A stretch of 63,276 nucleotides of DNA, counting the filler, from Pseudobdellovibrionaceae bacterium (lineage in GTDB: Bacteria; Bdellovibrionota; Bdellovibrionia; Bdellovibrionales; UBA1609): the NCBI GenBank assembly GCA_030591685.1. It is 7 parts of 7 records of this genome, joined end to end, with 100 filler letters (N's around TTAATTAATTAA, not from the genome) between each part and the next. Parts side by side here need not be neighbours in the genome. Positions count along the whole stretch, not along the records: positions 31,356 to 40,908 come from JAUVAX010000064.1; 6 more parts are not named here. One strand, written 5' to 3'. A program made the position numbers and the translations under genes. Below are positions 1-63,276 of the stretch, piece by piece (positions within the stretch are counted from its first letter, which is position 1; each line of letters begins with the position of its first letter). Below the pieces are notes generated by a model. The model had not been told where the DNA came from. It searched no databases and saw only the letters and a list, made by a program, of their open reading frames with translations.

Positions 1-1292
1 AATGATCTTTGGTTTGGATTTAAATATTTTTTGGCGACCTTTAGAATATCTTCGGCAGTCACCTCATTGTATCTGTTGATAATACTAAACATTTTTTTAT
101 AATCTCCAAGCTCAACCTCCGCACTAGCTAAAGATCGTGCCTTTCCTGATAAAGTTTTGAGCCCAGAAACCAATGCATATTGAATTTTATTTCGTACTTT
201 ATCTAACTCTTTTTGAGTTACTTTTTGATGACGAGCTTTATAAAGTTCAGAGTACACTGATTTTAACGCACGATTCAGGGGCACATTTGGCTTTACTGTC
301 GCAGAAACAAGATACACTCCCGCATCCATAAGGCTATAGTTATAACTCCACACACTACTCACCGATTGCTCTTTGTATACGAGTCGCCTGTGCAGTCGAC
401 TTGACTCCCCATCACCCATAATCTCTGAGAGTAGGTCTAAAGCTAAGGCCTCTTTAGTGCCCAGCTTCGGGGCCTGAAAAGCCAGCATAAACGTTGCACT
501 TTGCACATCTTTTTTAATGGTAACACTACGGTTATATTTTTGTACTGGCTCTTTATTTTTTGGTTTTAATGGCAGCTCCGACGGCCGAAGCGGCTTAAAG
601 TATTTATTCACAAAATCCTTGGCCTCAGATTTTTTAAAATCACCAGCAATAACTAAAACAGCACTATTAGGGGAGTAAAAGGTTTCATAGAATTTTTTAA
701 AATCAGCAACACTTGTTGCATTAAGATCACGCATATAACCTATAACAGGCCAACGGTAGTTATTAACTTTAAAAACAGTTTTAAATAAAGCCTCCCAAAG
801 CGTCCCTCGAATTGAGTTTTCAACCCGCATTCTTCGCTCTTCCTTGACTACTTCTCGCTCCGTTTTAATAACCTCTTTATTAATTAATAGATTTTTCATT
901 CGATCGGACTCTATATCTAGCATCAAGCCCAAATGCTCACTTGGAAACGTAATGTGGTAACCCGTATAATCTCTAGACGTAAAAGCATTCATGTCACCGC
1001 CATTGTCTTCAATACTTTTTTTTAGCTTAATCTCAGAATATCTTTTTGTACCTCTAAACATCATGTGCTCAAAAAAATGAGCTAAACCCGTCCGGCCAGG
1101 CCTTTCATCTCTTGAACCCACCTTAAACCACTGCTGTAATGTAATTAAGGGTATAGAATGGTCTTGATACAAAAGTACTGTTAACCCATTTTTAAGTTTG
1201 TATTTCTCAACCTGTAAATCAAGTTGATCGGTAGCCAGTAAACTTTGTGCAAAAATGACTACAAATGCCATTAGTATTATTTTTTTAATCAT
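1..1292 (-). CDS. M16 (insulinase/pitrilysin) family zinc peptidase, 3' end runs off the window
   Basis: Missing from the ORF track. Manual translation from ATG 1292 gives MIKKIILMAFVVIFAQSLLA (signal peptide), then LKNGLTVLL...WFKVGSRDERPGRTGLAHFFEHMMFRGT with the inverted zinc motif HxxEH. Confidence 0.92.
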   Translation of the reverse strand, partial: MIKKIILMAFVVIFAQSLLATDQLDLQVEKYKLKNGLTVLLYQDHSIPLITLQQWFKVGSRDERPGRTGLAHFFEHMMFRGTKRYSEIKLKKSIEDNGGDMNAFTSRDYTGYHITFPSEHLGLMLDIESDRMKNLLINKEVIKTEREVVKEERRMRVENSIRGTLWEALFKTVFKVNNYRWPVIGYMRDLNATSVADFKKFYETFYSPNSAVLVIAGDFKKSEAKDFVNKYFKPLRPSELPLKPKNKEPVQKYNRSVTIKKDVQSATFMLAFQAPKLGTKEALALDLLSEIMGDGESSRLHRRLVYKEQSVSSVWSYNYSLMDAGVYLVSATVKPNVPLNRALKSVYSELYKARHQKVTQKELDKVRNKIQYALVSGLKTLSGKARSLASAEVELGDYKKMFSIINRYNEVTAEDILKVAKKYLNPNQRS

Positions 1293-1481
1293 TATAGACT
1301 GCCCTGTCGGTTAGAAACTTATGAGTTCTAAATTATTTTGCCGCGCTAGTAATTCAAAGTCAAACTAAGGCGTTATTAAATACATCGATTACAGCTCTCC
1401 TCTTAGGACAGCTTATAAGCTTTACGTTTGAGCCATTATTTTAAATTTTATTAATTATAACAATCGCTCAGAAAAATTATG

Positions 1482-1988
1482 TTACTGAATCAGGAGCTCT
1501 GTAAAATACACATTTCTGACAACGCCATCATTTAAAAAATGATTGACGCCAACTATAATCTCATTTTTTAACTGCAATTTACCTTGTACACTTTCAATAT
1601 CCTGAAAAGCTTTTTTGTTGAGTATGCGCATAATTGTATCGCGCGTTTCAGCACTAGCTCCTATGATTTCCTCAAACCCCTCTTCGTCCATCATTTCTAA
1701 ACTTAAATCCACCCGAATCATGCGACGCGGGACTCCGTTGAGATTTGTCGTCAAAGTGTCTAGAGAGTACAGAACATCCTCATTATTCTGGAGCTGTGCT
1801 ATAAATTCATCTAACTCCATATTCAGCTGTTTTTCACTCGATATGGGCGACTCATACCCTAGAGTGTATTTGTAAACAATCCCTGCTCCGGCGAGCATTA
1901 TAAGCATATTCAGAGCCATAAATGAAATCACAAGCATTTTAGACTTACTTTTTTTATCCTTTTTAACTTCTACTTCTTCTTCTGCCAT
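1482..1988 (-). CDS. fliL: Flagellar basal body-associated protein FliL
   Basis: Lys-rich N-terminus, single TM helix, TNL...RMIRVDLSLE, RDTIMRIL...GKLQLKNEI, C-terminal VRNVYFTELLIQ. Confidence 0.88.
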   Translation of the reverse strand: MAEEEVEVKKDKKSKSKMLVISFMALNMLIMLAGAGIVYKYTLGYESPISSEKQLNMELDEFIAQLQNNEDVLYSLDTLTTNLNGVPRRMIRVDLSLEMMDEEGFEEIIGASAETRDTIMRILNKKAFQDIESVQGKLQLKNEIIVGVNHFLNDGVVRNVYFTELLIQ

Positions 1989-2021
1989 ATTTACCTCGAT
2001 ACAATGTATCTATGTAAGTAA

Positions 2022-2048
2022 TTATCGGCATAATGACTAACGTCTTAA
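2022..2048 (-). promoter_or_regulatory. Sigma-28 (FliA)-type promoter upstream of fliL
   Basis: Minus strand TTAAGACG-N11-GCCGATAA; the -10 is a perfect match and lies just upstream of a flagellar gene. Confidence 0.75.
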
Positions 2049-2258
2049 GACCTTAGTTAAAATACTGAAATTTGAGCTTTTTTGACAAACCTTTTGTCAG
2101 CCCCCTGTAACCCCTTGCTCACACACCCACTTTTTAAGTCTCAAAACAAAGCACTTCAGATGGCTGTCAAATATTAATTTAAGGTGAAATCTTGACTTAT
2201 TTTTGCAAATTTATTGTAATGTATATAGCAATACTAGAAAAATAAAGGTTTCGCCTCA

Positions 2259-3284
2259 ATGATTTTACTCACAATATTTACTGGCCTTATGGCTTCGTTT
2301 GTCTTTGCGGAAACTAAAACCACACCTGCCCGCCAAGCCACCCCCCTTAAGACTTCTGTTCAAATCGTTGAGCCTCAAGCCATCCTACCACCAAAGAGCC
2401 TTGTGCCTTCAGACCTTGTTAAGCTCGGGGGTGGAAACTATTTTTCAAAAAAAGCGATTGTTTTAGATAAAAAAAATCGCACGCTCTCTCTTTGGGAGCA
2501 GCAGCTAAACGGTCAAATACAATTCATCAAAGCCTACCCTGCCGATTTTGGAAGGTCTCAAGGCGATAAATTTAAAATCGGTGACTTAAAGACCCCCGAG
2601 GGAGTTTACTTTTTTCAAACAACTCTCGCGGGCAAACAGATTGACTACAATGAGTACGGCAACCGTGCCTTTACAACCAACTACCCAAACTTTTGGGATC
2701 AAAAAGAAAAAAAGACAGGCTCCGGAATTTGGCTACACGCCATCCCCCCAACTAAAACTCTTAACCGCGGATCTCGTGGCTGTGTTGTTGTACGAAATGC
2801 AGCTATAGAAGAACTCAAACAACACATCTCTTTTAAAGATACGCCCATCATCATTAAAGATGAAATCAGATACGTCACACCCAGCTCAAATAAAAAAATA
2901 CACACAAAACTACTAACACTACTTAAAAACTGGGCTCAAAGTTGGCAAAACAAAGATCTAAAAACATACATTAATTATTACGGCAAAGATTTTAAAGCAC
3001 TTAATAAATCGAAGTCTGAGTGGGCCACCTATAAAAAACACCTTAATAAAATATATAAAGTGATACAGGTGAAGATTAACCACCCGATCATCCTCACCCA
3101 TAATGATGAGGTGACTATTAAATTTATACAAAACTATCGATCTGATGGTCATGGTGACTTTGGCAAAAAAACGCTTTATTTAAAAAATGTTGGTGGTGAG
3201 TACAAAATTGTCCATGAAAAGTGGGAGTCGATGAATAATAAAACCATAGCCTCATTGTATAAAACAAATAAAGACAAACTCTAA
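2259..3284 (+). CDS. L,D-transpeptidase/carboxypeptidase (YkuD domain) with C-terminal NTF2-like domain (Csd6-like)
   Basis: Signal peptide, GDLKTPEGVY, YPN, GSGIWLH...SRGCVV catalytic His/Cys; C-terminal W..SWQNKD...Y...F...KTLYL...KIVHE. Confidence 0.88.
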   Translation: MILLTIFTGLMASFVFAETKTTPARQATPLKTSVQIVEPQAILPPKSLVPSDLVKLGGGNYFSKKAIVLDKKNRTLSLWEQQLNGQIQFIKAYPADFGRSQGDKFKIGDLKTPEGVYFFQTTLAGKQIDYNEYGNRAFTTNYPNFWDQKEKKTGSGIWLHAIPPTKTLNRGSRGCVVVRNAAIEELKQHISFKDTPIIIKDEIRYVTPSSNKKIHTKLLTLLKNWAQSWQNKDLKTYINYYGKDFKALNKSKSEWATYKKHLNKIYKVIQVKINHPIILTHNDEVTIKFIQNYRSDGHGDFGKKTLYLKNVGGEYKIVHEKWESMNNKTIASLYKTNKDKL

Positions 3285-3320
3285 AAAAATAATTTTAGGG
3301 CACAATTTATAAAAAATTAA

Positions 3321-3521
3321 TTACTGAACTTGGTCTTGATTACCCTTACCAGCGCTCTTTTCTCTAAAAACTACAGTTTCAACCGACTCATCTATTTCAT
3401 CAGAAAGCCCTTGAACATGTTGATCGTACTCGGCCTGAGTGATCACTCCGTTTCTTAAATTCCAATCAATGACTCTTTTATCGAATTTTTTATTTGTCAG
3501 ACCTTCTCTTAGGCTCATCAT
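3321..3521 (-). CDS. Small conserved hypothetical protein
   Basis: RBS GGAG upstream; FDKRVIDWNLRNGVITQAEY resembles small deltaproteobacterial proteins from memory. Confidence 0.6.
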   Translation of the reverse strand: MMSLREGLTNKKFDKRVIDWNLRNGVITQAEYDQHVQGLSDEIDESVETVVFREKSAGKGNQDQVQ

Positions 3522-3822
3522 AACTCCTGATCAGTGGTTTTTTATACAGCCATCAACTACGACGGAAAATAATAACTATCTTATATCCCTTGAAATTACT
3601 ACGAAATATTCTACAAAGCCGGAAGTTTCTTTCACACGCCACCAGTTAAAACAGCTCTCGCAACACCACACAAAGCCCCACTCCATCAATGACTTATAAA
3701 TAATTCATTAATCTAAAAAAAGGGGTGAGTTTTTATATTAAAAATGATTTACCGCGTTATTTACAGGGGTGCTTTATAGATGACTAAAAGGGGGCTTTTT
3801 AAAAGTCTTGTGACCTTAAGTT

Positions 3823-4569
3823 TTAATTCCAATATTTAGGGCTCTTGTCGGCATCTTCATTATCTACAACGAGGCGCAGTTTATTTTTTTTTCGCCCCTT
3901 TGTGCCGCCGCCCATTTTAGGCCTTATTTTTGTCCAAAAATATAAAAAGAAAAAGCCTGAGATCAGCCCGCCTATGTGGCACAAGTTAGCCACCTGAGCC
4001 CCAAACCCACTACTTAAAAGGGTCACAAGCTCAATCGTACCTAATATTAGTACAAACACTTTTGCCTTCATAGGAAAGATAAACATAAAGTAAACCACAC
4101 GCTCACCAAAGACCATCCCATAAGCCAGCATAAGTCCAAATACAGCGCCTGAGGCTCCAACTACAGGGACTCCCATTGGCATTGGATTGCCCGAAACAAG
4201 GTAATAAATGGTCACCCCAACAAGGTAAATCACCGATGCCCCAACGCCACAAACCATATAATAAGTTAAAAAGAAGCGTGCGCCCCAGCGAAGCTCTAAC
4301 TCAGCCCCCAACCACCAAAGAAGTAACATGTTAAAAGTGACATGAAATATATCGAGCGAATGCAGGAACATATAACTAAAGGGCTGCCAAATCCAAAAAT
4401 CATTGATAATTCGATGGGGTGTTAACCCAAATAAATCAAAAATAATAGGACTAGAAAATACCATTTTTTGTAATATTAATACCCCAACAACCCAAACAAC
4501 TAAGTTTATAATCACGAGTTTTTTGACCATAGGCGTAAATGGCATTGGCAATTGAACTTGTGGTCGCAT
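3823..4569 (-). CDS. Rhomboid family intramembrane serine protease
   Basis: WQPFSYMFLH, HVTFNM, GASGAVFG (catalytic Ser), HIGGLISG (catalytic His). Confidence 0.93.
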   Translation of the reverse strand: MRPQVQLPMPFTPMVKKLVIINLVVWVVGVLILQKMVFSSPIIFDLFGLTPHRIINDFWIWQPFSYMFLHSLDIFHVTFNMLLLWWLGAELELRWGARFFLTYYMVCGVGASVIYLVGVTIYYLVSGNPMPMGVPVVGASGAVFGLMLAYGMVFGERVVYFMFIFPMKAKVFVLILGTIELVTLLSSGFGAQVANLCHIGGLISGFFFLYFWTKIRPKMGGGTKGRKKNKLRLVVDNEDADKSPKYWN

Positions 4570-4582
4570 GGTCCCCCTTTTA

Positions 4583-5008
4583 CTAAAGGCTTGTTGGTTC
4601 GCTGAGCTCTAAAAGTACCCCGCCTGTAGCCTTTGGGTGTACAAAGGCAATTTTGCAGTTATGAGCCCCCATTTTTGGGGATTCATTAATGAGCTGATAC
4701 CCTGATTTCTTTAATACCTCTAATTTTTGTTCAATATTTTTAACTCTAATACATATATGATGAATGCCAAATCCCCTTTTGGCAATAAACTTAGCTATAG
4801 GGCTTCGGGGGTCTGTGGGCTCAAGAAGCTCAATTTTCGATTGATTCGCCATTTCGAGCATAGCTACTTTCACCTTTTCGCTTTCAACCTCCTCTATATG
4901 CTGGACCTGAAAGCCTAGTGCTAAGTAAAACTTTGCCCCCTCTTCTATGCTGCTAACAGCAATGCCAACGTGATCAAATTCAAACTCCATTGGCAATTTA
5001 CTCAACAC
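4583..5008 (-). CDS. mce: Methylmalonyl-CoA epimerase (VOC family)
   Basis: [37 protein letters not shown]. Confidence 0.9.
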
Positions 5009-5564
5009 ATTGCACCTCCATTTTTTTAATAAAAAATGGACGAAGTCTTTTAAAAACCTGTACCAACGTCTCAGGGTGAACTTTAGTTTCAGCTATCAGC
5101 GGAAAAAAGTTGGTATCACCTAACCAACGAGGCACAATATGCCAATGTAAGTGATCAGGGATACCGGCTCCTGCAACAGCCCCATGGTTCATGCCTACGT
5201 TTAAGTCCTCAATACCGTAAGCTTTTTGTATTATTTCAATAGAGCTTCTTAAAAGCCCCATAAGCTCATTATACTCAGCACTTTTTAAGTCGATTATGTT
5301 TCCCACATGGCGAGTCGGCATAACAAGCAAGTGACCACTATTATACGGAAATTTATTTAACACCACCATCGACGATTTACCTTTATATAAAAGTAAACTC
5401 TTGGCACTGGGCCTAGCAACCTTTGAGGCCGCACAAAAAACGCAAAGCTTAGGCTTAATAATTTTTCGCACATACTTGAAGCGCTCCGGGCGCTCCATGT
5501 AATCGCGCTCTTGTGGCCAAACATCAGCAACATCAAGCAATAATTTGCTGCTCTTTTTAGCCAT
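4998..5564 (-). CDS. HIT family hydrolase (Ap4A phosphorylase-like)
   Basis: [31 protein letters not shown] histidine triad. Confidence 0.9.
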
Positions 5565-6478
5565 TAAAACATCCCAGGGGCCAAGTAAAGGGGCTTACCT
5601 AAAAGCTCAAACTTTAATTGTTTCTTTATACTTTTGGTAATTCCTGAAAACCGTACCTCACTGAGCATCCCTAAAATGTCTGGACGCTTTTTAGGTGGAG
5701 TGAATAATTTAGGGTCCTCACCAAGCCCCGCTAATTTACCGGCTAATATTCTAGCATCTTCAAGGGTGCCCATTTGATCTGCAAAGCCTAGTTTTACTGC
5801 TGTTTCGCCTGTGAAAATACGGCCATCTGAATATAGGGTCACTTTATCTAAAGGTAAATTACGCCCCTTTGCCACCGCTGTTTTAAACTGCATATGAACT
5901 TCATCGATCATCGACTGAAAAAGTTTTTTCTCATCAGAGCGCATAGACCTATAATCAGCCCCTGAGTCTTTATAAGGGCCTGTTTTTAACGAGTACATCT
6001 GTATTTTAGCCCATGAATAGAGCCTCTCCAGGTTAGCAAAATTCATAATCACACCAATAGAACCCATCATTGTCCCTGGGTTTGTTACAATCTTGCTTGC
6101 CCCGACAGCCGCATAGTACGCACCACTAGCAACGACTCCGTTACCAGAAACTACAACAGGCTTATTAAGTACCTCTTTGACTCTTTTAATTTCTGAATAA
6201 ATTTCTTGGCTGGGGCCGACAACTCCGCCAGGGGAGTTCACCTGTATCAACACACCCTTAATAAATTTATTATCTCGATATTTTTTTAAATCTTTTAAAA
6301 ATTGATCCCCATCAAGTATCACACCCTCAAGTTTTAAAAAAAGCAGGCTGTCTTTTTTTACCTTTGTGTTCATGTCACTCATAAGTGACATCCCCCCCAC
6401 GCAAGTCATAAACCCCATGGCCACGACGAACACTCCTATACCTATAAAAAATCGACCTATAAATTTTTTCATAATCAT
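5564..6478 (-). CDS. sppA: Signal peptide peptidase SppA (S49)
   Basis: NSPGG, ASGAYY, GSIGVI, KTGPYKD, DGRIFTG. Confidence 0.93.
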   Translation of the reverse strand: MIMKKFIGRFFIGIGVFVVAMGFMTCVGGMSLMSDMNTKVKKDSLLFLKLEGVILDGDQFLKDLKKYRDNKFIKGVLIQVNSPGGVVGPSQEIYSEIKRVKEVLNKPVVVSGNGVVASGAYYAAVGASKIVTNPGTMMGSIGVIMNFANLERLYSWAKIQMYSLKTGPYKDSGADYRSMRSDEKKLFQSMIDEVHMQFKTAVAKGRNLPLDKVTLYSDGRIFTGETAVKLGFADQMGTLEDARILAGKLAGLGEDPKLFTPPKKRPDILGMLSEVRFSGITKSIKKQLKFELLGKPLYLAPGMF

Positions 6479-6552
6479 ACCTCAAAAGTTTTAGTTTGTT
6501 TTAGCCCGCATTAAGGCTCTAAATATACCTCAGCCCTGATTTTGCCACAAAT

Positions 6553-6585
6553 AAAAAAATGGGGGAGATACAAGTACCTCCCCCA
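6553..6585 (-). terminator. Intrinsic terminator after rpsA
   Basis: TGGGGGAG/CTCCCCCA stem followed by a T-tract on the minus strand. Confidence 0.75.
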
Positions 6586-6615
6586 AATAAATTTAAATAT
6601 TAATAAGTTTTGATC

Positions 6616-8303
6616 TCAATTACTATCAGTACCCTCTGTATCAGTACTGCTAATCAGTTGGTCGGCAAATAAATCACCTAAACTTGTTTTAGATGTCGTT
6701 TTCGCCTTTTTCACATATTCATCAACATTTGCTTTTTGCTCTCTTAATAAAACGAGCTTTGCGCTCAGCCCAATTTTACGAGCATCTTTATCAATGGTTA
6801 TAATTTCAGCTTTAATCGTGTCACCGACCTTTACAACCTCTTCAGGGCTTTCTATTCTCTTAGTAGTGAGTTCACTAATATGGATTAAACCCTCAATGTC
6901 ACCACCAAGCTCAACGAAAACACCAAAATCAGCTGTTTTAACAACGTTCACATCAATTTGAGAACCAATTGGGAACCGTGAATCAATATCTGACCAAGGG
7001 TCGATCTCAAGTTGCTTGATGCCTAAACTAAAACGCTCATTTTCGATGTCTACACCTAGGACCACTGCGCGAAGCTGATCTCCTTTGGTGTAAACTTTAG
7101 AAGGGTGACTCACTCGTTTTGTCCAAGAAATATCAGAAATATGCACGAGGCCGTCTATCCCCTCTTCGATGCCTACAAAAACACCAAAGTCAGTGACTGA
7201 TTTAACTTCGCCCTCAATGATAGTTCCTGGTCCATAAGTTTTCTTCAATTCAACCCATGGGTTTTCTTCCAACTGCTTCATGCCTAAGCTAATGCGGCGG
7301 TTCTCTTTGTCCACTTCAAGGACAACTACATCGACCTTATCATCTACAGCAATGATCTGGGAGGGATGCTTAATTCGCTGTGTCCAGCTCATCTCACTCA
7401 CGTGAATAAGCCCCTCAACACCGTCATCAAGCGCCACAAAAGCACCGTAATCAGCAAGACTCACAATACGACCTGAGAGTTTTTTACCGTTCGGATACGC
7501 GGCTGCCACATCATCCCAAGGGTCAGCAGAAAGCTGCTTTATCCCTAAGCTAACACGCTCTTTTTCGTTATCAAACTTAAGGACTTTAACTTCAACTTCA
7601 TCGCTTACATTTAAAACTTCTGATGGATGCTTAATTCGCCCCCAGCTCATGTCAGTGATGTGTAAAAGCCCATCCATACCACCTAAATCAATAAAGGCAC
7701 CATAGTCAGTGATATTTTTAACAATCCCTTTTACTACAGAACCCTCTTTCATTTGGTCTAGGGTTTGTGAGCGTAAGCTCTCTCTTTCTTCTTCAAGAAG
7801 TACTCTTCTTGATAAAACAATGTTTCCACGTTTTTTATTAAATTTAATCACTTTAAATTTAAATTTCTTACCAATATAGTTGTCCATGTTTCTAACGGGG
7901 CGTAAGTCAATTTGACTTCCTGGTAAAAAGGCCTTCACTCCTATATCAACGCTTAAACCACCTTTAACCTTTGATATGACTGTGCCTTCTATAATTTCTT
8001 CGTTTTCTGCCGCTTTAGAAATATCATTCCAAGCGTTTAACATGTCAGCTTTGTCTTTAGACAGCACCATCATGCCATTTTTATCTTCAATTTTATCAAT
8101 GTAAACATTCACTTCAGTCCCTATTGGAACTTCAGCCTGACCATCCACCAATCTAAATTCTGATTTAGGGATAAGGCCTTCACTTTTGTACGCAATATCT
8201 ACAAGCACATAGTCGTCTTCAACAGCGACAACTTTACCCATCACGACGTCACCCACATTGTAGTCTCTCTCTTTTAAAGAGCTTTCATAAAGATCCGTAA
8301 ACG
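6616..8303 (-). CDS. rpsA: 30S ribosomal protein S1, 5' end lost in the gap
   Basis: Six S1 repeats (GAFIDLGGMDGLLHITDMSW etc.). The frame stays open from the track start at 8256 to the gap (FTDLYESSLKERDYNVGD). Confidence 0.97.
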
Positions 8304-8403
8304 NNNNNNNNNNNNNNNNNNNNNNNNNNNNNNNNNNNNNNNNNNNNTTAATTAATTAANNNNNNNNNNNNNNNNNNNNNNNNNNNNNNNNNNNNNNNNN
8401 NNN
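8304..8403. other. Artificial contig linker
   Basis: N run with central TTAATTAATTAA (stops in all six frames), exactly 100 nt. Confidence 0.97.
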
Positions 8404-8525
8404 AGAGAGATGAGAACGCAAGAGTTCGACAAAAATAGCAGGATGCTTTTTTTGCACAGGCACGCAGTGACTGCCCGCAGGGTGGAGGCCACGAAGGTCG
8501 ACATAAATCTCTCACTTATGCACCA
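8404..8525 (+). repeat. tRNA-derived structured repeat, copy 1 (contig edge)
   Basis: Reverse-complement homolog of 40612-40726: GAGTTCGA-caaaaatagc-aggat-gctttttttg...gccc-gca-gggt...AATCTCTC...GCACCA. Confidence 0.85.
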
Positions 8526-8570
8526 CTTATCGCTCTGCTCGGTATTCATACTGCTTTACATGACACTCTC

Positions 8571-9980
8571 TTAATATGAATATTTATTCGCATCATTGTC
8601 ATAAAGTTCTTTAATCGCTTCTCTATCATATTCTGCAAGTGAACCATTTGAGTGCTGATAAGACATAATACTCCATGTACCATCAAATGTGTGGTCAAGG
8701 CCAAGTAAATGCCCAAACTCATGAAGAGCATATTCCATGAAATAATTTTCATACAAATTTGAATTTAGTCTTTCCTCTTTAGTTTTTCTGAAGACACTTT
8801 TTTTATATATATTTTCAAAACCTGGCCTTGTAATTTTTTGATAGACGCTCTCCTCTCCTGAGTAAAGCTCTTCAGGGGCCTCCCTACCTTTTAAGTACTC
8901 CTCTTCAAAAAATAAAATACTTGCAGAAACAACATCTCCTGTAAAAAAACTTCTACTTACAAATGTTGAAGCATAGTTGGCAAAACTATCTGAGGTCCTA
9001 GTTCTATAATTTTTTACATAAAATACACAATTTTGATTTAGATCAGTAAATGGCTTGTAATGCTTAGTGTATGAAATTTTAAAATTTAAAGGGGTTTGTA
9101 TAGCCCCTTGCCACTCCTCTAAGGCTTTAGATACGGGGTAGGTTAAAAACTTGCTTTGCTCTCCGCATATAAAAATTTCTTTATTTTTCTCTGTATTCCA
9201 TTTGGCAAGGACACCCGGGCCCTCAAGGTAATTATAATTTGTACTCCCTGTTTTTATTGTACTCGGGGATTTTTGAATAAAATAAACCAATTCTAAACCC
9301 TCCCCAGTCTTAGCATCAAAGTCTCGAGACAAAAGCGAAATCGCTGATTTATCCTTAGAAATACTTACATGTATTAGGTCATTAATGTTTTTTTTAAATT
9401 TCTCCTCTAATATTATTTTTCCATTTTGTTTTGTTATCGAACTACTTGCACGATAACCTCCAGGCTCTTTTATAAAAATTAATTCAACGGAAGCGCTTCT
9501 TATTTCAGAGGACTTAATTGACTCTTTTGTTTTATCACCAAATTCATCTAAATCTAATTTGTCTAAATCTATTTTTCCACGAAATACAATGCGGCTGTTA
9601 TCCAGCCTGTGGAAAGAAAAAATTAGTTGATTTAACAATATACCAGCCGGATTAGACTCTCCGGCTGCCGCTGCGTTCTCCTCTTCAACGTCATCCATAT
9701 TTTTTTTAGTATCATTTTCTGCCTTTTCTGAAAAACTGCTGTAACCTGTGATTACATATTCACCATATGCGCTTAGGTTTTCATCATCCAAGGTCAACAA
9801 GGGCTCTGTTTCAGCCCCGCGAATTAATTCCATAGGCGAACCCTGGGAAATATATATTTTCTTTTCTATGGGAGTAATGCTTCTCGTCGGTTTATTTTTT
9901 TCAGACGAGCACCCGAGAGCAATAAAAGATATTAATAAATATGTTAATGGCTTATTAAAGTTCTTAGCTACAAAATTCAT
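8571..9980 (-). CDS. Lipoprotein with C-terminal metzincin (matrixin-like) zinc protease domain
   Basis: Lipobox ALGC; HEFGHLLGLDH zinc motif with Met-turn SIMSY. Confidence 0.85.
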   Translation of the reverse strand: MNFVAKNFNKPLTYLLISFIALGCSSEKNKPTRSITPIEKKIYISQGSPMELIRGAETEPLLTLDDENLSAYGEYVITGYSSFSEKAENDTKKNMDDVEEENAAAAGESNPAGILLNQLIFSFHRLDNSRIVFRGKIDLDKLDLDEFGDKTKESIKSSEIRSASVELIFIKEPGGYRASSSITKQNGKIILEEKFKKNINDLIHVSISKDKSAISLLSRDFDAKTGEGLELVYFIQKSPSTIKTGSTNYNYLEGPGVLAKWNTEKNKEIFICGEQSKFLTYPVSKALEEWQGAIQTPLNFKISYTKHYKPFTDLNQNCVFYVKNYRTRTSDSFANYASTFVSRSFFTGDVVSASILFFEEEYLKGREAPEELYSGEESVYQKITRPGFENIYKKSVFRKTKEERLNSNLYENYFMEYALHEFGHLLGLDHTFDGTWSIMSYQHSNGSLAEYDREAIKELYDNDANKYSY

Positions 9981-10125
9981 TGAACAATTCCTCTTAATTT
10001 AATGGGATAAAGAAAAAACCCCAAAGTTTAAGGATGTAACCATTACTTGCGCAAGCCCATAAATGTCACCTTAAGCTAAGCTCAAGTACAAAAAATTAAA
10101 ATTACACCTGTTACACAATAAATAC

Positions 10126-10141
10126 TGCAATTTTGCAGCCA
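10126..10141 (-). promoter_or_regulatory. Candidate sigma-54 promoter for the metzincin lipoprotein
   Basis: Minus strand TGGCTGCAAAATTGCA = GG-N10-GC (-24/-12). Confidence 0.5.
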
Positions 10142-10309
10142 ACAGACCTTGTTAAAAGCGAGGGTGACGGAGCAATACTATTTTCATTGAAACGTAGGTT
10201 CGCAAACGGCTAAACAACTGAAATAAAAAAAGTTGTTCAAAGGTAGGTAAACATATTATTATATAAGCCAGAGTGCGTGTGACTATAACGTCACGAGAGA
10301 GGATACTTT

Positions 10310-10966
10310 TTGGAGCAACAAAACCTAAGAAATGTGCTAATTCTGAGTAAGCTAAAGCTTATTCAGGATTCCCTCACTTGTTTCGTTAAAAATAACTATC
10401 AGGCCGAGATCACGTGTCTTTCAGAGTTTTCTCAAGCTCATAGTATTGTATCGAAAACGCCTATAAATATTATATTCTGTGAATCTAGTCACATCTCTGA
10501 TGAGGATGAGGTGTTGATTTCAAAATTAATCAGCGAGAAGCCTCGTCTCAAAGTCCTCTATATTTCTTCGTGCCATTCTCGTGATTGCTCTGGGTGCGTA
10601 TATAAAGTGATCCGCGCGGGAGTAAAGGCTTACATTGACTGTGACAGTGGTTTTGATAATTTAAGAGTAGCTGTCAACAAAGTCATGGCCGACCAGGCTT
10701 ACTTCCCCATGCTATCGTCTCAACAAAAAAAAGATTTTCTTAAACCAGAAGCCCCAAATCCCAGGCCAAACACCCCGCCCCTTACAAGCCGAGAGCAGCA
10801 AGTGTTACGTTTAATTGTTGATGGGTTATCAAACAAAGAGACCTCTAAAAAACTTAATATTAGTATACGAACTGTTGAGAGCCACCGAGTAAAAATCATG
10901 AAGAAGCTTAAAACAAAAACCTTTGCCTCTCTCATCAAGCACGCTGTTTTAGAGGGCCTTGCTTGA
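10310..10966 (+). CDS. NarL/LuxR-family response regulator with degenerate receiver domain
   Basis: C-terminal LTSREQQVL...GLSNKE...LNISIRTVESHRVKIMKKL HTH; receiver fold lacks the usual aspartates. Confidence 0.85.
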   Translation: MEQQNLRNVLILSKLKLIQDSLTCFVKNNYQAEITCLSEFSQAHSIVSKTPINIIFCESSHISDEDEVLISKLISEKPRLKVLYISSCHSRDCSGCVYKVIRAGVKAYIDCDSGFDNLRVAVNKVMADQAYFPMLSSQQKKDFLKPEAPNPRPNTPPLTSREQQVLRLIVDGLSNKETSKKLNISIRTVESHRVKIMKKLKTKTFASLIKHAVLEGLA

Positions 10967-10984
10967 GTCATGATTTTTTAAACT

Positions 10985-11755
10985 TTACTGCGCCACCCAG
11001 CCCCCATCAACAGCTAAACACTGACCCGTAATATAACTGGCTTGCTCAGAGCATAAGTAAAGCACAGCATTTGCTACATCTTCAGGCTTACCAATACGTC
11101 GTTCGGGGATTCCTAGTAAGACCTGATCTTTAAACCCTGGGGTCACACTCATCAGCCTTTCAAGCATAGGGGTCATAATTGGCCCGGGGCAAACAGCGTT
11201 CACTCGAATATTTTTTTGAGCAAACTCTAACGAGGCTGTTTTAGTTAACCCCGCTATCCCATGCTTACTTGCCGTGTAAGCTGCTAAGCCCGGAAACCCA
11301 ATAAGACCCGCAATAGACGACAGGTTAACGATGGCCCCCCCGCCGGATTTTAAAATTTCCGGCACCTGGTACTTCATAGATAGCCAAACGCCTTTTAAAT
11401 TAATATTTATAACCTGGTCCCAATTTTCTTCAGTGCAGTCAACAATAGAAGCGCTCGCGCCTTCTATGCCAGCATTATTACAAGCGCAATTGAGTTGACC
11501 GTATTTTTTTAATGTCTCATCAACAAAAGCTTTTATATTTTTTGATTGTGAAACATCGCAGGGGTAAAAAAACGCCTCGCCGCCAGAGTTTGTGATTTCT
11601 TTGACCAGTTGCTCCCCTGCCTTTTCATCTAAATCGCAAAGGGCTAGCTTGGCCCCATTTTTTGAAAACATAAGCGCTGTTTCACGACCAATACCTGCTG
11701 CCGCCCCGGTAACCATAACTACTTTGTCCTTATAATCAAACTGAATGCGACCCAT
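10985..11755 (-). CDS. Short-chain dehydrogenase/reductase (classical SDR)
   Basis: TGAAAGIG, NNAG, YTASKHG, NAVCPG, DGG. Confidence 0.93.
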   Translation of the reverse strand: MGRIQFDYKDKVVMVTGAAAGIGRETALMFSKNGAKLALCDLDEKAGEQLVKEITNSGGEAFFYPCDVSQSKNIKAFVDETLKKYGQLNCACNNAGIEGASASIVDCTEENWDQVININLKGVWLSMKYQVPEILKSGGGAIVNLSSIAGLIGFPGLAAYTASKHGIAGLTKTASLEFAQKNIRVNAVCPGPIMTPMLERLMSVTPGFKDQVLLGIPERRIGKPEDVANAVLYLCSEQASYITGQCLAVDGGWVAQ

Positions 11756-11835
11756 TTATAGCTCCTCTTCGTTCAACTTATTTATTAACATCAAAGCATG
11801 CTTTACACTATATTTTAAAGTTAACGAGCCCAAAC

Positions 11836-12285
11836 TTAACCCCTTCTTAAGGATTGAATGATTTGGTCTAACTTTGTTAAAAATTCTGATCGATCCGATT
11901 TTTTCATAGCAGAGGGGCCTGTTTGCGTATGCCCTAAGTCCCTAAGGTGGGACATCAGCTCACGGTTAGCAAGGGTGTCGCCGATATTCTCCTCATCTAG
12001 CTCACGACCCTTAGGCCCTAACACTCTGGCATTACACTTGATGCAACGCTCAGCCAGCAGTTGGTCAGAAGTGATAAGTATATCGCCCTCGGTGATGTTT
12101 TCGGCAATCCAGTCATCAGCAGCGTCAAAATCTCCACTGACCACCTTTATTTGAATGTTTGCATCCATAGGTATGTTTATGTACTGGTTGGCCACAACAA
12201 AAACTTTTAATTTGTAGCGATCAGCCACTTTATAAATTTCATTTTTTACCGGACAAGCATCAGCGTCTACATATATGTTTAACAA
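11836..12285 (-). CDS. YaiI/YqxD (UPF0178) family protein
   Basis: [26 protein letters not shown]. Confidence 0.92.
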
Positions 12286-12410
12286 GCACCACCTCTTTTT
12301 TTAATTAAATCTCTCTATAGTTAAAGCCATATTTTCACACTTTGGCCCTTTATTGTAGACGCTTAGCTTAAAGTAGAATAGGTTTTTAATTGACCACTTG
12401 GAGGTTTATT

Positions 12411-13022
12411 ATGGTTACAATTTATGGTTCGCCAAAATCCAGCTCAGGGAGATGTTTTTGGTGCTTAGAAGAGGCTCAAGTCCCCTACGACGCAAAATCT
12501 ATAAACTTTAAAGAAAAACAGCATAAATCTGAAGATTTTTTAAAAATAAACCCTAACGGTAAAGTCCCCGTATTAACTGATGGTGAATTTACAGTTTGGG
12601 AGTCCATGGCTATTAATCACTATTTAGCTGAAACTCATAAACCAGAGCTACTTGGCACAACAGTTCAAAACAAGGCCCTCGTTCAACAGTGGACCCTCTG
12701 GGCCCTGGCCGAACTCCAGCCGCCAATTATAGATGTTTTTATTCAATTAGTTTTTGTCCCCGAAGACAGAAGGGATTTAAAAGCCATTGAAAAAGCCACA
12801 GCAAAGCTCCCCTCATTACTTGAAACCCTAAACGCGGCGTTATTAAACAAAACTCATCTTGTGGGGGATGCTTTTTCACTCGCTGATTTACATGTGTTTT
12901 CAGTGGCGAGCCTTTGCAGGGACATTAAATTCGATACTTCTTCATATAAAAACATGAATGCATGGATGCTTAAAATTTTAGAGCGCCCCGCTTACAAAAA
13001 TTACCAAAAACTTTGTAACTAA
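12411..13022 (+). CDS. Glutathione S-transferase family protein
   Basis: INPNGKVPVL, WESMAI, FSLADL; GGAGG RBS points to ATG 12411. Confidence 0.92.
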   Translation: MVTIYGSPKSSSGRCFWCLEEAQVPYDAKSINFKEKQHKSEDFLKINPNGKVPVLTDGEFTVWESMAINHYLAETHKPELLGTTVQNKALVQQWTLWALAELQPPIIDVFIQLVFVPEDRRDLKAIEKATAKLPSLLETLNAALLNKTHLVGDAFSLADLHVFSVASLCRDIKFDTSSYKNMNAWMLKILERPAYKNYQKLCN

Positions 13023-13073
13023 AAAAATAGTCAAAGGGCTTCTTTATTTAATTTTTATATAAAGCCCTCACAG

Positions 13074-13901
13074 GTGAATTATATGAAACCTAAAAAGGTT
13101 ATACTAATAACGGGGGCCTCCTCGGGCATAGGCCGGGATGTTGCAAAAAAATTGCTCGCCGAAAATCATATTATTTACGCTGCTGCTAGGCGAACACACC
13201 TCATGGATGACCTAAAGGCCCTTGGCGCCCATATTATAAAACTCGATGTGACAAATACGGATAGTGTTAATGAGGCCGTAACTTTTATCATAAAAAATGA
13301 GGGCACAATTGATGTACTTATCAATAATGCCGGATTCGCAACACTAGGGGCCATAGAGGACGCCTCCTTAGAGAGCATTGAATATCAATTTAATGTTAAT
13401 ATATTTGGCATCGCAAGAATGCTTAAATCGGTACTCCCCCATATGAGAAAAGCCCGAAAAGGGCTTGTTATTAATATTGGGTCTGTTGCTGGTTATATCT
13501 CACCCCCAATAATGGGCTGGTATGCCTCCACAAAGCATGCCCTTAAAGGGATTACTGACTCTTTAAGAGTAGAGGTCTCACCCCTAGGCATAGACGTTGT
13601 GCTTATTGAACCCGGAGCTATTAAAACCGGATTTAAAGATGTTTCTGAAGAGTATCTTGAAAAAGACGCCCCCTCTGACGATTACAACGCAATGGTTGAG
13701 GGCTTTAAAAGGGTTCTTAATAAAACATACTCAAAAGCACCGGGGACAAACACAACCGTAAAAGCTATTGTTGACTGCATCCATGCCAAAAATCCTAAAA
13801 TAAGATATAGAACAACCACAGAGGCTAAAATATTACCTATTTTAAAAAGTTTAATTTGTGATCGGACTTTTGATAAAATTTTTATTCGCCAAATTAAATA
13901 A
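13074..13901 (+). CDS. Short-chain dehydrogenase/reductase
   Basis: ITGASSGIG, NNAG, YASTK, IEPG; true start may be ATG 13083. Confidence 0.92.
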   Translation: MNYMKPKKVILITGASSGIGRDVAKKLLAENHIIYAAARRTHLMDDLKALGAHIIKLDVTNTDSVNEAVTFIIKNEGTIDVLINNAGFATLGAIEDASLESIEYQFNVNIFGIARMLKSVLPHMRKARKGLVINIGSVAGYISPPIMGWYASTKHALKGITDSLRVEVSPLGIDVVLIEPGAIKTGFKDVSEEYLEKDAPSDDYNAMVEGFKRVLNKTYSKAPGTNTTVKAIVDCIHAKNPKIRYRTTTEAKILPILKSLICDRTFDKIFIRQIK

Positions 13902-13917
13902 GATCTCTTAGTGTTAA

Positions 13918-15060
13918 TTAATCACTCTCATTATGAGGCCGGTGATCACTCGACTGCTGCAGTAATGATTTACTTTCTTGTAAAAATTGACTTGAATAAC
14001 TACCGAACCAATCACTCACCTTTTTAAACAATTTAATAAATCCATCTCGGTCGCCTGAGTCTAGTAGTTTTACAGATTCACCAAATCGCTCATAGTATTC
14101 GCGAATCATGGAGATATTTTGAGGAGATGAAAAAATAATATCGGCATATAACTCTGGGTCTTGAGCAAAAAGTCGACCCACCATTATAAGCTCGAGGCGA
14201 TAAATGGGTGAGCTCAAATCTAAAAGATCTTGAACTTCAATGTTTTGCTCAGCCAGGTGAACACCATAATTAAAAGACGTAAAGTGACGAAGTGCTTGTA
14301 TTAAAGTCATTGCTTTATCGTGGGCTTCAGCACTGGATGGGGTTAGTCGAGCCCCCCAAAGTGATATTTGATCAATGAGCCACTGGTATTTTTTGGGCTC
14401 TCGGCCCTCGCAGTATATAATCACTTGCTTTGCAAAACTTGCCACGTCAGGACCAAACATCGGGTGCAGTCCAACAACTGGTCCACCATGTGCCTTTAAC
14501 ATCGCCTTTAATGGTACAGATTTAACACTTGTTACGTCTGCTAAAACGCAGTCCTTTGGCAGTCGACTTAGGCCCTCTATGATGGCTTTTGTACTACTCA
14601 CCGGGACCGAAAGCAGCACAAGCCCTGCTGTTGAAAGTATTTTATCTGCACGGCCCCAATCATTAACCTCGATAATCTCTACATTGTACCCTGAGAGCTC
14701 AAACATATGGACAAACATTTGACCCAACTGACCATGACCACCAACGACAACAACATCCCCTAAGTCAGGTTTAATGGTCTTAAACCCTGAGGCCTTTTCT
14801 GATAAGTAAGACTCCCGCATGATTCGACGTAACACGTCCTCAATGAGATCTTCAGGAACATTTTTTTTCTTTGCTTCGGCTCTTAAGTGCTGAATCATTT
14901 TTTTTTCACGAGTAGGTGTGTATATTGGTAACCCGTGTTCATTTTTAGCTTTGCCCACCTGTTCGACAAGATCAATGCGCTCAGCTAAAAGTTGAATTAG
15001 TTTTTTATCTAAATGATCTATTTGATCTCGTAATGGGGTTAAGGCCTCATGAGTACTCAT
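13918..15060 (-). CDS. tyrA: Bifunctional chorismate mutase/prephenate dehydrogenase (T-protein)
   Basis: LRDQIDHLD AroQ domain; [37 protein letters not shown]. Confidence 0.95.
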
Positions 15061-15065
15061 AGCAG

Positions 15066-16142
15066 CTACACTTTCTTGCCTTGGCGTACCCTCAATGCCC
15101 CACTTAAGTCAGTGGCACACTGGCGCAGTATATTTTCTGTTGTTTGCCAGTCCATACAAGCATCTGTCACTGAGACTCCGTATTTCATTTTCTCTACGGG
15201 TTGCTCTGAAGACTGCCTCCCCTCATTAAGGTGACTCTCTAGCATAAATCCTAAAATAGACTTGTTGCCATTTTTGATTTGCTCTTTCACACTGTCAACG
15301 ACAATGGGCTGCCTAGTATGATCTTTTAATGAGTTGGCGTGGCTGCAATCAATTATAATTCGTGACTCTAGCCCAGCTTTTGCAATGCTCTTTTCGGCCT
15401 GGTCAACACTCTTAAAATCATAATTAGGCTCAGCGCCACCGCGCAATATAACGTGACCGTCTGGGTTGCCAGAGGTGTGTAATAGCGACACCTGTCCCTC
15501 TTGATTTGTCCCAATAAAGCAATGTGATGAGGCTGCTGATTTCATGGCGTTAATGGCCGTATCTAACTTTCCATGGGTGTTGTTTTTAAAACCAACGGGC
15601 ATTGAAAGTCCCGATGCCATCTCCCTGTGTATTTGTGACTCAGTTGTTCGTGCGCCAATGGCAGACCAACTAAAAAGTTCTGATAAATACTGAGGGGTAA
15701 TCGGGTCCAGAGCCTCTGTAGCAACTGGCAACTCTAACTCTGCTAATTGCAAAAGTAGCTTTCGAGCCTGTGTTAAACCGCCCTCAATATCAAAGGATCC
15801 ATCCATGCAGGGGTCATTAATAAGCCCCTTCCAGCCCACCGTTGTTCGAGGCTTTTCAAAGTAAACCCTCATAACTATAAAAATATTATTTTTTAATTCA
15901 TCGTGAAGTGCTTTTAGCCTTGTGGCATATTCATTTGCAGCCTTAACGTCATGCACAGAGCACGGACCGCAGATAACAAGCAAGCGATGATCTTTATTGT
16001 GTAAAATATCTCTAATCGACTGCCTTGAGCGAAACACGAACTCTTGAATATCACTAGAACTGGGCAGTCGCGCCTTCAACTCTTTTGGAGTAATCAGAGG
16101 TCTCTCTGAGCTGATGTTTATGTTATATAAATTATTATTCAT
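15066..16142 (-). CDS. aroF: DAHP synthase, class I-alpha (Tyr-sensitive by context)
   Basis: [51 protein letters not shown]; directly upstream of tyrA. Confidence 0.9.
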
Positions 16143-16265
16143 AGATTATAAAACTCTCATATTTACAAATTAACTGACCTGCTCAATTGCCTTTATCATT
16201 TAACTTTATGTTTAAATTAATATTTTTATTTATAGTTTTTAAAAACCTCACAGACCTAGTATTTA

Positions 16266-16649
16266 TTATGGGGTCCATACTCCCGAATGTATCAATGTAC
16301 AATCGGCCTCACCTGAAATCGCACTAAATACTGGGTCATAGTACTGTAATGTTCCGGCACTCATAGCACAGGACCCCACTCTGTTAGGCACTGGACAGCC
16401 CGATGCAAGAATGGATGATGCATATGCATTACCGTCAGCCGTAACTGAGATCTGATAAATAGGATATAAAGTCGTTGTACAGTAGTTCAGCTCATTGCTT
16501 GTATCAAAACTGGATGCAAAACTTAAACATACGACATCATTTGGAGTTTTAATAATATCACACGTCCCGCCGCTAAACTCACCATCAGGATCCTTAGAGC
16601 AAGACCAATTAAGTGCAAAAAATGAAATTAATAATATTCTTCTGATCAT
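16266..16649 (-). CDS. Small Cys-rich lipoprotein
   Basis: Signal peptide ending NWSC; six further Cys residues. Confidence 0.65.
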   Translation of the reverse strand: MIRRILLISFFALNWSCSKDPDGEFSGGTCDIIKTPNDVVCLSFASSFDTSNELNYCTTTLYPIYQISVTADGNAYASSILASGCPVPNRVGSCAMSAGTLQYYDPVFSAISGEADCTLIHSGVWTP

Positions 16650-16836
16650 GACTTCACTCCCTTTTTACCTCTTAATAGTTACATTATTGTTGAGTTATGT
16701 ACATCGTGTTTTTATAAGAAAAGCTTTGTTTAAATAATATAGACTTTTGTCTTCTCCTTATTATTTGCTTGAAAAAATCACCTCTGATAACCTGACTTAA
16801 GTAAAATTAACTTATACTTAACAAGGAGGCTTACAC

Positions 16837-17664
16837 ATGCCTAAATATAAATTTATTATTGCAACGCTGTCGCTTATACTCGCCACAGGTTGCGGATCTA
16901 TAGTAAAAAAACCTGAGATCAATAGCGTAAAAAAAATAGCAATACTTAGCGTCTACGCCAATGATAAGGTTGTAGAGGCAAAGGGCCGTGGCTTTGTAAA
17001 GGGATGGAAATCTAATTTTAAAATGCAAGTTGCCGATGACCTATTAAAAATTCACAAAAAAACACTACGCTCTTTAGGGTGGCGAGTGATGGACCCTGAT
17101 AAAGTACTTACATCTAAGGCCTATAAAAAGGCTTTTAAAATAAAACGCAAAGACGGAAAGCCCGCAGGCAAGACCATGAAGTTTCTTGCGAGTATAGCAA
17201 AAAACATTCACAGAAATAAGTTTTTTAGTCCCGCAGGGATGTTTCCTGTTCAATTTACAAAGTCCAATAAGACCTGTTACGGCAACGGGTGCAAAATTTC
17301 GGCTGAGCAAAGGCTTGCGGCCTTTGCTAAAAAGTTAAAGGTTGATGCTGTTGCTGTTGTTCAAGTTGATTTTTGCTATCAAGGCGGCACATGGACTTCG
17401 CTTGGTGGTGCTGGACAGGCCTTTATGACGGCAGGCACTTCGGTAAAAATGGTTAACAAAAAAGGTGTTGTAGTGTTAAACACCCCCTCAATAGCTATTT
17501 GTGGTGACAATAAATATCGAAGAAAGTCTAAAAGCTCTACCGGCATGAGTGGCGGTAATCTTATGGTGGGCTTAACTAAAAAGACAACTTTAAGGCGCAT
17601 GTTTAAAGAGTCCGCCCGCGCAAGTGCTCGATCTTTTGCCGCACACATTCGTAAAGAGCTTTAA
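16837..17664 (+). CDS. Basic hypothetical lipoprotein
   Basis: AAGGAGG RBS; lipobox LATGC; VKKIAILS and LKVDAVAVV suggest an alpha/beta fold. Confidence 0.75.
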   Translation: MPKYKFIIATLSLILATGCGSIVKKPEINSVKKIAILSVYANDKVVEAKGRGFVKGWKSNFKMQVADDLLKIHKKTLRSLGWRVMDPDKVLTSKAYKKAFKIKRKDGKPAGKTMKFLASIAKNIHRNKFFSPAGMFPVQFTKSNKTCYGNGCKISAEQRLAAFAKKLKVDAVAVVQVDFCYQGGTWTSLGGAGQAFMTAGTSVKMVNKKGVVVLNTPSIAICGDNKYRRKSKSSTGMSGGNLMVGLTKKTTLRRMFKESARASARSFAAHIRKEL

Positions 17665-17690
17665 TGAACTCTCTTTTATTTTAAATATAC

Positions 17691-17720
17691 GTGATCCCTC
17701 TTTAATGCGAAGGGGGTCAC
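17691..17720 (+). terminator. Hairpin after the lipoprotein gene
   Basis: GTGATCCCT...AGGGGGTCAC imperfect inverted repeat just after the stop. Confidence 0.5.
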
Positions 17721-18163
17721 TTATAATTTTAATCTCCTCGATTTAAGTTAATAATACGTCCACAGTTCCTTGAAGTGCCAATAAACCTCATTTTCTGATT
17801 TAGCTGACACAAGTTTTGATCTAAAAATGATATCTATAACTTACATTTTTTTAGAGCTTTGAGGTGTCTCCAGTTAGTTGATCTTCAAAAGAATTTTATC
17901 AAACAAACGTAGTCGGGTGACCACTGACCCTCAAATACAATTGAGTTGAGATTAATATGAATAAGAGGCCCATAATCGTAAAAATTTTAGACAATACTAG
18001 AGCCTTTTTTACTTTTTTTCACTTTACGATAAAGCACCTACTTTTGTGCTAATATGCCTTTTATACAACATATAGATGCCTCGTGATTTCAATTTGTATA
18101 CCTACAAGGTTTAGTAAACTGACCGCCTAGCACACATCAAATACCCTTAAAAGGATATGTACT

Positions 18164-18841
18164 ATGAATAAAATTACCTTAGCAACTCTTTCATTATGTT
18201 TGAGTTTTAGTCAACTTACCCTTGCTAGCGATCTCACAGATGGTGACGCCGTAACCCTGTATCACCCAGATACAGGGTTTGTACGCACCAAAAATCTGCC
18301 TTCAGAAGGTACTATTAAGCCCACAGAGGCCCTTAACCTTAGCCCTCAAAAAATTGATCAAATTAAAAATCTTATTCGAAAAGTTAAACTACGAATTAAG
18401 CAACGAAAAATTTTACAGGAAGAGTCTGCCTCTGACATTGTAGAGCTTATGGGTGACGAAGATTTACATGAGATCCTTATGGCCATTGAGGTCAGTGCTG
18501 CTGGAGTAAGCCTCTTTGCAGGAGGCACAAAGTATTCAAACCTTATTAAAATGCCACAAAACCATTCGTTAACTGATACCTGGATAAGCCAGTATTATAA
18601 AGCGGAGATGACAAAGGCAAGAAGCTTTTTTGCCGTTGCACCAAAACTGACCCCTTATGGCATTGCCGTTGTTGCCTCTATGGTTTTTTTAAAAATAACG
18701 ACAGATAAACTCGCTGGTCTTAAAAAAGAGATCGGCCTTACCTCTAATCAAATTGTGGATCTTGAAAAGTTAAATGCCAAAGACGAGGGCATGATTGATG
18801 GCCTTAACTTAATTTTAGAGTTTAGTACCGATGCAAAATAA
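18164..18841 (+). CDS. Hypothetical secreted protein
   Basis: Signal peptide, two internal hydrophobic segments, coiled-coil-like regions. Confidence 0.7.
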   Translation: MNKITLATLSLCLSFSQLTLASDLTDGDAVTLYHPDTGFVRTKNLPSEGTIKPTEALNLSPQKIDQIKNLIRKVKLRIKQRKILQEESASDIVELMGDEDLHEILMAIEVSAAGVSLFAGGTKYSNLIKMPQNHSLTDTWISQYYKAEMTKARSFFAVAPKLTPYGIAVVASMVFLKITTDKLAGLKKEIGLTSNQIVDLEKLNAKDEGMIDGLNLILEFSTDAK

Positions 18842-19592
18842 GCACCTAAAAAAGTTTTTATTTTTAGCGATGTTTTTTTTGCCTGGGTTTATTTATGCCA
18901 ATGACAATAATTATTTAAATCTCATTGAATTAATCGCCAAGAAAGACCAAATTCAAGAGGCCGTTATTTATGAGCAAACAAAAGAGCTCTGCGAGCAAAA
19001 TCCTTATAAAACAATCACCCGCCAAGTCGTACAAAGTGCTAAGGGAGTTTTTGAAGTCACTTTAGCACTCAATGTTTCAAGGGCAAATGAGTACCTTGAA
19101 GGTGAACACTTTGGGATCTCTCCAGAGTTAAATACCCTTTTGTATTCAGATAGCTTTATGACGGCCGTTAGTGAATGCTACGGGGTGGGAACAGAGGCAC
19201 ATAATCGCTTTGTTTTATCATTAATTATAGCTGACCAGCTCGGGACAGTGCTTGGGGTTATTGGGTCTTTTCGAGCTTATAAGGCTCTTTTTAAGGTACT
19301 TCGTTTTGTCACAAAGGCTTACCCAAAATTATCAATGGGCTTGTCTATAACGACGGTAGGGTTAATTACTCACGCGATATGGTCTGAGTGGAAAGAATAC
19401 CTTAATCGAGAACGACAAATAAAGGGGTTATCTGAGCTTCAAAGTAAAATCAAACGCGCTAAAAGTGAATATCTAATACAAAACGAGCTAGACGAAAAAG
19501 AGGTTCAAGAGCTACTCAAGGAGCTTCAGGAATCTGAAAATATGACGCCTGAAGAGCGTGAACTCATAAATAGAGTACTTGAAAGTCTTTAG
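18831..19592 (+). CDS. Hypothetical secreted protein
   Basis: Signal peptide, hydrophobic hairpin, C-terminal coiled coil; overlaps the previous gene by 11 nt. Confidence 0.7.
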   Translation: MQNKHLKKFLFLAMFFLPGFIYANDNNYLNLIELIAKKDQIQEAVIYEQTKELCEQNPYKTITRQVVQSAKGVFEVTLALNVSRANEYLEGEHFGISPELNTLLYSDSFMTAVSECYGVGTEAHNRFVLSLIIADQLGTVLGVIGSFRAYKALFKVLRFVTKAYPKLSMGLSITTVGLITHAIWSEWKEYLNRERQIKGLSELQSKIKRAKSEYLIQNELDEKEVQELLKELQESENMTPEERELINRVLESL

Positions 19593-19731
19593 GTCTATAA
19601 TCAAACGTCTATTACGTTTAATATCCCGCCGACTCCCAAGCCTATAGTTAAGCTCCACTTTTTTTTCAGCACATATTATGTGATAGCCATAAGAGGACGT
19701 ATGGAGAGACTTTTTATGAGGTCATAAAAAA

Positions 19732-21051
19732 TTATTTTAGGTCAGGGAGTTGCTTGTTAAAAAACAGTGCGGCCGTTAAGTCGCCGGTAACATTAACTAC
19801 AGTTCTTAACATATCAAGCAGTCGATCGACGCCCATTATTAATAATACGCCCTCAGCAGGCACGCCTACGCCGTTAAGTAGCGAAGCTAATACAGCAATA
19901 CCCACCCCTGGAGTACCCGGAGCACCAATCGAGGCCCCGGTCGCCGTAACAACAATCAATGCAACCTGAGTCATAGTTAAATCTAAACCATAGGCTTGAG
20001 CAATAAAACACGCCGCGACCCCTTGGTACGCGGCTGTTCCATCCATATTAATAGTTGTTCCTAAAGGGATAATAAGGCGAGAGACTTTTGGGGAAACATT
20101 TAATTTCTTTTCAGCGACCTCTATTGTTAATGGCATGACGGCTGCCGAACTAGAGGTCGAAAAGGCTAAAAGCTGCACCTCTCTGATTTTTTTTAGAAAA
20201 ACCCCCGGATGGACCCTGGCTCCAAAAAAAACTATCAATAAATAAATAAAAACAATACTGCCCAGCGATAAAATGACCGTCAATGCATAAGCCCCTATAC
20301 TCGCTATAACGTTAAACCCCACCTTTGATAAAAGCTCTGTCATTAAACCAAATACGGCAAAAGGGGCTAGCTTCATCGCCCACCCCACAACAACCATGGT
20401 TAGCCCTTGGGTCGCCGTCAATAAAGTTACTATGGGCTTTGCCTGCTCCGGTTTTAAACTCAGCAGCGCCACCCCTAAAAGGAGAGCAAATATTACGATT
20501 TGAAATAAGTTACCATCCATCATCGAGCTTAGTGGGTTTTTAGGTAAAATAGATGTTATTATTTTTGGTAGAGAGTCTGTCGAGTTTAACGGCGGCTCAA
20601 CAGAGTGATTTATTTTGGCCTCTTTGTTTGCCGAGACCGTAAGGCCTGATTTTTCTAAATCAACCCCAGGCTTAATTAATTGCGCCATACTCAGGCCGAT
20701 TAAAATAGATAAGGTTGTTGTAATCACAAAATAAGGCAACAGCTTTATGGCCATGGCCTTAAGGGTAGATATTGATTTTGCGTTAATCACACCGAGCATC
20801 ACCGAAGACAACACAAGGGGCAAAATAATCATTTGCATAAGTATTAAAAATACTCGCCCCGGTATCACTAGCCAGTCCACAATGATCCATGCCAATTTAG
20901 GGGGCACATAGCCGGCCTCTGGGCCGATCAATAACCCAACAAAAATACCCGCCACCAAAAAAACAATGATTTTTACCCATAGATGACTTTCTATGAGCTT
21001 TTGACTCTCCAGAACTAGTAATTTAATTGAATATATAGGTTTAACAGTCAT
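19732..21051 (-). CDS. Dicarboxylate/amino acid:cation symporter (DAACS, GltP-like)
   Basis: AFSTSSSAAVMP, PLGTTINMDGT, GVDRLLDMLRTVVNVTGD. Confidence 0.94.
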   Translation of the reverse strand: MTVKPIYSIKLLVLESQKLIESHLWVKIIVFLVAGIFVGLLIGPEAGYVPPKLAWIIVDWLVIPGRVFLILMQMIILPLVLSSVMLGVINAKSISTLKAMAIKLLPYFVITTTLSILIGLSMAQLIKPGVDLEKSGLTVSANKEAKINHSVEPPLNSTDSLPKIITSILPKNPLSSMMDGNLFQIVIFALLLGVALLSLKPEQAKPIVTLLTATQGLTMVVVGWAMKLAPFAVFGLMTELLSKVGFNVIASIGAYALTVILSLGSIVFIYLLIVFFGARVHPGVFLKKIREVQLLAFSTSSSAAVMPLTIEVAEKKLNVSPKVSRLIIPLGTTINMDGTAAYQGVAACFIAQAYGLDLTMTQVALIVVTATGASIGAPGTPGVGIAVLASLLNGVGVPAEGVLLIMGVDRLLDMLRTVVNVTGDLTAALFFNKQLPDLK

Positions 21052-21115
21052 AGGTAATAAGTACCTAATGTTACAGCTAAGTTCAACTAAGTTAACGAAG
21101 CTTTAATGATGGTTT

Positions 21116-21502
21116 TTAAAGCCGCACAACAAGGCTTATTAAGAACGACAGCACAATGGCAAATGCTATGTATTTAATGAACGCTGCCAAGAGCTGGTGG
21201 ATGTTGCCAATATGGTTTTCTGACTCATTGGATAAGAAAATATCGATCAGTTTAATTATATTTCTACCAATTATAGGGAGAACAATAAACACCATAAAGA
21301 AAAATAAGCCTCGGGTAAAGTACTCTCCACCCCTATTGATGTTATACCCCAACTCAAAAATAGCTATACATAACGACACCAAACTTAAAATAAAGACAGC
21401 TCGCCTAATGACTTTAAAACCCTCTAGCAAATTCGGGCTTGAGAAACGTGGAATTTTACGTCTGTTATCCCTATCGACGCGCCGGCCTTCATCGGTTTTC
21501 AT
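21116..21502 (-). CDS. Hypothetical membrane protein (about 3 TM helices)
   Basis: Hydrophobic helices; AGGAG RBS points to ATG 21502. Confidence 0.6.
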   Translation of the reverse strand: MKTDEGRRVDRDNRRKIPRFSSPNLLEGFKVIRRAVFILSLVSLCIAIFELGYNINRGGEYFTRGLFFFMVFIVLPIIGRNIIKLIDIFLSNESENHIGNIHQLLAAFIKYIAFAIVLSFLISLVVRL

Positions 21503-21927
21503 TTTTGCTCCTCTGTCTAAACTATAATGATAGCATATTTTTTTCACCGAAAGTATGCAAACACGAACATGTAAAATTCAGACAAATGTCCTGAGCATGC
21601 AAGCGAAACCCTTACCCGTTAATCTAAAACTGCTTTTGTTTACTCGCTTGTTTAAGTGATTTGTTTATACAGAGATTTAGAGAGCTTATTCTTGCCTTTC
21701 TCTCCTTAGCGGTGAAGGCAACAACACCCCATACCGACTCGACCAATGCCTATACCAGAGCGGTCCCTTTTTACGATTCACATCAAAAGCCTTACAGCTG
21801 AACTAAAAAAGCGAGTGCCATGTCTCAATTTAAGCCACAAAAACTTGCATTATTGTTGTGACACGATATCCTATTTATAAGAGGCATTTATGCCGACAGC
21901 CTGAAGAGCGCGTCAATAGCGGCACTC

Positions 21928-22491
21928 ATGGCATTCACACTTACTCTAAGGAGGTTTGCCTTCAATGAGACTCAAGCACGTTCATTGGTTCTAAACTCAA
22001 GTTACGAACCCATTAAAATTGTTAATTGGCAAAAGGCCATTTTGCTTTGGCTCACTAATAAAGTAGAGGTTTTAGAGTTTCATGCCACTCAGAAGGTTCG
22101 TAGTGCTCATGATAGTTTTAAACTACCAAGTGTTCTACGTTTACACAGGTATATCCATAAAAAACACTTTCAGGGCATAAGGTTTTGTCGAGAAAACGTA
22201 TACCTTCGCGATGAATACAGGTGCCAGTATTGCGGAGAGAGTTTTTCCTATAAAAAGCTCACCCTTGATCATGTACTGCCCCTTTCAAGATCAGGGGCTC
22301 ACTCATGGGGCAATGTTGTTGCTGCATGCAGCCCTTGCAACAATTTAAAGGCTGATAAAACCCCTAAAGAGGCCCGCATGCCACTTTTAAATAAACCCCA
22401 TAAACCTAAATTTTTACCCATAAAAGTTTTAGATAAAAATCAGCATTCAATTTTGCAAGAATGGGGCCCCTACATTAGTGGCTGGGGTTAG
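21928..22491 (+). CDS. HNH endonuclease (LVLNxSYEP-type, Zn-binding)
   Basis: LVLNSSYEP, PSVLRL, RDEYRCQYCG, TLDHVLP, NVVAACSPCNNLK; start uncertain (see findings). Confidence 0.9.
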   Translation: MAFTLTLRRFAFNETQARSLVLNSSYEPIKIVNWQKAILLWLTNKVEVLEFHATQKVRSAHDSFKLPSVLRLHRYIHKKHFQGIRFCRENVYLRDEYRCQYCGESFSYKKLTLDHVLPLSRSGAHSWGNVVAACSPCNNLKADKTPKEARMPLLNKPHKPKFLPIKVLDKNQHSILQEWGPYISGWG

Positions 22492-23339
22492 CTGATTGAG
22501 CTAAAGAAAAGTTTCATTTTTTTATCAACACCCACTATTTTGTGCCCCGCCATTTGAAGCCAAATGTTTTCACCACTAAGGGGTTCACTTGAAAAAATAA
22601 GATGATTAACCACCCCGTCTACACTCACAGCCTCACAGCTCTGCGAATAGGCCGCACAAATCTTGCTATCGCTACACTTTGTTTTATATGTTGAATAATA
22701 TAAAGGCTGACCGCCTTGGTGAGCTAACATTAAATCACCATTTGTTAATACAAAAGTTAAATAATTATGGTTTGTTTTTATTTCAGAGTCTTCAAAGTCA
22801 CAAGGTCCCGTGATAGAAATAATTTTTTTTACGGCACTTTTCATACAAACGCTAAGGTCACTAATTGATATGTTTTGATCGCTCAAACCATGACTTTTAC
22901 TTATTTCAGACAGTAGTACGTAAAAAATAAGTTCTGAGTCGGTGTCTCCTAATATAAACTTTTTTAAATTTTCATTAATCAGCTCTTTAATTTCAGTTTT
23001 TTTTAGCTCTAAGTTTTTTAAATGCCCATTGTGCGCAAAAATCCACGGGCCATACTGAAAGGGGTGCGTATTTAAAATATTTTTATCGCCCTGAGTGGCT
23101 CGCCTTAGGTGGGCGATCACAGTTTGAGACGAAACTAAGCCTGATACTTTTTGAAAAAGTCGGTCCTCTATGGCTGTTTTTTCTGATTTAATAACATGTG
23201 GGGCCTTCTCTAAATAATAAGCCACACCCCATCCGTCGGGGTGGGCTGTGCTCTGAGAGCCTAGCGCATTTTCAGCGTGTATTAAGCTTGTATGCACTTG
23301 AGACTGTATGACAGACCTGAAACCAAAGATTCTACACAT
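22488..23339 (-). CDS. Class II glutamine amidotransferase (YafJ/EgtC-like)
   Basis: N-terminal MCR, DGWG, AHLRRAT, NTHPF, FAHNG, GDTDSE. Confidence 0.92.
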   Translation of the reverse strand: MCRIFGFRSVIQSQVHTSLIHAENALGSQSTAHPDGWGVAYYLEKAPHVIKSEKTAIEDRLFQKVSGLVSSQTVIAHLRRATQGDKNILNTHPFQYGPWIFAHNGHLKNLELKKTEIKELINENLKKFILGDTDSELIFYVLLSEISKSHGLSDQNISISDLSVCMKSAVKKIISITGPCDFEDSEIKTNHNYLTFVLTNGDLMLAHQGGQPLYYSTYKTKCSDSKICAAYSQSCEAVSVDGVVNHLIFSSEPLSGENIWLQMAGHKIVGVDKKMKLFFSSIS

Positions 23340-23362
23340 ATTAAGTCTTTTACTAGTTTAGG

Positions 23363-23866
23363 TTATTTAATGATTTTAACTGAATTAATAACAACGTCCT
23401 CTACGGGGCGATCCATTTGACCGGTCTTAGTGAGGCCAATTTTTTTAATCACATCCATGCCGTCTGTCACTGCTCCAAAAACAGTATGGCGATTATCAAG
23501 GTGAGGAGTCGGCTCAAGGGTAATAAAAAATTGACTGCCGTTTGTGTTGGGTCCAGCATTGGCCATAGACAGGATGCCTGCTTTATCATGGGTTAACTCG
23601 GGGTGAAATTCGTCTTCAAACTGATAGCCTGGGCCACCGGTGCCTGTCCCTAAGGGGCAGCCCCCTTGAATCATAAAGTTCTCTATAATTCTGTGAAAAA
23701 CAAGGTTGTCATAATAGTTGCCCTTAGTCTCATCACCTGTTTTAGAGTCGGTAAAACTTTTAGTGCCCTCGGCTAAGTCGATAAAATTTTTCACCGTTTT
23801 TGGTGCCTGCTCTGAAAAGAGCTTAATTTTAAAATCCCCCATTGAAGTACAAAATTCAGCGATCAT
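23363..23866 (-). CDS. Cyclophilin-type peptidyl-prolyl isomerase
   Basis: FHRIIENFMIQGG, SMANAGPNTNGSQFFIT; AAGGAG RBS points to ATG 23866. Confidence 0.95.
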   Translation of the reverse strand: MIAEFCTSMGDFKIKLFSEQAPKTVKNFIDLAEGTKSFTDSKTGDETKGNYYDNLVFHRIIENFMIQGGCPLGTGTGGPGYQFEDEFHPELTHDKAGILSMANAGPNTNGSQFFITLEPTPHLDNRHTVFGAVTDGMDVIKKIGLTKTGQMDRPVEDVVINSVKIIK

Positions 23867-24053
23867 GGTCGTCTCCTTTATTAAATCAACACTCACGCCT
23901 AAACAGTGGCTAACATGCTGATATGATTAAAAATAACTTAAACTAGGGCCAAACCTAGTCGAGTTTAACTCTAAGTTCAACCATATAAAGATAACTCAAG
24001 TTTGTTTTATAAAAAATTTAGGAACTTTTTTTAAATCCGTTGTGATGGGGGCG

Positions 24054-25175
24054 TTAACGCTGCCCTGCTGCCCCATTACTATTTCCTGAGGTAGCCCCAG
24101 AAGCACCTTGCTTTTGATTGTCATTCAAACGATTACAAATATTTTCTATTGCTTTTATAAGGCGACAGGCCTGCTGAGGGCTGGGCTTAGTGCTTCCTCT
24201 AATGATCCCCTTGTTTTTCCATTCGTGAGGGTAGTAGATATTATATCCCCCCCCGACGCTTTCGAAATGCTGACCCAAATCATTAGATAAGCCCTCTGAT
24301 ATACTTCTCTTTTCAGAGCCTACATCTGAATCTGATTTATCATCAAAGTCGCTGAACAAGGACCGGTCCGGCTCTTTTTGAATCATTGCCTTTACTGTAC
24401 TTAAAAATCCTGTCAGAACATTACGTTCTTTGTCCAACATTTCAGGAGACTCGTCAGTGGCATTATATTGACCACTTATTTGAGCGTCCCCCTTTACAGT
24501 ACTTTTCTGCTCACTATTGTTTTTTATTCCGAGAACTTCTATGGGCTTATTCGTAAAGGAGCTAACTATACTTTCATACTGTGTCATATCTAAGTTTTTG
24601 CCGCACTCTCTCAACGGGTCTTTACTCTTTTTAATGAGGTCCGCCTTAAAGTCAGAGCAACTTGCTTTTTTAATACTTAAACATGTTAAATAATTCCGTC
24701 TAATAATCCCTGGGTTCATTTCTTCACAACGGGTATAGTACCTCAATTCACCGTTGGCCTCATAGACATACGAACTCACAGCTAGGTCATCATTTCCATT
24801 ATTTTTTTCATAAATAGTACAGCGGTATGAGCTGTCCTCATACGTGCGAATTGCAACGGTAGGTTCGTTTGAGTTTTTAAATACGATACCCTCTTTAACT
24901 TCTCCATACTGTATCTTTTTTACTTTGAAGTTACCGTCAGTAGCGGTCACGCCGATGACCGGCTCAGTAGCATTCTGACCTGCCTTCCGCCCTAAAGTCA
25001 TCTTATCAAATATTTCGTCACCCTTTGCTGGCACGGGGAACATACTTACACCCCAGTTAAGTTTTTGAGAGCATTGAAGTGAGGGCTTAGGGGCCGCAAA
25101 GCGAAAGCCCACTGATTTTGCAAACACTGGGGCCGTATATATCAGTAACGTAATGCTAAAAAAAATAATTCGCAT
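24054..25175 (-). CDS. Hypothetical secreted Cys-containing protein
   Basis: 373-aa ORF with signal peptide; no recognised motif. Confidence 0.7.
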   Translation of the reverse strand: MRIIFFSITLLIYTAPVFAKSVGFRFAAPKPSLQCSQKLNWGVSMFPVPAKGDEIFDKMTLGRKAGQNATEPVIGVTATDGNFKVKKIQYGEVKEGIVFKNSNEPTVAIRTYEDSSYRCTIYEKNNGNDDLAVSSYVYEANGELRYYTRCEEMNPGIIRRNYLTCLSIKKASCSDFKADLIKKSKDPLRECGKNLDMTQYESIVSSFTNKPIEVLGIKNNSEQKSTVKGDAQISGQYNATDESPEMLDKERNVLTGFLSTVKAMIQKEPDRSLFSDFDDKSDSDVGSEKRSISEGLSNDLGQHFESVGGGYNIYYPHEWKNKGIIRGSTKPSPQQACRLIKAIENICNRLNDNQKQGASGATSGNSNGAAGQR

Positions 25176-25339
25176 ACCTTAATTATAGCCTCTCATGCTC
25201 TAAAACGCCATAAATACTGGGTCCTCGTTAAAAAAATTAAAAACAGACCCTATCAAAAGGTCCAAATAAGTCATTTAAAGGTTTAGACCTCTCGCAAAAA
25301 AGGCTAGCTTTAGGTGAGTTAAAAAAAGGAACCGGCTGA

Positions 25340-26188
25340 ATGACCCGAACACTGTTAGTTATTATTTTTTGCGCCTCTTTAATAGCGTGTGACAATTCGA
25401 GTGATTTGCTCTCTGATGCCGTTACCGGAACTGTTGAAAGTGGGGTCTCAGCCCTCTCTGGAGTTATGGATGACCACAATGGGGCCACCCTAATCACCTT
25501 TGATAACGATAACTTCTCCGTGGTGGCGGCCTGCACAAGAGCTGCTGCAGCGGCCTGTGCCGGAAGTATAAAAACAGCGACTTACGCGGGCTGCACACTT
25601 GGGTCTTCATTTTTTACCGTAACCGGCAATACACAACTCACTTACTCGTCTGTTGGTGTTTGTGGCACGGGACTTTCAATTACAAACGATAGCGTCACCA
25701 GAGAGTACGACTACTCCATAACAGGCCCCGGCGGCGGGACACTAAGAGTGTTTAGTACCGCACAAACTGACTACAGAGGAAACTCCATTTCAGGTGGGGG
25801 CCGCCTCACTCGAACAGCCTCAGGGTGGAATGTAGAGCTTCTGGGTAAAAACAAAGTTCTTAACGGAGCCCTTGGGCCAGAGCTTATAAATTACTCTTTA
25901 CGAACAACCACGCCTGTAAACATTACTGGTGGCATTACCAGAGGCACGAGGGTCGCTAACGGCGGCGCACTTGAGGTTATACATAATAAATCCAAATTTA
26001 TTGCCACCCATACACTCACAGCCCTCACCTGGTCGGCCAGTTGTTGTCACCCTGTCTCTGGCTCCATTGAAACCACACTGTCTGGCTCAAAAACGGGCAC
26101 TATTAACACCACCTTTACCGGGTGCGGGTTAGCCACCGTCACAAAAGACAATGAAAATAAAAATTTAGTGTTTGATTATTGCGAGTAA
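25340..26188 (+). CDS. Thr/Gly/Cys-rich lipoprotein (beta-rich, surface-type)
   Basis: Lipobox LIAC; CHPVSGSI...FTGCG motif. Confidence 0.75.
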   Translation: MTRTLLVIIFCASLIACDNSSDLLSDAVTGTVESGVSALSGVMDDHNGATLITFDNDNFSVVAACTRAAAAACAGSIKTATYAGCTLGSSFFTVTGNTQLTYSSVGVCGTGLSITNDSVTREYDYSITGPGGGTLRVFSTAQTDYRGNSISGGGRLTRTASGWNVELLGKNKVLNGALGPELINYSLRTTTPVNITGGITRGTRVANGGALEVIHNKSKFIATHTLTALTWSASCCHPVSGSIETTLSGSKTGTINTTFTGCGLATVTKDNENKNLVFDYCE

Positions 26189-26195
26189 TTTATTT

Positions 26196-26948
26196 TTAAA
26201 AGAACAGCTTTAACCCTGCATAGGTCCCTGTTCTGGCAATAGTTGAGGTGGTGCCGCCCGCGTAGTCTTGCTTTTCTGTGTAAGCGCCACCAAAAATCCT
26301 TACAATTCCGTAGTCAATAAAAAGCTGGTACTGTGTTGAAGAGCCTGAAACTTTAACAGCTGCAGAGTTCGTTTTTTCTATTAAGCTCGTCTGGCTCATG
26401 AGCAGTCCAAAGTGCTTAATAAAATACAAGGTGAGGCTTATTTTATAAAAATTATTCTCATAGTTTTGAAGGTTTAAAACGGATTTGTCGACTCGGTTTT
26501 TAACCCCATAACTGAGCGTTAAATTGGTATTTTGATTGCTCGTACCAAGGACTCGAAGCAAAAACTCACCCTGCCAGCCTGTAACCCCTTCAGTTGAAGT
26601 AAAATTTTTATAATTCAAACCAACAATACTCGCAAAGGCATCAAAGGATATTAGCTCCTCATTAAACCCCTCTTTTACGGTGGGCCCCCCTTGGTTTAAC
26701 TCGCGATCAAAGGTGTTTTTTTGATACCCTAAAAAGAATTCATAAGTGTTGTCAGAGGTATGTAGTGCCAGCCACATGTCCATAAGCTTAAACCTCTGTT
26801 TGGTATCTAGCCACTCGGCAAGAGACCAGCGATTAAGCTCTTTTTGCTCTTTCTTTTTAACAATCAACTCAAAGGTCCCCTCGCTAAACTGTGCGAATGA
26901 TTGAAGACTAAATATAAATACCAAAAAAAGGGCCGAAAGGTGTCTCAT
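26196..26948 (-). CDS. Probable outer-membrane beta-barrel protein
   Basis: Signal peptide, amphipathic strands, C-terminal YAGLKLFF (beta-signal-like). Confidence 0.65.
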   Translation of the reverse strand: MRHLSALFLVFIFSLQSFAQFSEGTFELIVKKKEQKELNRWSLAEWLDTKQRFKLMDMWLALHTSDNTYEFFLGYQKNTFDRELNQGGPTVKEGFNEELISFDAFASIVGLNYKNFTSTEGVTGWQGEFLLRVLGTSNQNTNLTLSYGVKNRVDKSVLNLQNYENNFYKISLTLYFIKHFGLLMSQTSLIEKTNSAAVKVSGSSTQYQLFIDYGIVRIFGGAYTEKQDYAGGTTSTIARTGTYAGLKLFF

Positions 26949-27169
26949 GCGTAATCCTCCTGAGTGGTTAATTGTCTATTTATTTTATGTTCATGGCAAG
27001 AATTGCGTAAATACGACGGGCTTTAGGCCGAGGATCAACCCAGCCCGGGACATAGGCTCTGGACCTCCCTCATAACCGAGACTAACAGGTTTATATAAAT
27101 TTCAAAATACACTTTAAGCCACATTTTATAGTCTTTTTTTTGTTATACTCGAACCAAATATAAACGAAC

Positions 27170-28600
27170 TTGGAGTTTTCATTGCGCGCAGTTATTTTAT
27201 TCATATTTTTATTGGCCCCACTTTTTTGTTTTGCAGGACTTGAGTACAACGACCTTATTTTACAGGCCCAACAGCCTGAAATGAGCGATCAACAAAGAGG
27301 AGCTTACAGAAACCTCGCCACCCAAATATATAATGAAATGAACCCCTATTATGCCGAAGTTTGCACGGCCACTCAGTACCTCCCCCATGTACCAAGAGCC
27401 ACCAAAGGTGGCACGGGCGGACATGCCACCTTATTCTTACAGGGCGCGTGTTTAGATGAATCCTCTGAGTATCCGAAATTAAAAATGTGTGATGAGACAA
27501 CACCTCAGTCAGACCCCCATAAAGGCGTTGGGGTGAGTTTAAATTTAATGTTTTCAAATGTAAGATTTGTAGCCATCCCCGGAAGGGACAACTTTTTTAA
27601 AGGCCCTGAAAAATGGGGCCAAGCCATTACCCCTGAGGTTGTTGAAAAAACTAGAGCCTACTACTTTTCAAAACCCTGGCACAATAATATAAAAATAGCG
27701 AGTGAGGAGCGTGATGGCTGCTCCTGCATAAATTTTAAATGCCTACCCAATGAGTTAAAGCAGTGTCTCATTGATAAAAACACTGGTATTGATTTTGCGA
27801 TTTCTTATGCAAGAACCTCTTACTGTACAAAATTACCCCTGCCAAAGGAAGCTTTAGCAAAAATCGTGAGTCACTTGAATAAACAAAACACGCAGGCCTA
27901 TATTCAGGCAAAAAATGGCAAAAGGGGCTACAAGTACGATGTTTTGTTAGATAACTGTAGCCACTTAATTCATAACGCGTTAGCTTCAACAGGTTTTTTT
28001 GACCCTAAAAAACAACTCTCTTCAAACTTAATCAATAAGCTCAGAGCACTCCCCTCAGAATGGCTTGCGGACCTAGGGTTCACATACTTTACCGGTGGCG
28101 AATTTGGATATATGTCTGTACCTATACATAATTTTAATCGCATAGCGCAAAGATCTATTAAACTCCCCGTCAAAATCCCAGAACTTATGTGGAAAAACAA
28201 AGACGTTTCTAAAACCCTTAGTCGTTACTCTTGGATCCCCTCAGGCAGTGGAAACATGATTGAGGTCATAGGCATGAGAACAAATAACTCTTCTTTTGAT
28301 GAGGGCGAAGTGGGCGTTGGATTTCTTCTCGCAAAAGAAGACTTTGAACAGTTCACAAACCCTTATGATAGCGATTTTAAGCCCTACTATTCGGACCTCT
28401 GCCAAAACCTTCAGTTTCATAAAGACAACCTAAATACAGCCCTTAGCAAAACTAGCATGTGGCTCACAAGCTTATCATCAAAAATGAGATTTAATAAAAG
28501 GCAGTTTTATAAAACATATAACGAGGCCATAGGTATTTCACTTAGTAAAGTTAACGATGATTTAGATATCTACCGCAGCCACGGGTTTTCTTGCGATTAG
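27170..28600 (+). CDS. Secreted protein, possible permuted papain-like (DUF4105/PPPDE-like) thiol enzyme
   Basis: Signal peptide; GGHATLFL and YKYDVLLDNCSH in His-before-Cys order. Confidence 0.55.
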   Translation: MEFSLRAVILFIFLLAPLFCFAGLEYNDLILQAQQPEMSDQQRGAYRNLATQIYNEMNPYYAEVCTATQYLPHVPRATKGGTGGHATLFLQGACLDESSEYPKLKMCDETTPQSDPHKGVGVSLNLMFSNVRFVAIPGRDNFFKGPEKWGQAITPEVVEKTRAYYFSKPWHNNIKIASEERDGCSCINFKCLPNELKQCLIDKNTGIDFAISYARTSYCTKLPLPKEALAKIVSHLNKQNTQAYIQAKNGKRGYKYDVLLDNCSHLIHNALASTGFFDPKKQLSSNLINKLRALPSEWLADLGFTYFTGGEFGYMSVPIHNFNRIAQRSIKLPVKIPELMWKNKDVSKTLSRYSWIPSGSGNMIEVIGMRTNNSSFDEGEVGVGFLLAKEDFEQFTNPYDSDFKPYYSDLCQNLQFHKDNLNTALSKTSMWLTSLSSKMRFNKRQFYKTYNEAIGISLSKVNDDLDIYRSHGFSCD

Positions 28601-28774
28601 TATTTTCGTCTTTTAATCGACGAACATCAATAAACGATAAACCTTATATGCTTTACTGGCGACAAACTTGAGTGCATATAGTCGCCAATACATCGTCTTA
28701 ATTTCGCTACAAAAAACCTTTAAAATTCAACAAAAGGCGTGCGAACTCAATATTTATAATAGTACTTAAAAATA

Positions 28775-29374
28775 TTATTTATTTTTTAAAGAGGGGATGA
28801 GTTTTTTTAATGCCGAGACATAAAAACTATTTTCAACCCCCTGAACTCTTTGGGCTAAAATTTCTGGGGTATCACCGGGCAACACTTTAACTTGTGTTTG
28901 GGCAACAATGGAGCCCTTGTCATACTCGGCCGTGACAAAGTGTATCGTCGACCCTGTAAGCACATCCCCGGACTCTATAACAGCCTGGTGTACCCTCAAG
29001 CCATACATACCTGGCCCTCCAAATTTTGGCAAAAGTGCCGGGTGGATGTTTATAATTTTACCCTCATATAGATTTAGTACTTTTGGACCAACACGCCTTA
29101 AAAAGCCGGCCAACACAATTAAATCAATGTTATTGGCCTCTAGTAAATCAAGGGCTTTTTGGTCAAACTCATCGTACCCCTCTCTTCCGGCGTATTGAAT
29201 TACACAATCAGGGACCCCAAGCCTGTGAGCTCTTAAATTAGCGCCACACTCTTTATTAGTGATCAAAAGTGATATGTTTGCGGAGAGCTCTCCTGATCGA
29301 CATGCCGCGGCGATCGCTTCGAAATTAGTGCCCGACCCTGATGCAAACACTGCTATGTTAAAATTATTACTCAA
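28775..29374 (-). CDS. purN: Phosphoribosylglycinamide formyltransferase
   Basis: ASGSGTNFEA, LAGF, NIHPALLP, G.TIHFV..EYD.G. Confidence 0.95.
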   Translation of the reverse strand: MSNNFNIAVFASGSGTNFEAIAAACRSGELSANISLLITNKECGANLRAHRLGVPDCVIQYAGREGYDEFDQKALDLLEANNIDLIVLAGFLRRVGPKVLNLYEGKIINIHPALLPKFGGPGMYGLRVHQAVIESGDVLTGSTIHFVTAEYDKGSIVAQTQVKVLPGDTPEILAQRVQGVENSFYVSALKKLIPSLKNK

Positions 29375-29480
29375 AATACACCTACCATTTGCAAACGCTC
29401 TGTGAATCTAGCATAAAATAACTACGACAACAAAGCCGGATTTTTAGGCTGAAGAGCACGTAAACTAGGAGGGGGCTCGT

Positions 29481-30497
29481 TTGATATTCTCAAAACTTAT
29501 TTTTACTTCACTATTACTTTTAACACCCTTAGCCTCATTTGCTGATCTATCTATTAGGGTACAGTTAAGTGATATTTTTACGGCCCAAAAGGCCGCCACC
29601 TCTCACACTGCCTGGGAGTCACATAAAAACCACCCCAACCAGGCCCTTATACGGATTTTATCTAATAGCCCAAATAAGCAAGAGCTTTGTTTTGAACTTT
29701 TAAGGCTAAAAGTAGAAAATAAAATTTTACTATACAATACTTTTAAAGATAATTTTTTAACTTTACCACTACCTTGTTACACTCAGTTTTTAAATAAAAC
29801 CGAGTTTTATTTAAAAACCATCGCAGACAAACTGTCCTCCGGCCGTCGAGTACGCACGGTTAAATTAAATATACCTACCGAAATTATTGCACTAGATACC
29901 TCGGGCGGGCCAAGGCTTGTATATGCAGATTTACCACCAAAAACAATTGCTCTGACTTTTGATGATGGCCCTAGCCCTAAAACAACCCTTAAGTTGTTAG
30001 ACATACTTGACCGCCACCAAGTAAAGGCTAATTTTTTTAGTACCGGGCAAAACATCCAACGCTATAAAAAAATTACAGCTGAAATCGCCAAAAGAGGCCA
30101 CTTTGTTGGCAACCACTCTTGGTCGCACAGGCAAATGTCTAAAATGAAGTACAGTGAGGCTAAAAATGAAATTATAGACACCTTTGACCTTCTTGATCAA
30201 ATCATAGAAAACTGGGTCCCCTTTTTTAGATACCCCTACGGGGCCCGTTCAAAACGCGTCACTCAGTTTTTACAAAGCGAAAACGTACCTCAGTTTTTTT
30301 GGGCCATAGACACCCTGGACTGGAAGTATTCTGACCCTAAGTATCTTTTTAAATACGCACTAAAACAAATAAAAACTCAAGGGCGAGGGATTGTTTTATT
30401 TCACGACATTCAGCCCCAAACAATTGCCATAATGCCCGCCCTTTTGGACGCCCTCAGGCAGCAGGGCTTTAGAACTGTGGCATTTACGCCTCAATGA
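29481..30497 (+). CDS. Secreted polysaccharide/peptidoglycan GlcNAc deacetylase (CE4/NodB)
   Basis: TFDDGP, NHSWSH, FRYPYG, DTLDW, LFHD; signal peptide. Confidence 0.9.
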   Translation: MIFSKLIFTSLLLLTPLASFADLSIRVQLSDIFTAQKAATSHTAWESHKNHPNQALIRILSNSPNKQELCFELLRLKVENKILLYNTFKDNFLTLPLPCYTQFLNKTEFYLKTIADKLSSGRRVRTVKLNIPTEIIALDTSGGPRLVYADLPPKTIALTFDDGPSPKTTLKLLDILDRHQVKANFFSTGQNIQRYKKITAEIAKRGHFVGNHSWSHRQMSKMKYSEAKNEIIDTFDLLDQIIENWVPFFRYPYGARSKRVTQFLQSENVPQFFWAIDTLDWKYSDPKYLFKYALKQIKTQGRGIVLFHDIQPQTIAIMPALLDALRQQGFRTVAFTPQ

Positions 30498-31045
30498 ACA
30501 CTTCTGAAATAAAAATTTTTACTGTGTCCCTCCCAAAAACACAGCCCGATATTTATAACTCTGTGAGAGGTATTTTTTTTGAAACCTCTTCAAAAAAAAT
30601 ATTTACTGACGAAGCCCAAAAAGAAGCCTTCTTTAGGTGCTGGACTGACTATTATTTGTCAAAAAACTATTCAGGCTCTCTTTTAATTGCACAACAAAAT
30701 AATAAAATCTTAGGGTACTTAATGGGGTGCTTTAATAGTCAAACAGCACAGGTCTATTTTAACTCTCGCATCGCCAGTTATAATTTGTTTGCAAACTTGT
30801 TTAGTAAATACCCCGCACATTTACATATAAACTTAACACCCCTAAGCCAAGGCAAAGGTGTCGGAACAAAACTTTTACAACACTTTTTTAAAACACTTAT
30901 AAAAAATAATATAAATGGTGTTCACATTGTCACAGCACCCGAGTCTAAAAATATTAATTTTTACAAAAAAAATGGCTTTAATTTTACTAAAGTTGGTCAA
31001 CTTAAAAACTCTAGCCCGCTTTTCATGGGCAAACTACTGAATTAA
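30494..31045 (+). CDS. GNAT acetyltransferase (YPAHLHI subfamily)
   Basis: YPAHLHINL...QGKGVG...FYKKNGF; ATGA overlap with the deacetylase. Confidence 0.85.
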   Translation: MNTSEIKIFTVSLPKTQPDIYNSVRGIFFETSSKKIFTDEAQKEAFFRCWTDYYLSKNYSGSLLIAQQNNKILGYLMGCFNSQTAQVYFNSRIASYNLFANLFSKYPAHLHINLTPLSQGKGVGTKLLQHFFKTLIKNNINGVHIVTAPESKNINFYKKNGFNFTKVGQLKNSSPLFMGKLLN

Positions 31046-31255
31046 TTATTGTTTTAACACTAAAAAATACAGTTGACCCATATGGTGCTGTAATCGAGCT
31101 GCCTTTGCTGCGTACTTGCCCTCACCGTAGTAAAGGTCAACGCGAGCAGCCCCTTTTATGGCCCCGCCGGTGTCTTGATCAATCATAAAGCGAGAAAACT
31201 TCATAAATTTACTTTTTTTATTCACTGTGTTCGGGACTAGGCGCTCTGTTTGCAC
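31046..31255 (-). CDS. mltA: MltA-type lytic transglycosylase, C-terminal 3D domain fragment (truncated by gap)
   Basis: DQDTGGAIKG..RVDLYYGEG. Confidence 0.8.
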   Translation of the reverse strand: MQTERLVPNTVNKKSKFMKFSRFMIDQDTGGAIKGAARVDLYYGEGKYAAKAARLQHHMGQLYFLVLKQ

Positions 31256-31355
31256 NNNNNNNNNNNNNNNNNNNNNNNNNNNNNNNNNNNNNNNNNNNNT
31301 TAATTAATTAANNNNNNNNNNNNNNNNNNNNNNNNNNNNNNNNNNNNNNNNNNNN
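31256..31355. other. Artificial contig linker
   Basis: N44-TTAATTAATTAA-N44. Confidence 0.97.
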
Positions 31356-31382
31356 AAAGGTCATCCTCTGGTATTTGCCCAT
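31356..31382 (-). CDS. 5' stub of a gene running into the gap (MGKYQRMTF...), possibly mltA
   Basis: AGGAG RBS 6 nt before ATG 31382; frame open to the gap. Confidence 0.45.
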
Positions 31383-31483
31383 GTGCAACTCCTATCTTTT
31401 TGTTTAGCGACTAAAATAGGTACTAGATGGGTGACCTTTTTTCATTTCGCTAAGAGTTGCACTAGAAACTTGAATTCAGCCCG

Positions 31484-33328
31484 CTACTTAAACCATATTT
31501 TGTATTTCCCTACTCCGGAGTAAGAGGTGACTTTGTAGCGGTAAGTCCCAGGGACGCCCTGATATGCTATTTTCTCAGTTGATTTTAAGTTAATCGAGGC
31601 TGCCACTTTAACCCATTTGCCGCCCTGTAGCTGGTCAATGTATAGGTCAAAATCGGCTTCTAAGGGCCCCACAAGCCATACTTTATGCAAGCCCGTTGTG
31701 CTTTCAATTGTGCCCGCTCCCGGGTGAAGACCTACTTGTATATTAAAGTTTAACTCACCCTCTTGACCCACACAGTTAGTACAAGGGGACGGATCAATAA
31801 CCTCATAGTTTATTTTTAATGAAGCTTTTGAAAAATCTGAATACGCTCTTATCATCACATGCCAAACCCCTGCAGATGCCGATTCAAATTTGCAGACCTC
31901 ATTGTTACCCGCTTTATAGGGGCGACAATCATAATCAGACAAACTGGGTTTGGCGCCAAATTTAACATAAAGGTCTGCATCCCCGGTGCCCCCAGAGAGT
32001 TCATAAGTTAAGTTAACACTATTTAAGGGTACACTTATGGTATAAAATTTTTCACTACCCTTGTTGCCTGAAATATTATTCACCTCACTGCCATTAAATA
32101 GCTCTACTGGCCGGGCGCTGTTATTTTCATCGCCATCACCCACTTGAACAGTACTCATATTAACAAGTATGTTGGGCGAACCAGTACCTATGCCACTGAG
32201 TGTACCTGAAACACCTTGTGCATAGAGGCCTGCGGCCACCTCTGAGGGGGTTGCATTCGGGTGGGCCGAAAGAAGAAGTGCCGCCACGCCGGCAACATGG
32301 GGCGAGGCCATAGAGGTCCCACTAATTGTGTTTGTAGATTGTCTAGAGTTAATCCATGTGGATGTAACATCAGTACCGGGGGCAAAAATATTTACGCAAG
32401 CCCCGTAGTTTGAAAACGAAGAGCGAGCATCGTTGCCTGTAGTGCTGCCTACAGTAATGGCCTCACTCACCCTTGAGGGAGAACTACTGCAGGCCGAAGT
32501 GTTACTGTTACCAGCGGCCACAACAAACGTAACGCCCGCTTGAATCGCTGCTTTTACGGCATCATCGACGGCCTGTGATACCGGACCTCCTAAACTTAAG
32601 TTCGCCACAGCTGGGCTTATGTGGTTTTGATTCACCCACTCAATGCCCGCAATTACATCTGAGAACCGACCAGAACCCGCACAATCTAAAACTCTCACAC
32701 CATATATATTAACACTTTTCGCTACCCCGTAGCGGGCTCCACCAATTGTGCCCGCAACATGGGTGCCATGGCCATTGCAATCTGTTGAGTCGTAATCATT
32801 GTCAACAAAATCAAAGCCATGTTGAGCGCGACCCTCAAAGTCTGAGTGCTCTATATAAACTCCTGTATCTATAACATAGGCATTAACGTTTTCAGCTGAG
32901 AGCACATGGGTATAACTTTTATCTAAGGGTAGTTGTGCTTGATCTATACGGTCTAAACCCCATGTGGGGCTCGCTTGAACAGAATTAATAGTGACCACAT
33001 GATCCTCTTCAACGTACGCAACACTTGGCTCTAAACTCATTTGCTTAGCCTGTGCCAGTGTCATTTTATATACCCCACCCTGAAGGCCAAGGGAGAACGT
33101 CCGGTACACCTTCGCATCGTACTTTTTTGAAAGAGTCATCAATTGGCTCTGCGTTTGTTGCTTTAGTGTTAAGTTTAGGGGTTTTAATTTCGCGCCTAAG
33201 GCTCCTGATTTTAATACAACAATGTACTGTTGCACCTCTGGCTTTATAGGCACCTCAAGGTGGTCATCACTACAACCACCTAAAGTTATTAAGAAAATTA
33301 AAAATACTGCCTGCAAAAGAATGTTCAT
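31484..33328 (-). CDS. S8 subtilisin (proteinase K/aqualysin-like) lipoprotein with I9 propeptide and PPC domains
   Basis: LGGC lipobox; WGLDRIDQ, VIDTG, GHGTHVAG, SGTSMASPHVAG; GGTGDADLYV PPC domain; RBS supports ATG 33328. Confidence 0.95.
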   Translation of the reverse strand: MNILLQAVFLIFLITLGGCSDDHLEVPIKPEVQQYIVVLKSGALGAKLKPLNLTLKQQTQSQLMTLSKKYDAKVYRTFSLGLQGGVYKMTLAQAKQMSLEPSVAYVEEDHVVTINSVQASPTWGLDRIDQAQLPLDKSYTHVLSAENVNAYVIDTGVYIEHSDFEGRAQHGFDFVDNDYDSTDCNGHGTHVAGTIGGARYGVAKSVNIYGVRVLDCAGSGRFSDVIAGIEWVNQNHISPAVANLSLGGPVSQAVDDAVKAAIQAGVTFVVAAGNSNTSACSSSPSRVSEAITVGSTTGNDARSSFSNYGACVNIFAPGTDVTSTWINSRQSTNTISGTSMASPHVAGVAALLLSAHPNATPSEVAAGLYAQGVSGTLSGIGTGSPNILVNMSTVQVGDGDENNSARPVELFNGSEVNNISGNKGSEKFYTISVPLNSVNLTYELSGGTGDADLYVKFGAKPSLSDYDCRPYKAGNNEVCKFESASAGVWHVMIRAYSDFSKASLKINYEVIDPSPCTNCVGQEGELNFNIQVGLHPGAGTIESTTGLHKVWLVGPLEADFDLYIDQLQGGKWVKVAASINLKSTEKIAYQGVPGTYRYKVTSYSGVGKYKIWFK

Positions 33329-33620
33329 AAGCCCCCTCGAGGCCACATAGGCCCTCAACATCAGACTTCTCAAATAAAAAAGAGGTTAATAGAATTTTTT
33401 TATTTTTATAACCCCGTTTGCGCCCCTCTTTATCACTCGCTCAGATTAGGGCGACGATTACACGGCGTCACACACAGCAGCAAAGGCCCCCGGCGAGTGA
33501 GAGGTTACGGGTCTTTGATCTAAAAGGTCACAAGTGCAAGTTGTTTGTCTAATTCATATTTTTTATGTAGCAAATGGCTCTATAAAAAAATAGACTCTTA
33601 TTTTGACAAGCGAGGGTCTT

Positions 33621-34079
33621 ATGAAACGTATAAATTCAGTATTAATATTAATTTTTGTCACTCTTTTTTTGACGAGCTGTGAAAAAAGCGAAGAAGCCAT
33701 GGTGTTTACCCTGAGTGTCGAGTGCACGGCGGCCACTGATTGCGGTGATAACACGGCCAACGCTAAAACGCTCTCTGTTGCGGTTGTGGATGCTAGTCAA
33801 ACGTGCACCTCTCCGCCCTCCACATTTGTAGCTACAGGCACAGGCACTATACTTTGCGCCGCCGGAGTCTGCACCGCCAGTGTCACCGCGTGGACTGACG
33901 TCACTGCAACAGGGACACTAAGTATACTTGTCGCTATTGACACGGACTCAAACGGCACCGGCGGCGAGTTGAACGAGCCCATTGGCTGTCAGAACAATAT
34001 TAATTTCACAAGTGGTGAGACCGTTATAATGAATGAGGCCTCTATGGATGGGTCCGTGGGCTGGATTGATGGCACCTGA
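33621..34079 (+). CDS. Cys/Thr-rich lipoprotein
   Basis: MKRINSVLILIFVTLFLTSC lipobox; DTDSNG Ca-loop-like motif. Confidence 0.7.
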   Translation: MKRINSVLILIFVTLFLTSCEKSEEAMVFTLSVECTAATDCGDNTANAKTLSVAVVDASQTCTSPPSTFVATGTGTILCAAGVCTASVTAWTDVTATGTLSILVAIDTDSNGTGGELNEPIGCQNNINFTSGETVIMNEASMDGSVGWIDGT

Positions 34080-34276
34080 TGGGTGCCCACCGGCAACTAC
34101 GCCTCAAATTTTGACTGAATAGCCCTTAGGGGCTTTAAGTTTTGTGAGTTTTGTTTAAAAAATAATTAACCTTAAAATTAACTGCGCATGTCATACATCA
34201 CCCCAAGTGGCCGTTAACCCTGCTGCCTTATTCGTTTTTAGATGACTTCAGTTAACAAAACTATACTATCGCGTTT

Positions 34277-36013
34277 ATGTATACGCTCCGAGATTATCAG
34301 CAAAAAGCTGTGGATAAAACCATTCAATACTTTAAAAAAAAGCGTGACCCTGCTGTTATCGTTTTACCCACCGGTGCCGGGAAAAGCCTTGTTATTGCCG
34401 AGCTAGCTCGCATTGCAAAAGGGCGAGTGTTAGTATTGGCCCATGTTAAAGAATTAGTCGAGCAAAACCACTTAAAATATGAAAGCTATAACCTTAAAGC
34501 CGGCATTTACTCGGCAGGCCTGAATAAAAAAGACTCACAACAAAAGGTTATCTTTGGCAGTATTCAATCTGTTGCAAAAGCCAGTGATAGTTTTTTTAGC
34601 GGCTTTACTTTGCTTGTCATTGATGAGTGCCACCGTGTGAGCCTTGAGGCTGACTCTCAGTACGCTAAAGTGATTAAAAGCTTAAGGCAAAACAATAAAA
34701 ATATTTGCATACTGGGCCTAACAGCAACACCCTTTCGACTGGGGACCGGTTGGATTTATAACTACAACCATCGCGGGGTTGTTCAAACCAAAGAGCCTCG
34801 GTTTTTTAGTCACTGTGTATATGACTTACCCCTTCAGTACATGATTACTCATAAATACCTAACACCACCAATAAAAGTAGATATCCCTGTAACTTGTTAT
34901 GATTTTTCTGAACTCACTGAGTCTGGTAGAAACTATACCCTGGCGCAAATTGAAGAGCTGCTAAAGCAGCAGCGCCGACTCACCCCACTGATTATAAAAA
35001 ATATCATTGATATTACTGAAAATTATAACCGCAAGGGCGTGATGATTTTTAGTAGCACCATTAAGCACGCACACGAAATACTTGGTTGCCTGCCAAAAAA
35101 TGAATCGCGCATTATACTTGGAGAAACAGAAAACCACGAGCGGGACGAAATAATAAATGATTTTAAAAATAAAAAATTTAAATATCTCGTTAACGTCTCT
35201 GTACTAACAACAGGGTTTGATGCCCCCCATGTAGATGTTATCGCAATCTTACGACCCACAGAATCTATTAGCTTATACCAACAAATCATTGGCCGTGGCC
35301 TAAGGCTTGATAGCGAAAAGAAGGATTGCTTTGTGCTCGACTACACCGGCATGGGGCATGATATTTATAGCCCCGAAATTAATGATAAAAGGCCTGTCAC
35401 TGAGTCTGTTGCCGTACAGGTGTGCTGCCCCAAATGTGGTTTTGAAAACGATTTTTGGGGCCGAGTGGACACTGAGGGCAATGTCTCCGAGCACTTTGGC
35501 CGAAAGTGCCGAGGGGGCGTACAAAATCCTGAAACTTATGATTTTGAACCCTGTGGGTACAGATTTAGGTTTAAACTTTGTAACGAGTGCGGTAGTGAAA
35601 ACGATATCACAGCTCGCGAATGCCAAGCTTGTAAAAATGTTTTAATTGATGCGGATTCAAAATTAAAGCAAGCCAGGCTTTCTAAAAATGCCCATGTACT
35701 ACAGCCTGACTCTGTAGAAATGCAAGAGCGCTTTGATAAAAATGGCAACCCTTTTTTAGAAGTTAAGTACTATGACTACGACGCCCAATATTTAGCCGAA
35801 TACCATTACCTGAACAACCAAAATAGCCTTAAAAAATTTAATATTAACTTTTTAAGATCTCACCTGAAAAGACCCGAGCTCAACCTTAGTATAAAGTCTG
35901 TAAATGAAATCGTGAGCTCTAAAAACCACTTGCGTATGCCTTCATTTGTCATTGCCCGAAAGCAGGGTAAGTTTTGGAAAATCACAGAAAAAATTTTTGC
36001 AGAAGAATTTTAA
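34277..36013 (+). CDS. radD: RadD/YejH DNA repair helicase (SF2)
   Basis: [36 protein letters not shown], zinc CPKC...HFGRKC...C. Confidence 0.92.
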
Positions 36014-36096
36014 ACACACCTGTTGTATGTATATTATTGCTTATAAAAAAATAAACCGAAAACAGCGCGCCTGTTTTTATATAAAAAACTCTGCCT

Positions 36097-36645
36097 TTAT
36101 TGGGTTAACAAAATGAGTTCTTTTCGCGAGCATGACTTAATCACACCCCTCATTTGAGCCCACACCTTTGCCTTTACAAAGGAGCGCTTAATAACGTTTG
36201 CCAGTATAGGGTAATCACTCAGCGGCAAATTGCAGACGCTCACTTGAGGCCTTTGTTTATCGGGCCTCGTATAGCACTTAACGTGAGAGTTAAAGGCAAA
36301 CTGCTCTACCTCGTTACAAGACAACCTCTGGTCCTCAGATGCGGTTTGTTCACACCTCTTAGTATGCAATTTTTTTTGCAAACACAATGCGGCAGAACTC
36401 AGCCACACGTAGCCTTGTGAGCTAAAATCTATCCAAAGTCTTTTATCAAACAGTAATTTTGAACAGTATTTATAAGCAAACCCAATATAGTAGCCTTTAG
36501 GCCCACAGGCTTGATCCACCTCACGGTGAAGATAATAACTACAATCAATTATTTGTTCTGAAGGGGGGGCGAAGGAAAACCTCTCCTCAATGCCCTCACA
36601 AGTGGCGCTTGCACTGTGGCCACTAATGTTAAACATTATAATCAC
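36097..36645 (-). CDS. Cys-rich secreted protein, stanniocalcin-like
   Basis: C..Y...CG..GY....YKYC...FS..G..W......CLQ..L...C....AF.SH..CY...VC.L pattern; a hydrophobic signal-like stretch continues upstream of the GTG. Confidence 0.6.
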   Translation of the reverse strand: MIIMFNISGHSASATCEGIEERFSFAPPSEQIIDCSYYLHREVDQACGPKGYYIGFAYKYCSKLLFDKRLWIDFSSQGYVWLSSAALCLQKKLHTKRCEQTASEDQRLSCNEVEQFAFNSHVKCYTRPDKQRPQVSVCNLPLSDYPILANVIKRSFVKAKVWAQMRGVIKSCSRKELILLTQ

Positions 36646-36854
36646 TGCAAAAAAAACAGAACCTATCCTTTTTATCCTTTGTCCGCTGGACTGCGCCTTT
36701 TTAAAATATGTAATACCCGCCCCCTTAATTAAAAACTTTTATTTATTATCTGCCTTTAGCCGTATAAGTGAAATTTTAAACTAACCCACTTAAATAGGCG
36801 CAACAGGCTTTCAAAAATGATCAAAAAATTGACAGCTTAAAAAAGACATGCCTT

Positions 36855-37640
36855 TTAACGGCCCTCATCGTCAATGTCTGTCTGCGGAAAGAGCCCCGCA
36901 TTAAACCTATAAACCTCAGTGGCACCTTTGTTTTTTCGCCCTAAGTACATTGCTAATTCTCGTTGAAACTCATAAATCCGCCGCCTTGCCTCTGGCAGGT
37001 CCTCTGGGCTTGCTGCAATTGTAAAGCCGACCTGGCATTGTTTTTCGGGCGAGTTATTTTTTAATGAATCGTCTTGGCGCTTTAAATTTTGAGAGAAAAC
37101 TTTAATTATACTTTTTGCCTTGTCTCTGTTGCCTAATGTAGTCGTCCCTGTTTCGGTGGCTCTCCACTGGCCCTTTGTTATTTTTAATTCTCCGAAACTT
37201 ACAAGCACCTCTACAGTTGATTTAATTTTTTCTTCGGATACCCCCAGTGTCTGGGCGACCCATCCCACATCAGACTTAAACCCATCAACAGAGGTTAGCT
37301 CTAGTAGGCTATCAAAGTACCAAGCGTCTGCGTTTTCAATCCTGTCATTAGAAATTTTTTGATAGGCATTGGGGTTTATAGAGTGAGCCTCGAGAAGTGC
37401 AAGTTTATTTTTCTTCTGAATTTCTAATTTATCTAAAATAGACTCAACGGCCTTTGCCGATAACCTTCTTCTACCGGAGATAACTTCACTTAATGCCGAG
37501 TGGTTGACCCCCAGTTGACTCGCAAAAGCCCTCAAAGAGTACTTTGGGTTGTTAGCTTGTCTTGTGCTTAGCTCCTCTTTAAGTAAATCCCTCAAAGTTT
37601 GCTTTAGATACGGCTCATAGCCAAAAGTTACGTTTTCCAT
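36855..37640 (-). CDS. TIGR02147 family protein (HTH plus DUF4423)
   Basis: R...NPKYSLRAFA.QLG....LSE...GRRRLS; WY...LLEL; EVYRFN.GLFP. Confidence 0.88.
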   Translation of the reverse strand: MENVTFGYEPYLKQTLRDLLKEELSTRQANNPKYSLRAFASQLGVNHSALSEVISGRRRLSAKAVESILDKLEIQKKNKLALLEAHSINPNAYQKISNDRIENADAWYFDSLLELTSVDGFKSDVGWVAQTLGVSEEKIKSTVEVLVSFGELKITKGQWRATETGTTTLGNRDKAKSIIKVFSQNLKRQDDSLKNNSPEKQCQVGFTIAASPEDLPEARRRIYEFQRELAMYLGRKNKGATEVYRFNAGLFPQTDIDDEGR

Positions 37641-37683
37641 GAAACCCCCAAATTACCGTTAGAAGTACACAAAACTTAGTGTG

Positions 37684-37704
37684 TGGTCCAATGATTTTGG
37701 ACCA
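37684..37704. promoter_or_regulatory. Perfect palindrome (candidate operator)
   Basis: TGGTCCAA-N5-TTGGACCA between divergent genes. Confidence 0.55.
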
Positions 37705-37780
37705 TTTTAGGAAAAAACCCATTAATAATCAGCGCACCACAGGCAATAATACTAAAATAACTATTGCAGGAGTATGAATT

Positions 37781-38686
37781 ATGATTAAAGCCAACTTAAA
37801 GCTTTTGGGTGCGGTCCTACAAAACACGCTGTCGAAAGCAGTTTTTCTTCGTACGCCCGAACCCGAGGTATTAATAACTGATCCTTTATCCGTCTCAGAA
37901 TACGCGAAAGCAGAAGAAACAAATATGTCAGTCATCTATGCTATGAGCCTAGATTACATACACCGCATAGTCCCTCAAGAGATAAGAGATAAGGCTATTG
38001 ATCTCTGTTGCGGGCCCGGCGTTTGCACCTCCAAAATATCCTCTCTTCTAGAGTTTAACGACGTAATCGGCGTCGATCTCTCAGAACCAATGCTTAATTC
38101 CGCCAGAAAAAACTATGCCTTAAAAACTGAAAGCTCTAACCTTTCATTTAAAAAACTTGATATTACAAAGTTAGACAGCGTTTATGAAAAAGCTCAGTTT
38201 AACTTGGTCACTTTTATGTGTGCGGCTCATCACTTTCAGACGCTACAAGACGTCAGATCTGTTATTTCACAAGCAGAAAATGTGTGTACAGATAACGGAT
38301 ATATTATCATCATTGACCTCGCCCGGCTTAAAACAAAACAAGTTACTGATAAATACATTCAGCTGATGGGTGAGGATTATTTAAAATCTGGCTACACGAG
38401 CTTTTACAATGAATTTAAAAACTCAATGTATGCCGCGTGGACCACTGAAGAGTTAGCGAGCTGCGTAAGCCCAGACACTCGTAAGAAATGGTATCAATTA
38501 AGCCCTATGGGGCTACCAACACTTCAACTCATCGTGGGTATCCCGCCTAAAAAATCAGTCTTTAACAATCCTCCACTGTCACAAACTGTTATAAAAAAGA
38601 TACTCAGCAAAGAGCCCTTTCCGCAGTGGTCCTATAAAGCATTAACCAGAGCTCTTACCTTTTCTAAATTGAAAACCTTAAACTAA
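37781..38686 (+). CDS. Class I SAM-dependent methyltransferase
   Basis: RTPEPE, IDLCCGPG, GVDLSEPML, AHH, IIDLAR. Confidence 0.88.
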   Translation: MIKANLKLLGAVLQNTLSKAVFLRTPEPEVLITDPLSVSEYAKAEETNMSVIYAMSLDYIHRIVPQEIRDKAIDLCCGPGVCTSKISSLLEFNDVIGVDLSEPMLNSARKNYALKTESSNLSFKKLDITKLDSVYEKAQFNLVTFMCAAHHFQTLQDVRSVISQAENVCTDNGYIIIIDLARLKTKQVTDKYIQLMGEDYLKSGYTSFYNEFKNSMYAAWTTEELASCVSPDTRKKWYQLSPMGLPTLQLIVGIPPKKSVFNNPPLSQTVIKKILSKEPFPQWSYKALTRALTFSKLKTLN

Positions 38687-38892
38687 GGGTGCCTCTTTTT
38701 TTTAATTTGCCTTTGAGGTATTCGAGGATGTGTTCTCACATGCCCTCTGCGCCATCGCCTAATCACTCGATCTTCTTTATCTCAAAATGAGGCGTGTTTT
38801 GCCCTCTTTTTTGAAAGCTTCGGTGTTTAGTACTATAATATAAGATCGCTAAATAAAAAGTGAGTTAATCATCAAAAGTTAAAGGGTTAATC

Positions 38893-39594
38893 GTGAAGAG
38901 TGTTCTCATTATACCAGCACTATTTTTTTTAGTGATCCCCTTTCAAAACTGTACACCTGTACACGAGGAGATTTTAGCACTGCCATCAATTGGGACGTCA
39001 GAAATTATTGACTCCGCAATCAGTATTCAATTGTTTGAAACCACGCTCTTTCCGATTTTACGTCAACAGTGTGCGAGCTGTCATGGGACGAACACACAGC
39101 CCCTTCACTCTGTTAGTAATGCTACTGACTCCCACAACACTATTGTTTACTTATCCTTAGTGGACTTTACTACAATCAGTAACTCTCGCCTTTCTGTTAA
39201 CATTAAAAATGGTCACCAAGGTATTTCTAATACACTTCACGTAAGTATTGAGGCTGCAATTACAGGTTGGCTCAATGGACTTGTAAGTGCAGGTATCTCA
39301 CCTGACGCACCGGCAGCCTCAAAATTAGAGGCCACATTTTCATCCATTCATTCTTTAATTTTAACCCCTAAGTGTTTGAATTGCCATAACCCTGGGGGAG
39401 TACGCCCTTCCGAGAATTATACGGATTACCAATCAACCCTTGATACGGGCAAGGTAACCGCATTTGATGCAAGTAACAGTGGCCTGTATTTAGAGTGCTT
39501 AAGTGGCGAAATGCCCGAGGGTGCCCCGGCACTCTCTCCAGAAGAGCTCGCGGCAATTATTGACTGGATCAATCAAGGCGCTCTTAATAATTAA
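38893..39594 (+). CDS. Diheme c-type cytochrome lipoprotein
   Basis: FQNC lipobox; CASCH and CLNCH; GEMP...LS.EE...I.DWI.QGA planctomycete-cytochrome-like C-domain. Confidence 0.8.
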   Translation: MKSVLIIPALFFLVIPFQNCTPVHEEILALPSIGTSEIIDSAISIQLFETTLFPILRQQCASCHGTNTQPLHSVSNATDSHNTIVYLSLVDFTTISNSRLSVNIKNGHQGISNTLHVSIEAAITGWLNGLVSAGISPDAPAASKLEATFSSIHSLILTPKCLNCHNPGGVRPSENYTDYQSTLDTGKVTAFDASNSGLYLECLSGEMPEGAPALSPEELAAIIDWINQGALNN

Positions 39595-39706
39595 ATTGTA
39601 AGTATTAATCGGCGATCTCGTTTAGTTTATAATTTTCACTTATTTTTGTAAAAAGTGAAAACTAACAATCCTTTTTTAACCACAAGACAAGGCGAAGACT
39701 ACGAGC

Positions 39707-39830
39707 TTCATGTCGGGCTCCGGCCCTCCACTCTTCGGGCCGCTCACTGGCGTTTTCATCTCTCCCTCCACATCGGGATTAGGAGTTCTTTTGTAATTCA
39801 ATTAGTTTTAGTATTTGAAATTAATGGTGC
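39707..39830 (-). repeat. tRNA-derived structured repeat, copy 2 (internally deleted)
   Basis: Direct repeat of 40620-40790 lacking 47 nt between two CGTT microhomologies. Confidence 0.9.
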
Positions 39831-39997
39831 AAGAGAAGTATTGGAATTACAAACTGAGTGTTCTCGGTGGGCAGTTTAGAGGAAATTTCGAAAAGCACGT
39901 ATCCATGACTACACAATCATAATACCAAATCACAGGCCCGACACAATATGCGCAGCGTATTGTGAATGGGTTAATTCTACACCACCATTAATAATTA

Positions 39998-40519
39998 ATG
40001 GGGATGTCTATGATACGAAACTTAACGAGAGCAGACTTTAATGAATACTATCGAGTCAGATTAAAAGGCCTACAAGAATATCCTGTGGCATATTCCTCAA
40101 TGCCAGAGTTTTTTATAAATGCATCTCAAAAAATGCATGATGATCTTCTAGATGATAGCGCCAGTGATTCAAGTTTTTCTCTTAAAGGCTATTTTGAAAA
40201 TGAAAAACTGTTAGGGTTGGCCGGACTGAAACCCGAAACGAGACAGTGTGTAGACCATAAAGCGTCCCTGTGGGGGCTCTATGTGGATCAGGACTATCAA
40301 CGAAATAAAATTGGATCCAAATTAATTCATGCATTATTGATAGATGCGATTAAAGACAAGAAATTGAGACACATTAGGCTGGCAGCATCTGTTTCATGCA
40401 AAAATGCTGTTGATTTGTTTTATAAAACCGGTTTTGAAAAATATGGCCTCGAACGAAATAGTATTCGTGAGGGTTCAATTTTTCATGATCAGGTTTATAT
40501 GCAAATTAGTTGTGTCTAG
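39998..40519 (+). CDS. GNAT acetyltransferase
   Basis: RL.GL...P.AY.S, HKASLWGLYV...YQRNKIG, A..LFY..GF..YG.E. Confidence 0.9.
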   Translation: MGMSMIRNLTRADFNEYYRVRLKGLQEYPVAYSSMPEFFINASQKMHDDLLDDSASDSSFSLKGYFENEKLLGLAGLKPETRQCVDHKASLWGLYVDQDYQRNKIGSKLIHALLIDAIKDKKLRHIRLAASVSCKNAVDLFYKTGFEKYGLERNSIREGSIFHDQVYMQISCV

Positions 40520-40601
40520 TCCGCAGGTGCTTACGTATTGTTTCTGTTACTCGAACCAAAAAACATTAAAGAATTTAGAACGTTATTAGCATAACTGTAT
40601 T

Positions 40602-40784
40602 TGGCTAAAAAGGGAGAGATTCATGTCGGGCTCCGGCCCTCCACCCTTCGGGCAGCTCACTAGCGTTCGCCGTGCAAAAATAGCTTCCTGCTATTTTTGT
40701 CGAACTCTAACGTTCTCTTCTCTCCCTTTACATCGGGATTAAGAGTTCTTTTGTGGTTCAATTTGTTTTAGTTTTTGAAATTAA
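40602..40784 (-). repeat. tRNA-derived structured repeat, copy 3 (full length, abuts the tRNA-Ser 3' end)
   Basis: In tRNA orientation: spacer, GAGTTCGA, multi-hairpin insert, AATCTCTCCCT...GCCA; 11-bp closing stem 40609-40619/40719-40729. Confidence 0.9.
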
Positions 40785-40876
40785 TGGCGGAGAGGGAGAG
40801 ATTCGAACTCTCGGTACACCCTTAAGTGTACGGAGGATTAGCAATCCCCTGGTTTCAGCCACTCACCCACCTCTCC
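40785..40876 (-). tRNA. tRNA-Ser (GCU)
   Basis: GGAGAGGTGGGTGAGTGGCTGAAACC AGGGGA TTGCTAA TCCTC, long variable arm, GAGAGTTCGAATCTCTC CCTCTCCGCCA. Confidence 0.95.
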
Positions 40877-40908
40877 GTAAAAGCGTGCTTAATTGCTGAA
40901 TTATTTTG

Positions 40909-41008
40909 NNNNNNNNNNNNNNNNNNNNNNNNNNNNNNNNNNNNNNNNNNNNTTAATTAATTAANNNNNNNNNNNNNNNNNNNNNNNNNNNNNNNNNNNN
41001 NNNNNNNN
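40909..41008. other. Artificial contig linker
   Basis: N44-TTAATTAATTAA-N44. Confidence 0.97.
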
Positions 41009-41072
41009 AGTTATTTAGTTATTTAGTTATTTAGTTATTTAGTTATTTAGTTATTTAGTTATTTAGTTATTT
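41009..41072. repeat. Octamer tandem repeat (AGTTATTT) x8, cut by the gap
   Basis: Eight perfect copies; the last ones overlap the stop codon of the CoA-hydrolase gene. Confidence 0.95.
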
Positions 41073-43200
41073 TTAATGCAAACTTTAAAAGTGCTTTGTA
41101 TATTTTATGCTTTATTTTTTTTACCGAGCGTAAGTTCATTCGATCAAGCTGTGTTAAAAACAAATCGTCTTTTAAAGTGAGGCCTATAAGGAGGGCTTTT
41201 ACTAATTTAATTTTAGAGCTCGATATCGACTTAAGCCACTTAAGTGCTCGCCCAACGATAATTTCGGTTTCAGTAAAATCACACCCTAAAGGAAAGGGAT
41301 TAAAGTAGCCCTTTGGCTTATACTCTTTTATTTTAGTCATATATGCCTGTGGGGTATTGTTTTTAAATTGTTCTTGTAATTTAAAATCTTGAGCTAGCTT
41401 TCCGTTTCTCTTAGCCTCTGCAATCAGTTGGTCTTGAAACCGAGAATCCGCAATCTGAATCAATTCTTTTATAACTTCAGCATCTGTTTTGCTGCGTAAA
41501 TCAGCAATGCCGTACTCAGTAACAACTATGTCTTTTAGGTGCCTTGGTATTGTTATGTGCCCATAATTATAAACAATATTAGACTTTATCTGGCCCCGAG
41601 TGACCCTTGTGCTTCTTAGTTGTAAAACCGACAACCCCTCTGGTAACTCATGGGCCATAGCTACAAAATTATACTGTCCGCCTACACCACTGACGACTTG
41701 TCCGCTCTCCAAGCCATCACTCACTGCAGAACCAGAAAGAGTCATCATCATGCAGGTATTAATAAACCTCGCATTTTTACGGTGCAAGCGATCTAACTCT
41801 TCGTGGCCGTAAAGGTGGTTGATCTCTCTCACACTCTTCATATGTATGAGCTGTCTTTGCTCTTTAGGTAACGCCTTTAACCAATCATAAAAAGCCCTAG
41901 GCCCAAGAAAGAACCCCGCATGAACAACGGCTCCAGATGTTAAGACATCCCCCAAGCCATGAGCTAAGATCTCCTCTGTCTCTTTTTCTTTGTTAAAATC
42001 AGCCTCTACCTTGTTGCCATTAGGGAATACTATGTAGCCCTCTTTAAACTGTAAATTTTGCTTAAGCACTCCAAATTTTTGCAGAAAAATAAAATCTTTT
42101 TTACTTAACTGTGGCTCTATGGCCCCACGCTTAATAAGTAAAAACAGAGTCTCTGGAGTTATTTTTTTTGTAATCTTGCCCTCGTTAAGCAACCTTTGAA
42201 GCACAACATGGTCGTATACAATTTTTTTTAAAATACCGGCGTCGAATAAAAACATCATACTATCGACAAACATCTCTGTTGCGCCAAAGAGACCCTCTAT
42301 AAACGGCGCTAAGCTGCCTTTTTTTTGAATCAATCCGTTAAATTTACTTATCACGCCTAGGTTATTTAAAATTTCATTATAAAGAGCATTCTCTTTTTGC
42401 CTTAATAGTAACCAGGTCACGAGGGCGTCACCTAAAGAGCCAATACCAATCTGAAGCTCCCCGTTATCTTTAACAAGAGTGCTTGAGTACAGACCAATCA
42501 TATAATCTGCATCTGAAACCGAAAGCTTAGGGGGCGAGACTACTTTAAAATCATATCCCTCACCCTCGAGGATATAATCAAAGTAACCCGCCTCAACTTC
42601 GGCATCGCCATACATATACGGCAAATCACTATTTATCTGACCAACTACGGCAAAGGGGTATTCTTTTTGTTCTTTCAAGTGCGCTTGTAAATCTAGAGAA
42701 ATATCAGGATTACAGCTAACGCTCAGTTTACTTGCATCCTCACCCTTAACTGCTAACTGAGCCAGTACATTTACTTTTTCACTCACGAGGTCCCTGAATA
42801 CATGCGTATAATTACTGCTCACATAGTTTTGTTGCGCCAAGGGGGAGTTCAAACTTTTACCCGCCGCAAAATAAAACTCAACCACTTTAACATTTGAAGG
42901 CAAGGAGTTGCTTTTTTGATCTACCTTGTATTTTAAATCTGGGTAGCCTTGAAAGATCCGATCTAAAAAGGGGTCCATAAATCGTTTTTCTAAAAAACTA
43001 CCAGCTTTTGGTCTATTGATGCTTAGGGCTGTATATATTGTGAGTTGCTGGATCTTTCCTGACCGTGCTCGCTCGTAAAAGGCATTCACAATATGATTTG
43101 GTTTACCAGCCCCTAGCGGCAAGGCCATGCGAATATTAGGCCCCACCTGCTCGATAACTTTATCGACTAACTCATAACTCTCAGAACATCTCATGCTCAA
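41059..43200 (-). CDS. Acetyl-CoA hydrolase/transferase family protein (long form)
   Basis: PLGAGKPN, SSNYTHV, SCNPDI, LQIGIGSLGD, SGVGGQYNFV, DIVVTEYGIADLR. Confidence 0.92.
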   Translation of the reverse strand: MSMRCSESYELVDKVIEQVGPNIRMALPLGAGKPNHIVNAFYERARSGKIQQLTIYTALSINRPKAGSFLEKRFMDPFLDRIFQGYPDLKYKVDQKSNSLPSNVKVVEFYFAAGKSLNSPLAQQNYVSSNYTHVFRDLVSEKVNVLAQLAVKGEDASKLSVSCNPDISLDLQAHLKEQKEYPFAVVGQINSDLPYMYGDAEVEAGYFDYILEGEGYDFKVVSPPKLSVSDADYMIGLYSSTLVKDNGELQIGIGSLGDALVTWLLLRQKENALYNEILNNLGVISKFNGLIQKKGSLAPFIEGLFGATEMFVDSMMFLFDAGILKKIVYDHVVLQRLLNEGKITKKITPETLFLLIKRGAIEPQLSKKDFIFLQKFGVLKQNLQFKEGYIVFPNGNKVEADFNKEKETEEILAHGLGDVLTSGAVVHAGFFLGPRAFYDWLKALPKEQRQLIHMKSVREINHLYGHEELDRLHRKNARFINTCMMMTLSGSAVSDGLESGQVVSGVGGQYNFVAMAHELPEGLSVLQLRSTRVTRGQIKSNIVYNYGHITIPRHLKDIVVTEYGIADLRSKTDAEVIKELIQIADSRFQDQLIAEAKRNGKLAQDFKLQEQFKNNTPQAYMTKIKEYKPKGYFNPFPLGCDFTETEIIVGRALKWLKSISSSKIKLVKALLIGLTLKDDLFLTQLDRMNLRSVKKIKHKIYKALLKFALKITK

Positions 43201-43279
43201 AACAATACCAAATTTTTACTGAACTGTCTTATAGATTTTTGCAGCACTTGCTCCTTTAAGATTGATTTAAATAGAGCAC

Positions 43280-44824
43280 TTATTGTTTTAAGGGCCCCGG
43301 TTTATACACGTTCACTTCGACGGGCTCGTTAAGTACTGTGCCAATGATGTATTCACTCTCTGGCACCTTTGAGACCCCGACCTTAGTGTCAAAAGCATTT
43401 ATATGCTTACCCCTAGAGGCCAGGGCTCGGTAGCTATTAACGCTCACGCCGTTTTTAGTTTTTTGAGCTAATTTTTGACTATGCTGACCGGTGACAATAA
43501 TTTTATTTTTTAACTGAACCACCGACATTTTTTTATTTTTAGAGAGTATCAAGGCCGCCACCCCTGAAACAAAGGCTGTGGCCTGGGAGGTGCCGGTCAT
43601 AAATCCATGTCTATTATTTGGAAGAGTCGAGTATATACGCTCCCCAGGCGCTGATATATCAATTTTTTTTGTACCAAAATTACTGCTCTCTATTAATTCA
43701 TAATTTGAGTTCATAGCGCTGACCGATATAATATTATTTAAACCGTAACCGGCGGGGTAAAACCCGCCCCTATTTAAATTGTGACCTTCATTGCCGGCAG
43801 CTGAAACAAAAAGTATATTTTTATCTCTAGCTCGCTTTATAGCTTCTTTTTCAATATAACTTTTGTTTCTCCCCCCCGAGGAGTAATTAATAATTTGAGC
43901 TCCCATTTTAATCGCATACTCAATAGCCAGGGCTGTCGTATAAATGGGGTTAGCCCTCATGCCGGGGCTTGTGTACTTTAAAACCATAATTCGTACTCCT
44001 GGCGCCACCCCTTGAACCTTAGTTTTTTTGTCCCCTTTGGCCGAAATAATACCTGCCACATGAGTCCCGTGACCATTTTGATCCCTTAAGTCATTACTGT
44101 TATGTGCAAAGTCCCACCCGTGAACATCATCTATAAATCCATTATTATCGTCATCTCTACCATTTGTTGCTCGGGCCTCCCCCCTCTCATCTATCCCCTG
44201 CTCACCAGCATTTACCCATATACTGTGATTTAAATTTTTGTGATAAATATCTACTCCTGTGTCGATTACGGCCACGATGATTTCTTTTTCTCCTTGAGTG
44301 ATTCCCCATGAGGGCTTAACTTCTATAACACTTTGACTCCAATTTTTTTTGGGGCTCTCTTTTTCTTTAATTCCAGTACTGTTATTTGATAAATCACTTT
44401 TAATGCTCAGCTTCGGGCGCGTCTTTAAGGCCTCGCTTGGACGAACAATTGGGCTTTGGCCCTTTAATTTAAAATTAGATTTCTCTACTGTGTTGACCCT
44501 AACTCTTTTGATTTCTATGTGGCCATTTTTTTTGCTATTACGTAAAGTGGGTGGTTTACTGGCAAGAGGTCTCTTTTTTATGTTTCTCCTCTCGGCGCCT
44601 CTGCAAAACAAATGCTTTAGCTTTTTTAAGTAATCCGTCCACCGTCGCCCCTGATCGGCCAACCCTTTAAATTGTTGTTCACTGTTTTTTTTCGTTTCGT
44701 TTTTATCTTTAACTCGCTCACTATCAGCACTTGTCTCCTGAATGTAAAATAATACTTTACTCAAAAAAATTGGGCTAACAATGATAAACGGTAAAGTTTT
44801 TTGGCTTAATTTTTTTAAACTCAT
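43280..44824 (-). CDS. S8 subtilisin-family serine protease with basic N-terminal extension
   Basis: VAVIDTG, DDDNNGFIDDVHGWDF, GHGTHVAG, AAGN, TGTSQATAFV. Confidence 0.92.
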   Translation of the reverse strand: MSLKKLSQKTLPFIIVSPIFLSKVLFYIQETSADSERVKDKNETKKNSEQQFKGLADQGRRWTDYLKKLKHLFCRGAERRNIKKRPLASKPPTLRNSKKNGHIEIKRVRVNTVEKSNFKLKGQSPIVRPSEALKTRPKLSIKSDLSNNSTGIKEKESPKKNWSQSVIEVKPSWGITQGEKEIIVAVIDTGVDIYHKNLNHSIWVNAGEQGIDERGEARATNGRDDDNNGFIDDVHGWDFAHNSNDLRDQNGHGTHVAGIISAKGDKKTKVQGVAPGVRIMVLKYTSPGMRANPIYTTALAIEYAIKMGAQIINYSSGGRNKSYIEKEAIKRARDKNILFVSAAGNEGHNLNRGGFYPAGYGLNNIISVSAMNSNYELIESSNFGTKKIDISAPGERIYSTLPNNRHGFMTGTSQATAFVSGVAALILSKNKKMSVVQLKNKIIVTGQHSQKLAQKTKNGVSVNSYRALASRGKHINAFDTKVGVSKVPESEYIIGTVLNEPVEVNVYKPGPLKQ

Positions 44825-44886
44825 ACTCCCCCTTTGTTTTATTTAGCGGTTGTACGTCCCAAAAATTATGACTCATTTATTTAAAC

Positions 44887-45795
44887 TTAATATTTATTTT
44901 TTAAAACACGGATCAATTGCACCCCCCTGCCCTTCTCTCTAGAGGCCGTATAAATAAACTCATATTTAACTCTCTTAGTTATTACTTTGTGGCATTTTTT
45001 TATATACTGTGTCTAGTGACTTTTTGAATTTGTATTTAAAAATTTATATGAAAGGGTCTCTGTACAGCCGTAGGCATATTTAATTTGTACAACCCTATCC
45101 TGGTCTAGGTCATAGCTTACACTTAGTATTAGTTTTTGACCGCTGTGAATAGCTGTCATATTTCCATGTTGGTCGTAGTTGTATTTATATTTTACCTTAG
45201 AATTACTCACTGACTGCAAAGTTTCCTGATTGTATTTATATTCAGCAAAACTATTGTCATTGTAAATTTTTATTATTTTTCGATGACCGTGCCCCCAGTT
45301 GATATAGTAGGTTTTATTTTTTATGGGTTTTAAGGCATAAAGTCGATTGTTTTTATAAATAAGTACTAGGTTTAAGTTATTTTTGTATTTTATTTTTACT
45401 AAAAGCCCTTGTCTATTAAATATATATTCAGCCCCTTTAGGGCTTAACCATATATAGTAATTTTTTTGTTTATAAATATTAATGCTACTAAGTTCATTTT
45501 GCCCTCTCTTCGAGACTCCATCGATGTACTTTAAGCCCTTATCTTCACCACAGTGGTTTAATAATATTTTATTCGGGATTTTTATAACTAGTTTCAACTC
45601 TAGATCTGAGCACCAATTAAGCCCAAAATACCCTTCGTAAACAGAGCGACTATTAAAAGTCCTAGAAAACCCCAAGGCCTCGTTTGGCGAGCTAAAATCT
45701 TTAAAGGCTTGAATAAAGCCGCCATCTCGAACATTTATAGCAGCATTTACAACTTGAAAATAGGCGACCATGAAATAAATAATTATCTTTACCAT
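44887..45795 (-). pseudogene. RHS/YD-repeat (DUF6531-like) protein interrupted by an in-frame TAG at 45013-45015
   Basis: RTFNSRS...GYFG.NWCSDLE, YNYDQHGNM, YD..QDRV; 41 further in-frame codons after the TAG continue the same kind of sequence to TAA 44887. Confidence 0.6.
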
Positions 45796-46206
45796 AGTCA
45801 CTTTTTTATAGTGCAAAATTAAGGCCGTGCCTAATGGCTCTCAATGGCTCCTTAGGTGTCTATGGTTTTATCATTTGCTTAAACTTTTATAATTCATATT
45901 TTTTTTGATCTCTGTATTTTTATTTGCTTAATGTACAGTTTTTAACTTTTTTGTGGGGGCTATGTCATTACCAAGCGATTCTGCCAGTACTTAATGACTA
46001 TTCGGTGATGTCCGCAAATATACGTCACTTTCAGATGTAGCGCCTTCTCAATTGAAAATGAGAAGCTACCAGGTTTGTCTGACAGCCAGGCCACCTGTGG
46101 GTTTTCAACTGCAGGGCCAAAACAATGCGGCGCGGCTTTTTGGTGGCTTACCCATAATGTATCTCTATGTAGAATTTAAGGGCATTTATTTAACCTTTTC
46201 TGAGAG

Positions 46207-47082
46207 GTGTTTATCAAAACTATACTCATAGCATTTACACTTTTTTCGTCAATATCTGCTTTTTCTGGCTTTGATGCTGGCACAAAACTTAAAGAGGGTA
46301 AAGCTCTGTATGCTAAGGCCTTACAGGCCGTTGATCAAAATGAATTGGCTATCTTTACAATCGAAGCCGACATTTTAGACCTGCAACGTCAGCTCGTTAC
46401 GTATAGAAACCCAGACGAAAAACTAAAAAAAATCTATCAACTTTGCAGCCAAGATATTGGCAAGTACACCGCCAGGTATTTACCCGGCTTAGCTCAAATC
46501 TATACCACTGACCTAAAAAGCGAATACGACTTTCGCTTTGCAGCCCTTAAAAACTCAGTGAGTACTTACCTCGCCATTGAAAATTGTGAATCTTGCGATG
46601 CCTACCCACCTGAAGACAAATTAGAGCTACTCAAAAAATATCGTGGCCAAATATTATTAGCTCTAAGGGGGCTTAAAGTGCAACAGTACAGTCTTGTTCG
46701 CCCCAAGAGCCAAGCCGAGTTAATTTCAAGTGAAAAGCCCTGCAACTTTAAGTCGCTATTTGCCTTTGATGATACAAAAAAGTTTACTAAACTTCATAAC
46801 CAAGTCGGCACTAGCTATGCCCCGACTTTAACGGCCCTACAAATTATCAGCGGTGACTTTTCAAGAGGCATTGATTATGTTTCACAAAATGCCCCTGTCC
46901 CTGTTGTACGCAAGACTTCGCGATTTAAATCTGAATACTCAGAAATTAAAAACTCAATAGTTGTAATAAATATTAGCTATGACCATAGCTTGCTCACAGG
47001 CTATGACAATATCAAGCACCCTAAACGCATGAATCCTCTTTATATTATCACTGGGTTCGATCGCTTTGTTAGTCAGCAGTAA
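46207..47082 (+). CDS. Hypothetical secreted protein
   Basis: Signal peptide, helical, CESC motif; GAGAG RBS. Confidence 0.7.
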   Translation: MFIKTILIAFTLFSSISAFSGFDAGTKLKEGKALYAKALQAVDQNELAIFTIEADILDLQRQLVTYRNPDEKLKKIYQLCSQDIGKYTARYLPGLAQIYTTDLKSEYDFRFAALKNSVSTYLAIENCESCDAYPPEDKLELLKKYRGQILLALRGLKVQQYSLVRPKSQAELISSEKPCNFKSLFAFDDTKKFTKLHNQVGTSYAPTLTALQIISGDFSRGIDYVSQNAPVPVVRKTSRFKSEYSEIKNSIVVINISYDHSLLTGYDNIKHPKRMNPLYIITGFDRFVSQQ

Positions 47083-47205
47083 TGTGCTTGAATTATTTAT
47101 ACATAAAAACACCGGTTTGTAGCGCTTATATTTACCCGATGAGAATATTCGTGTCGTATTATTTTAGTATGAAGCACGTTTTTTACTATATGCCCTTTAA
47201 GGCCA

Positions 47206-48321
47206 TTAAGCCGCTGTGATTTTTAGGTTAAATTTTGATACTGAATATTTATCACGCCCTGTGGTTTTGGCCTCATAAAGGGCGTCGTCAGCCCTTTTCA
47301 TCCACTCATCCACAGTTTCACCCTTTATATACTCCGCTATACCCATACTGGCTTTAAAGCTAAGTTTTAAGTCATTATGTACAAAAATTTCGTTTCTAAT
47401 ACAGTTTAGCGCCGACTCGGCCTTTTTCATAGCATCTGTCACCTTGTTATCGGGCAGTATAATAGCAAATTCTTCACCGCCCACACGAGCCACAAAATCA
47501 GAGTCTTTAGCAAAAGCACCCTCTAATAGTTTTACACATTCGATTAAAATAAAATCACCCACAGCATGCCCGTAGGTATCATTAAATTTTTTAAAATGGT
47601 CTATATCAAACATTATCAACGAGACTGGGGCCTCAGACACAGCACACAATCTATGGTGGTCTTTTATTTGATCATCAAAGCTCTTTCTATTATAGGCCGA
47701 GGTGAGGTGATCGCGTCGTAAATTATGATTAGCAACAACTAATTTTTTACGAACTAAGCTCAGGTTTTCACGCACACTTGAGAGGCGACGAGCCTTGCGC
47801 TCGTCTTTTTTAGTCTGGTACTCAACATAGGCATCTATAAAATGCCTTGAAGAGTGCTTTAGCTCATCAATAGAGTTGGCCTCTACAGCGTCTTTTAAAT
47901 TTAAAAGTGTTTTTTGAATCTCACGGTCACTGGAGTGCTCATAGGCAAAATCATCACCCAATTGGTCTACAAACTCCCATATGATGCCTCTAAACTCATC
48001 AAAAGTTTTTTGAATATAAGTGTATTCATCGAGTCGGTACTTTGAAAAGAACTGTCGAAACCTAAATAGCCACTTTTCTGTATTTCCCCTTTGGGGGTTC
48101 ATAAGTGCTTTTGCAAACTCATCAAGGGTTTCACGCACTCTTCTTACCGGGTGCTCATCTAGCTCAATAAGGTGCTTATTATAAGTGTCAATAATGTACA
48201 AAAGTGTCGCCACCTCTTCATTGACGTTTACACTTCTTTGTTGCCCCTTACCCTCTGGCCAATCAAAGTCGAACTGATCTATTAGCTTACTCACCCAGCT
48301 TTTCAAAAAATTAACTCCCAA
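47206..48321 (-). CDS. GGDEF diguanylate cyclase
   Basis: DHLT.AYNR, DIDHFKKFNDTYGHAVGD, RVGGEEF, RADDALYEAK. Confidence 0.93.
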   Translation of the reverse strand: MGVNFLKSWVSKLIDQFDFDWPEGKGQQRSVNVNEEVATLLYIIDTYNKHLIELDEHPVRRVRETLDEFAKALMNPQRGNTEKWLFRFRQFFSKYRLDEYTYIQKTFDEFRGIIWEFVDQLGDDFAYEHSSDREIQKTLLNLKDAVEANSIDELKHSSRHFIDAYVEYQTKKDERKARRLSSVRENLSLVRKKLVVANHNLRRDHLTSAYNRKSFDDQIKDHHRLCAVSEAPVSLIMFDIDHFKKFNDTYGHAVGDFILIECVKLLEGAFAKDSDFVARVGGEEFAIILPDNKVTDAMKKAESALNCIRNEIFVHNDLKLSFKASMGIAEYIKGETVDEWMKRADDALYEAKTTGRDKYSVSKFNLKITAA

Positions 48322-48345
48322 AATTTACACATAAACATTAGTTAT

Positions 48346-48372
48346 AAATCGGCAAAGTTTGGCAACCTCTTA
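48346..48372 (-). promoter_or_regulatory. Candidate sigma-28 promoter for the diguanylate cyclase
   Basis: Minus strand TAAG-N15-GCCGATTT. Confidence 0.55.
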
Positions 48373-48490
48373 AGCGGTCAAAAGTATAGTAATTCAGTTG
48401 CACACCAGCGACTAAAATATGTATGGCATTACATGGGCCGACCACAATTAGGACATAATCAATACAGGCCTTTAGGCGAGTACGGGTAAC

Positions 48491-48524
48491 AAAAAAAAAC
48501 CAGCGTGAGTCGCCGGTTTTTTTT
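48491..48524 (-). terminator. Intrinsic terminator
   Basis: CCGGCG-loop-CGCTGG stem flanked by A and T tracts. Confidence 0.75.
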
Positions 48525-48545
48525 AATTTAAATGTGTAGGTTTGC

Positions 48546-48638
48546 TTAAAAGTTCATACGGATTTTAGCGTATGTAGTTTTAGTGTCTATAGTATCACCA
48601 GTACTACCAGGCATTAATTTAACCTCAAGAGGGTTCAT
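48546..48638 (-). CDS. 3' fragment of a probable outer-membrane protein
   Basis: ...DTKTTYAKIRMNF* ends in Phe with a beta-signal-like pattern; followed by a terminator; truncated by the gap. Confidence 0.5.
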   Translation of the reverse strand: MNPLEVKLMPGSTGDTIDTKTTYAKIRMNF

Positions 48639-48738
48639 NNNNNNNNNNNNNNNNNNNNNNNNNNNNNNNNNNNNNNNNNNNNTTAATTAATTAANNNNNN
48701 NNNNNNNNNNNNNNNNNNNNNNNNNNNNNNNNNNNNNN
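48639..48738. other. Artificial contig linker
   Basis: N44-TTAATTAATTAA-N44. Confidence 0.97.
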
Positions 48739-48850
48739 AAAAGAAATTCGATTAATTAATGCACACATAGTGAGAGAGGCTTTGTTAGAGCTAGGTCTGT
48801 TAGAGCAAACAGGATTTATAAGGCGTACTGAAAATTTGGTGCAAGCATGA
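48739..48850 (+). CDS. 3' fragment, possibly ExeA/MshM-like AAA ATPase
   Basis: EIRLINAHIVREALLEL...; ATGA overlap with the next gene. Confidence 0.4.
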
Positions 48851-49587
48851 GTCAAATTCTAGAGAGGCTTAAAAATTTACAAAACAACACCCAGCTTAAA
48901 AAACCAAAGGCCGTATTTTTAAAATTCTATAATAGCAAGGGGTTTAAAAGTAAGTACTCGAAGGGGCTTATGATAGCTTTTGTCAGCTTAATAGGTTTTA
49001 CAGGCATGGTGAAGTCAGGTGTTGCTCTTTATGGTTATTTTAAAACTGAACCTAAAAAAGTACAGGTGGTTGAGAGACTTCCTATAGAAATAAAGAGAGC
49101 TGAAAACACAAAAGCATTAAATTTATTTAAGTCGTCAAAGTATTTAAAAGCCATAGGGGTATGGGAGAAACTAGTTAAAAAATATCCAAATCTTACAGAC
49201 GCGTATGCAAATATTGGCATTGCTTATAAAAAAATAAATGATTTAGACAGTGCTCGTACGAATTTAGAAAGGGCTGTAAAGCTAGGCCCAAAAAATGGAC
49301 CGGCCTATAATAATTTAGCAATGGTTTACTTTGCTCAAAAGAGGTATAAGCTTTCTGAGGAGAGCTTTAAAAAGGCGATCACTCATTGGCCTGAAGGGGC
49401 GGAGCCTATTTTAAATTTATCAACATTTTATGAGAAACTTAAACGATATGGCTTAGCCATTGAGTATTATAAAAAATATAATACTCATCCTAATGCTAAC
49501 CCATCGGTAGTGGGAAAGGTGAAAATCCGAATGCCACGTCTTCACTCTATACTCGTCAGGCATGAGCATAGAAGGGGGCGGTATTGA
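48847..49587 (+). CDS. Membrane-anchored TPR protein
   Basis: MSQILE.LK N-terminus, one TM helix, AYANIG/AYNNLA TPR repeats. Confidence 0.85.
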   Translation: MSQILERLKNLQNNTQLKKPKAVFLKFYNSKGFKSKYSKGLMIAFVSLIGFTGMVKSGVALYGYFKTEPKKVQVVERLPIEIKRAENTKALNLFKSSKYLKAIGVWEKLVKKYPNLTDAYANIGIAYKKINDLDSARTNLERAVKLGPKNGPAYNNLAMVYFAQKRYKLSEESFKKAITHWPEGAEPILNLSTFYEKLKRYGLAIEYYKKYNTHPNANPSVVGKVKIRMPRLHSILVRHEHRRGRY

Positions 49588-50666
49588 TGGATAAGTTAAT
49601 ACAGTGGTTTAAAAATCTACAAAAGCACAAAGCCGACACAGGTGTAGATATGGGCAATAGAAATATTAAAGTTATAAAGTTAAGTGAAAATTCAGGTAAA
49701 TTGGTATTGGATGATTTGTTTATGCTAGATCTTTCTGAATCTAATGATCAGTACCCAGAGAACACAAATGCTCATCAAAAGCTAAAAGCCGCCATAGAGG
49801 TAAATGGACTACAGGGGGCCAAGATTTCGGCAGCAGTAGGAGGTTCTCATGTAAATGTCATTGATTTGCGACTCCCCGAAATGCCAAAAGAGGAATTAGA
49901 ATTAGTTATTCAAAAAAATCTAGAGGATGTTGTGGGCGCCTCATTAAGTAATGTCACTTATGATTATCAGGTAATAAAAAACACATCGCAGACTGAAAAT
50001 ATTTTAGTTCGAGTGTATTACTCTGAACTAGACTACGTTATAGAGAAAGTAGAAATGCTAAAAAGTGCAAATTTAAAGCCTGTGAGCTTTGAGGTGAGTC
50101 ACTTAGCCATTTTAGAAATGTTGAAATTAAATAACTACATAAAAAATGAGAACGCTTACATAGTTGTTGATTTCGGAGAAACTGTAACAAATAGTGCTTT
50201 AATATATAAAAACCAAGTGATCTCTTCTTTTAGTACTCCTGTTGCTTTTGGGAGCATTAATAAAGAAATGCGAGAGCAAATGGATTGTGATTATATAACT
50301 GCTGAGCAAGCAAAGCCTTATTTAAATAAAGAGGTGAAAATTGAAAATAAGAGTGTCGAAGAGATTGTTGACCAGACGTACTTAAAAATCCTAGAGGGGA
50401 CTCAGGAGGCCATTGATTATTACCTACATCAGGACATTGAGGCTAAGGTGAGCGAAATATTTATAACTGGCGGCGGGGCTGTATATGGAACGGCAAAAGA
50501 AACCCTTGAGGAGCATTACGAAATCCCTGTTACACATGTGAACCCGTTTAGGAATATAGAAACATTAAGGCCTGATGCAGACCCTGAATTGGCTGTAAAA
50601 ATACAACAACTAGCACCCTTTATGGCGACAGCAGTAGGCCTAGCAGTAGCTGGGGGTGATAAGTGA
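49584..50666 (+). CDS. pilM: PilM-like actin-fold pilus assembly protein
   Basis: GVDMGNRNIK, VDFGE, ITGGGA, NPF, AVGLA. Confidence 0.85.
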   Translation: MMDKLIQWFKNLQKHKADTGVDMGNRNIKVIKLSENSGKLVLDDLFMLDLSESNDQYPENTNAHQKLKAAIEVNGLQGAKISAAVGGSHVNVIDLRLPEMPKEELELVIQKNLEDVVGASLSNVTYDYQVIKNTSQTENILVRVYYSELDYVIEKVEMLKSANLKPVSFEVSHLAILEMLKLNNYIKNENAYIVVDFGETVTNSALIYKNQVISSFSTPVAFGSINKEMREQMDCDYITAEQAKPYLNKEVKIENKSVEEIVDQTYLKILEGTQEAIDYYLHQDIEAKVSEIFITGGGAVYGTAKETLEEHYEIPVTHVNPFRNIETLRPDADPELAVKIQQLAPFMATAVGLAVAGGDK

Positions 50667-51253
50667 ATATTTTGCCAAAGAGAATAAATTTAATACCAAA
50701 ATCACATAGGCTTAGGGCTCCTTATTCAGTAGATCATTTATTGATTGTAGCTAGTCTAGTACTTGTATTTACTGTTTTTTATGCCTCTTACAACAAAAGC
50801 CATAAAGAAAAACAGTTGCAAGGGGAGCTCCTCTCGTTAGCCCAAAAACACAGCCAAATAAGTAATAGGGTAAGAGAGTTAACAAATGTAAGTTCAATGA
50901 ATGCAGCTAAAAAAGCTCAAGAACGATTGGTTCAAAGAATTATAGGTGAAAAACTAAACTGGGCTGATGTTTTTAGGGAGCTAAGCTTAGTCACGCCATC
51001 AAAAACATGGTTGACTGAATTTTCAGCGCAAAACAATAATGGTCAATTAGAGGTTTCAATATTTGGGAGCACATCTTCTCAGTCAAAAATGGCACGTTTT
51101 TATTCAGCTCTTGAAAAATCAGATCACTTTAATAAAATGTTAATGGTCTCCTCAGAAATTGCTAATGAGATAAGCCCAGATCTATATGAATTTCACTTTG
51201 CGACACCAAATATAAAAACTAAAAGTACATTGGCTAAAAAGGGGGCTAAGTGA
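50663..51253 (+). CDS. pilN: PilN-like protein
   Basis: RINLIP motif, TM helix, coiled coil, ferredoxin-like C-domain (P..TWLT, LE.S..F). Confidence 0.82.
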   Translation: MNILPKRINLIPKSHRLRAPYSVDHLLIVASLVLVFTVFYASYNKSHKEKQLQGELLSLAQKHSQISNRVRELTNVSSMNAAKKAQERLVQRIIGEKLNWADVFRELSLVTPSKTWLTEFSAQNNNGQLEVSIFGSTSSQSKMARFYSALEKSDHFNKMLMVSSEIANEISPDLYEFHFATPNIKTKSTLAKKGAK

Positions 51254-51804
51254 TGTCTTTTGATTTCACACTATCTCTTCGTGAGCGAGTGCTCTTTATT
51301 GTCATTTTATTAATTTTTCTATTAGCCTTTAACAAGTTGTGGATAGATAGGCAGGATAAAAAAATTGTAGCATTGCTCAGTCAAATTAAGTCAAAAAAGA
51401 GCCAAATACAAAAGAGCAATAAACTTATGCAAGAGCTTCATGCAAAGAGTGTCGACTCTATTTCGTCAACAAAGAAAAAGCCTCAGTATGAAAAATATCT
51501 TGAGGCCAACAGATACCTTTCTAACCTTATTCGTAACTTAGGCACCGAGAGTAGGGGGGGCGATATTCATCTGCAGAGAATGTATATAGATGGTCATAAA
51601 AAAGTGAGTGATTTTTTTAGAAGTTCTTTTAAGTTAGATGTAGAAGTATCATTTAAATCTTTGGGCGAATTTTTGGGTGAAATAGGGGGCTCTAAATTAC
51701 TAATTGAGGTAAAATCTATTAAGCTCACTCGTATTGATAAAGAACTTAAAAGATGCAATGCCACAATAGAAATCTACGGCTACTATCAGGCTGGAGGAGC
51801 GTAA
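51250..51804 (+). CDS. PilO/MshJ-like protein
   Basis: LSLRER then TM helix, coiled coil, SF..LGEFL..I. Confidence 0.7.
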   Translation: MMSFDFTLSLRERVLFIVILLIFLLAFNKLWIDRQDKKIVALLSQIKSKKSQIQKSNKLMQELHAKSVDSISSTKKKPQYEKYLEANRYLSNLIRNLGTESRGGDIHLQRMYIDGHKKVSDFFRSSFKLDVEVSFKSLGEFLGEIGGSKLLIEVKSIKLTRIDKELKRCNATIEIYGYYQAGGA

Positions 51805-52254
51805 ATGAAAATCTTAGTATGTTTTGTGAAAACTGTATTTTTAGTTCTCTTTATGGCACTGCCCTTAAAAGCACAAACTATTGTGCCGGGCAAGCAACTG
51901 AAGGTTGTGATCGACTCTGACAGCAGTCACTTGAATAAAAAAATAAAATATAAATGGGGTACGGATCCCTTTTATAAAACTCCAGGGTTTGTAGCTAGGA
52001 CAAAAAAACGTAAACCACTAAAACTTGAAGCTGTTTTACACAGTAATAATGAGCGATCACTAGCTGTAATTAATGGCAAAACAGTTTTTGTAAATACTAT
52101 TATTAATGGGTACGTCGTTAAAAATATTGGGACAAACTTTGTTGTTGTTAAAAAGAACAATTCACTTATAGAACTTCAGCTTCAACCTATAGAAAATAAA
52201 ATTCTAACAGATATAGACTACTGGGACCGACTCCCAGCCTCTGAGACCAAATAA
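51805..52254 (+). CDS. PilP/MshK/GspB-like protein
   Basis: DPF motif; LEAVL...LAVING..V...INGY.V..I. Confidence 0.62.
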   Translation: MKILVCFVKTVFLVLFMALPLKAQTIVPGKQLKVVIDSDSSHLNKKIKYKWGTDPFYKTPGFVARTKKRKPLKLEAVLHSNNERSLAVINGKTVFVNTIINGYVVKNIGTNFVVVKKNNSLIELQLQPIENKILTDIDYWDRLPASETK

Positions 52255-52421
52255 CTCTATGCCTTTAAAAAAACATCAACTTTGTAAGAGACCCATCAGA
52301 ACAGAAGAGAGCTTCTGATTTCTAAAGAGTTATTTTAATGCCTACTTTGGTAATTTAAAAAAAATATTTTAACATTCGTTCTAAAAATATAAACCTTAGC
52401 GAAAACGAGTTGTTTAACGAA

Positions 52422-53735
52422 CTAACCTTTAATAAACCACTGAGTCACTAGGTCATGACCGATCCAGCACACCGGATTCTTAGTTTTTTGTCCATAAAAA
52501 TAGTTAAGCATAATTTCACCACTGGCTTGAAAAATGATTTCACTCAACTCGGCCGTGAGAAGTTGCTTGTCATTTTTATGCATCTCTAAAATAGATTGTG
52601 AAGTTTTACGCATTAAAGACATTTGCTCTGGGCCATTGTGCTGGGGCCATTGATCATAGAGGCTCCATTCATTTTTAATTACACTAGAGCTAAAGTACTC
52701 ATCTGTGAGTTTAAAAATATCTTCTAATTTATACTCAGGCTTAAGAAGGGTCTCACACTGTTTTTTTAAGGCGATAACCTTTGGGTTGTTGGGGGCTTTG
52801 ACTAAAAAAGACTTCATTAATGGGTAGAGGGCGATTTCAATACCTAAAAATATACTACTTGAGTTTGTTAATATTTCGGGGACATTAAATACAACGGCAT
52901 TTGCACCGCTGTTACAGGCCTCGCTCGCATAGTTTTCAAGAGATTTTTTAGCAAAGCCCTGTAGATAAGGGGCATAAGACTGCCATTTATAATCGTTATT
53001 TATTAAGAGTTCATTGCCATGGTAACCGTAGGCTAAAAACTGACATGCTGAGGAGGTTCTACTCATATTCTCTCTGAAGTTTTTTGATTCAGTGATCAAG
53101 TGTTGAAACGAATGGGCGGTCACTTCTTCAAATGATCGAGCGCAAAGTTGACCTATCTCTGAATCCCAAAAAACCTTTGAAGACAAAAACCTCTCTCCGT
53201 GACCCTTAAACACACGGTTCATGAGGGCCATAATTATTTTTGACCGAGGCACCCCGCCGGCCATTGTATGTACAAACGTCACTGATGACGAATCATGTAT
53301 AAGTGGAGCTAACTGTGAAAAAAAGTCTTTAATCTGCGCTTTGAACCTCTCCTGACCCATAGCTATGCACTCTTCAATTTTACCCCAGTCTAATTTTGCA
53401 TCTTGCCAGTCTTTTAGTTTTATAGTGTCCAGTTGGTCGCAAACGGTACTGCCATCACTACAGGGGTCTAAATCAAACCCCGCTTCAAGAGGCACGTTTA
53501 TTAAGGGGTGATGCTCTTTTTCAGCCAATTCCTCATGAGTCAGTGGCCTCAGCGGGCCTTTGTTGTCTCGTCGACCCATAGTTGAGAAAATAACTTTAGC
53601 ACCACTAGACTGTGCCTTTTCAATAAGTCCATTGACATAGCCACGGGCAAAAACTTCGCCAAAAATAACAACAGTATCATTTTCATTAAAGGTCACATTC
53701 TCTGGTAAATTTTGTATGGGGTTAAAATTAGTCAT
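52422..53735 (-). CDS. FabMG-family enoyl-ACP reductase
   Basis: FGEVFARGYVNGL, GRRD, INVPLEAGFDL, HTMAGG, AYGYHG, PEILTNSS match the FabMG family as recalled. Confidence 0.8.
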   Translation of the reverse strand: MTNFNPIQNLPENVTFNENDTVVIFGEVFARGYVNGLIEKAQSSGAKVIFSTMGRRDNKGPLRPLTHEELAEKEHHPLINVPLEAGFDLDPCSDGSTVCDQLDTIKLKDWQDAKLDWGKIEECIAMGQERFKAQIKDFFSQLAPLIHDSSSVTFVHTMAGGVPRSKIIMALMNRVFKGHGERFLSSKVFWDSEIGQLCARSFEEVTAHSFQHLITESKNFRENMSRTSSACQFLAYGYHGNELLINNDYKWQSYAPYLQGFAKKSLENYASEACNSGANAVVFNVPEILTNSSSIFLGIEIALYPLMKSFLVKAPNNPKVIALKKQCETLLKPEYKLEDIFKLTDEYFSSSVIKNEWSLYDQWPQHNGPEQMSLMRKTSQSILEMHKNDKQLLTAELSEIIFQASGEIMLNYFYGQKTKNPVCWIGHDLVTQWFIKG

Positions 53736-53751
53736 GAGTGCCTCTCCTGAA

Positions 53752-54160
53752 TTAGTTAATTATTTTTTGGTAAAGAACCCATAATACGGCTCCGGGTGCA
53801 AATATACGATTTGTCCATAATAGCCCTTCTTGAGCCCAACGAGGATAGTTATGAAGAGCTTCCTTTAGGGCCGGGCGACCAAGAGCCCAACCAAAAAATA
53901 ATGAAATTAAAATACCACCAATGGGTAAAAAGTAACTACTGGTTAACTTATCAAACAGGTCAAAAAAGTTGTGTGTCCCGAGTATATCAAATACATTTGA
54001 CATTTTATTTGTAGAATAAACAGTCAAAAGTCCCATTACAAATAAAATCAGCCCTGTGAGCAGCGTTGTTCTTACTCGAGAGGTTTTATGTGTGTCGGTC
54101 CAGTAAGCGACTATAACCTCAAGTATAGAAACAGCTGAGGTCAGAGCGGCAAAAGTCACC
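53752..54160 (-). CDS. NSS-family sodium-dependent transporter, C-terminal fragment
   Basis: FAALTSAVSILE, FFDLFD...LPIGG...FFGW; truncated by the gap. Confidence 0.85.
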
Positions 54161-54260
54161 NNNNNNNNNNNNNNNNNNNNNNNNNNNNNNNNNNNNNNNN
54201 NNNNTTAATTAATTAANNNNNNNNNNNNNNNNNNNNNNNNNNNNNNNNNNNNNNNNNNNN
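54161..54260. other. Artificial contig linker
   Basis: N44-TTAATTAATTAA-N44. Confidence 0.97.
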
Positions 54261-54917
54261 AGAAAGTCCTTTGATGAAAAGTCTTTTTTTGTTTTATTAC
54301 CCATTAAGCATAAATACATAAAAATTATGCCAAAAGCCTTTAAAATCGAAAACCCCCGCATGGGTGATTTTTTGTTTTTAAGTGAGTACTTTAAGGCTCA
54401 TATTTTTGTTAAGGGTAAAATTCAATACAGAAAAAAGGATAATTTTTCTGATAAAATCGAATCAGTCATTGTTTTTACGGCCTATCAAGTCGGTAACGGG
54501 CGAGTGATTGCTGACGTTAAGAGGAGGTATGTTACTACTGGTGGTGAGTTTAAAAAAGTAGTTCAAAAAAATAACCGAAAGGTCTTTGAGACTATTACTA
54601 AAGATTTAGTCTCTCAAGTTTATTCAACTTGGCAAAAAGGGACTTTTGGCTCTAGTTTGATAAAAATCACATTTAACGGCAAGATATCCTATAAAAAACT
54701 AATCCTGTTAAAAAATAAGCTCAGTCATTTAAATGAAATTCGAGAAATAAGAGAGCGATTATTTGCTCCTGATAGTGTGACTTTTGAGGTAGATGCTTCA
54801 GCGCTGCCTCATGAGCTGGCTAAAGTTATTGCACGACTAAAGCTAAACCACCTTTCTATTGAATTAGATGATGTGAGCTCAAATGAAATCAAACTAGACG
54901 TAAGCACTAGCCTATAG
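54261..54917 (+). CDS. Hypothetical protein, 5' truncated
   Basis: Frame is open back to the gap. Confidence 0.65.
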   Translation, partial: RKSFDEKSFFVLLPIKHKYIKIMPKAFKIENPRMGDFLFLSEYFKAHIFVKGKIQYRKKDNFSDKIESVIVFTAYQVGNGRVIADVKRRYVTTGGEFKKVVQKNNRKVFETITKDLVSQVYSTWQKGTFGSSLIKITFNGKISYKKLILLKNKLSHLNEIREIRERLFAPDSVTFEVDASALPHELAKVIARLKLNHLSIELDDVSSNEIKLDVSTSL

Positions 54918-54976
54918 GCTAGTGCTTACAGAAACTAAGTATTTTCAAACTCTTATTTTACCATTAATATGTATAT

Positions 54977-55912
54977 ATGCTTTTTAGAACTTTAATTATA
55001 TTTTTGTCATTATCATTTTTTGGGTGTTCTGTGTTTAGCCCCAAAAGAGGTCCTCGCAGAAAAACTCCAACATTAGATGTCCCACATTATGCTAGGGGAG
55101 CTAAAGGGGGAGTTAAAAAAAGAATTTTAGTACTTCCCTTTTTAGATGAAAAATTAACTCGTAGCTCAAAAATTAGAAACATAGCCCGAAGGGCGCTGGT
55201 TCATCAAATCATAAGTACGGGTCAGTTTGTTGTTGTTAAAAATTCTGATTTTCCTCAAGATTTAAAAAAATTTTTAAATCAAAAAAATGAGTATAACTTT
55301 GAGCGGATTTCAAAAATCACTGCAGGCATGGGGATTTCAGGGTTGGTTGAGGGTAAAATTCTAGAGATTCGAGCCAAAAAAATTGGCGACCAAGTGGGCC
55401 TCATTAGACAGATTAAGGCTCAGGTGGAGGCGGTCATCAAATTAAGGATGGCGTCGGCTAAAAATGGCAAGATATTACTTGATGAGGTGAAAAGGTCCAA
55501 GGTGGAAACCACAACAACCCGGGTGGCTAAATACTCTTACAGTGATCGTTATCTAGAACAAGACCCTGTGTTAGTTAAAAAGGCCGTGATTAAAGCTATG
55601 AACTCGTCGGTAGGTTTGATTGTAAGATCTGTTCAAAAAATTTCATGGGAAGGCCGAGTGGCTATGGTGACGGGGGATAAAATCTACGTCAATGCCGGTC
55701 GATTATCAGGCTTACAGGTAGGTGATATTTTAAAAATCACCGAAAAGGGACCTGAAATTTTTGACCCCGAAACGGGGATATTTATCGGCAATGCCCCCGG
55801 TCGAATGAAAGGAACCCTAGAGCTTGTGAGCTATTTTGGTAAAGATGGCTCCATAGGCATTGTTCACTCCGGTTCAGGGTTTAGAGAAAACGACCGCGTA
55901 GAGCTTTATTAA
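54977..55912 (+). CDS. CsgG/FlgT-like lipoprotein
   Basis: FFGC lipobox; KKRILVLPF; VYVNAG..SGL..GD...IFDPETG..IG-type C-domain. Confidence 0.72.
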   Translation: MLFRTLIIFLSLSFFGCSVFSPKRGPRRKTPTLDVPHYARGAKGGVKKRILVLPFLDEKLTRSSKIRNIARRALVHQIISTGQFVVVKNSDFPQDLKKFLNQKNEYNFERISKITAGMGISGLVEGKILEIRAKKIGDQVGLIRQIKAQVEAVIKLRMASAKNGKILLDEVKRSKVETTTTRVAKYSYSDRYLEQDPVLVKKAVIKAMNSSVGLIVRSVQKISWEGRVAMVTGDKIYVNAGRLSGLQVGDILKITEKGPEIFDPETGIFIGNAPGRMKGTLELVSYFGKDGSIGIVHSGSGFRENDRVELY

Positions 55913-55966
55913 ATAATTTTAAAATTATATTTGTTAATGACCCTGCTTGGTGGCAGTATCGGACCT

Positions 55967-56608
55967 ATGAAATTTGACTATGACGTCATTGACTTAGGTC
56001 TTTCAGACTATAAAAAAACTCTCAAATTACAAGGGCAATATCACAAGGGTGTTTTGTCGGGTCAAAAGCCAGTTGTTTTATTTGTTGAACACCCCTCGGT
56101 GATTACTTTAGGCCCACGCGCCTCAATAGAGCAAGATTTGGTCGTCAGTGAAAGCTCGTTAAAAGAAAATGGCATTGAGGTTTTTCACACTGATCGAGGT
56201 GGGGAGGCCACGTTGCACTCCCCCGGTCAGTTAGTTATTTACCCTATTTTACCAATAAAGCTTTGGGGCCTTAAGCTAAGAGATTACGTTCAGTTGTTGC
56301 TAAGTACCACTTCAAAAACATTTTTTGAGTACGGCGCACCTGCAGATATTCAAACCAATAATCCAGGGGTGTATGTTGAGGGCCTAAAGGTGGCTTTTGT
56401 TGGCTTAAGGGTAGAGCGAGGCGTAGTACGCCATGGGGTTTCTATAAACTTAACAAACGACCTGTCGTTATTTAATAAAATAAAACCCTGCGGCGAGGAT
56501 ATTGTAAAAGTTAATAGTTTATCAAACATTTTAGAGGCACCTGTAGTTTTAAGTGAGTTTTCATCTCTTTGGTCGTCGTTATTTAACGAAGGTTTAAATT
56601 GTTACTAA
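55967..56608 (+). CDS. lipB: Lipoyl(octanoyl) transferase
   Basis: EHPSVITLG, DRGGEATLHSPGQLVIYPI, K.AFVG, HGVSIN, PCG. Confidence 0.92.
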   Translation: MKFDYDVIDLGLSDYKKTLKLQGQYHKGVLSGQKPVVLFVEHPSVITLGPRASIEQDLVVSESSLKENGIEVFHTDRGGEATLHSPGQLVIYPILPIKLWGLKLRDYVQLLLSTTSKTFFEYGAPADIQTNNPGVYVEGLKVAFVGLRVERGVVRHGVSINLTNDLSLFNKIKPCGEDIVKVNSLSNILEAPVVLSEFSSLWSSLFNEGLNCY

Positions 56609-56696
56609 GCTAAAAGTCTTGCTGAAATATCAATTCTAGACTCTTTTTTTGGGCATTTAATGTCGAAAAGTAAGTGTTAACCTCAGGAGACTCAAT

Positions 56697-57590
56697 ATGA
56701 TTAAAGGTATAATATATTTAACTTCACTTTTGCTGTTACTTACAGGCTGCCAGCATCCAAAGTTAGTTTCAGCCAAAGATGTACAAGTTGATGGTGAGCA
56801 GGTCCAGTTAATTTTAAGCGACCTTTCTGAGCACTATTGCCCAACAGTAAGGGAGTATATAACCACCTTTGAGTATTTAAAGACTAAAAAAAATTACTAT
56901 ACGCATGCCTGGGCTCAGTCTGTTGCACATAAGGTTTCAAAGGGGTGTAAAGGGGCTGCTTTAAGGTTTATTAAAGTCTTTGAGCTTATGGTCAAATCAG
57001 ATACCTACGTTGGTGACAGCGCTAAGATTGCAATACAGGCAGCCGTAGCAGGTGATGAGGCAACAAATAGTTATATAGAAGTTTTTCAAAAAAGTTTTTT
57101 AAAAAACTACTTAGATTTAGATTTGGACACATCAATAAAGCTCGCTCGGGGGCTATCGTTTGATTATAAAGGTGACGTAAAGTTTGCAAAAAATGATTTT
57201 TCAAAATTAGTTAAATTTTGTGTCAGTCAAAATGCACTAGATTTATCAAAGCCAGTGTGTGCCAAACTTTCATATCGTATTTCGTTATATGGTCAAGACA
57301 CACCTACGGGAGTCTACGGCCCCTTTATGGTCGCGTTTAACTATTTTACTACAGGCAAAGGGCCACGTGTAACAACTTCAAAGGCCCTTAGTATTTCTGA
57401 AACCTTGGTTAAGGTGAGTCCCATGGCGGTGTATAACTTTATAAAGGCCTATGAGTATGGCATTAGCAAAACAGGCCTTGATTTAACGGTTTCAGAGGCT
57501 GTTAAATTTGCTAAATCAATGGGTGACGGGAGCGTTAGGGTTCCCGCAAGTACGACTAAAACTGAAGGCTCAGTTGAACTCCAGAAATAA
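56697..57590 (+). CDS. Helical-repeat lipoprotein
   Basis: LLTGC lipobox; recurring LDL...A.K.A units. Confidence 0.72.
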   Translation: MIKGIIYLTSLLLLLTGCQHPKLVSAKDVQVDGEQVQLILSDLSEHYCPTVREYITTFEYLKTKKNYYTHAWAQSVAHKVSKGCKGAALRFIKVFELMVKSDTYVGDSAKIAIQAAVAGDEATNSYIEVFQKSFLKNYLDLDLDTSIKLARGLSFDYKGDVKFAKNDFSKLVKFCVSQNALDLSKPVCAKLSYRISLYGQDTPTGVYGPFMVAFNYFTTGKGPRVTTSKALSISETLVKVSPMAVYNFIKAYEYGISKTGLDLTVSEAVKFAKSMGDGSVRVPASTTKTEGSVELQK

Positions 57591-58296
57591 GCTGTCCGTT
57601 TTTGTCTAAATCAAAATAGGGCATAGACACCGGCCCATAGATTTTTTTCTTGTACTCTTGGTGTCGATCATTAACCGTTTTCCAGTAATTATTAAAATAG
57701 TAGGGTGCAAAAGAGATTAGGGCCGAGAGGCCGGCAAACAAGGCCGTATCGCCCTTTCCGTAGCCAACCATAACAGCGGAAACTGTGAAATTACTTAATG
57801 TGCTTAAAAAATTAATTTTTTTACCGGTTTCAACAGCTTCTTTCAGTTTTTCTTCGGCTATGCGCTCTAAAGCCAGGTTGTCGGCTTTTGTTTTTTTAGA
57901 CATTTTTTTAACTTCGCGGTAACCCTGTTGGTAGGGTTTGTAGTTGTGAGCCATGTAAGAAATCACTCCCACCCACGCAGCCCCAATGAGGACTCCAGCA
58001 TTGGCCACCTTTTTGGCCTCATCGACTTTTCTAAGGTCATCAAAGTCAGGTGTGTTGTTGCTCAAATAGTAAGCTGAAGCCAGGGTCATGATGGATGATG
58101 TAAGGGCCGGGGCGTGAACCGAAAAATTGGGGGTATTGTTGCTTTCTTTTTTAGCCTCAATATATAAACGTTTACTCGCTCTTGGGCTTACTTGTAATTC
58201 GGGGTACTTTAGCACGATTTCTTCAGCTAAAACTTGAGAGTGAACAAACAGGGGAGCAAAAAACATTAATGCTATATAGAAGTTTAATTTTTTCAA
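57556..58296 (-). CDS. Hypothetical membrane protein
   Basis: Signal peptide plus four hydrophobic segments; overlaps the convergent gene by 35 nt. Confidence 0.68.
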   Translation of the reverse strand: MKKLNFYIALMFFAPLFVHSQVLAEEIVLKYPELQVSPRASKRLYIEAKKESNNTPNFSVHAPALTSSIMTLASAYYLSNNTPDFDDLRKVDEAKKVANAGVLIGAAWVGVISYMAHNYKPYQQGYREVKKMSKKTKADNLALERIAEEKLKEAVETGKKINFLSTLSNFTVSAVMVGYGKGDTALFAGLSALISFAPYYFNNYWKTVNDRHQEYKKKIYGPVSMPYFDLDKNGQLISGVQLSLQF

Positions 58297-58360
58297 CAGT
58301 AGATCCTTACTTGTATTTTTAGTTGAGTTCGCTATAATTTTTTAAATATAGGAGAATTTT

Positions 58361-59350
58361 ATGATGTATCAACTAATAAAGAAACATTTTTTTAGTTTAA
58401 TTGTTATTTCAGTACTCAGTAGCCCTGCGGTGGCGAAAAAGGCAGGTATAGTTACAATGATCAAAGGTCCTGTTGAGATTTTTATTAAGCCAAGCCTTGC
58501 CCCTGATACATCAAAGCCCAGCGTAAAGTTTGAAAATAAATTTTATATAATCAAAAAAGCACGAGTGGGTACTAAATTAATGTTTAATCAAGTGATTAAA
58601 ACAGGGGCTGGCTCTAAGTTAAAAATTAATTTTTTAAATGGCGACACTATGATGATAGGTCCAGGTACTGCCTATAGTTTGCATAATTTAAAGGGCAGTA
58701 TTAAAGAACGCAAAAAAAAGCTACAAATGATTAACTTAATTTACGGTAAAATCAGAGCTGTTATTTCAAAGACCGGACCTAGGAGCAACATGAAGGTAAA
58801 AACAAAAGTGGCTGTTGCTGGTATTCGTGGAACAGATTTTTATATAGCCTATAACCCCTCTGAAGAGGCCTCCTCTGTAGATGTACTCAGGGGCAAGGTC
58901 GCAGTGAGTACAAGCGAAAAAGCAAAGCCAAAGATGGTTCAAAAAGGATTTCGTTTAAAAGTAAAATATGCCTCTAAGGTAAAAAAACATAAAGTAAGAT
59001 TCCGACCCATTTCAAAAGAAAAGTTAGCTGAAATTCAAAAGGAGACTAAAATTAGACCTGTCAACCTGGCCATGGTTAATGCCTCAGAAGAGACTAAAGT
59101 GATGATGAGGCAGTTAGAGATAAAGTCAAAAAAAATGATTCTTGAAGACATAAAAGCTGACGACCCGAATGGGTACGAGCAAATAGCCGGAGAGGCTGGT
59201 AAAATGACCGCCGAGGAGCTGAATAACAAAGTTATAAATGATTTGAGTGAAAAAGCGCCCACCGAGCCAGAGTTAAGTAAAATAACAGAAGAAGAGCTCA
59301 GAAACTCTTTAGAAAACCAAGAAGATGCCTATAAGAAGTACTTTAGGTAG
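58361..59350 (+). CDS. FecR-domain protein
   Basis: IKTG..S...I.F.NG, L.YGKIR, VKT.VAVAGIRGTDF, V.VL.G.V.V. Confidence 0.82.
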   Translation: MMYQLIKKHFFSLIVISVLSSPAVAKKAGIVTMIKGPVEIFIKPSLAPDTSKPSVKFENKFYIIKKARVGTKLMFNQVIKTGAGSKLKINFLNGDTMMIGPGTAYSLHNLKGSIKERKKKLQMINLIYGKIRAVISKTGPRSNMKVKTKVAVAGIRGTDFYIAYNPSEEASSVDVLRGKVAVSTSEKAKPKMVQKGFRLKVKYASKVKKHKVRFRPISKEKLAEIQKETKIRPVNLAMVNASEETKVMMRQLEIKSKKMILEDIKADDPNGYEQIAGEAGKMTAEELNNKVINDLSEKAPTEPELSKITEEELRNSLENQEDAYKKYFR

Positions 59351-59516
59351 CTGGGCGAACCCTAAGTAAGAGCAAAGTTTAAAAAATAAAAATTTACTAG
59401 CTGAGCCGCAAAGGCCCAAGGGCCTTATTGCGCCGCGCCGCAGATGAGTTCTTCGCTCTCATTATTGATTATAATACATAAAGGTGGCATAAATTTTTGT
59501 TCATAACCGATCATGT

Positions 59517-59593
59517 TGGCTCGTGGCTCAGTTGGTTAGAGCACCACATTGACATTGTGGGGGTCGCCGGTTCGAATCCGGCCGAGCCAACCA
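59517..59593 (+). tRNA. tRNA-Val (GAC)
   Basis: TGGCTCG/CGAGCCA acceptor stem, GCTCAGTTGGTTAGAGC D-arm, CCACA-TTGACAT-TGTGG, GGTTCGAATCC, CCA end. Confidence 0.95.
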
Positions 59594-59837
59594 ATTTTTC
59601 TTAGGTTTATGCCGGGCACATATACTGCCGTCCATACCGATCACATGGTTCACACTTTTATCACAAAAGGGGCGCCTCACTTTTCGTGGTGGGTGACCGT
59701 TTATTTTTTTGCTGCTGCTGACGGTCATCGGGGTAGCGTTTTAAATGGCTCCGTGGTGGAAAGTTGTCAGATCATATAATCAAAAAAAAGTGCGACGACG
59801 GCTGACTAGGGTTAATAGAGGAAATCAAAGCGAGGAT

Positions 59838-59937
59838 NNNNNNNNNNNNNNNNNNNNNNNNNNNNNNNNNNNNNNNNNNNNTTAATTAATTAANNNNNNN
59901 NNNNNNNNNNNNNNNNNNNNNNNNNNNNNNNNNNNNN
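59838..59937. other. Artificial contig linker
   Basis: N44-TTAATTAATTAA-N44. Confidence 0.97.
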
Positions 59938-60097
59938 CAACATACTTGGGAGCCGTCCAACCAAACCTAAAAACACACAGAGATTTTGTTTTATAATTAA
60001 CCACAATCCAATCACACGGATATAGTCGTTGACCTTCTTGCTTTAGACTAATGAACTCTGAACGTCTTTTTAGGGATATTAACGGATTATTTGCCAC
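59938..60097 (-). CDS. rnpA: RNase P protein component, truncated by the gap
   Basis: LKRRSEF...G.R...RFG.T..K.V; canonical position after rpmH. Confidence 0.85.
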
Positions 60098-60236
60098 CCG
60101 TTGTTACCGTAAGGCGCTTTCTGCCTTTAGCACGACGACGAGAAATAACTTGCTGACCATCTTTTGTGGCCATTCTTGAACGAAAACCATGAGTATTTTT
60201 TCTTCTTCTATTGCTTGGCTGATATGTGCGCTTCAT
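60087..60236 (-). CDS. rpmH: 50S ribosomal protein L34
   Basis: Missing from the ORF track. [49 protein letters not shown]. Confidence 0.97.
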
Positions 60237-60391
60237 AACTATTAACTCCAGAGTGTTTATTACTCATTACGACTTTATTTTACGTCTATAAATTTCAAGC
60301 CTCTTTTGCCTGATGCGACACATACAATCATATCCACACTAAGACGTCAAGATGTTGAATTTTTAGTCTGCCTATGCTACCCATCGAGAAC

Positions 60392-60400
60392 TTATCCACA
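60392..60400 (+). promoter_or_regulatory. DnaA box in the dnaA promoter
   Basis: Perfect TTATCCACA; near-match ATATCCACA at 60330-60338. Confidence 0.85.
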
Positions 60401-60444
60401 TAATCACAGTTTGCGGCAAAAAAAGACTATCAGGGGGCTCTTTA

Positions 60445-61884
60445 GTGATTGATTCTCAGCAATTTTGGACAAAGGTTAAATCCAGCCTTAATGGAAAAAA
60501 TTCAAAAAATAAGCCCCTTCAAATGTGGTTTGAGCCGACAACGCTCCTTTCTATTGAACACCGTAACCACGGAAAGTGTTTTCGCATTGGTGTTCCGACG
60601 GAACTCCATAAATATTGGATATCAGAAAATCTATTCGACCGTATTTGTATCGAAATATCCGCTCTATATAATTACCCCTTTGAAATAGAAATGGTGGTCA
60701 CCGGAGAGAGTGCTGAAGGGTATGAAGAGCCCAAAGACTATCAGCCAGACCTCTTTCAATCCGCCCAGCAGCGCCAAATGAAAGGCCCTGAGAGCTCACA
60801 AAAAAATAGATCTAACCATGAGGCCAAGGCCGCAATCCAAGGTCACCAAAAGCGAGATACCCTTAACCCGGACTACACCTTTTCAACCTTTGTTGTGGGG
60901 CGAAATAATGAGTTTGCGCACGCCGCATCATTTAATATTGCCGATAACCCTGGGGCTGAAAATTATAACCCACTTTTTATTTGTGGACCCACTGGCATGG
61001 GGAAAACACATCTTTTAAATGCTGTTGGAAACCAAATTAAATGCTCTCATCCACACCTTCGCATACTATATATATCGGCCGAACGCTTTTTAAACGAGTG
61101 TATTTCTAATATTCGAAGAAACCAAATGGATAAGTTTCGTATGCGATTTAGGGAAAGTTGTGAAATTCTTTTAATGGATGATATCCAAATACTTGGTCGA
61201 GGAGAGGCCGTACAAGAAGAATTTTTCCACACACTCGATGATTTTCTTGAAAAGGGGCGACAAGTTGTTGTCGCCAGCGACAGAATGCCTAAGGATATTA
61301 AAGGTCTTGAAGAGCGTATTAGAACCCGTCTTGAATGGGGTTTAATTGCGGATATTCAAATGCCTGATATAGAAACTCGAGTGGCTATACTTAGATATAA
61401 AGCTGAAAGAAAAAAAATGCGTCTTTCAAGCGAGGTTATCAATCATATTGCTCGTATTTCAAAACGATCAATCCGTGAGCTTGAGGGTAATTTAAATAAA
61501 GTTAAAATGTTTTCTGAATTGCAAGGTTTAGAGATTAACTTACAGTTAGTTAAAAATGTGCTCTCGACTCATGATGATTCAATATCTATAACTGTCGAAG
61601 AAATACAAAAATTAGTTTCTCGACATTATGATGTTCGAATTAGTGATTTAAACTCTAAAATCCGTAGAAAACCGATTGTTACAGCAAGACAAGTGGGTAT
61701 GTATTTAATTAAAAAACATCTTGATAAATCTCTGGTTGAAATTGGTAGAGCCTTTGGTGGTCGCGATCACACCACAGTAATTAATGCGCTGCAAAGAATA
61801 AAGTCTCAACAGGCTGAAAACTTGGATTTAAAGAGAGATATCGAGGAGTTAGATGGTCGAATCCACAATATCACAGGGTTGTGA
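60445..61884 (+). CDS. dnaA: Chromosomal replication initiator DnaA
   Basis: YNPLFICGPTGMGKTHL, DDIQ, RELEG, GGRDHTTV. Confidence 0.98.
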   Translation: MIDSQQFWTKVKSSLNGKNSKNKPLQMWFEPTTLLSIEHRNHGKCFRIGVPTELHKYWISENLFDRICIEISALYNYPFEIEMVVTGESAEGYEEPKDYQPDLFQSAQQRQMKGPESSQKNRSNHEAKAAIQGHQKRDTLNPDYTFSTFVVGRNNEFAHAASFNIADNPGAENYNPLFICGPTGMGKTHLLNAVGNQIKCSHPHLRILYISAERFLNECISNIRRNQMDKFRMRFRESCEILLMDDIQILGRGEAVQEEFFHTLDDFLEKGRQVVVASDRMPKDIKGLEERIRTRLEWGLIADIQMPDIETRVAILRYKAERKKMRLSSEVINHIARISKRSIRELEGNLNKVKMFSELQGLEINLQLVKNVLSTHDDSISITVEEIQKLVSRHYDVRISDLNSKIRRKPIVTARQVGMYLIKKHLDKSLVEIGRAFGGRDHTTVINALQRIKSQQAENLDLKRDIEELDGRIHNITGL

Positions 61885-62107
61885 GTTGTGGATGTGGATA
61901 ACCGTATGTACAACCTTGTGAGCGAAATGGGGAAAGTGAGTTGTCAACATTTTAGCCGACTTAGCCCTTTACTTTTACGGTGGTTTATCCACGGGGTTTG
62001 TTTAGTAAATTTAACTAGTTAGGGGGAAATATCAGTTATCAACGCCCCTACTACTACTACTAGTTTAAATATATAATTATTAATAGATATATAAGGGGTA
62101 ATTTAAG
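61885..62107. promoter_or_regulatory. Replication origin oriC
   Basis: DnaA boxes TGTGGATAA (61893-61901), TTATCCACG (61985-61993), TTATCAACG (62036-62044), then GCCCC, (TAC)n DnaA-trios and an AT-rich stretch. Confidence 0.88.
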
Positions 62108-63229
62108 ATGAAAGTAAAAATAAATAAAAATAACTTTTCAACGATATTAGCGCGCTCACAAAACATCGTTGAAAAGCGAAATACAATGCCTGTTTTAGTA
62201 AATGTATTGTTAGAAGTTAAAGATAATTATTTAAAAATATTTTCAACAGACCTCGAAATAAGTTTAACAGATAATATACCCGTAGATGTTATTGAGCCCG
62301 GCAAGGTTGCTGTTAACGCAAAGAACTTATTTAATATTATCAAAGAACTTCCTGATGGGGATATCCTTCTGGAAAAGCAATCTAACAATTGGTTAAAGAT
62401 TTTAAAAGATAACTCCGAATTTAATATTGTTGGTATCAGTCCTGATGAATACCCAGTGTTTCCCACATACAACACTTCAAACTTTATGGTCTTAGATTCA
62501 AATTTCTTTTCTGAAATGATTGAAAAAACAATTTACAGTGTTTCTAATGATGAAACCAGATATCACTTAAATGGTGTTTACTTTGAGGTTAAGTCTGAGA
62601 AAAATAAAAATATAACTTACAGGATGGTAGCTACAGACGGACACAGACTTAGCCTTATAGACAGAAAAGGGGAAAAGTCTGTTGATAGCTTTAGTAACCA
62701 AGGTGTGATTATACCAAGAAAAGGTTTACATGAGCTTAGAAAGTTACTTGATGGTGTAGATGGAACTTTTGAAATGGCAATAGAAGGGTCTCAACTTATA
62801 ATTAAACATAATTCTACTATTTTAATGATTCGACTCATTGAGGGTAAGTACCCGAATTATAAACAGCTTATTCCACATAATTTAAAACAAAAAGTATTAA
62901 TGAACAGAGAGTTATTAGTGAACTCACTTAAAAGAGTATCACTTCTTTCAAATCAAAAATCTAAAGGTGTGACCTTTAAATTAACTAAGGGTAAAATAGA
63001 AGTTTCATCAAACAACCCAGAATTAGGCGATGCAAAAGAGCAACTGGATATAGATTATAGCGGTGATGAAATTAAAATTGGATTTAATGCTAAATATTTA
63101 TTAGATGTTCTTAACAGTATTGATGAAGAAAATATAAGTTTAGAGATAAATGATCAGTCCTCACCGGGGCTGATGAAACCAAGTAAAGACACAGACTACA
63201 CATGTGTTGTTATGCCAATGCGAATTTAA
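62108..63229 (+). CDS. dnaN: DNA polymerase III beta sliding clamp
   Basis: STDLEI, ETRYHLNG, VATDGHRL, RLIEGKYP, VVMPMRI. Confidence 0.98.
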   Translation: MKVKINKNNFSTILARSQNIVEKRNTMPVLVNVLLEVKDNYLKIFSTDLEISLTDNIPVDVIEPGKVAVNAKNLFNIIKELPDGDILLEKQSNNWLKILKDNSEFNIVGISPDEYPVFPTYNTSNFMVLDSNFFSEMIEKTIYSVSNDETRYHLNGVYFEVKSEKNKNITYRMVATDGHRLSLIDRKGEKSVDSFSNQGVIIPRKGLHELRKLLDGVDGTFEMAIEGSQLIIKHNSTILMIRLIEGKYPNYKQLIPHNLKQKVLMNRELLVNSLKRVSLLSNQKSKGVTFKLTKGKIEVSSNNPELGDAKEQLDIDYSGDEIKIGFNAKYLLDVLNSIDEENISLEINDQSSPGLMKPSKDTDYTCVVMPMRI

Positions 63230-63276
63230 TGCATATAGAAGAAATAAATTTATATAATTTTAGAAACTTTTCTAAA

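Follow-up and report, generated by a model that had tools for sequence, protein, structure and literature searches.

The locus described here raises the question of whether a tRNA-Ser(GCT) gene followed by two copies of a folded repeat, with a single protein-coding gene between them, represents an undescribed site for the serial capture of gene cassettes, as a preliminary description of the sequence had proposed, or a combination of elements of known kinds. It lies in a window of 63,276 nucleotides, that is, the whole stretch of DNA analysed, which consists of seven contigs of one 2.66-Mb assembly (G000) with N spacers between them. C45, a contig of 9.5 kb (window 31356-40908), carries the tRNA and repeats at its end. 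This contig overlaps contig C83, through which the sequence continues into a gmhA-like gene, tRNA-Arg(ACG), and tRNA-Asn, placing tRNA-Ser(GCT) downstream of the gmhA-like gene. G000 is the sole member of its genus in the comparison set, and the relatives with which it was compared belong to other genera. Contig C46 starts with a tandem AGTTATTT repeat (window 41009-41072) that recurs at the end of contig C22 and is unrelated to the tRNA-Ser locus.

Layout of the tRNA-Ser(GCT) locus

Read in the orientation of the tRNA, the locus consists of tRNA-Ser(GCT), a first repeat unit (unit A), 82 nt of sequence, a GNAT acetyltransferase gene in antisense, approximately 180 nt, a CCA at 39825-39827, and a second unit (unit B). 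ARAGORN, Pfam, and blastn confirmed this order of parts, which is the one originally claimed. The coordinates of the individual features are listed in Table 1.

Table 1. Features of the tRNA-Ser(GCT) locus and related units of the same assembly; positions are those of the window unless a contig is named
Feature	Position	Strand	Remarks
tRNA-Ser(GCT), encoded CCA	40785-40876	-	ARAGORN; Rfam RF00005, 54.2 bits
Unit A, complete	40602-40784	-	183 nt; tRNA-linked-repeat layout; ends GCCA
Antisense copy of host tRNA 3' end, within unit A	40712-40727	-	13/16 match
Multi-hairpin insert dividing the copied T-loop of unit A	40622-40699	-	78 nt
Worn tRNA-tail copy of unit A, pseudo-CCA end	40602-40621	-	First 11 nt identical to the tRNA
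GNAT acetyltransferase ORF	39998-40519	+	Pfam PF00583, E 1.7e-12
Junction CTCTTGCACCA	39825-39835	-	CCA alone reliably shared with the tRNA
Unit B, decayed copy	39690-39824	-	47-nt deletion and worn tail
Third unit copy, Ser-type, partial	8405-8525	+	Start of contig C44; sequence 5' of the copy missing
Second-subfamily unit	G000:C55:2618-2925	-	
Second-subfamily unit	G000:C84:57070-57368		Runs into C11

From the CCA onward, unit A comprises an AT-rich spacer of about 55 nt, the antisense tail copy, a sense T-arm with TTCGA, the insert, and the tail copy. The hairpins of the insert include a 10-bp hairpin with an AGGAA loop (40675-40699), a CCC-GAA-GGG triloop, and a terminal GGGC-CGGA-GCCC hairpin. 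Folding of the whole unit gave a z-score of -3.1, equalled by none of 200 shuffles, and the antisense copy is predicted to pair with the tail copy inside the unit. The antisense copy matched the tRNA no better than did 11 of 200 shuffles for unit A, compared with 0-2 of 200 for its counterparts in E. coli, G026, and contig C59.

Comparison of units A and B showed that their common sequence starts at the CCA in both, just as the preliminary description had stated. The two share blocks of 77 nt (88% identity) and 52 nt (92%), with blastn E values of 4e-20 and 3e-15, and agree at 114 of 129 aligned positions overall; their identity to each other (88%) exceeds that of either to the copy behind tRNA-Ser(TGA) (84% and 83%). 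Unit B is a second copy in the sense of being 88% like A, but it is not a full one. Its deletion lies between GAACG pentamers at A 40711-40715 and 40664-40668, where slippage would be expected to place it, and removed the 5' half of the T-loop together with the long hairpin. Its tail matches the tRNA tail at 12 of 19 positions. The stretch preceding unit B's CCA had been called a degenerate tRNA-like end; in register with the tRNA tail it matches at just 9 of 19 positions, essentially the CCA only. The locus holds two copies rather than a repeat array. From the sequence, we infer an insertion event at tRNA-Ser(GCT), with the far end of the insert presumably at the junction CTCTTGCACCA.

Several further features between the units were considered. 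A palindrome, CCATTAAT-A-ATTAATGG (39985-40001), overlaps the ribosome-binding site of the GNAT gene and, in tRNA orientation, contains the 9-nt junction CCATTAATT again, at a distance of 174 nt from that of unit B. A putative eroded third unit in 39825-39998 found no support, with 42 of 500 shuffles scoring equally, and a promoter and terminator scan yielded results at chance level.

The arrangement could also be an artefact in which the assembly misjoined a repeat around an unrelated gene. Contigs of G000 do end at such repeats (C44 start, C84/C11), and the unit-B side is unbridged in run X1, whose contigs are of low depth. However, there are 15 differences between A and B in 129 positions besides the 47-nt deletion, and X1 contigs, which may derive from the source sample, match 40209-40632 and 40636-40804 without a difference, leaving this explanation extremely improbable. 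An X1 joint of 40737 to 39788 was evaluated as an empty site and rejected, its letters matching the Ser(TGA) paralog on contig C59, and neither an empty site nor an excised circle came to light in the low-depth contigs of this one run.

A family of repeats of the tRNA-linked type in the order

Elsewhere in G000, Ser-type units are found behind tRNA-Ser(TGA) on contig C59 and, truncated, at the start of contig C44. The latter ends in TGCACCA, resembling the junction before unit B. Since neither tRNA-Ser(GGA) nor tRNA-Ser(CGA) was found in the G000 assembly, the C44 copy may follow one of these. Right behind the Ser(TGA) unit lies a 190-aa ORF that appears pentapeptide-repeat-like by eye (G000:C59:845-1417), and in L021 a similar ORF follows the Ser(TGA) unit at a distance of approximately 3 kb. 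A second subfamily, present behind tRNA-Asp(GTC) and tRNA-Gly(GCC), has other hairpins but an equal plan, consisting of an antisense tail copy, four or five hairpins, and perfect 19-nt tail copies. On contig C7, which joins C55 downstream of tRNA-Asp, there is a run of small accessory genes, several of them GNAT-like by eye, and this run behind the Asp unit is possibly another accretion zone.

To survey the repeat more widely, we used an exact 31-nt core, which was found at 20 loci in GTDB genomes, and a covariance model (R1) derived from 24 copies, all from this bacterial group. Titled records bearing the core belong to Bdellovibrionota. In the scan of the order with R1, 26 candidates per genome were scored and match counts are lower bounds; matches were found in at least 58 of 151 genomes, with up to at least 18 in a single genome. 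Unit A, itself a training sequence, scored 90.4 bits, and the Asp/Gly subfamily gave no match to R1. The hairpins show covariation, being 88% paired and having 42 cells in which both sides changed, a level reached by 0 of 500 shuffles; this result is inflated by the relatedness of the copies. The exact core had 0 matches in viral contigs, and the subfamily pattern 0 in metagenome contigs. Searches by blastn with unit A returned nothing from E. coli genomes and only 22-nt chance matches from plasmids.

We then inspected 88 copies in their genomic context, a non-random set made up, after duplicates were dropped, of hits to the exact pattern, the top hits of the model, pairs, and twelve G247 loci. 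As to whether copies sit behind tRNAs, 42 of these lie within 300 nt behind a tmRNA or a tRNA for Ser, Arg, Val, Glu, Pro, Leu, Met, Gly, Gln, or Asn. Another 21 lack a T-loop and lie free between genes, for the most part in genus g46. Five more lie 0.8-2.7 kb behind a tRNA or tmRNA, and the remaining 20 possess a T-loop, the sequence retrieved around them containing no intact tRNA. In the tRNA-linked examples shown, the tail copy matches its own host gene. Units stand mostly single or free, and no locus among the 88 copies has more than two. Free copies of the insert (L104-L116 in G244, G282, and G247, and L085-L091) often occur in larger, REPIN-like palindromes with CAGGATG hairpins.

The layout of the unit is that of the tRNA-linked repeats of E. 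coli, the class name used in PMC8144298, which counts 22 in K-12 and gives as their hallmark a terminal stretch of 18-19 bp that repeats the end of the gene upstream. The same source traces them to 1978 (Egan and Landy 1978, Rudd 1999) and describes them as lacking a known function as of 2021, and RtT is reported as a product of the tyrT repeats (PMC3318445, PMC4986893, bioRxiv 2024.07.17.603846). The E. coli elements (tyrT/RtT, rttR, RF00391; rrA/rrB/rrF) are gene-less, start after the CCA of a stable RNA, and end in a tail copy. Unit A likewise begins at the base after the CCA, on the tRNA strand. The tyrT unit of E. coli K-12, 178 nt compared to 183 nt for unit A, has its parts in equal order: a 57-nt spacer after the CCA, an antisense tail, GTTCGA and hairpins with CCCGAAGGG, and a 19-nt tail. 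An antisense tail copy, a split T-loop, and a CCCGAAGGG hairpin are thus common to both. With regard to the 18-19-bp tail, unit A retains 11 nt before becoming worn, whereas the tail is complete in the Asp/Gly units of G000 and nearly so in many relatives. Tandem copy number varies in E. coli as well, at 1-14 places per genome in 4,733 of 5,426 genomes.

Alignment of the whole of unit A with the E. coli unit gave 104 of 168 matching positions, reached in 0 of 1000 shuffles, but driven by the tRNA-derived parts. Homology of the spacer or of the insert found no support, since 98-575 of 1000 shuffles were as good. Against 79 kb containing three full E. coli units, R1 gave weak E values of 0.03, 0.034, and 0.35; two of the units ranked above all R1 background hits, and a fourth (tyrT-tyrV) had an E value of 7.6. 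The Rfam RtT model (RF00391, cut-off 45 bits) had no hit in the window at E 1 and none over the cut-off in 5 genomes, compared with 133-138 bits for the E. coli controls. At threshold, Rfam detected only tRNA in the window and at 15 loci with mostly free copies, and among 19 unit loci RtT was reported from the E. coli control only. The E. coli unit had no match in phages. Because the spacer and insert are at chance level, the R1 hits are weak, and Rfam RtT is without a hit, common descent is unproven, although unit A and the E. coli repeats do share a design. Unlike the E. coli repeats, the present family has many free copies in genus g46, and at this locus two copies enclose a protein gene.

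The GNAT gene and the filling of the same site in relatives

GNAT is the only gene between units A and B. Its likely start is at 40010, giving a product of 169 aa (40010-40519, plus strand) that we call RimI-like after the name its homologs bear in a source. Identity to homologs is mostly 53-68%, and the GC content of the gene is 0.37 compared to 0.40 for the genome. Its occurrence is patchy, with homologs in 2 of 301 genomes of the phylum, and in the second of these (G101) there is no tRNA or unit within approximately 7 kb. A search for GNAT loci in metagenomes produced 203 pattern matches, of which 0 were confirmed.

The orthologous tRNA-Ser(GCT) was located at 22 loci in 20 genomes; L007 and L012 were left out and two were cut by contig ends. 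At the 18 readable loci, an R1-type unit stands directly behind the tRNA in 4, a unit judged related by eye in 2, and a displaced unit in 1, while none was recognised within 190 nt in the other 11. In all 17 other readable genomes, each from another genus, the tRNA is followed by other DNA, this GNAT gene being found behind it in G000 only, and the first ORF after the tRNA differs among the genomes examined. A fixed locus without cargo variation had been named as the finding that would speak against capture; across these genera the site is instead differently filled. Together with the patchy occurrence of GNAT (2 of 301), this is the pattern by which an islet is recognised.

Other arrangements of units and cargo were found at further loci. 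In L119 (1.9 kb), at the orthologous tRNA-Ser(GCT), and in L102 (1.7 kb), a single unit is separated from its tRNA by foreign DNA that ends in a short tail copy. Two units enclosing cargo occur in the window, L153, L101, and L154 (with a tmRNA-type tail), and in the first three of these the cargo is a single gene antisense to the tRNA. The cleanest cassette-like case seen is L101:4711-5750, in which tRNA-Ser(CGA) is followed by two nearly identical units of about 145 bp, 689 bp apart, with one 120-aa ORF between them that had no Pfam hit. PF00589 integrases were detected directly upstream of units in L059, L073, L082, L155, and L157 (5 of 14 proteins scanned), and in 4 of these 5 the adjoining unit has a short displaced tail. 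ORFs of 78 and 96 aa in L154 were considered as integrase pieces but dropped for want of a Pfam hit.

Islands carrying tyrosine integrases were reportedly described at the 3' ends of tRNA and tmRNA genes by Williams in 2002 and 2003. The present locus resembles such islands and islets in its intact tRNA and foreign DNA, followed by a putative short displaced tail with 9 of 19 positions in register, and integrase-bearing examples stand beside units in relatives. In contrast with a typical tRNA island, the insert is integrase-free, only the CCA is duplicated, and a whole unit flanks it on both sides. Our preferred interpretation, which we regard as reasonably probable, is that the locus is a duplicated tRNA-linked repeat at a tRNA integration hotspot, combined with an integrase-less GNAT islet. 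The GNAT segment itself is likely a small piece of foreign DNA that entered at the CCA end through ordinary tRNA-targeted integration. An integrase acting in trans, or lost since, would have crossed over at or just before the CCA, and an older unit B would have been pushed about 0.96 kb downstream and then decayed by hairpin deletion. The second unit could have arisen by an unequal exchange between the tail of the tRNA and the unit's copy of it, or have arrived on the islet's own end. Given that tail-to-tail crossing-over places every copy right after a CCA, no special recombinase would be needed to account for that position. The unit-cargo-unit arrangement follows from tandem units and insertion between tRNA and unit in combination, or from an islet bearing a unit. 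Among the observations that count against this islet interpretation, the far junction shares only the CCA, which is short for a typical integrase core, and the L101 pair, whose duplicated stretch runs exactly from the start of the antisense copy to the CCA without a displaced tail or spacer, fits a cassette better than island integration.

Alternatively, no enzyme may have been involved, the tandem pair having formed by slippage or unequal crossing-over and GNAT having entered once by homology-assisted or illegitimate recombination. Consistent with this, tandem units without cargo are known from L103 (184-bp period), L045, and E. coli, the junction shares 3 nt only, and neither PF00589 nor PF00239 revealed an integrase remnant on contig C45. 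However, the break lies exactly at the CCA, like the island ends of relatives that retain 4-13 nt of the tail (L153, L102, L059, L119), implying that random insertion is unlikely, and we consider an enzyme-free origin rather improbable.

The idea of iterative capture is partly supported, insofar as foreign DNA accumulates at the tRNA end, as indicated by the differing first ORF, the rarity of GNAT, and unit-cargo-unit arrangements at three other loci. An undescribed cassette site is not supported: the layout is that of the E. coli tRNA-linked repeats, most copies are single or off tRNAs, the mobility genes beside displaced copies are ordinary island integrases, and the second GNAT homolog has no unit. 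The locus works like a tRNA-linked repeat and like an islet, and is neither a member of Rfam RtT nor an integron.

Possible movement of the units

Integrons consist of an IntI integrase, an attI site, and attC cassettes. The likeness of the present locus to them resides in a single gene between folded repeats and in hints of single-stranded DNA folding, while it differs in having no IntI-type gene near, at most two units, mostly solitary repeats, and a tRNA-derived site. In an integron-like explanation, the units would be attC-like folded single-stranded DNA sites, and an enzyme encoded elsewhere would insert cassettes of gene plus unit serially at tRNA ends. The four unit-cargo-unit loci, the exact and nearly identical L101 duplicate, the antisense orientation of single cargo genes at three of the loci, the covarying hairpins, and the strand-specific triloops described below all favour this explanation. 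Against it count the lack of any locus read with more than two units, the prevalence of single or free copies, the G101 homolog without a unit, and the absence of the exact core from viral contigs and of meaningful plasmid matches to unit A. Together with the results of the enzyme searches, these findings make it an unlikely explanation.

The claim that no integrase or transposase is encoded in the window is correct for PF00589, PF00239, and, at E 1e-5, PF01797, but says little because the window is seven joined contigs and the locus lies at a contig end. In the whole of G000, PF00589 proteins over the cut-off were found on contigs C47, C93, and C61, with one below the cut-off on C87, and none in the window, on C45, or on C83. 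There is accordingly no IntI-type integrase beside the locus, the three tyrosine recombinases of G000 lying off C45/C83. The one on C61 (G000:C61:19996-20538) is a 180-aa protein with the catalytic domain only, has housekeeping-like neighbours, and has no unit near. PF00239 (resolvase family) had no match in G000, and PF01797 (Y1 HUH) none at E 1e-5, with weak RAYT-like hits below that cut-off. The single GIY-YIG hit of G000, in a 632-aa frame, is likely UvrC, and no small stand-alone GIY-YIG protein was found in the 5 genomes tested (shortest frame 266 aa).

REP, REPIN, and other palindromic repeats are linked to HUH (Y1) enzymes. The units resemble these in their GNA-triloop hairpins and their multiple free intergenic copies, with up to at least 18 matches per genome, but differ in their host-matched tRNA arms and in that no Y1 gene adjoins or tracks the copies. 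Y1 genes are present in 44 of the 58 genomes with units and in 53 of the 93 without, and at E 1e-5 they are absent not only from G000 but also from G247 (at least 18 copies) and G181 (at least 11 copies). None of 20 Y1 loci had a unit within 1.5 kb (best E 0.3). For a Y1 HUH or small GIY-YIG protein as the mobilising enzyme, these searches revealed no link to the units, and none of the enzymes surveyed tracks the unit as a recombinase in trans might. Nothing identifies a dedicated mover of the units among tyrosine recombinases, resolvases, Y1, or GIY-YIG proteins.

The hairpins themselves carry signatures that might reflect either DNA or RNA folding. A comparison of loop registers, partly biased by its own pattern, covered 69 matches that were 60 nt or longer after duplicates had been removed. 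In these, C-GNA-G stems favoured the DNA-triloop register over the UNCG tetraloop of the other strand by 58 to 1 (8.7 to 1.9 in shuffles). These stems fall on the tRNA strand in 59 cases and on the other strand in 4, and the middle base is A in 37, C in 10, T in 9, and G in 3. In the E. coli tyrT region, C-GNA-G triloops numbered 13 to 0. GNA triloops are unusually stable in DNA, and their strand specificity therefore hints at a single-stranded DNA stage. With the free intergenic copies as further grounds, the units likely spread as non-autonomous elements, which would pass through such a folded stage. Our literature search, outside which most subscription papers fell, found no account in which repeats of this kind flank genes or move as DNA.

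With regard to RNA, the rRNA-linked repeats of E. coli bind CsrA via GGA loops, with the tRNA-operon members scored as unlikely binders (PMC8144298). By analogy with E. coli RrB, a co-transcribed unit would be cut at its tail copy, and its GGA loops could serve to bind CsrA. First loops were AGGAN in 42 of 60 cases and last loops contained GGA in 50 of 59, a census made circular by the AGGA in the seed pattern. Of the 151 genomes of the order, 140 carry csrA, whose presence is thus not discriminating. We regard GGA loops as candidate CsrA-like sites as a lead only.

The locus itself is probably a modest islet, and its value lies in the repeat family. This family is a variant of tRNA-linked repeats that is missed by Rfam, occurs in at least 58 of 151 genomes of one order, has arms matching many tRNAs as well as tmRNA, and is also found free. 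It carries two testable signatures, namely GNA triloops of the DNA type on one of the strands and GGA loops resembling CsrA sites, and several complete g46 genomes, with up to at least 18 copies, make its mobility testable by comparison of strains. A more far-reaching view, to which we assign a low probability, is that the tRNA-linked/RtT repeats are folded single-stranded DNA recombination sites with a guide-like antisense arm, moved by an enzyme in trans from tRNA genes to intergenic sites or the reverse and sometimes accompanied by a gene cassette, as with GNAT, L101, and L153. If true, this would explain a repeat family that has been without a known function since 1978, and would add a tRNA-anchored, integron-like route of gene capture.

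Follow-up and report, generated by a model that had tools for sequence, protein, structure and literature searches.

An RrA/RrB/RrF-type core behind a tRNA-Ser gene of a Pseudobdellovibrionaceae bacterium, in an element that very probably belongs to the tRNA-linked repeats

In the present study, an element behind a tRNA-Ser(GCT) gene of a Pseudobdellovibrionaceae bacterium (GenBank assembly GCA_030591685.1) was shown to contain a core homologous to the tRNA-linked repeats (TLRs) of E. coli, closest to RrA/RrB/RrF, and we are highly confident that the element itself belongs to the TLRs. As shown below, the unit combines two copies of the 3' part of the neighbouring tRNA gene, one inverted and one direct, with the core in the T loop of the direct one. 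The best explanation overall is a TLR with an RrA/RrB/RrF-type core, a cassette origin and an RrB-like RNA action; we consider this account probable, the whole mechanism being less sure than the membership. The window, that is, the whole stretch of DNA analysed (63,276 nucleotides, filler included), contains the following features of interest.

40785..40876, minus strand: tRNA-Ser(GCT) gene, donor of the copied T arm and tail (ARAGORN; Rfam RF00005)
40730..40784, minus strand: spacer of copy A, A-rich, without structure on folding (0 kcal/mol)
40712..40729, minus strand: tRNA tail and T arm in antisense, forming the 5' side of the 11-bp closing stem, with GAAC after it
40700..40709, minus strand: sense copy, 5' T stem and TTCGA, the first five bases of the T loop
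40621..40699, minus strand: 79-nt core, conserved, with four hairpins
40699-40675, minus strand: core hairpin 1, loop AGGAA
About 40672-40653, minus strand: core hairpin 2, variable
40652-40644, minus strand: core C-GAA-G triloop hairpin
40639-40628, minus strand: core hairpin 4, loop CGGA
40602..40620, minus strand: remainder of the T loop (AT) and degenerate tRNA-Ser tail, ending in CCA
39998..40519, plus strand: GNAT acetyltransferase gene, between copies A and D
39825..39842, minus strand: short tail-like remnant ending in CCA, before copy D (from sequence only)
39707..39824, minus strand: copy D, antisense arm present, hairpin 1 deleted, tail gone
8404..8525, plus strand: copy C, at the start of contig C44, with antisense arm, core and CCA-ended tail

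The first-pass annotation had placed the end of the tRNA correctly (40876-40785, minus strand) and had read the element as a T loop split by an insert; at 40729-40602 of the same strand, TTCGA is indeed followed by the insert and then by AT and the CCA-ended tail, although the insert measures 79 nt and not about 75 nt. The element begins 56 nt downstream of the tRNA gene, and its core begins 79 nt past the tRNA CCA on the same strand, the corresponding distance in copy B being 80 nt past tRNA-Ser(TGA). The 11-bp closing stem and the hairpins named in that annotation were recovered in an RNA fold of -50.7 kcal/mol (z -4.9, equalled by none of 200 shuffles); the DNA fold gave a z of -4.4. A point beyond the annotation is that the 5' arm of this stem itself repeats the T arm and tail of the tRNA in antisense orientation. 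The tail of copy A is identical to the tRNA end over a run of 12 bases, followed by five diverged bases (one extra) and GCCA, and any 12-mer of this tRNA tail is present in just 25 of 200,000 random 200-nt windows of the genome; judged by its sequence, the tail appears clearly derived from its own tRNA, though decayed. Arm and tail of copy A depart from the tRNA sequence by a change that matches between them, and seven unpaired bases, not four, follow the closing stem, which forms with a probability of 0.95 when the transcript is cut at the tRNA end. When tRNA and element were folded together with the tRNA unconstrained, the tRNA misfolded and the probability of the stem was 0.12. No terminator was found between the tRNA gene and copy A on that strand. 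In one public DNA run, which may be the source sample, contigs tile the tRNA, the element and the GNAT gene without difference. A single contig of run X1, possibly from another organism, doubles back 33 bases over the tRNA 3' end (window 40783-40815). The coverage in two RNA runs is that of the tRNA alone, with 2-3 mismatches, and counts neither for nor against expression.

The genome (2.66 Mb assembly, 40% GC) contains four copies, A to D. The three copies noted earlier all lie in the window (A, the deleted D, and C at a contig start, with its upstream DNA not assembled), and a fourth, B, follows tRNA-Ser(TGA) on contig C59; A, B and C each end in CCA. Copy D lies about 900 nt beyond copy A, after the GNAT gene, has a spacer 88% identical to that of copy A, and scores 23.8 bits with R2, a covariance model of 50 cores from Bdellovibrionota alone. 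In copy B (C59:606-790, L054), the tail leaves the tRNA-Ser sequence after six bases and from there on is complementary to the upstream arm of the same copy, apart from a short deletion. A pentapeptide-repeat gene comes next; the arm-tail pairing tested for this copy has a probability of 0.02. A sixth genome match (C95, E 0.35) of R1, another model derived solely from Bdellovibrionota sequences, was rejected, as no core is present there and the match was gone with R2. The GNAT gene is patchy in Bdellovibrionota (3 of 301 genomes at E<=1e-15, its own genome counted); its closest homologue (57%) and two weaker ones have neither core nor tRNA nearby, and no relatives were confirmed in metagenome contigs. 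Genes between repeat copies also occur at loci L041, L074, L089 and L105, where pairs or triplets of repeats surround small genes, some encoding HTH proteins (L074:1400-2530, L105:2522-6017, L041:753-2228 and L089:236-4901); both repeat copies at L074 are identical across 176 nt. Elsewhere in the window, an 8-nt unit is repeated eight times in tandem at a contig start (41009-41072), adjoining the stop codon of an acetyl-CoA hydrolase/transferase gene, and a cysteine-rich ORF of 182 aa without a Pfam match occupies 36097-36645 of the minus strand.

The same frame is observed in the homologues from Bdellovibrionota: T arm and tail in antisense, followed by the 5' T stem in sense orientation, then the core and finally what is left of the loop together with the tail. 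The 5' piece reads TTCGA, or TTCA where the tRNA reads TTCAAAT, and the host genes include Ser, Arg, Pro, Gln, Val, Glu, Met and Ala tRNAs and tmRNA. The frame was compared with the host's own gene in 23 copies having an upstream tRNA or tmRNA, which are kin and therefore non-independent. Matches to the own gene exceeded those to permuted partners for the tail (14.6 vs 10.6), the antisense arm (8.96 vs 6.69) and the 5' stem (3.70 vs 2.53 of five bases), each reached in 0 of 20000 permutations, and the own upstream gene was strictly the best tail match in 19 of the 23 copies (again 0/20000); these tests are overstated because many of the 23 copies sit at serine tRNAs. Decay of the tail is widespread, as in copy A: all 19 bases are kept in just 10 of 40 scored homologues, and identity, aligned without gaps, drops from 0.98 to about 0.6 toward the end, with values of 0.60, 0.70 and 0.62 at CCA and no rise. 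The closing stem is not constant across the homologues, since the better partner of the antisense arm is the own tail in 11 of 30, the tRNA tail in 16 and neither in three ties. A terminator-like hairpin with a T run, which copy A lacks, is present in 27 of 33 homologous spacers and is often part of a long palindrome extending from the tRNA tail through the antisense arm.

The core is the conserved part of the unit. A covariance model had been proposed as a check in the first-pass annotation, and strong stem covariation was observed among 50 diverse cores, hand-picked from 106 collected in Bdellovibrionota: 168 two-sided cells, compared with 38 in shuffled and at most 54 in slid controls, and a covariation score of 0.58 against 0.16 and at most 0.14, respectively. 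In this alignment 93% of cells pair and two-sided changes occur at 16 of 18 pairs; an independent covariation count was also made. Folding energies were much alike for sense and antisense strands, both as RNA and as DNA. Hairpin 1 alone accounts for 124 two-sided changes and a single one-sided change, and just 8 of its 945 pairs are G·U, vs 51 of 912 in tRNA stems, while the whole core, at 4.7% (123/2639), is comparable to tRNA acceptor stems. Of the 105 C-closed triloops in 104 cores, 74 are C-GNA-G, against a genome-wide figure of 162 in 3578, with all four bases seen at N and the reverse form once; the same triloop is found in rrB and rttR. With R2, the core was found in 43 of 151 Bdellovibrionota genomes, including 9/9 of one genus represented mostly by complete genomes, and it is therefore dispensable, as the other 108 genomes have no detectable core.

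The first-pass annotation had noted a likeness to tRNA-linked repeats of gammaproteobacteria, and this link proved well founded. A search of the whole E. coli K-12 chromosome with R2 revealed three strong matches (47.7 bits, E 1e-11, these E-values being rough), the next reaching 14.9 bits, and the three are the rrA/rrB/rrF places behind 5S rRNA. The rrnB match, the one checked against the K-12 annotation (the other two share its core sequence), lies 77 nt behind rrfB, between both terminators and before a repeated 5S end, in agreement with the published placement of rrB between the rrnB terminators (PMC8144298). The strict filters of the chromosome search missed the tyrT repeats; scored against 66 kb of background, all four tyrT/tyrV (rtT) repeats reached 14.5-19.5 bits with R2, above the best background value of 11.4, and three of the four ranked at or near the top of the background with R1. 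Pairwise alignment to rttR alone was weak, with 1, 4 and 55 of 1000 shuffles equally good. The 14.9-bit match (K-12 183633-183696; L155:1501-1564) is in register at the triloop and the last hairpin, lacks a neighbouring tRNA, and is possibly a free degenerate core.

The resemblance to RrA/RrB/RrF covers the full model, the order of hairpins, the C-GNA-G triloop and GGA in the loop of the last hairpin, together with a degenerate antisense arm, a 5' piece, the core and a repeated 3' end. However, the frame here is the T arm of tRNA-Ser and theirs is the 5S end, and theirs lie between two terminators, whereas copy A has no preceding terminator and a degenerate tail. Because rrB shares the frame around a 5S end, the split site, some 16-19 nt short of a stable RNA's 3' end, is not specific to T loops. 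RtT/rttR resembles the element in lying behind a tRNA, in having an antisense T arm, a GAAC/GTTC hairpin and the CCCGAAGGG hairpin, in the splitting of the T loop after TTCGA, and in its CCA-bearing tail; unlike the element, rttR has a core without GGA and another hairpin 1, and the E. coli tails are exact and in tandem. As defined in the available text of PMC8144298, TLRs end in 18-19 bp of the upstream RNA gene and have no known function; the 178-bp tyrT-tyrV repeats are credited there to Egan and Landy 1978 and Rudd 1999. Thus, since the gammaproteobacterial link holds, the element is not new in kind, despite the lack of a matching family when Rfam was consulted for a characterised one. At gathering score Rfam identified tRNAs alone in the whole window, RtT (RF00391, gathering threshold 45 bits) had no genome match at E<=1, and 16 homologous loci at E<=1 gave tRNA, sX4 and weak overlaps, nothing more. 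The weak sX4 match in the element region (E<=10) was set aside, being driven by the tRNA and without a link in the sX4 text available. BLAST against phages, plasmids and E. coli returned 22-26-nt chance matches or none, and a scan of viral contigs for the element pattern found none.

Several observations point to the core as an inserted cassette. When the core is taken out, the T loop is re-formed in 27 of the 35 copies that could be scored, the overlap being 0-2 bases (12 unscorable ones were dropped), and in 21 of the restored loops the cut falls after GA. No upstream tRNA was seen in the flanking DNA examined for 57 of the 106 cores, 35 of which also have no T-loop frame, and just four of 40 tRNA-less loci examined contain any Rfam RNA. 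Filled and empty loops were compared at 15 loci, with both junctions found in ten. Five of these (L092, L093, L090, L064 and L098) align across or up to the junction to L144, a core-free TwoAYGGAY-like repeat (scores 73-101), with the core placed after GA in one TwoAYGGAY-like loop; for L092 the uninterrupted loop is visible in L065 and L098. Among the remaining five, the loop was recognised by eye only at L062 and L094, and three gave nothing. The available text of bioRxiv 10.64898/2026.09.22.753630 describes TwoAYGGAY as a dispersed multi-hairpin repeat of variable copy number and a proposed Csr sponge; the terms 'tRNA-linked', 'T-loop' and 'RtT' are absent from that text. The core resembles this repeat, as far as described there, in its dispersed multi-hairpin form, GGA-type loops, variable copy number and mobile-like spread. 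In contrast, TwoAYGGAY has two adjacent AYGGAY loops on a basal stem, and the core, with different loops two hairpins apart, is found inserted in TwoAYGGAY-like loops and does not match them. RF01731 (TwoAYGGAY) has no match in this genome, and R1 misses TwoAYGGAY-like elements below threshold. Such sub-threshold modules cap near-perfect palindromes of 40-80 bp at L144-L151 (genomes G155 and G093, positions about 1440-1700), with arms unique to each locus, and the module at L148 lies in the spacer behind tRNA-Leu(GAG); the sequence of these palindromes suggests fold-back copying of flanking DNA.

Herein, we propose that the core is a small cassette that would be set in just after the GA of a hairpin loop, with an overlap of 0-2 bases, probably as single-stranded DNA and by an enzyme encoded elsewhere, and that the tRNA-derived frame probably results from fold-back copying of the 3' end of the gene. 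The C-GNA-G triloops and the scarcity of G·U suggest the handling of single-stranded DNA; according to the available text of PMC13037366, extra-stable mini-hairpins of DNA are formed by GNA loops alone, the RNA counterpart that was tested being far weaker. The single-stranded DNA recombination substrate considered in the first-pass annotation thus gains indirect support for the core, although no enzyme was found. Transposases and integrases near the copies revealed no mobilising enzyme linked to the core: no R1 match better than E 0.33 was present at 15 Y1_Tnp-like loci (four genomes, about 1.5 kb of flanks), and there was no core near three tyrosine-recombinase loci. Six weak Y1_Tnp (RAYT/IS200-like) matches of 242-283 aa occur on contigs C47, C21, C50, C49, C84 and C35, none adjoining a core. 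REP/REPIN and IS200/IS605 elements, as described in the available text of PMC8266576, are similar in their short hairpin DNA, strand specificity and dinucleotide junction, whereas no HUH transposase or cognate TnpA-REP gene of the REP/REPIN-RAYT kind is present at any copy tested. More broadly, and as a tentative hypothesis that we hold to be possible but not probable, the TLR cores (rtT, rrA/B/F and those of Bdellovibrionota) might constitute one ancient family of non-autonomous single-stranded DNA cassettes, inserted after (N)GA in T loops, the 5S tail, TwoAYGGAY-like loops and their own loops, with fold-back flanks, an enzyme acting in trans, and CsrA binding as a later use.

A role of the RNA is suggested by the CsrA link. 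The host genome encodes csrA (PF02599, contig C35), and copy A has two GGA hairpin loops, AGGAA and CGGA, as candidate CsrA sites. Across the cores, CA(N)GGA was counted 153 times on the sense strand vs six on the opposite strand and 31 in shuffles. Of 196 CA-N-GA motifs, 144 have G at the variable position and 52 read CATGA, CACGA or CAAGA, and GGA is therefore not strict; the E. coli rttR core has no GGA. The core is present in 43 of 137 genomes with csrA and in none of 14 without it (naive Fisher 0.007, the 14 genomes being kin from five families); in family f17, it is present in 0 of 28 genomes, 25 of which have csrA. In the available text of PMC8144298, RrB is a processed RNA bound by CsrA through GGA loops with a KD of about 100 nM, and deletions of RrA/B/F have modest effects. 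By homology to RrB, and with no intervening terminator, co-transcription of copy A with the tRNA is plausible. Read-through from tRNA-Ser would yield a precursor, an RNA of 130-180 nt would be freed from it by tRNA 3' processing together with cleavage at the copied tail, and the two GGA loops of this RNA may bind the host CsrA weakly, so that CsrA titration would be tied to tRNA transcription, as proposed for RrB.

The main competitor is that the core is only a non-autonomous single-stranded DNA element (REP/REPIN- or IS200/IS605-like), the A-N-G-A loops being recognition or insertion sites of an enzyme and not CsrA sites, and the RNA a by-product. The excess of triloops extra-stable as DNA, the two-sided changes and near absence of G·U in hairpin 1, insertion after GA in loops resembling those of the core itself, the tandem and nested cores that exist, and the many cores without an upstream tRNA, of which few loci contain an Rfam RNA, all favour it. 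However, the G·U content of the whole core is tRNA-acceptor-like, the loop counts are inflated by shared ancestry, the transposase-like and recombinase loci have no core near them, the E. coli homologue is a processed CsrA-binding RNA, and G dominates the variable loop position; we consider this reading rather unlikely. An integron-like recombination site at which gene cassettes, in this case the GNAT gene, would be captured behind the tRNA might be suspected from that gene between copies A and D, the pentapeptide-repeat gene after copy B, the four further loci with genes between copies, and a folded strand that rebuilds a duplex T arm. Yet contigs C44, C45 and C59 encode no integrase, the GNAT homologues elsewhere lack core and tRNA, the neighbouring genes are unrelated, and a phage integrase lies beside three of 63 neighbours scanned, with a serine recombinase and an IS110 transposase each beside one. 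The element was also not found in the viral contigs and phages searched, and the short pieces of tRNA end that precede displaced copies are consistent with ordinary island insertion at a tRNA; such insertion accounts for the genes between copies, and an integron-like site is quite improbable.

The tRNA mimic proposed in the first-pass annotation, that is, a released acceptor/T minihelix bearing CCA and serving synthetases, EF-Tu, RNase P or the CCA enzyme, has fared poorly. The stable closing stem of unit A cut at the tRNA end, the matching change of arm and tail, and the CCA ends of A, B and C speak for it; on the other side, seven unpaired bases follow the stem, arm and tail of copy B hardly pair as tested, the stem is not constant among homologues, CCA is kept no better than its neighbours as the tail decays, and the core also sits in the E. 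coli 5S tail, so that this role seems more improbable still. Neutral debris of recombination at tRNA sites would agree with the deleted copy D, the many decayed tails and the patchy distribution, but compensatory changes at 16 of 18 pairs and a homology detectable across two phyla make debris already unlikely for the core, and we regard it as the least credible of these readings.

The locus itself adds one more TLR, and its value lies in the comparison, in which the rrB core has homologues behind tRNAs in another phylum and the filled and empty loops define the ends of the core. Relative to the literature found, two points are new, namely that the rrB core is homologous to tRNA-linked cores across phyla, and that loops outside RNA genes occur in filled and empty form; the literature searched, with Rudd 1999 and the supplements of the papers outside the search, held no account of TLRs in Bdellovibrionota or of TLR cores as insertion cassettes. 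Many cloning vectors likewise carry the rrB core, located between their rrnB terminators (PMC8144298, available text). The question of how TLRs form and function can now be put to two direct tests, one for a processed CsrA-binding RNA and one for a moving single-stranded DNA cassette. If the ancient cassette family proposed above is true, it would account for the origin of TLRs, a puzzle since 1978, and for their switch from one host RNA gene to another.
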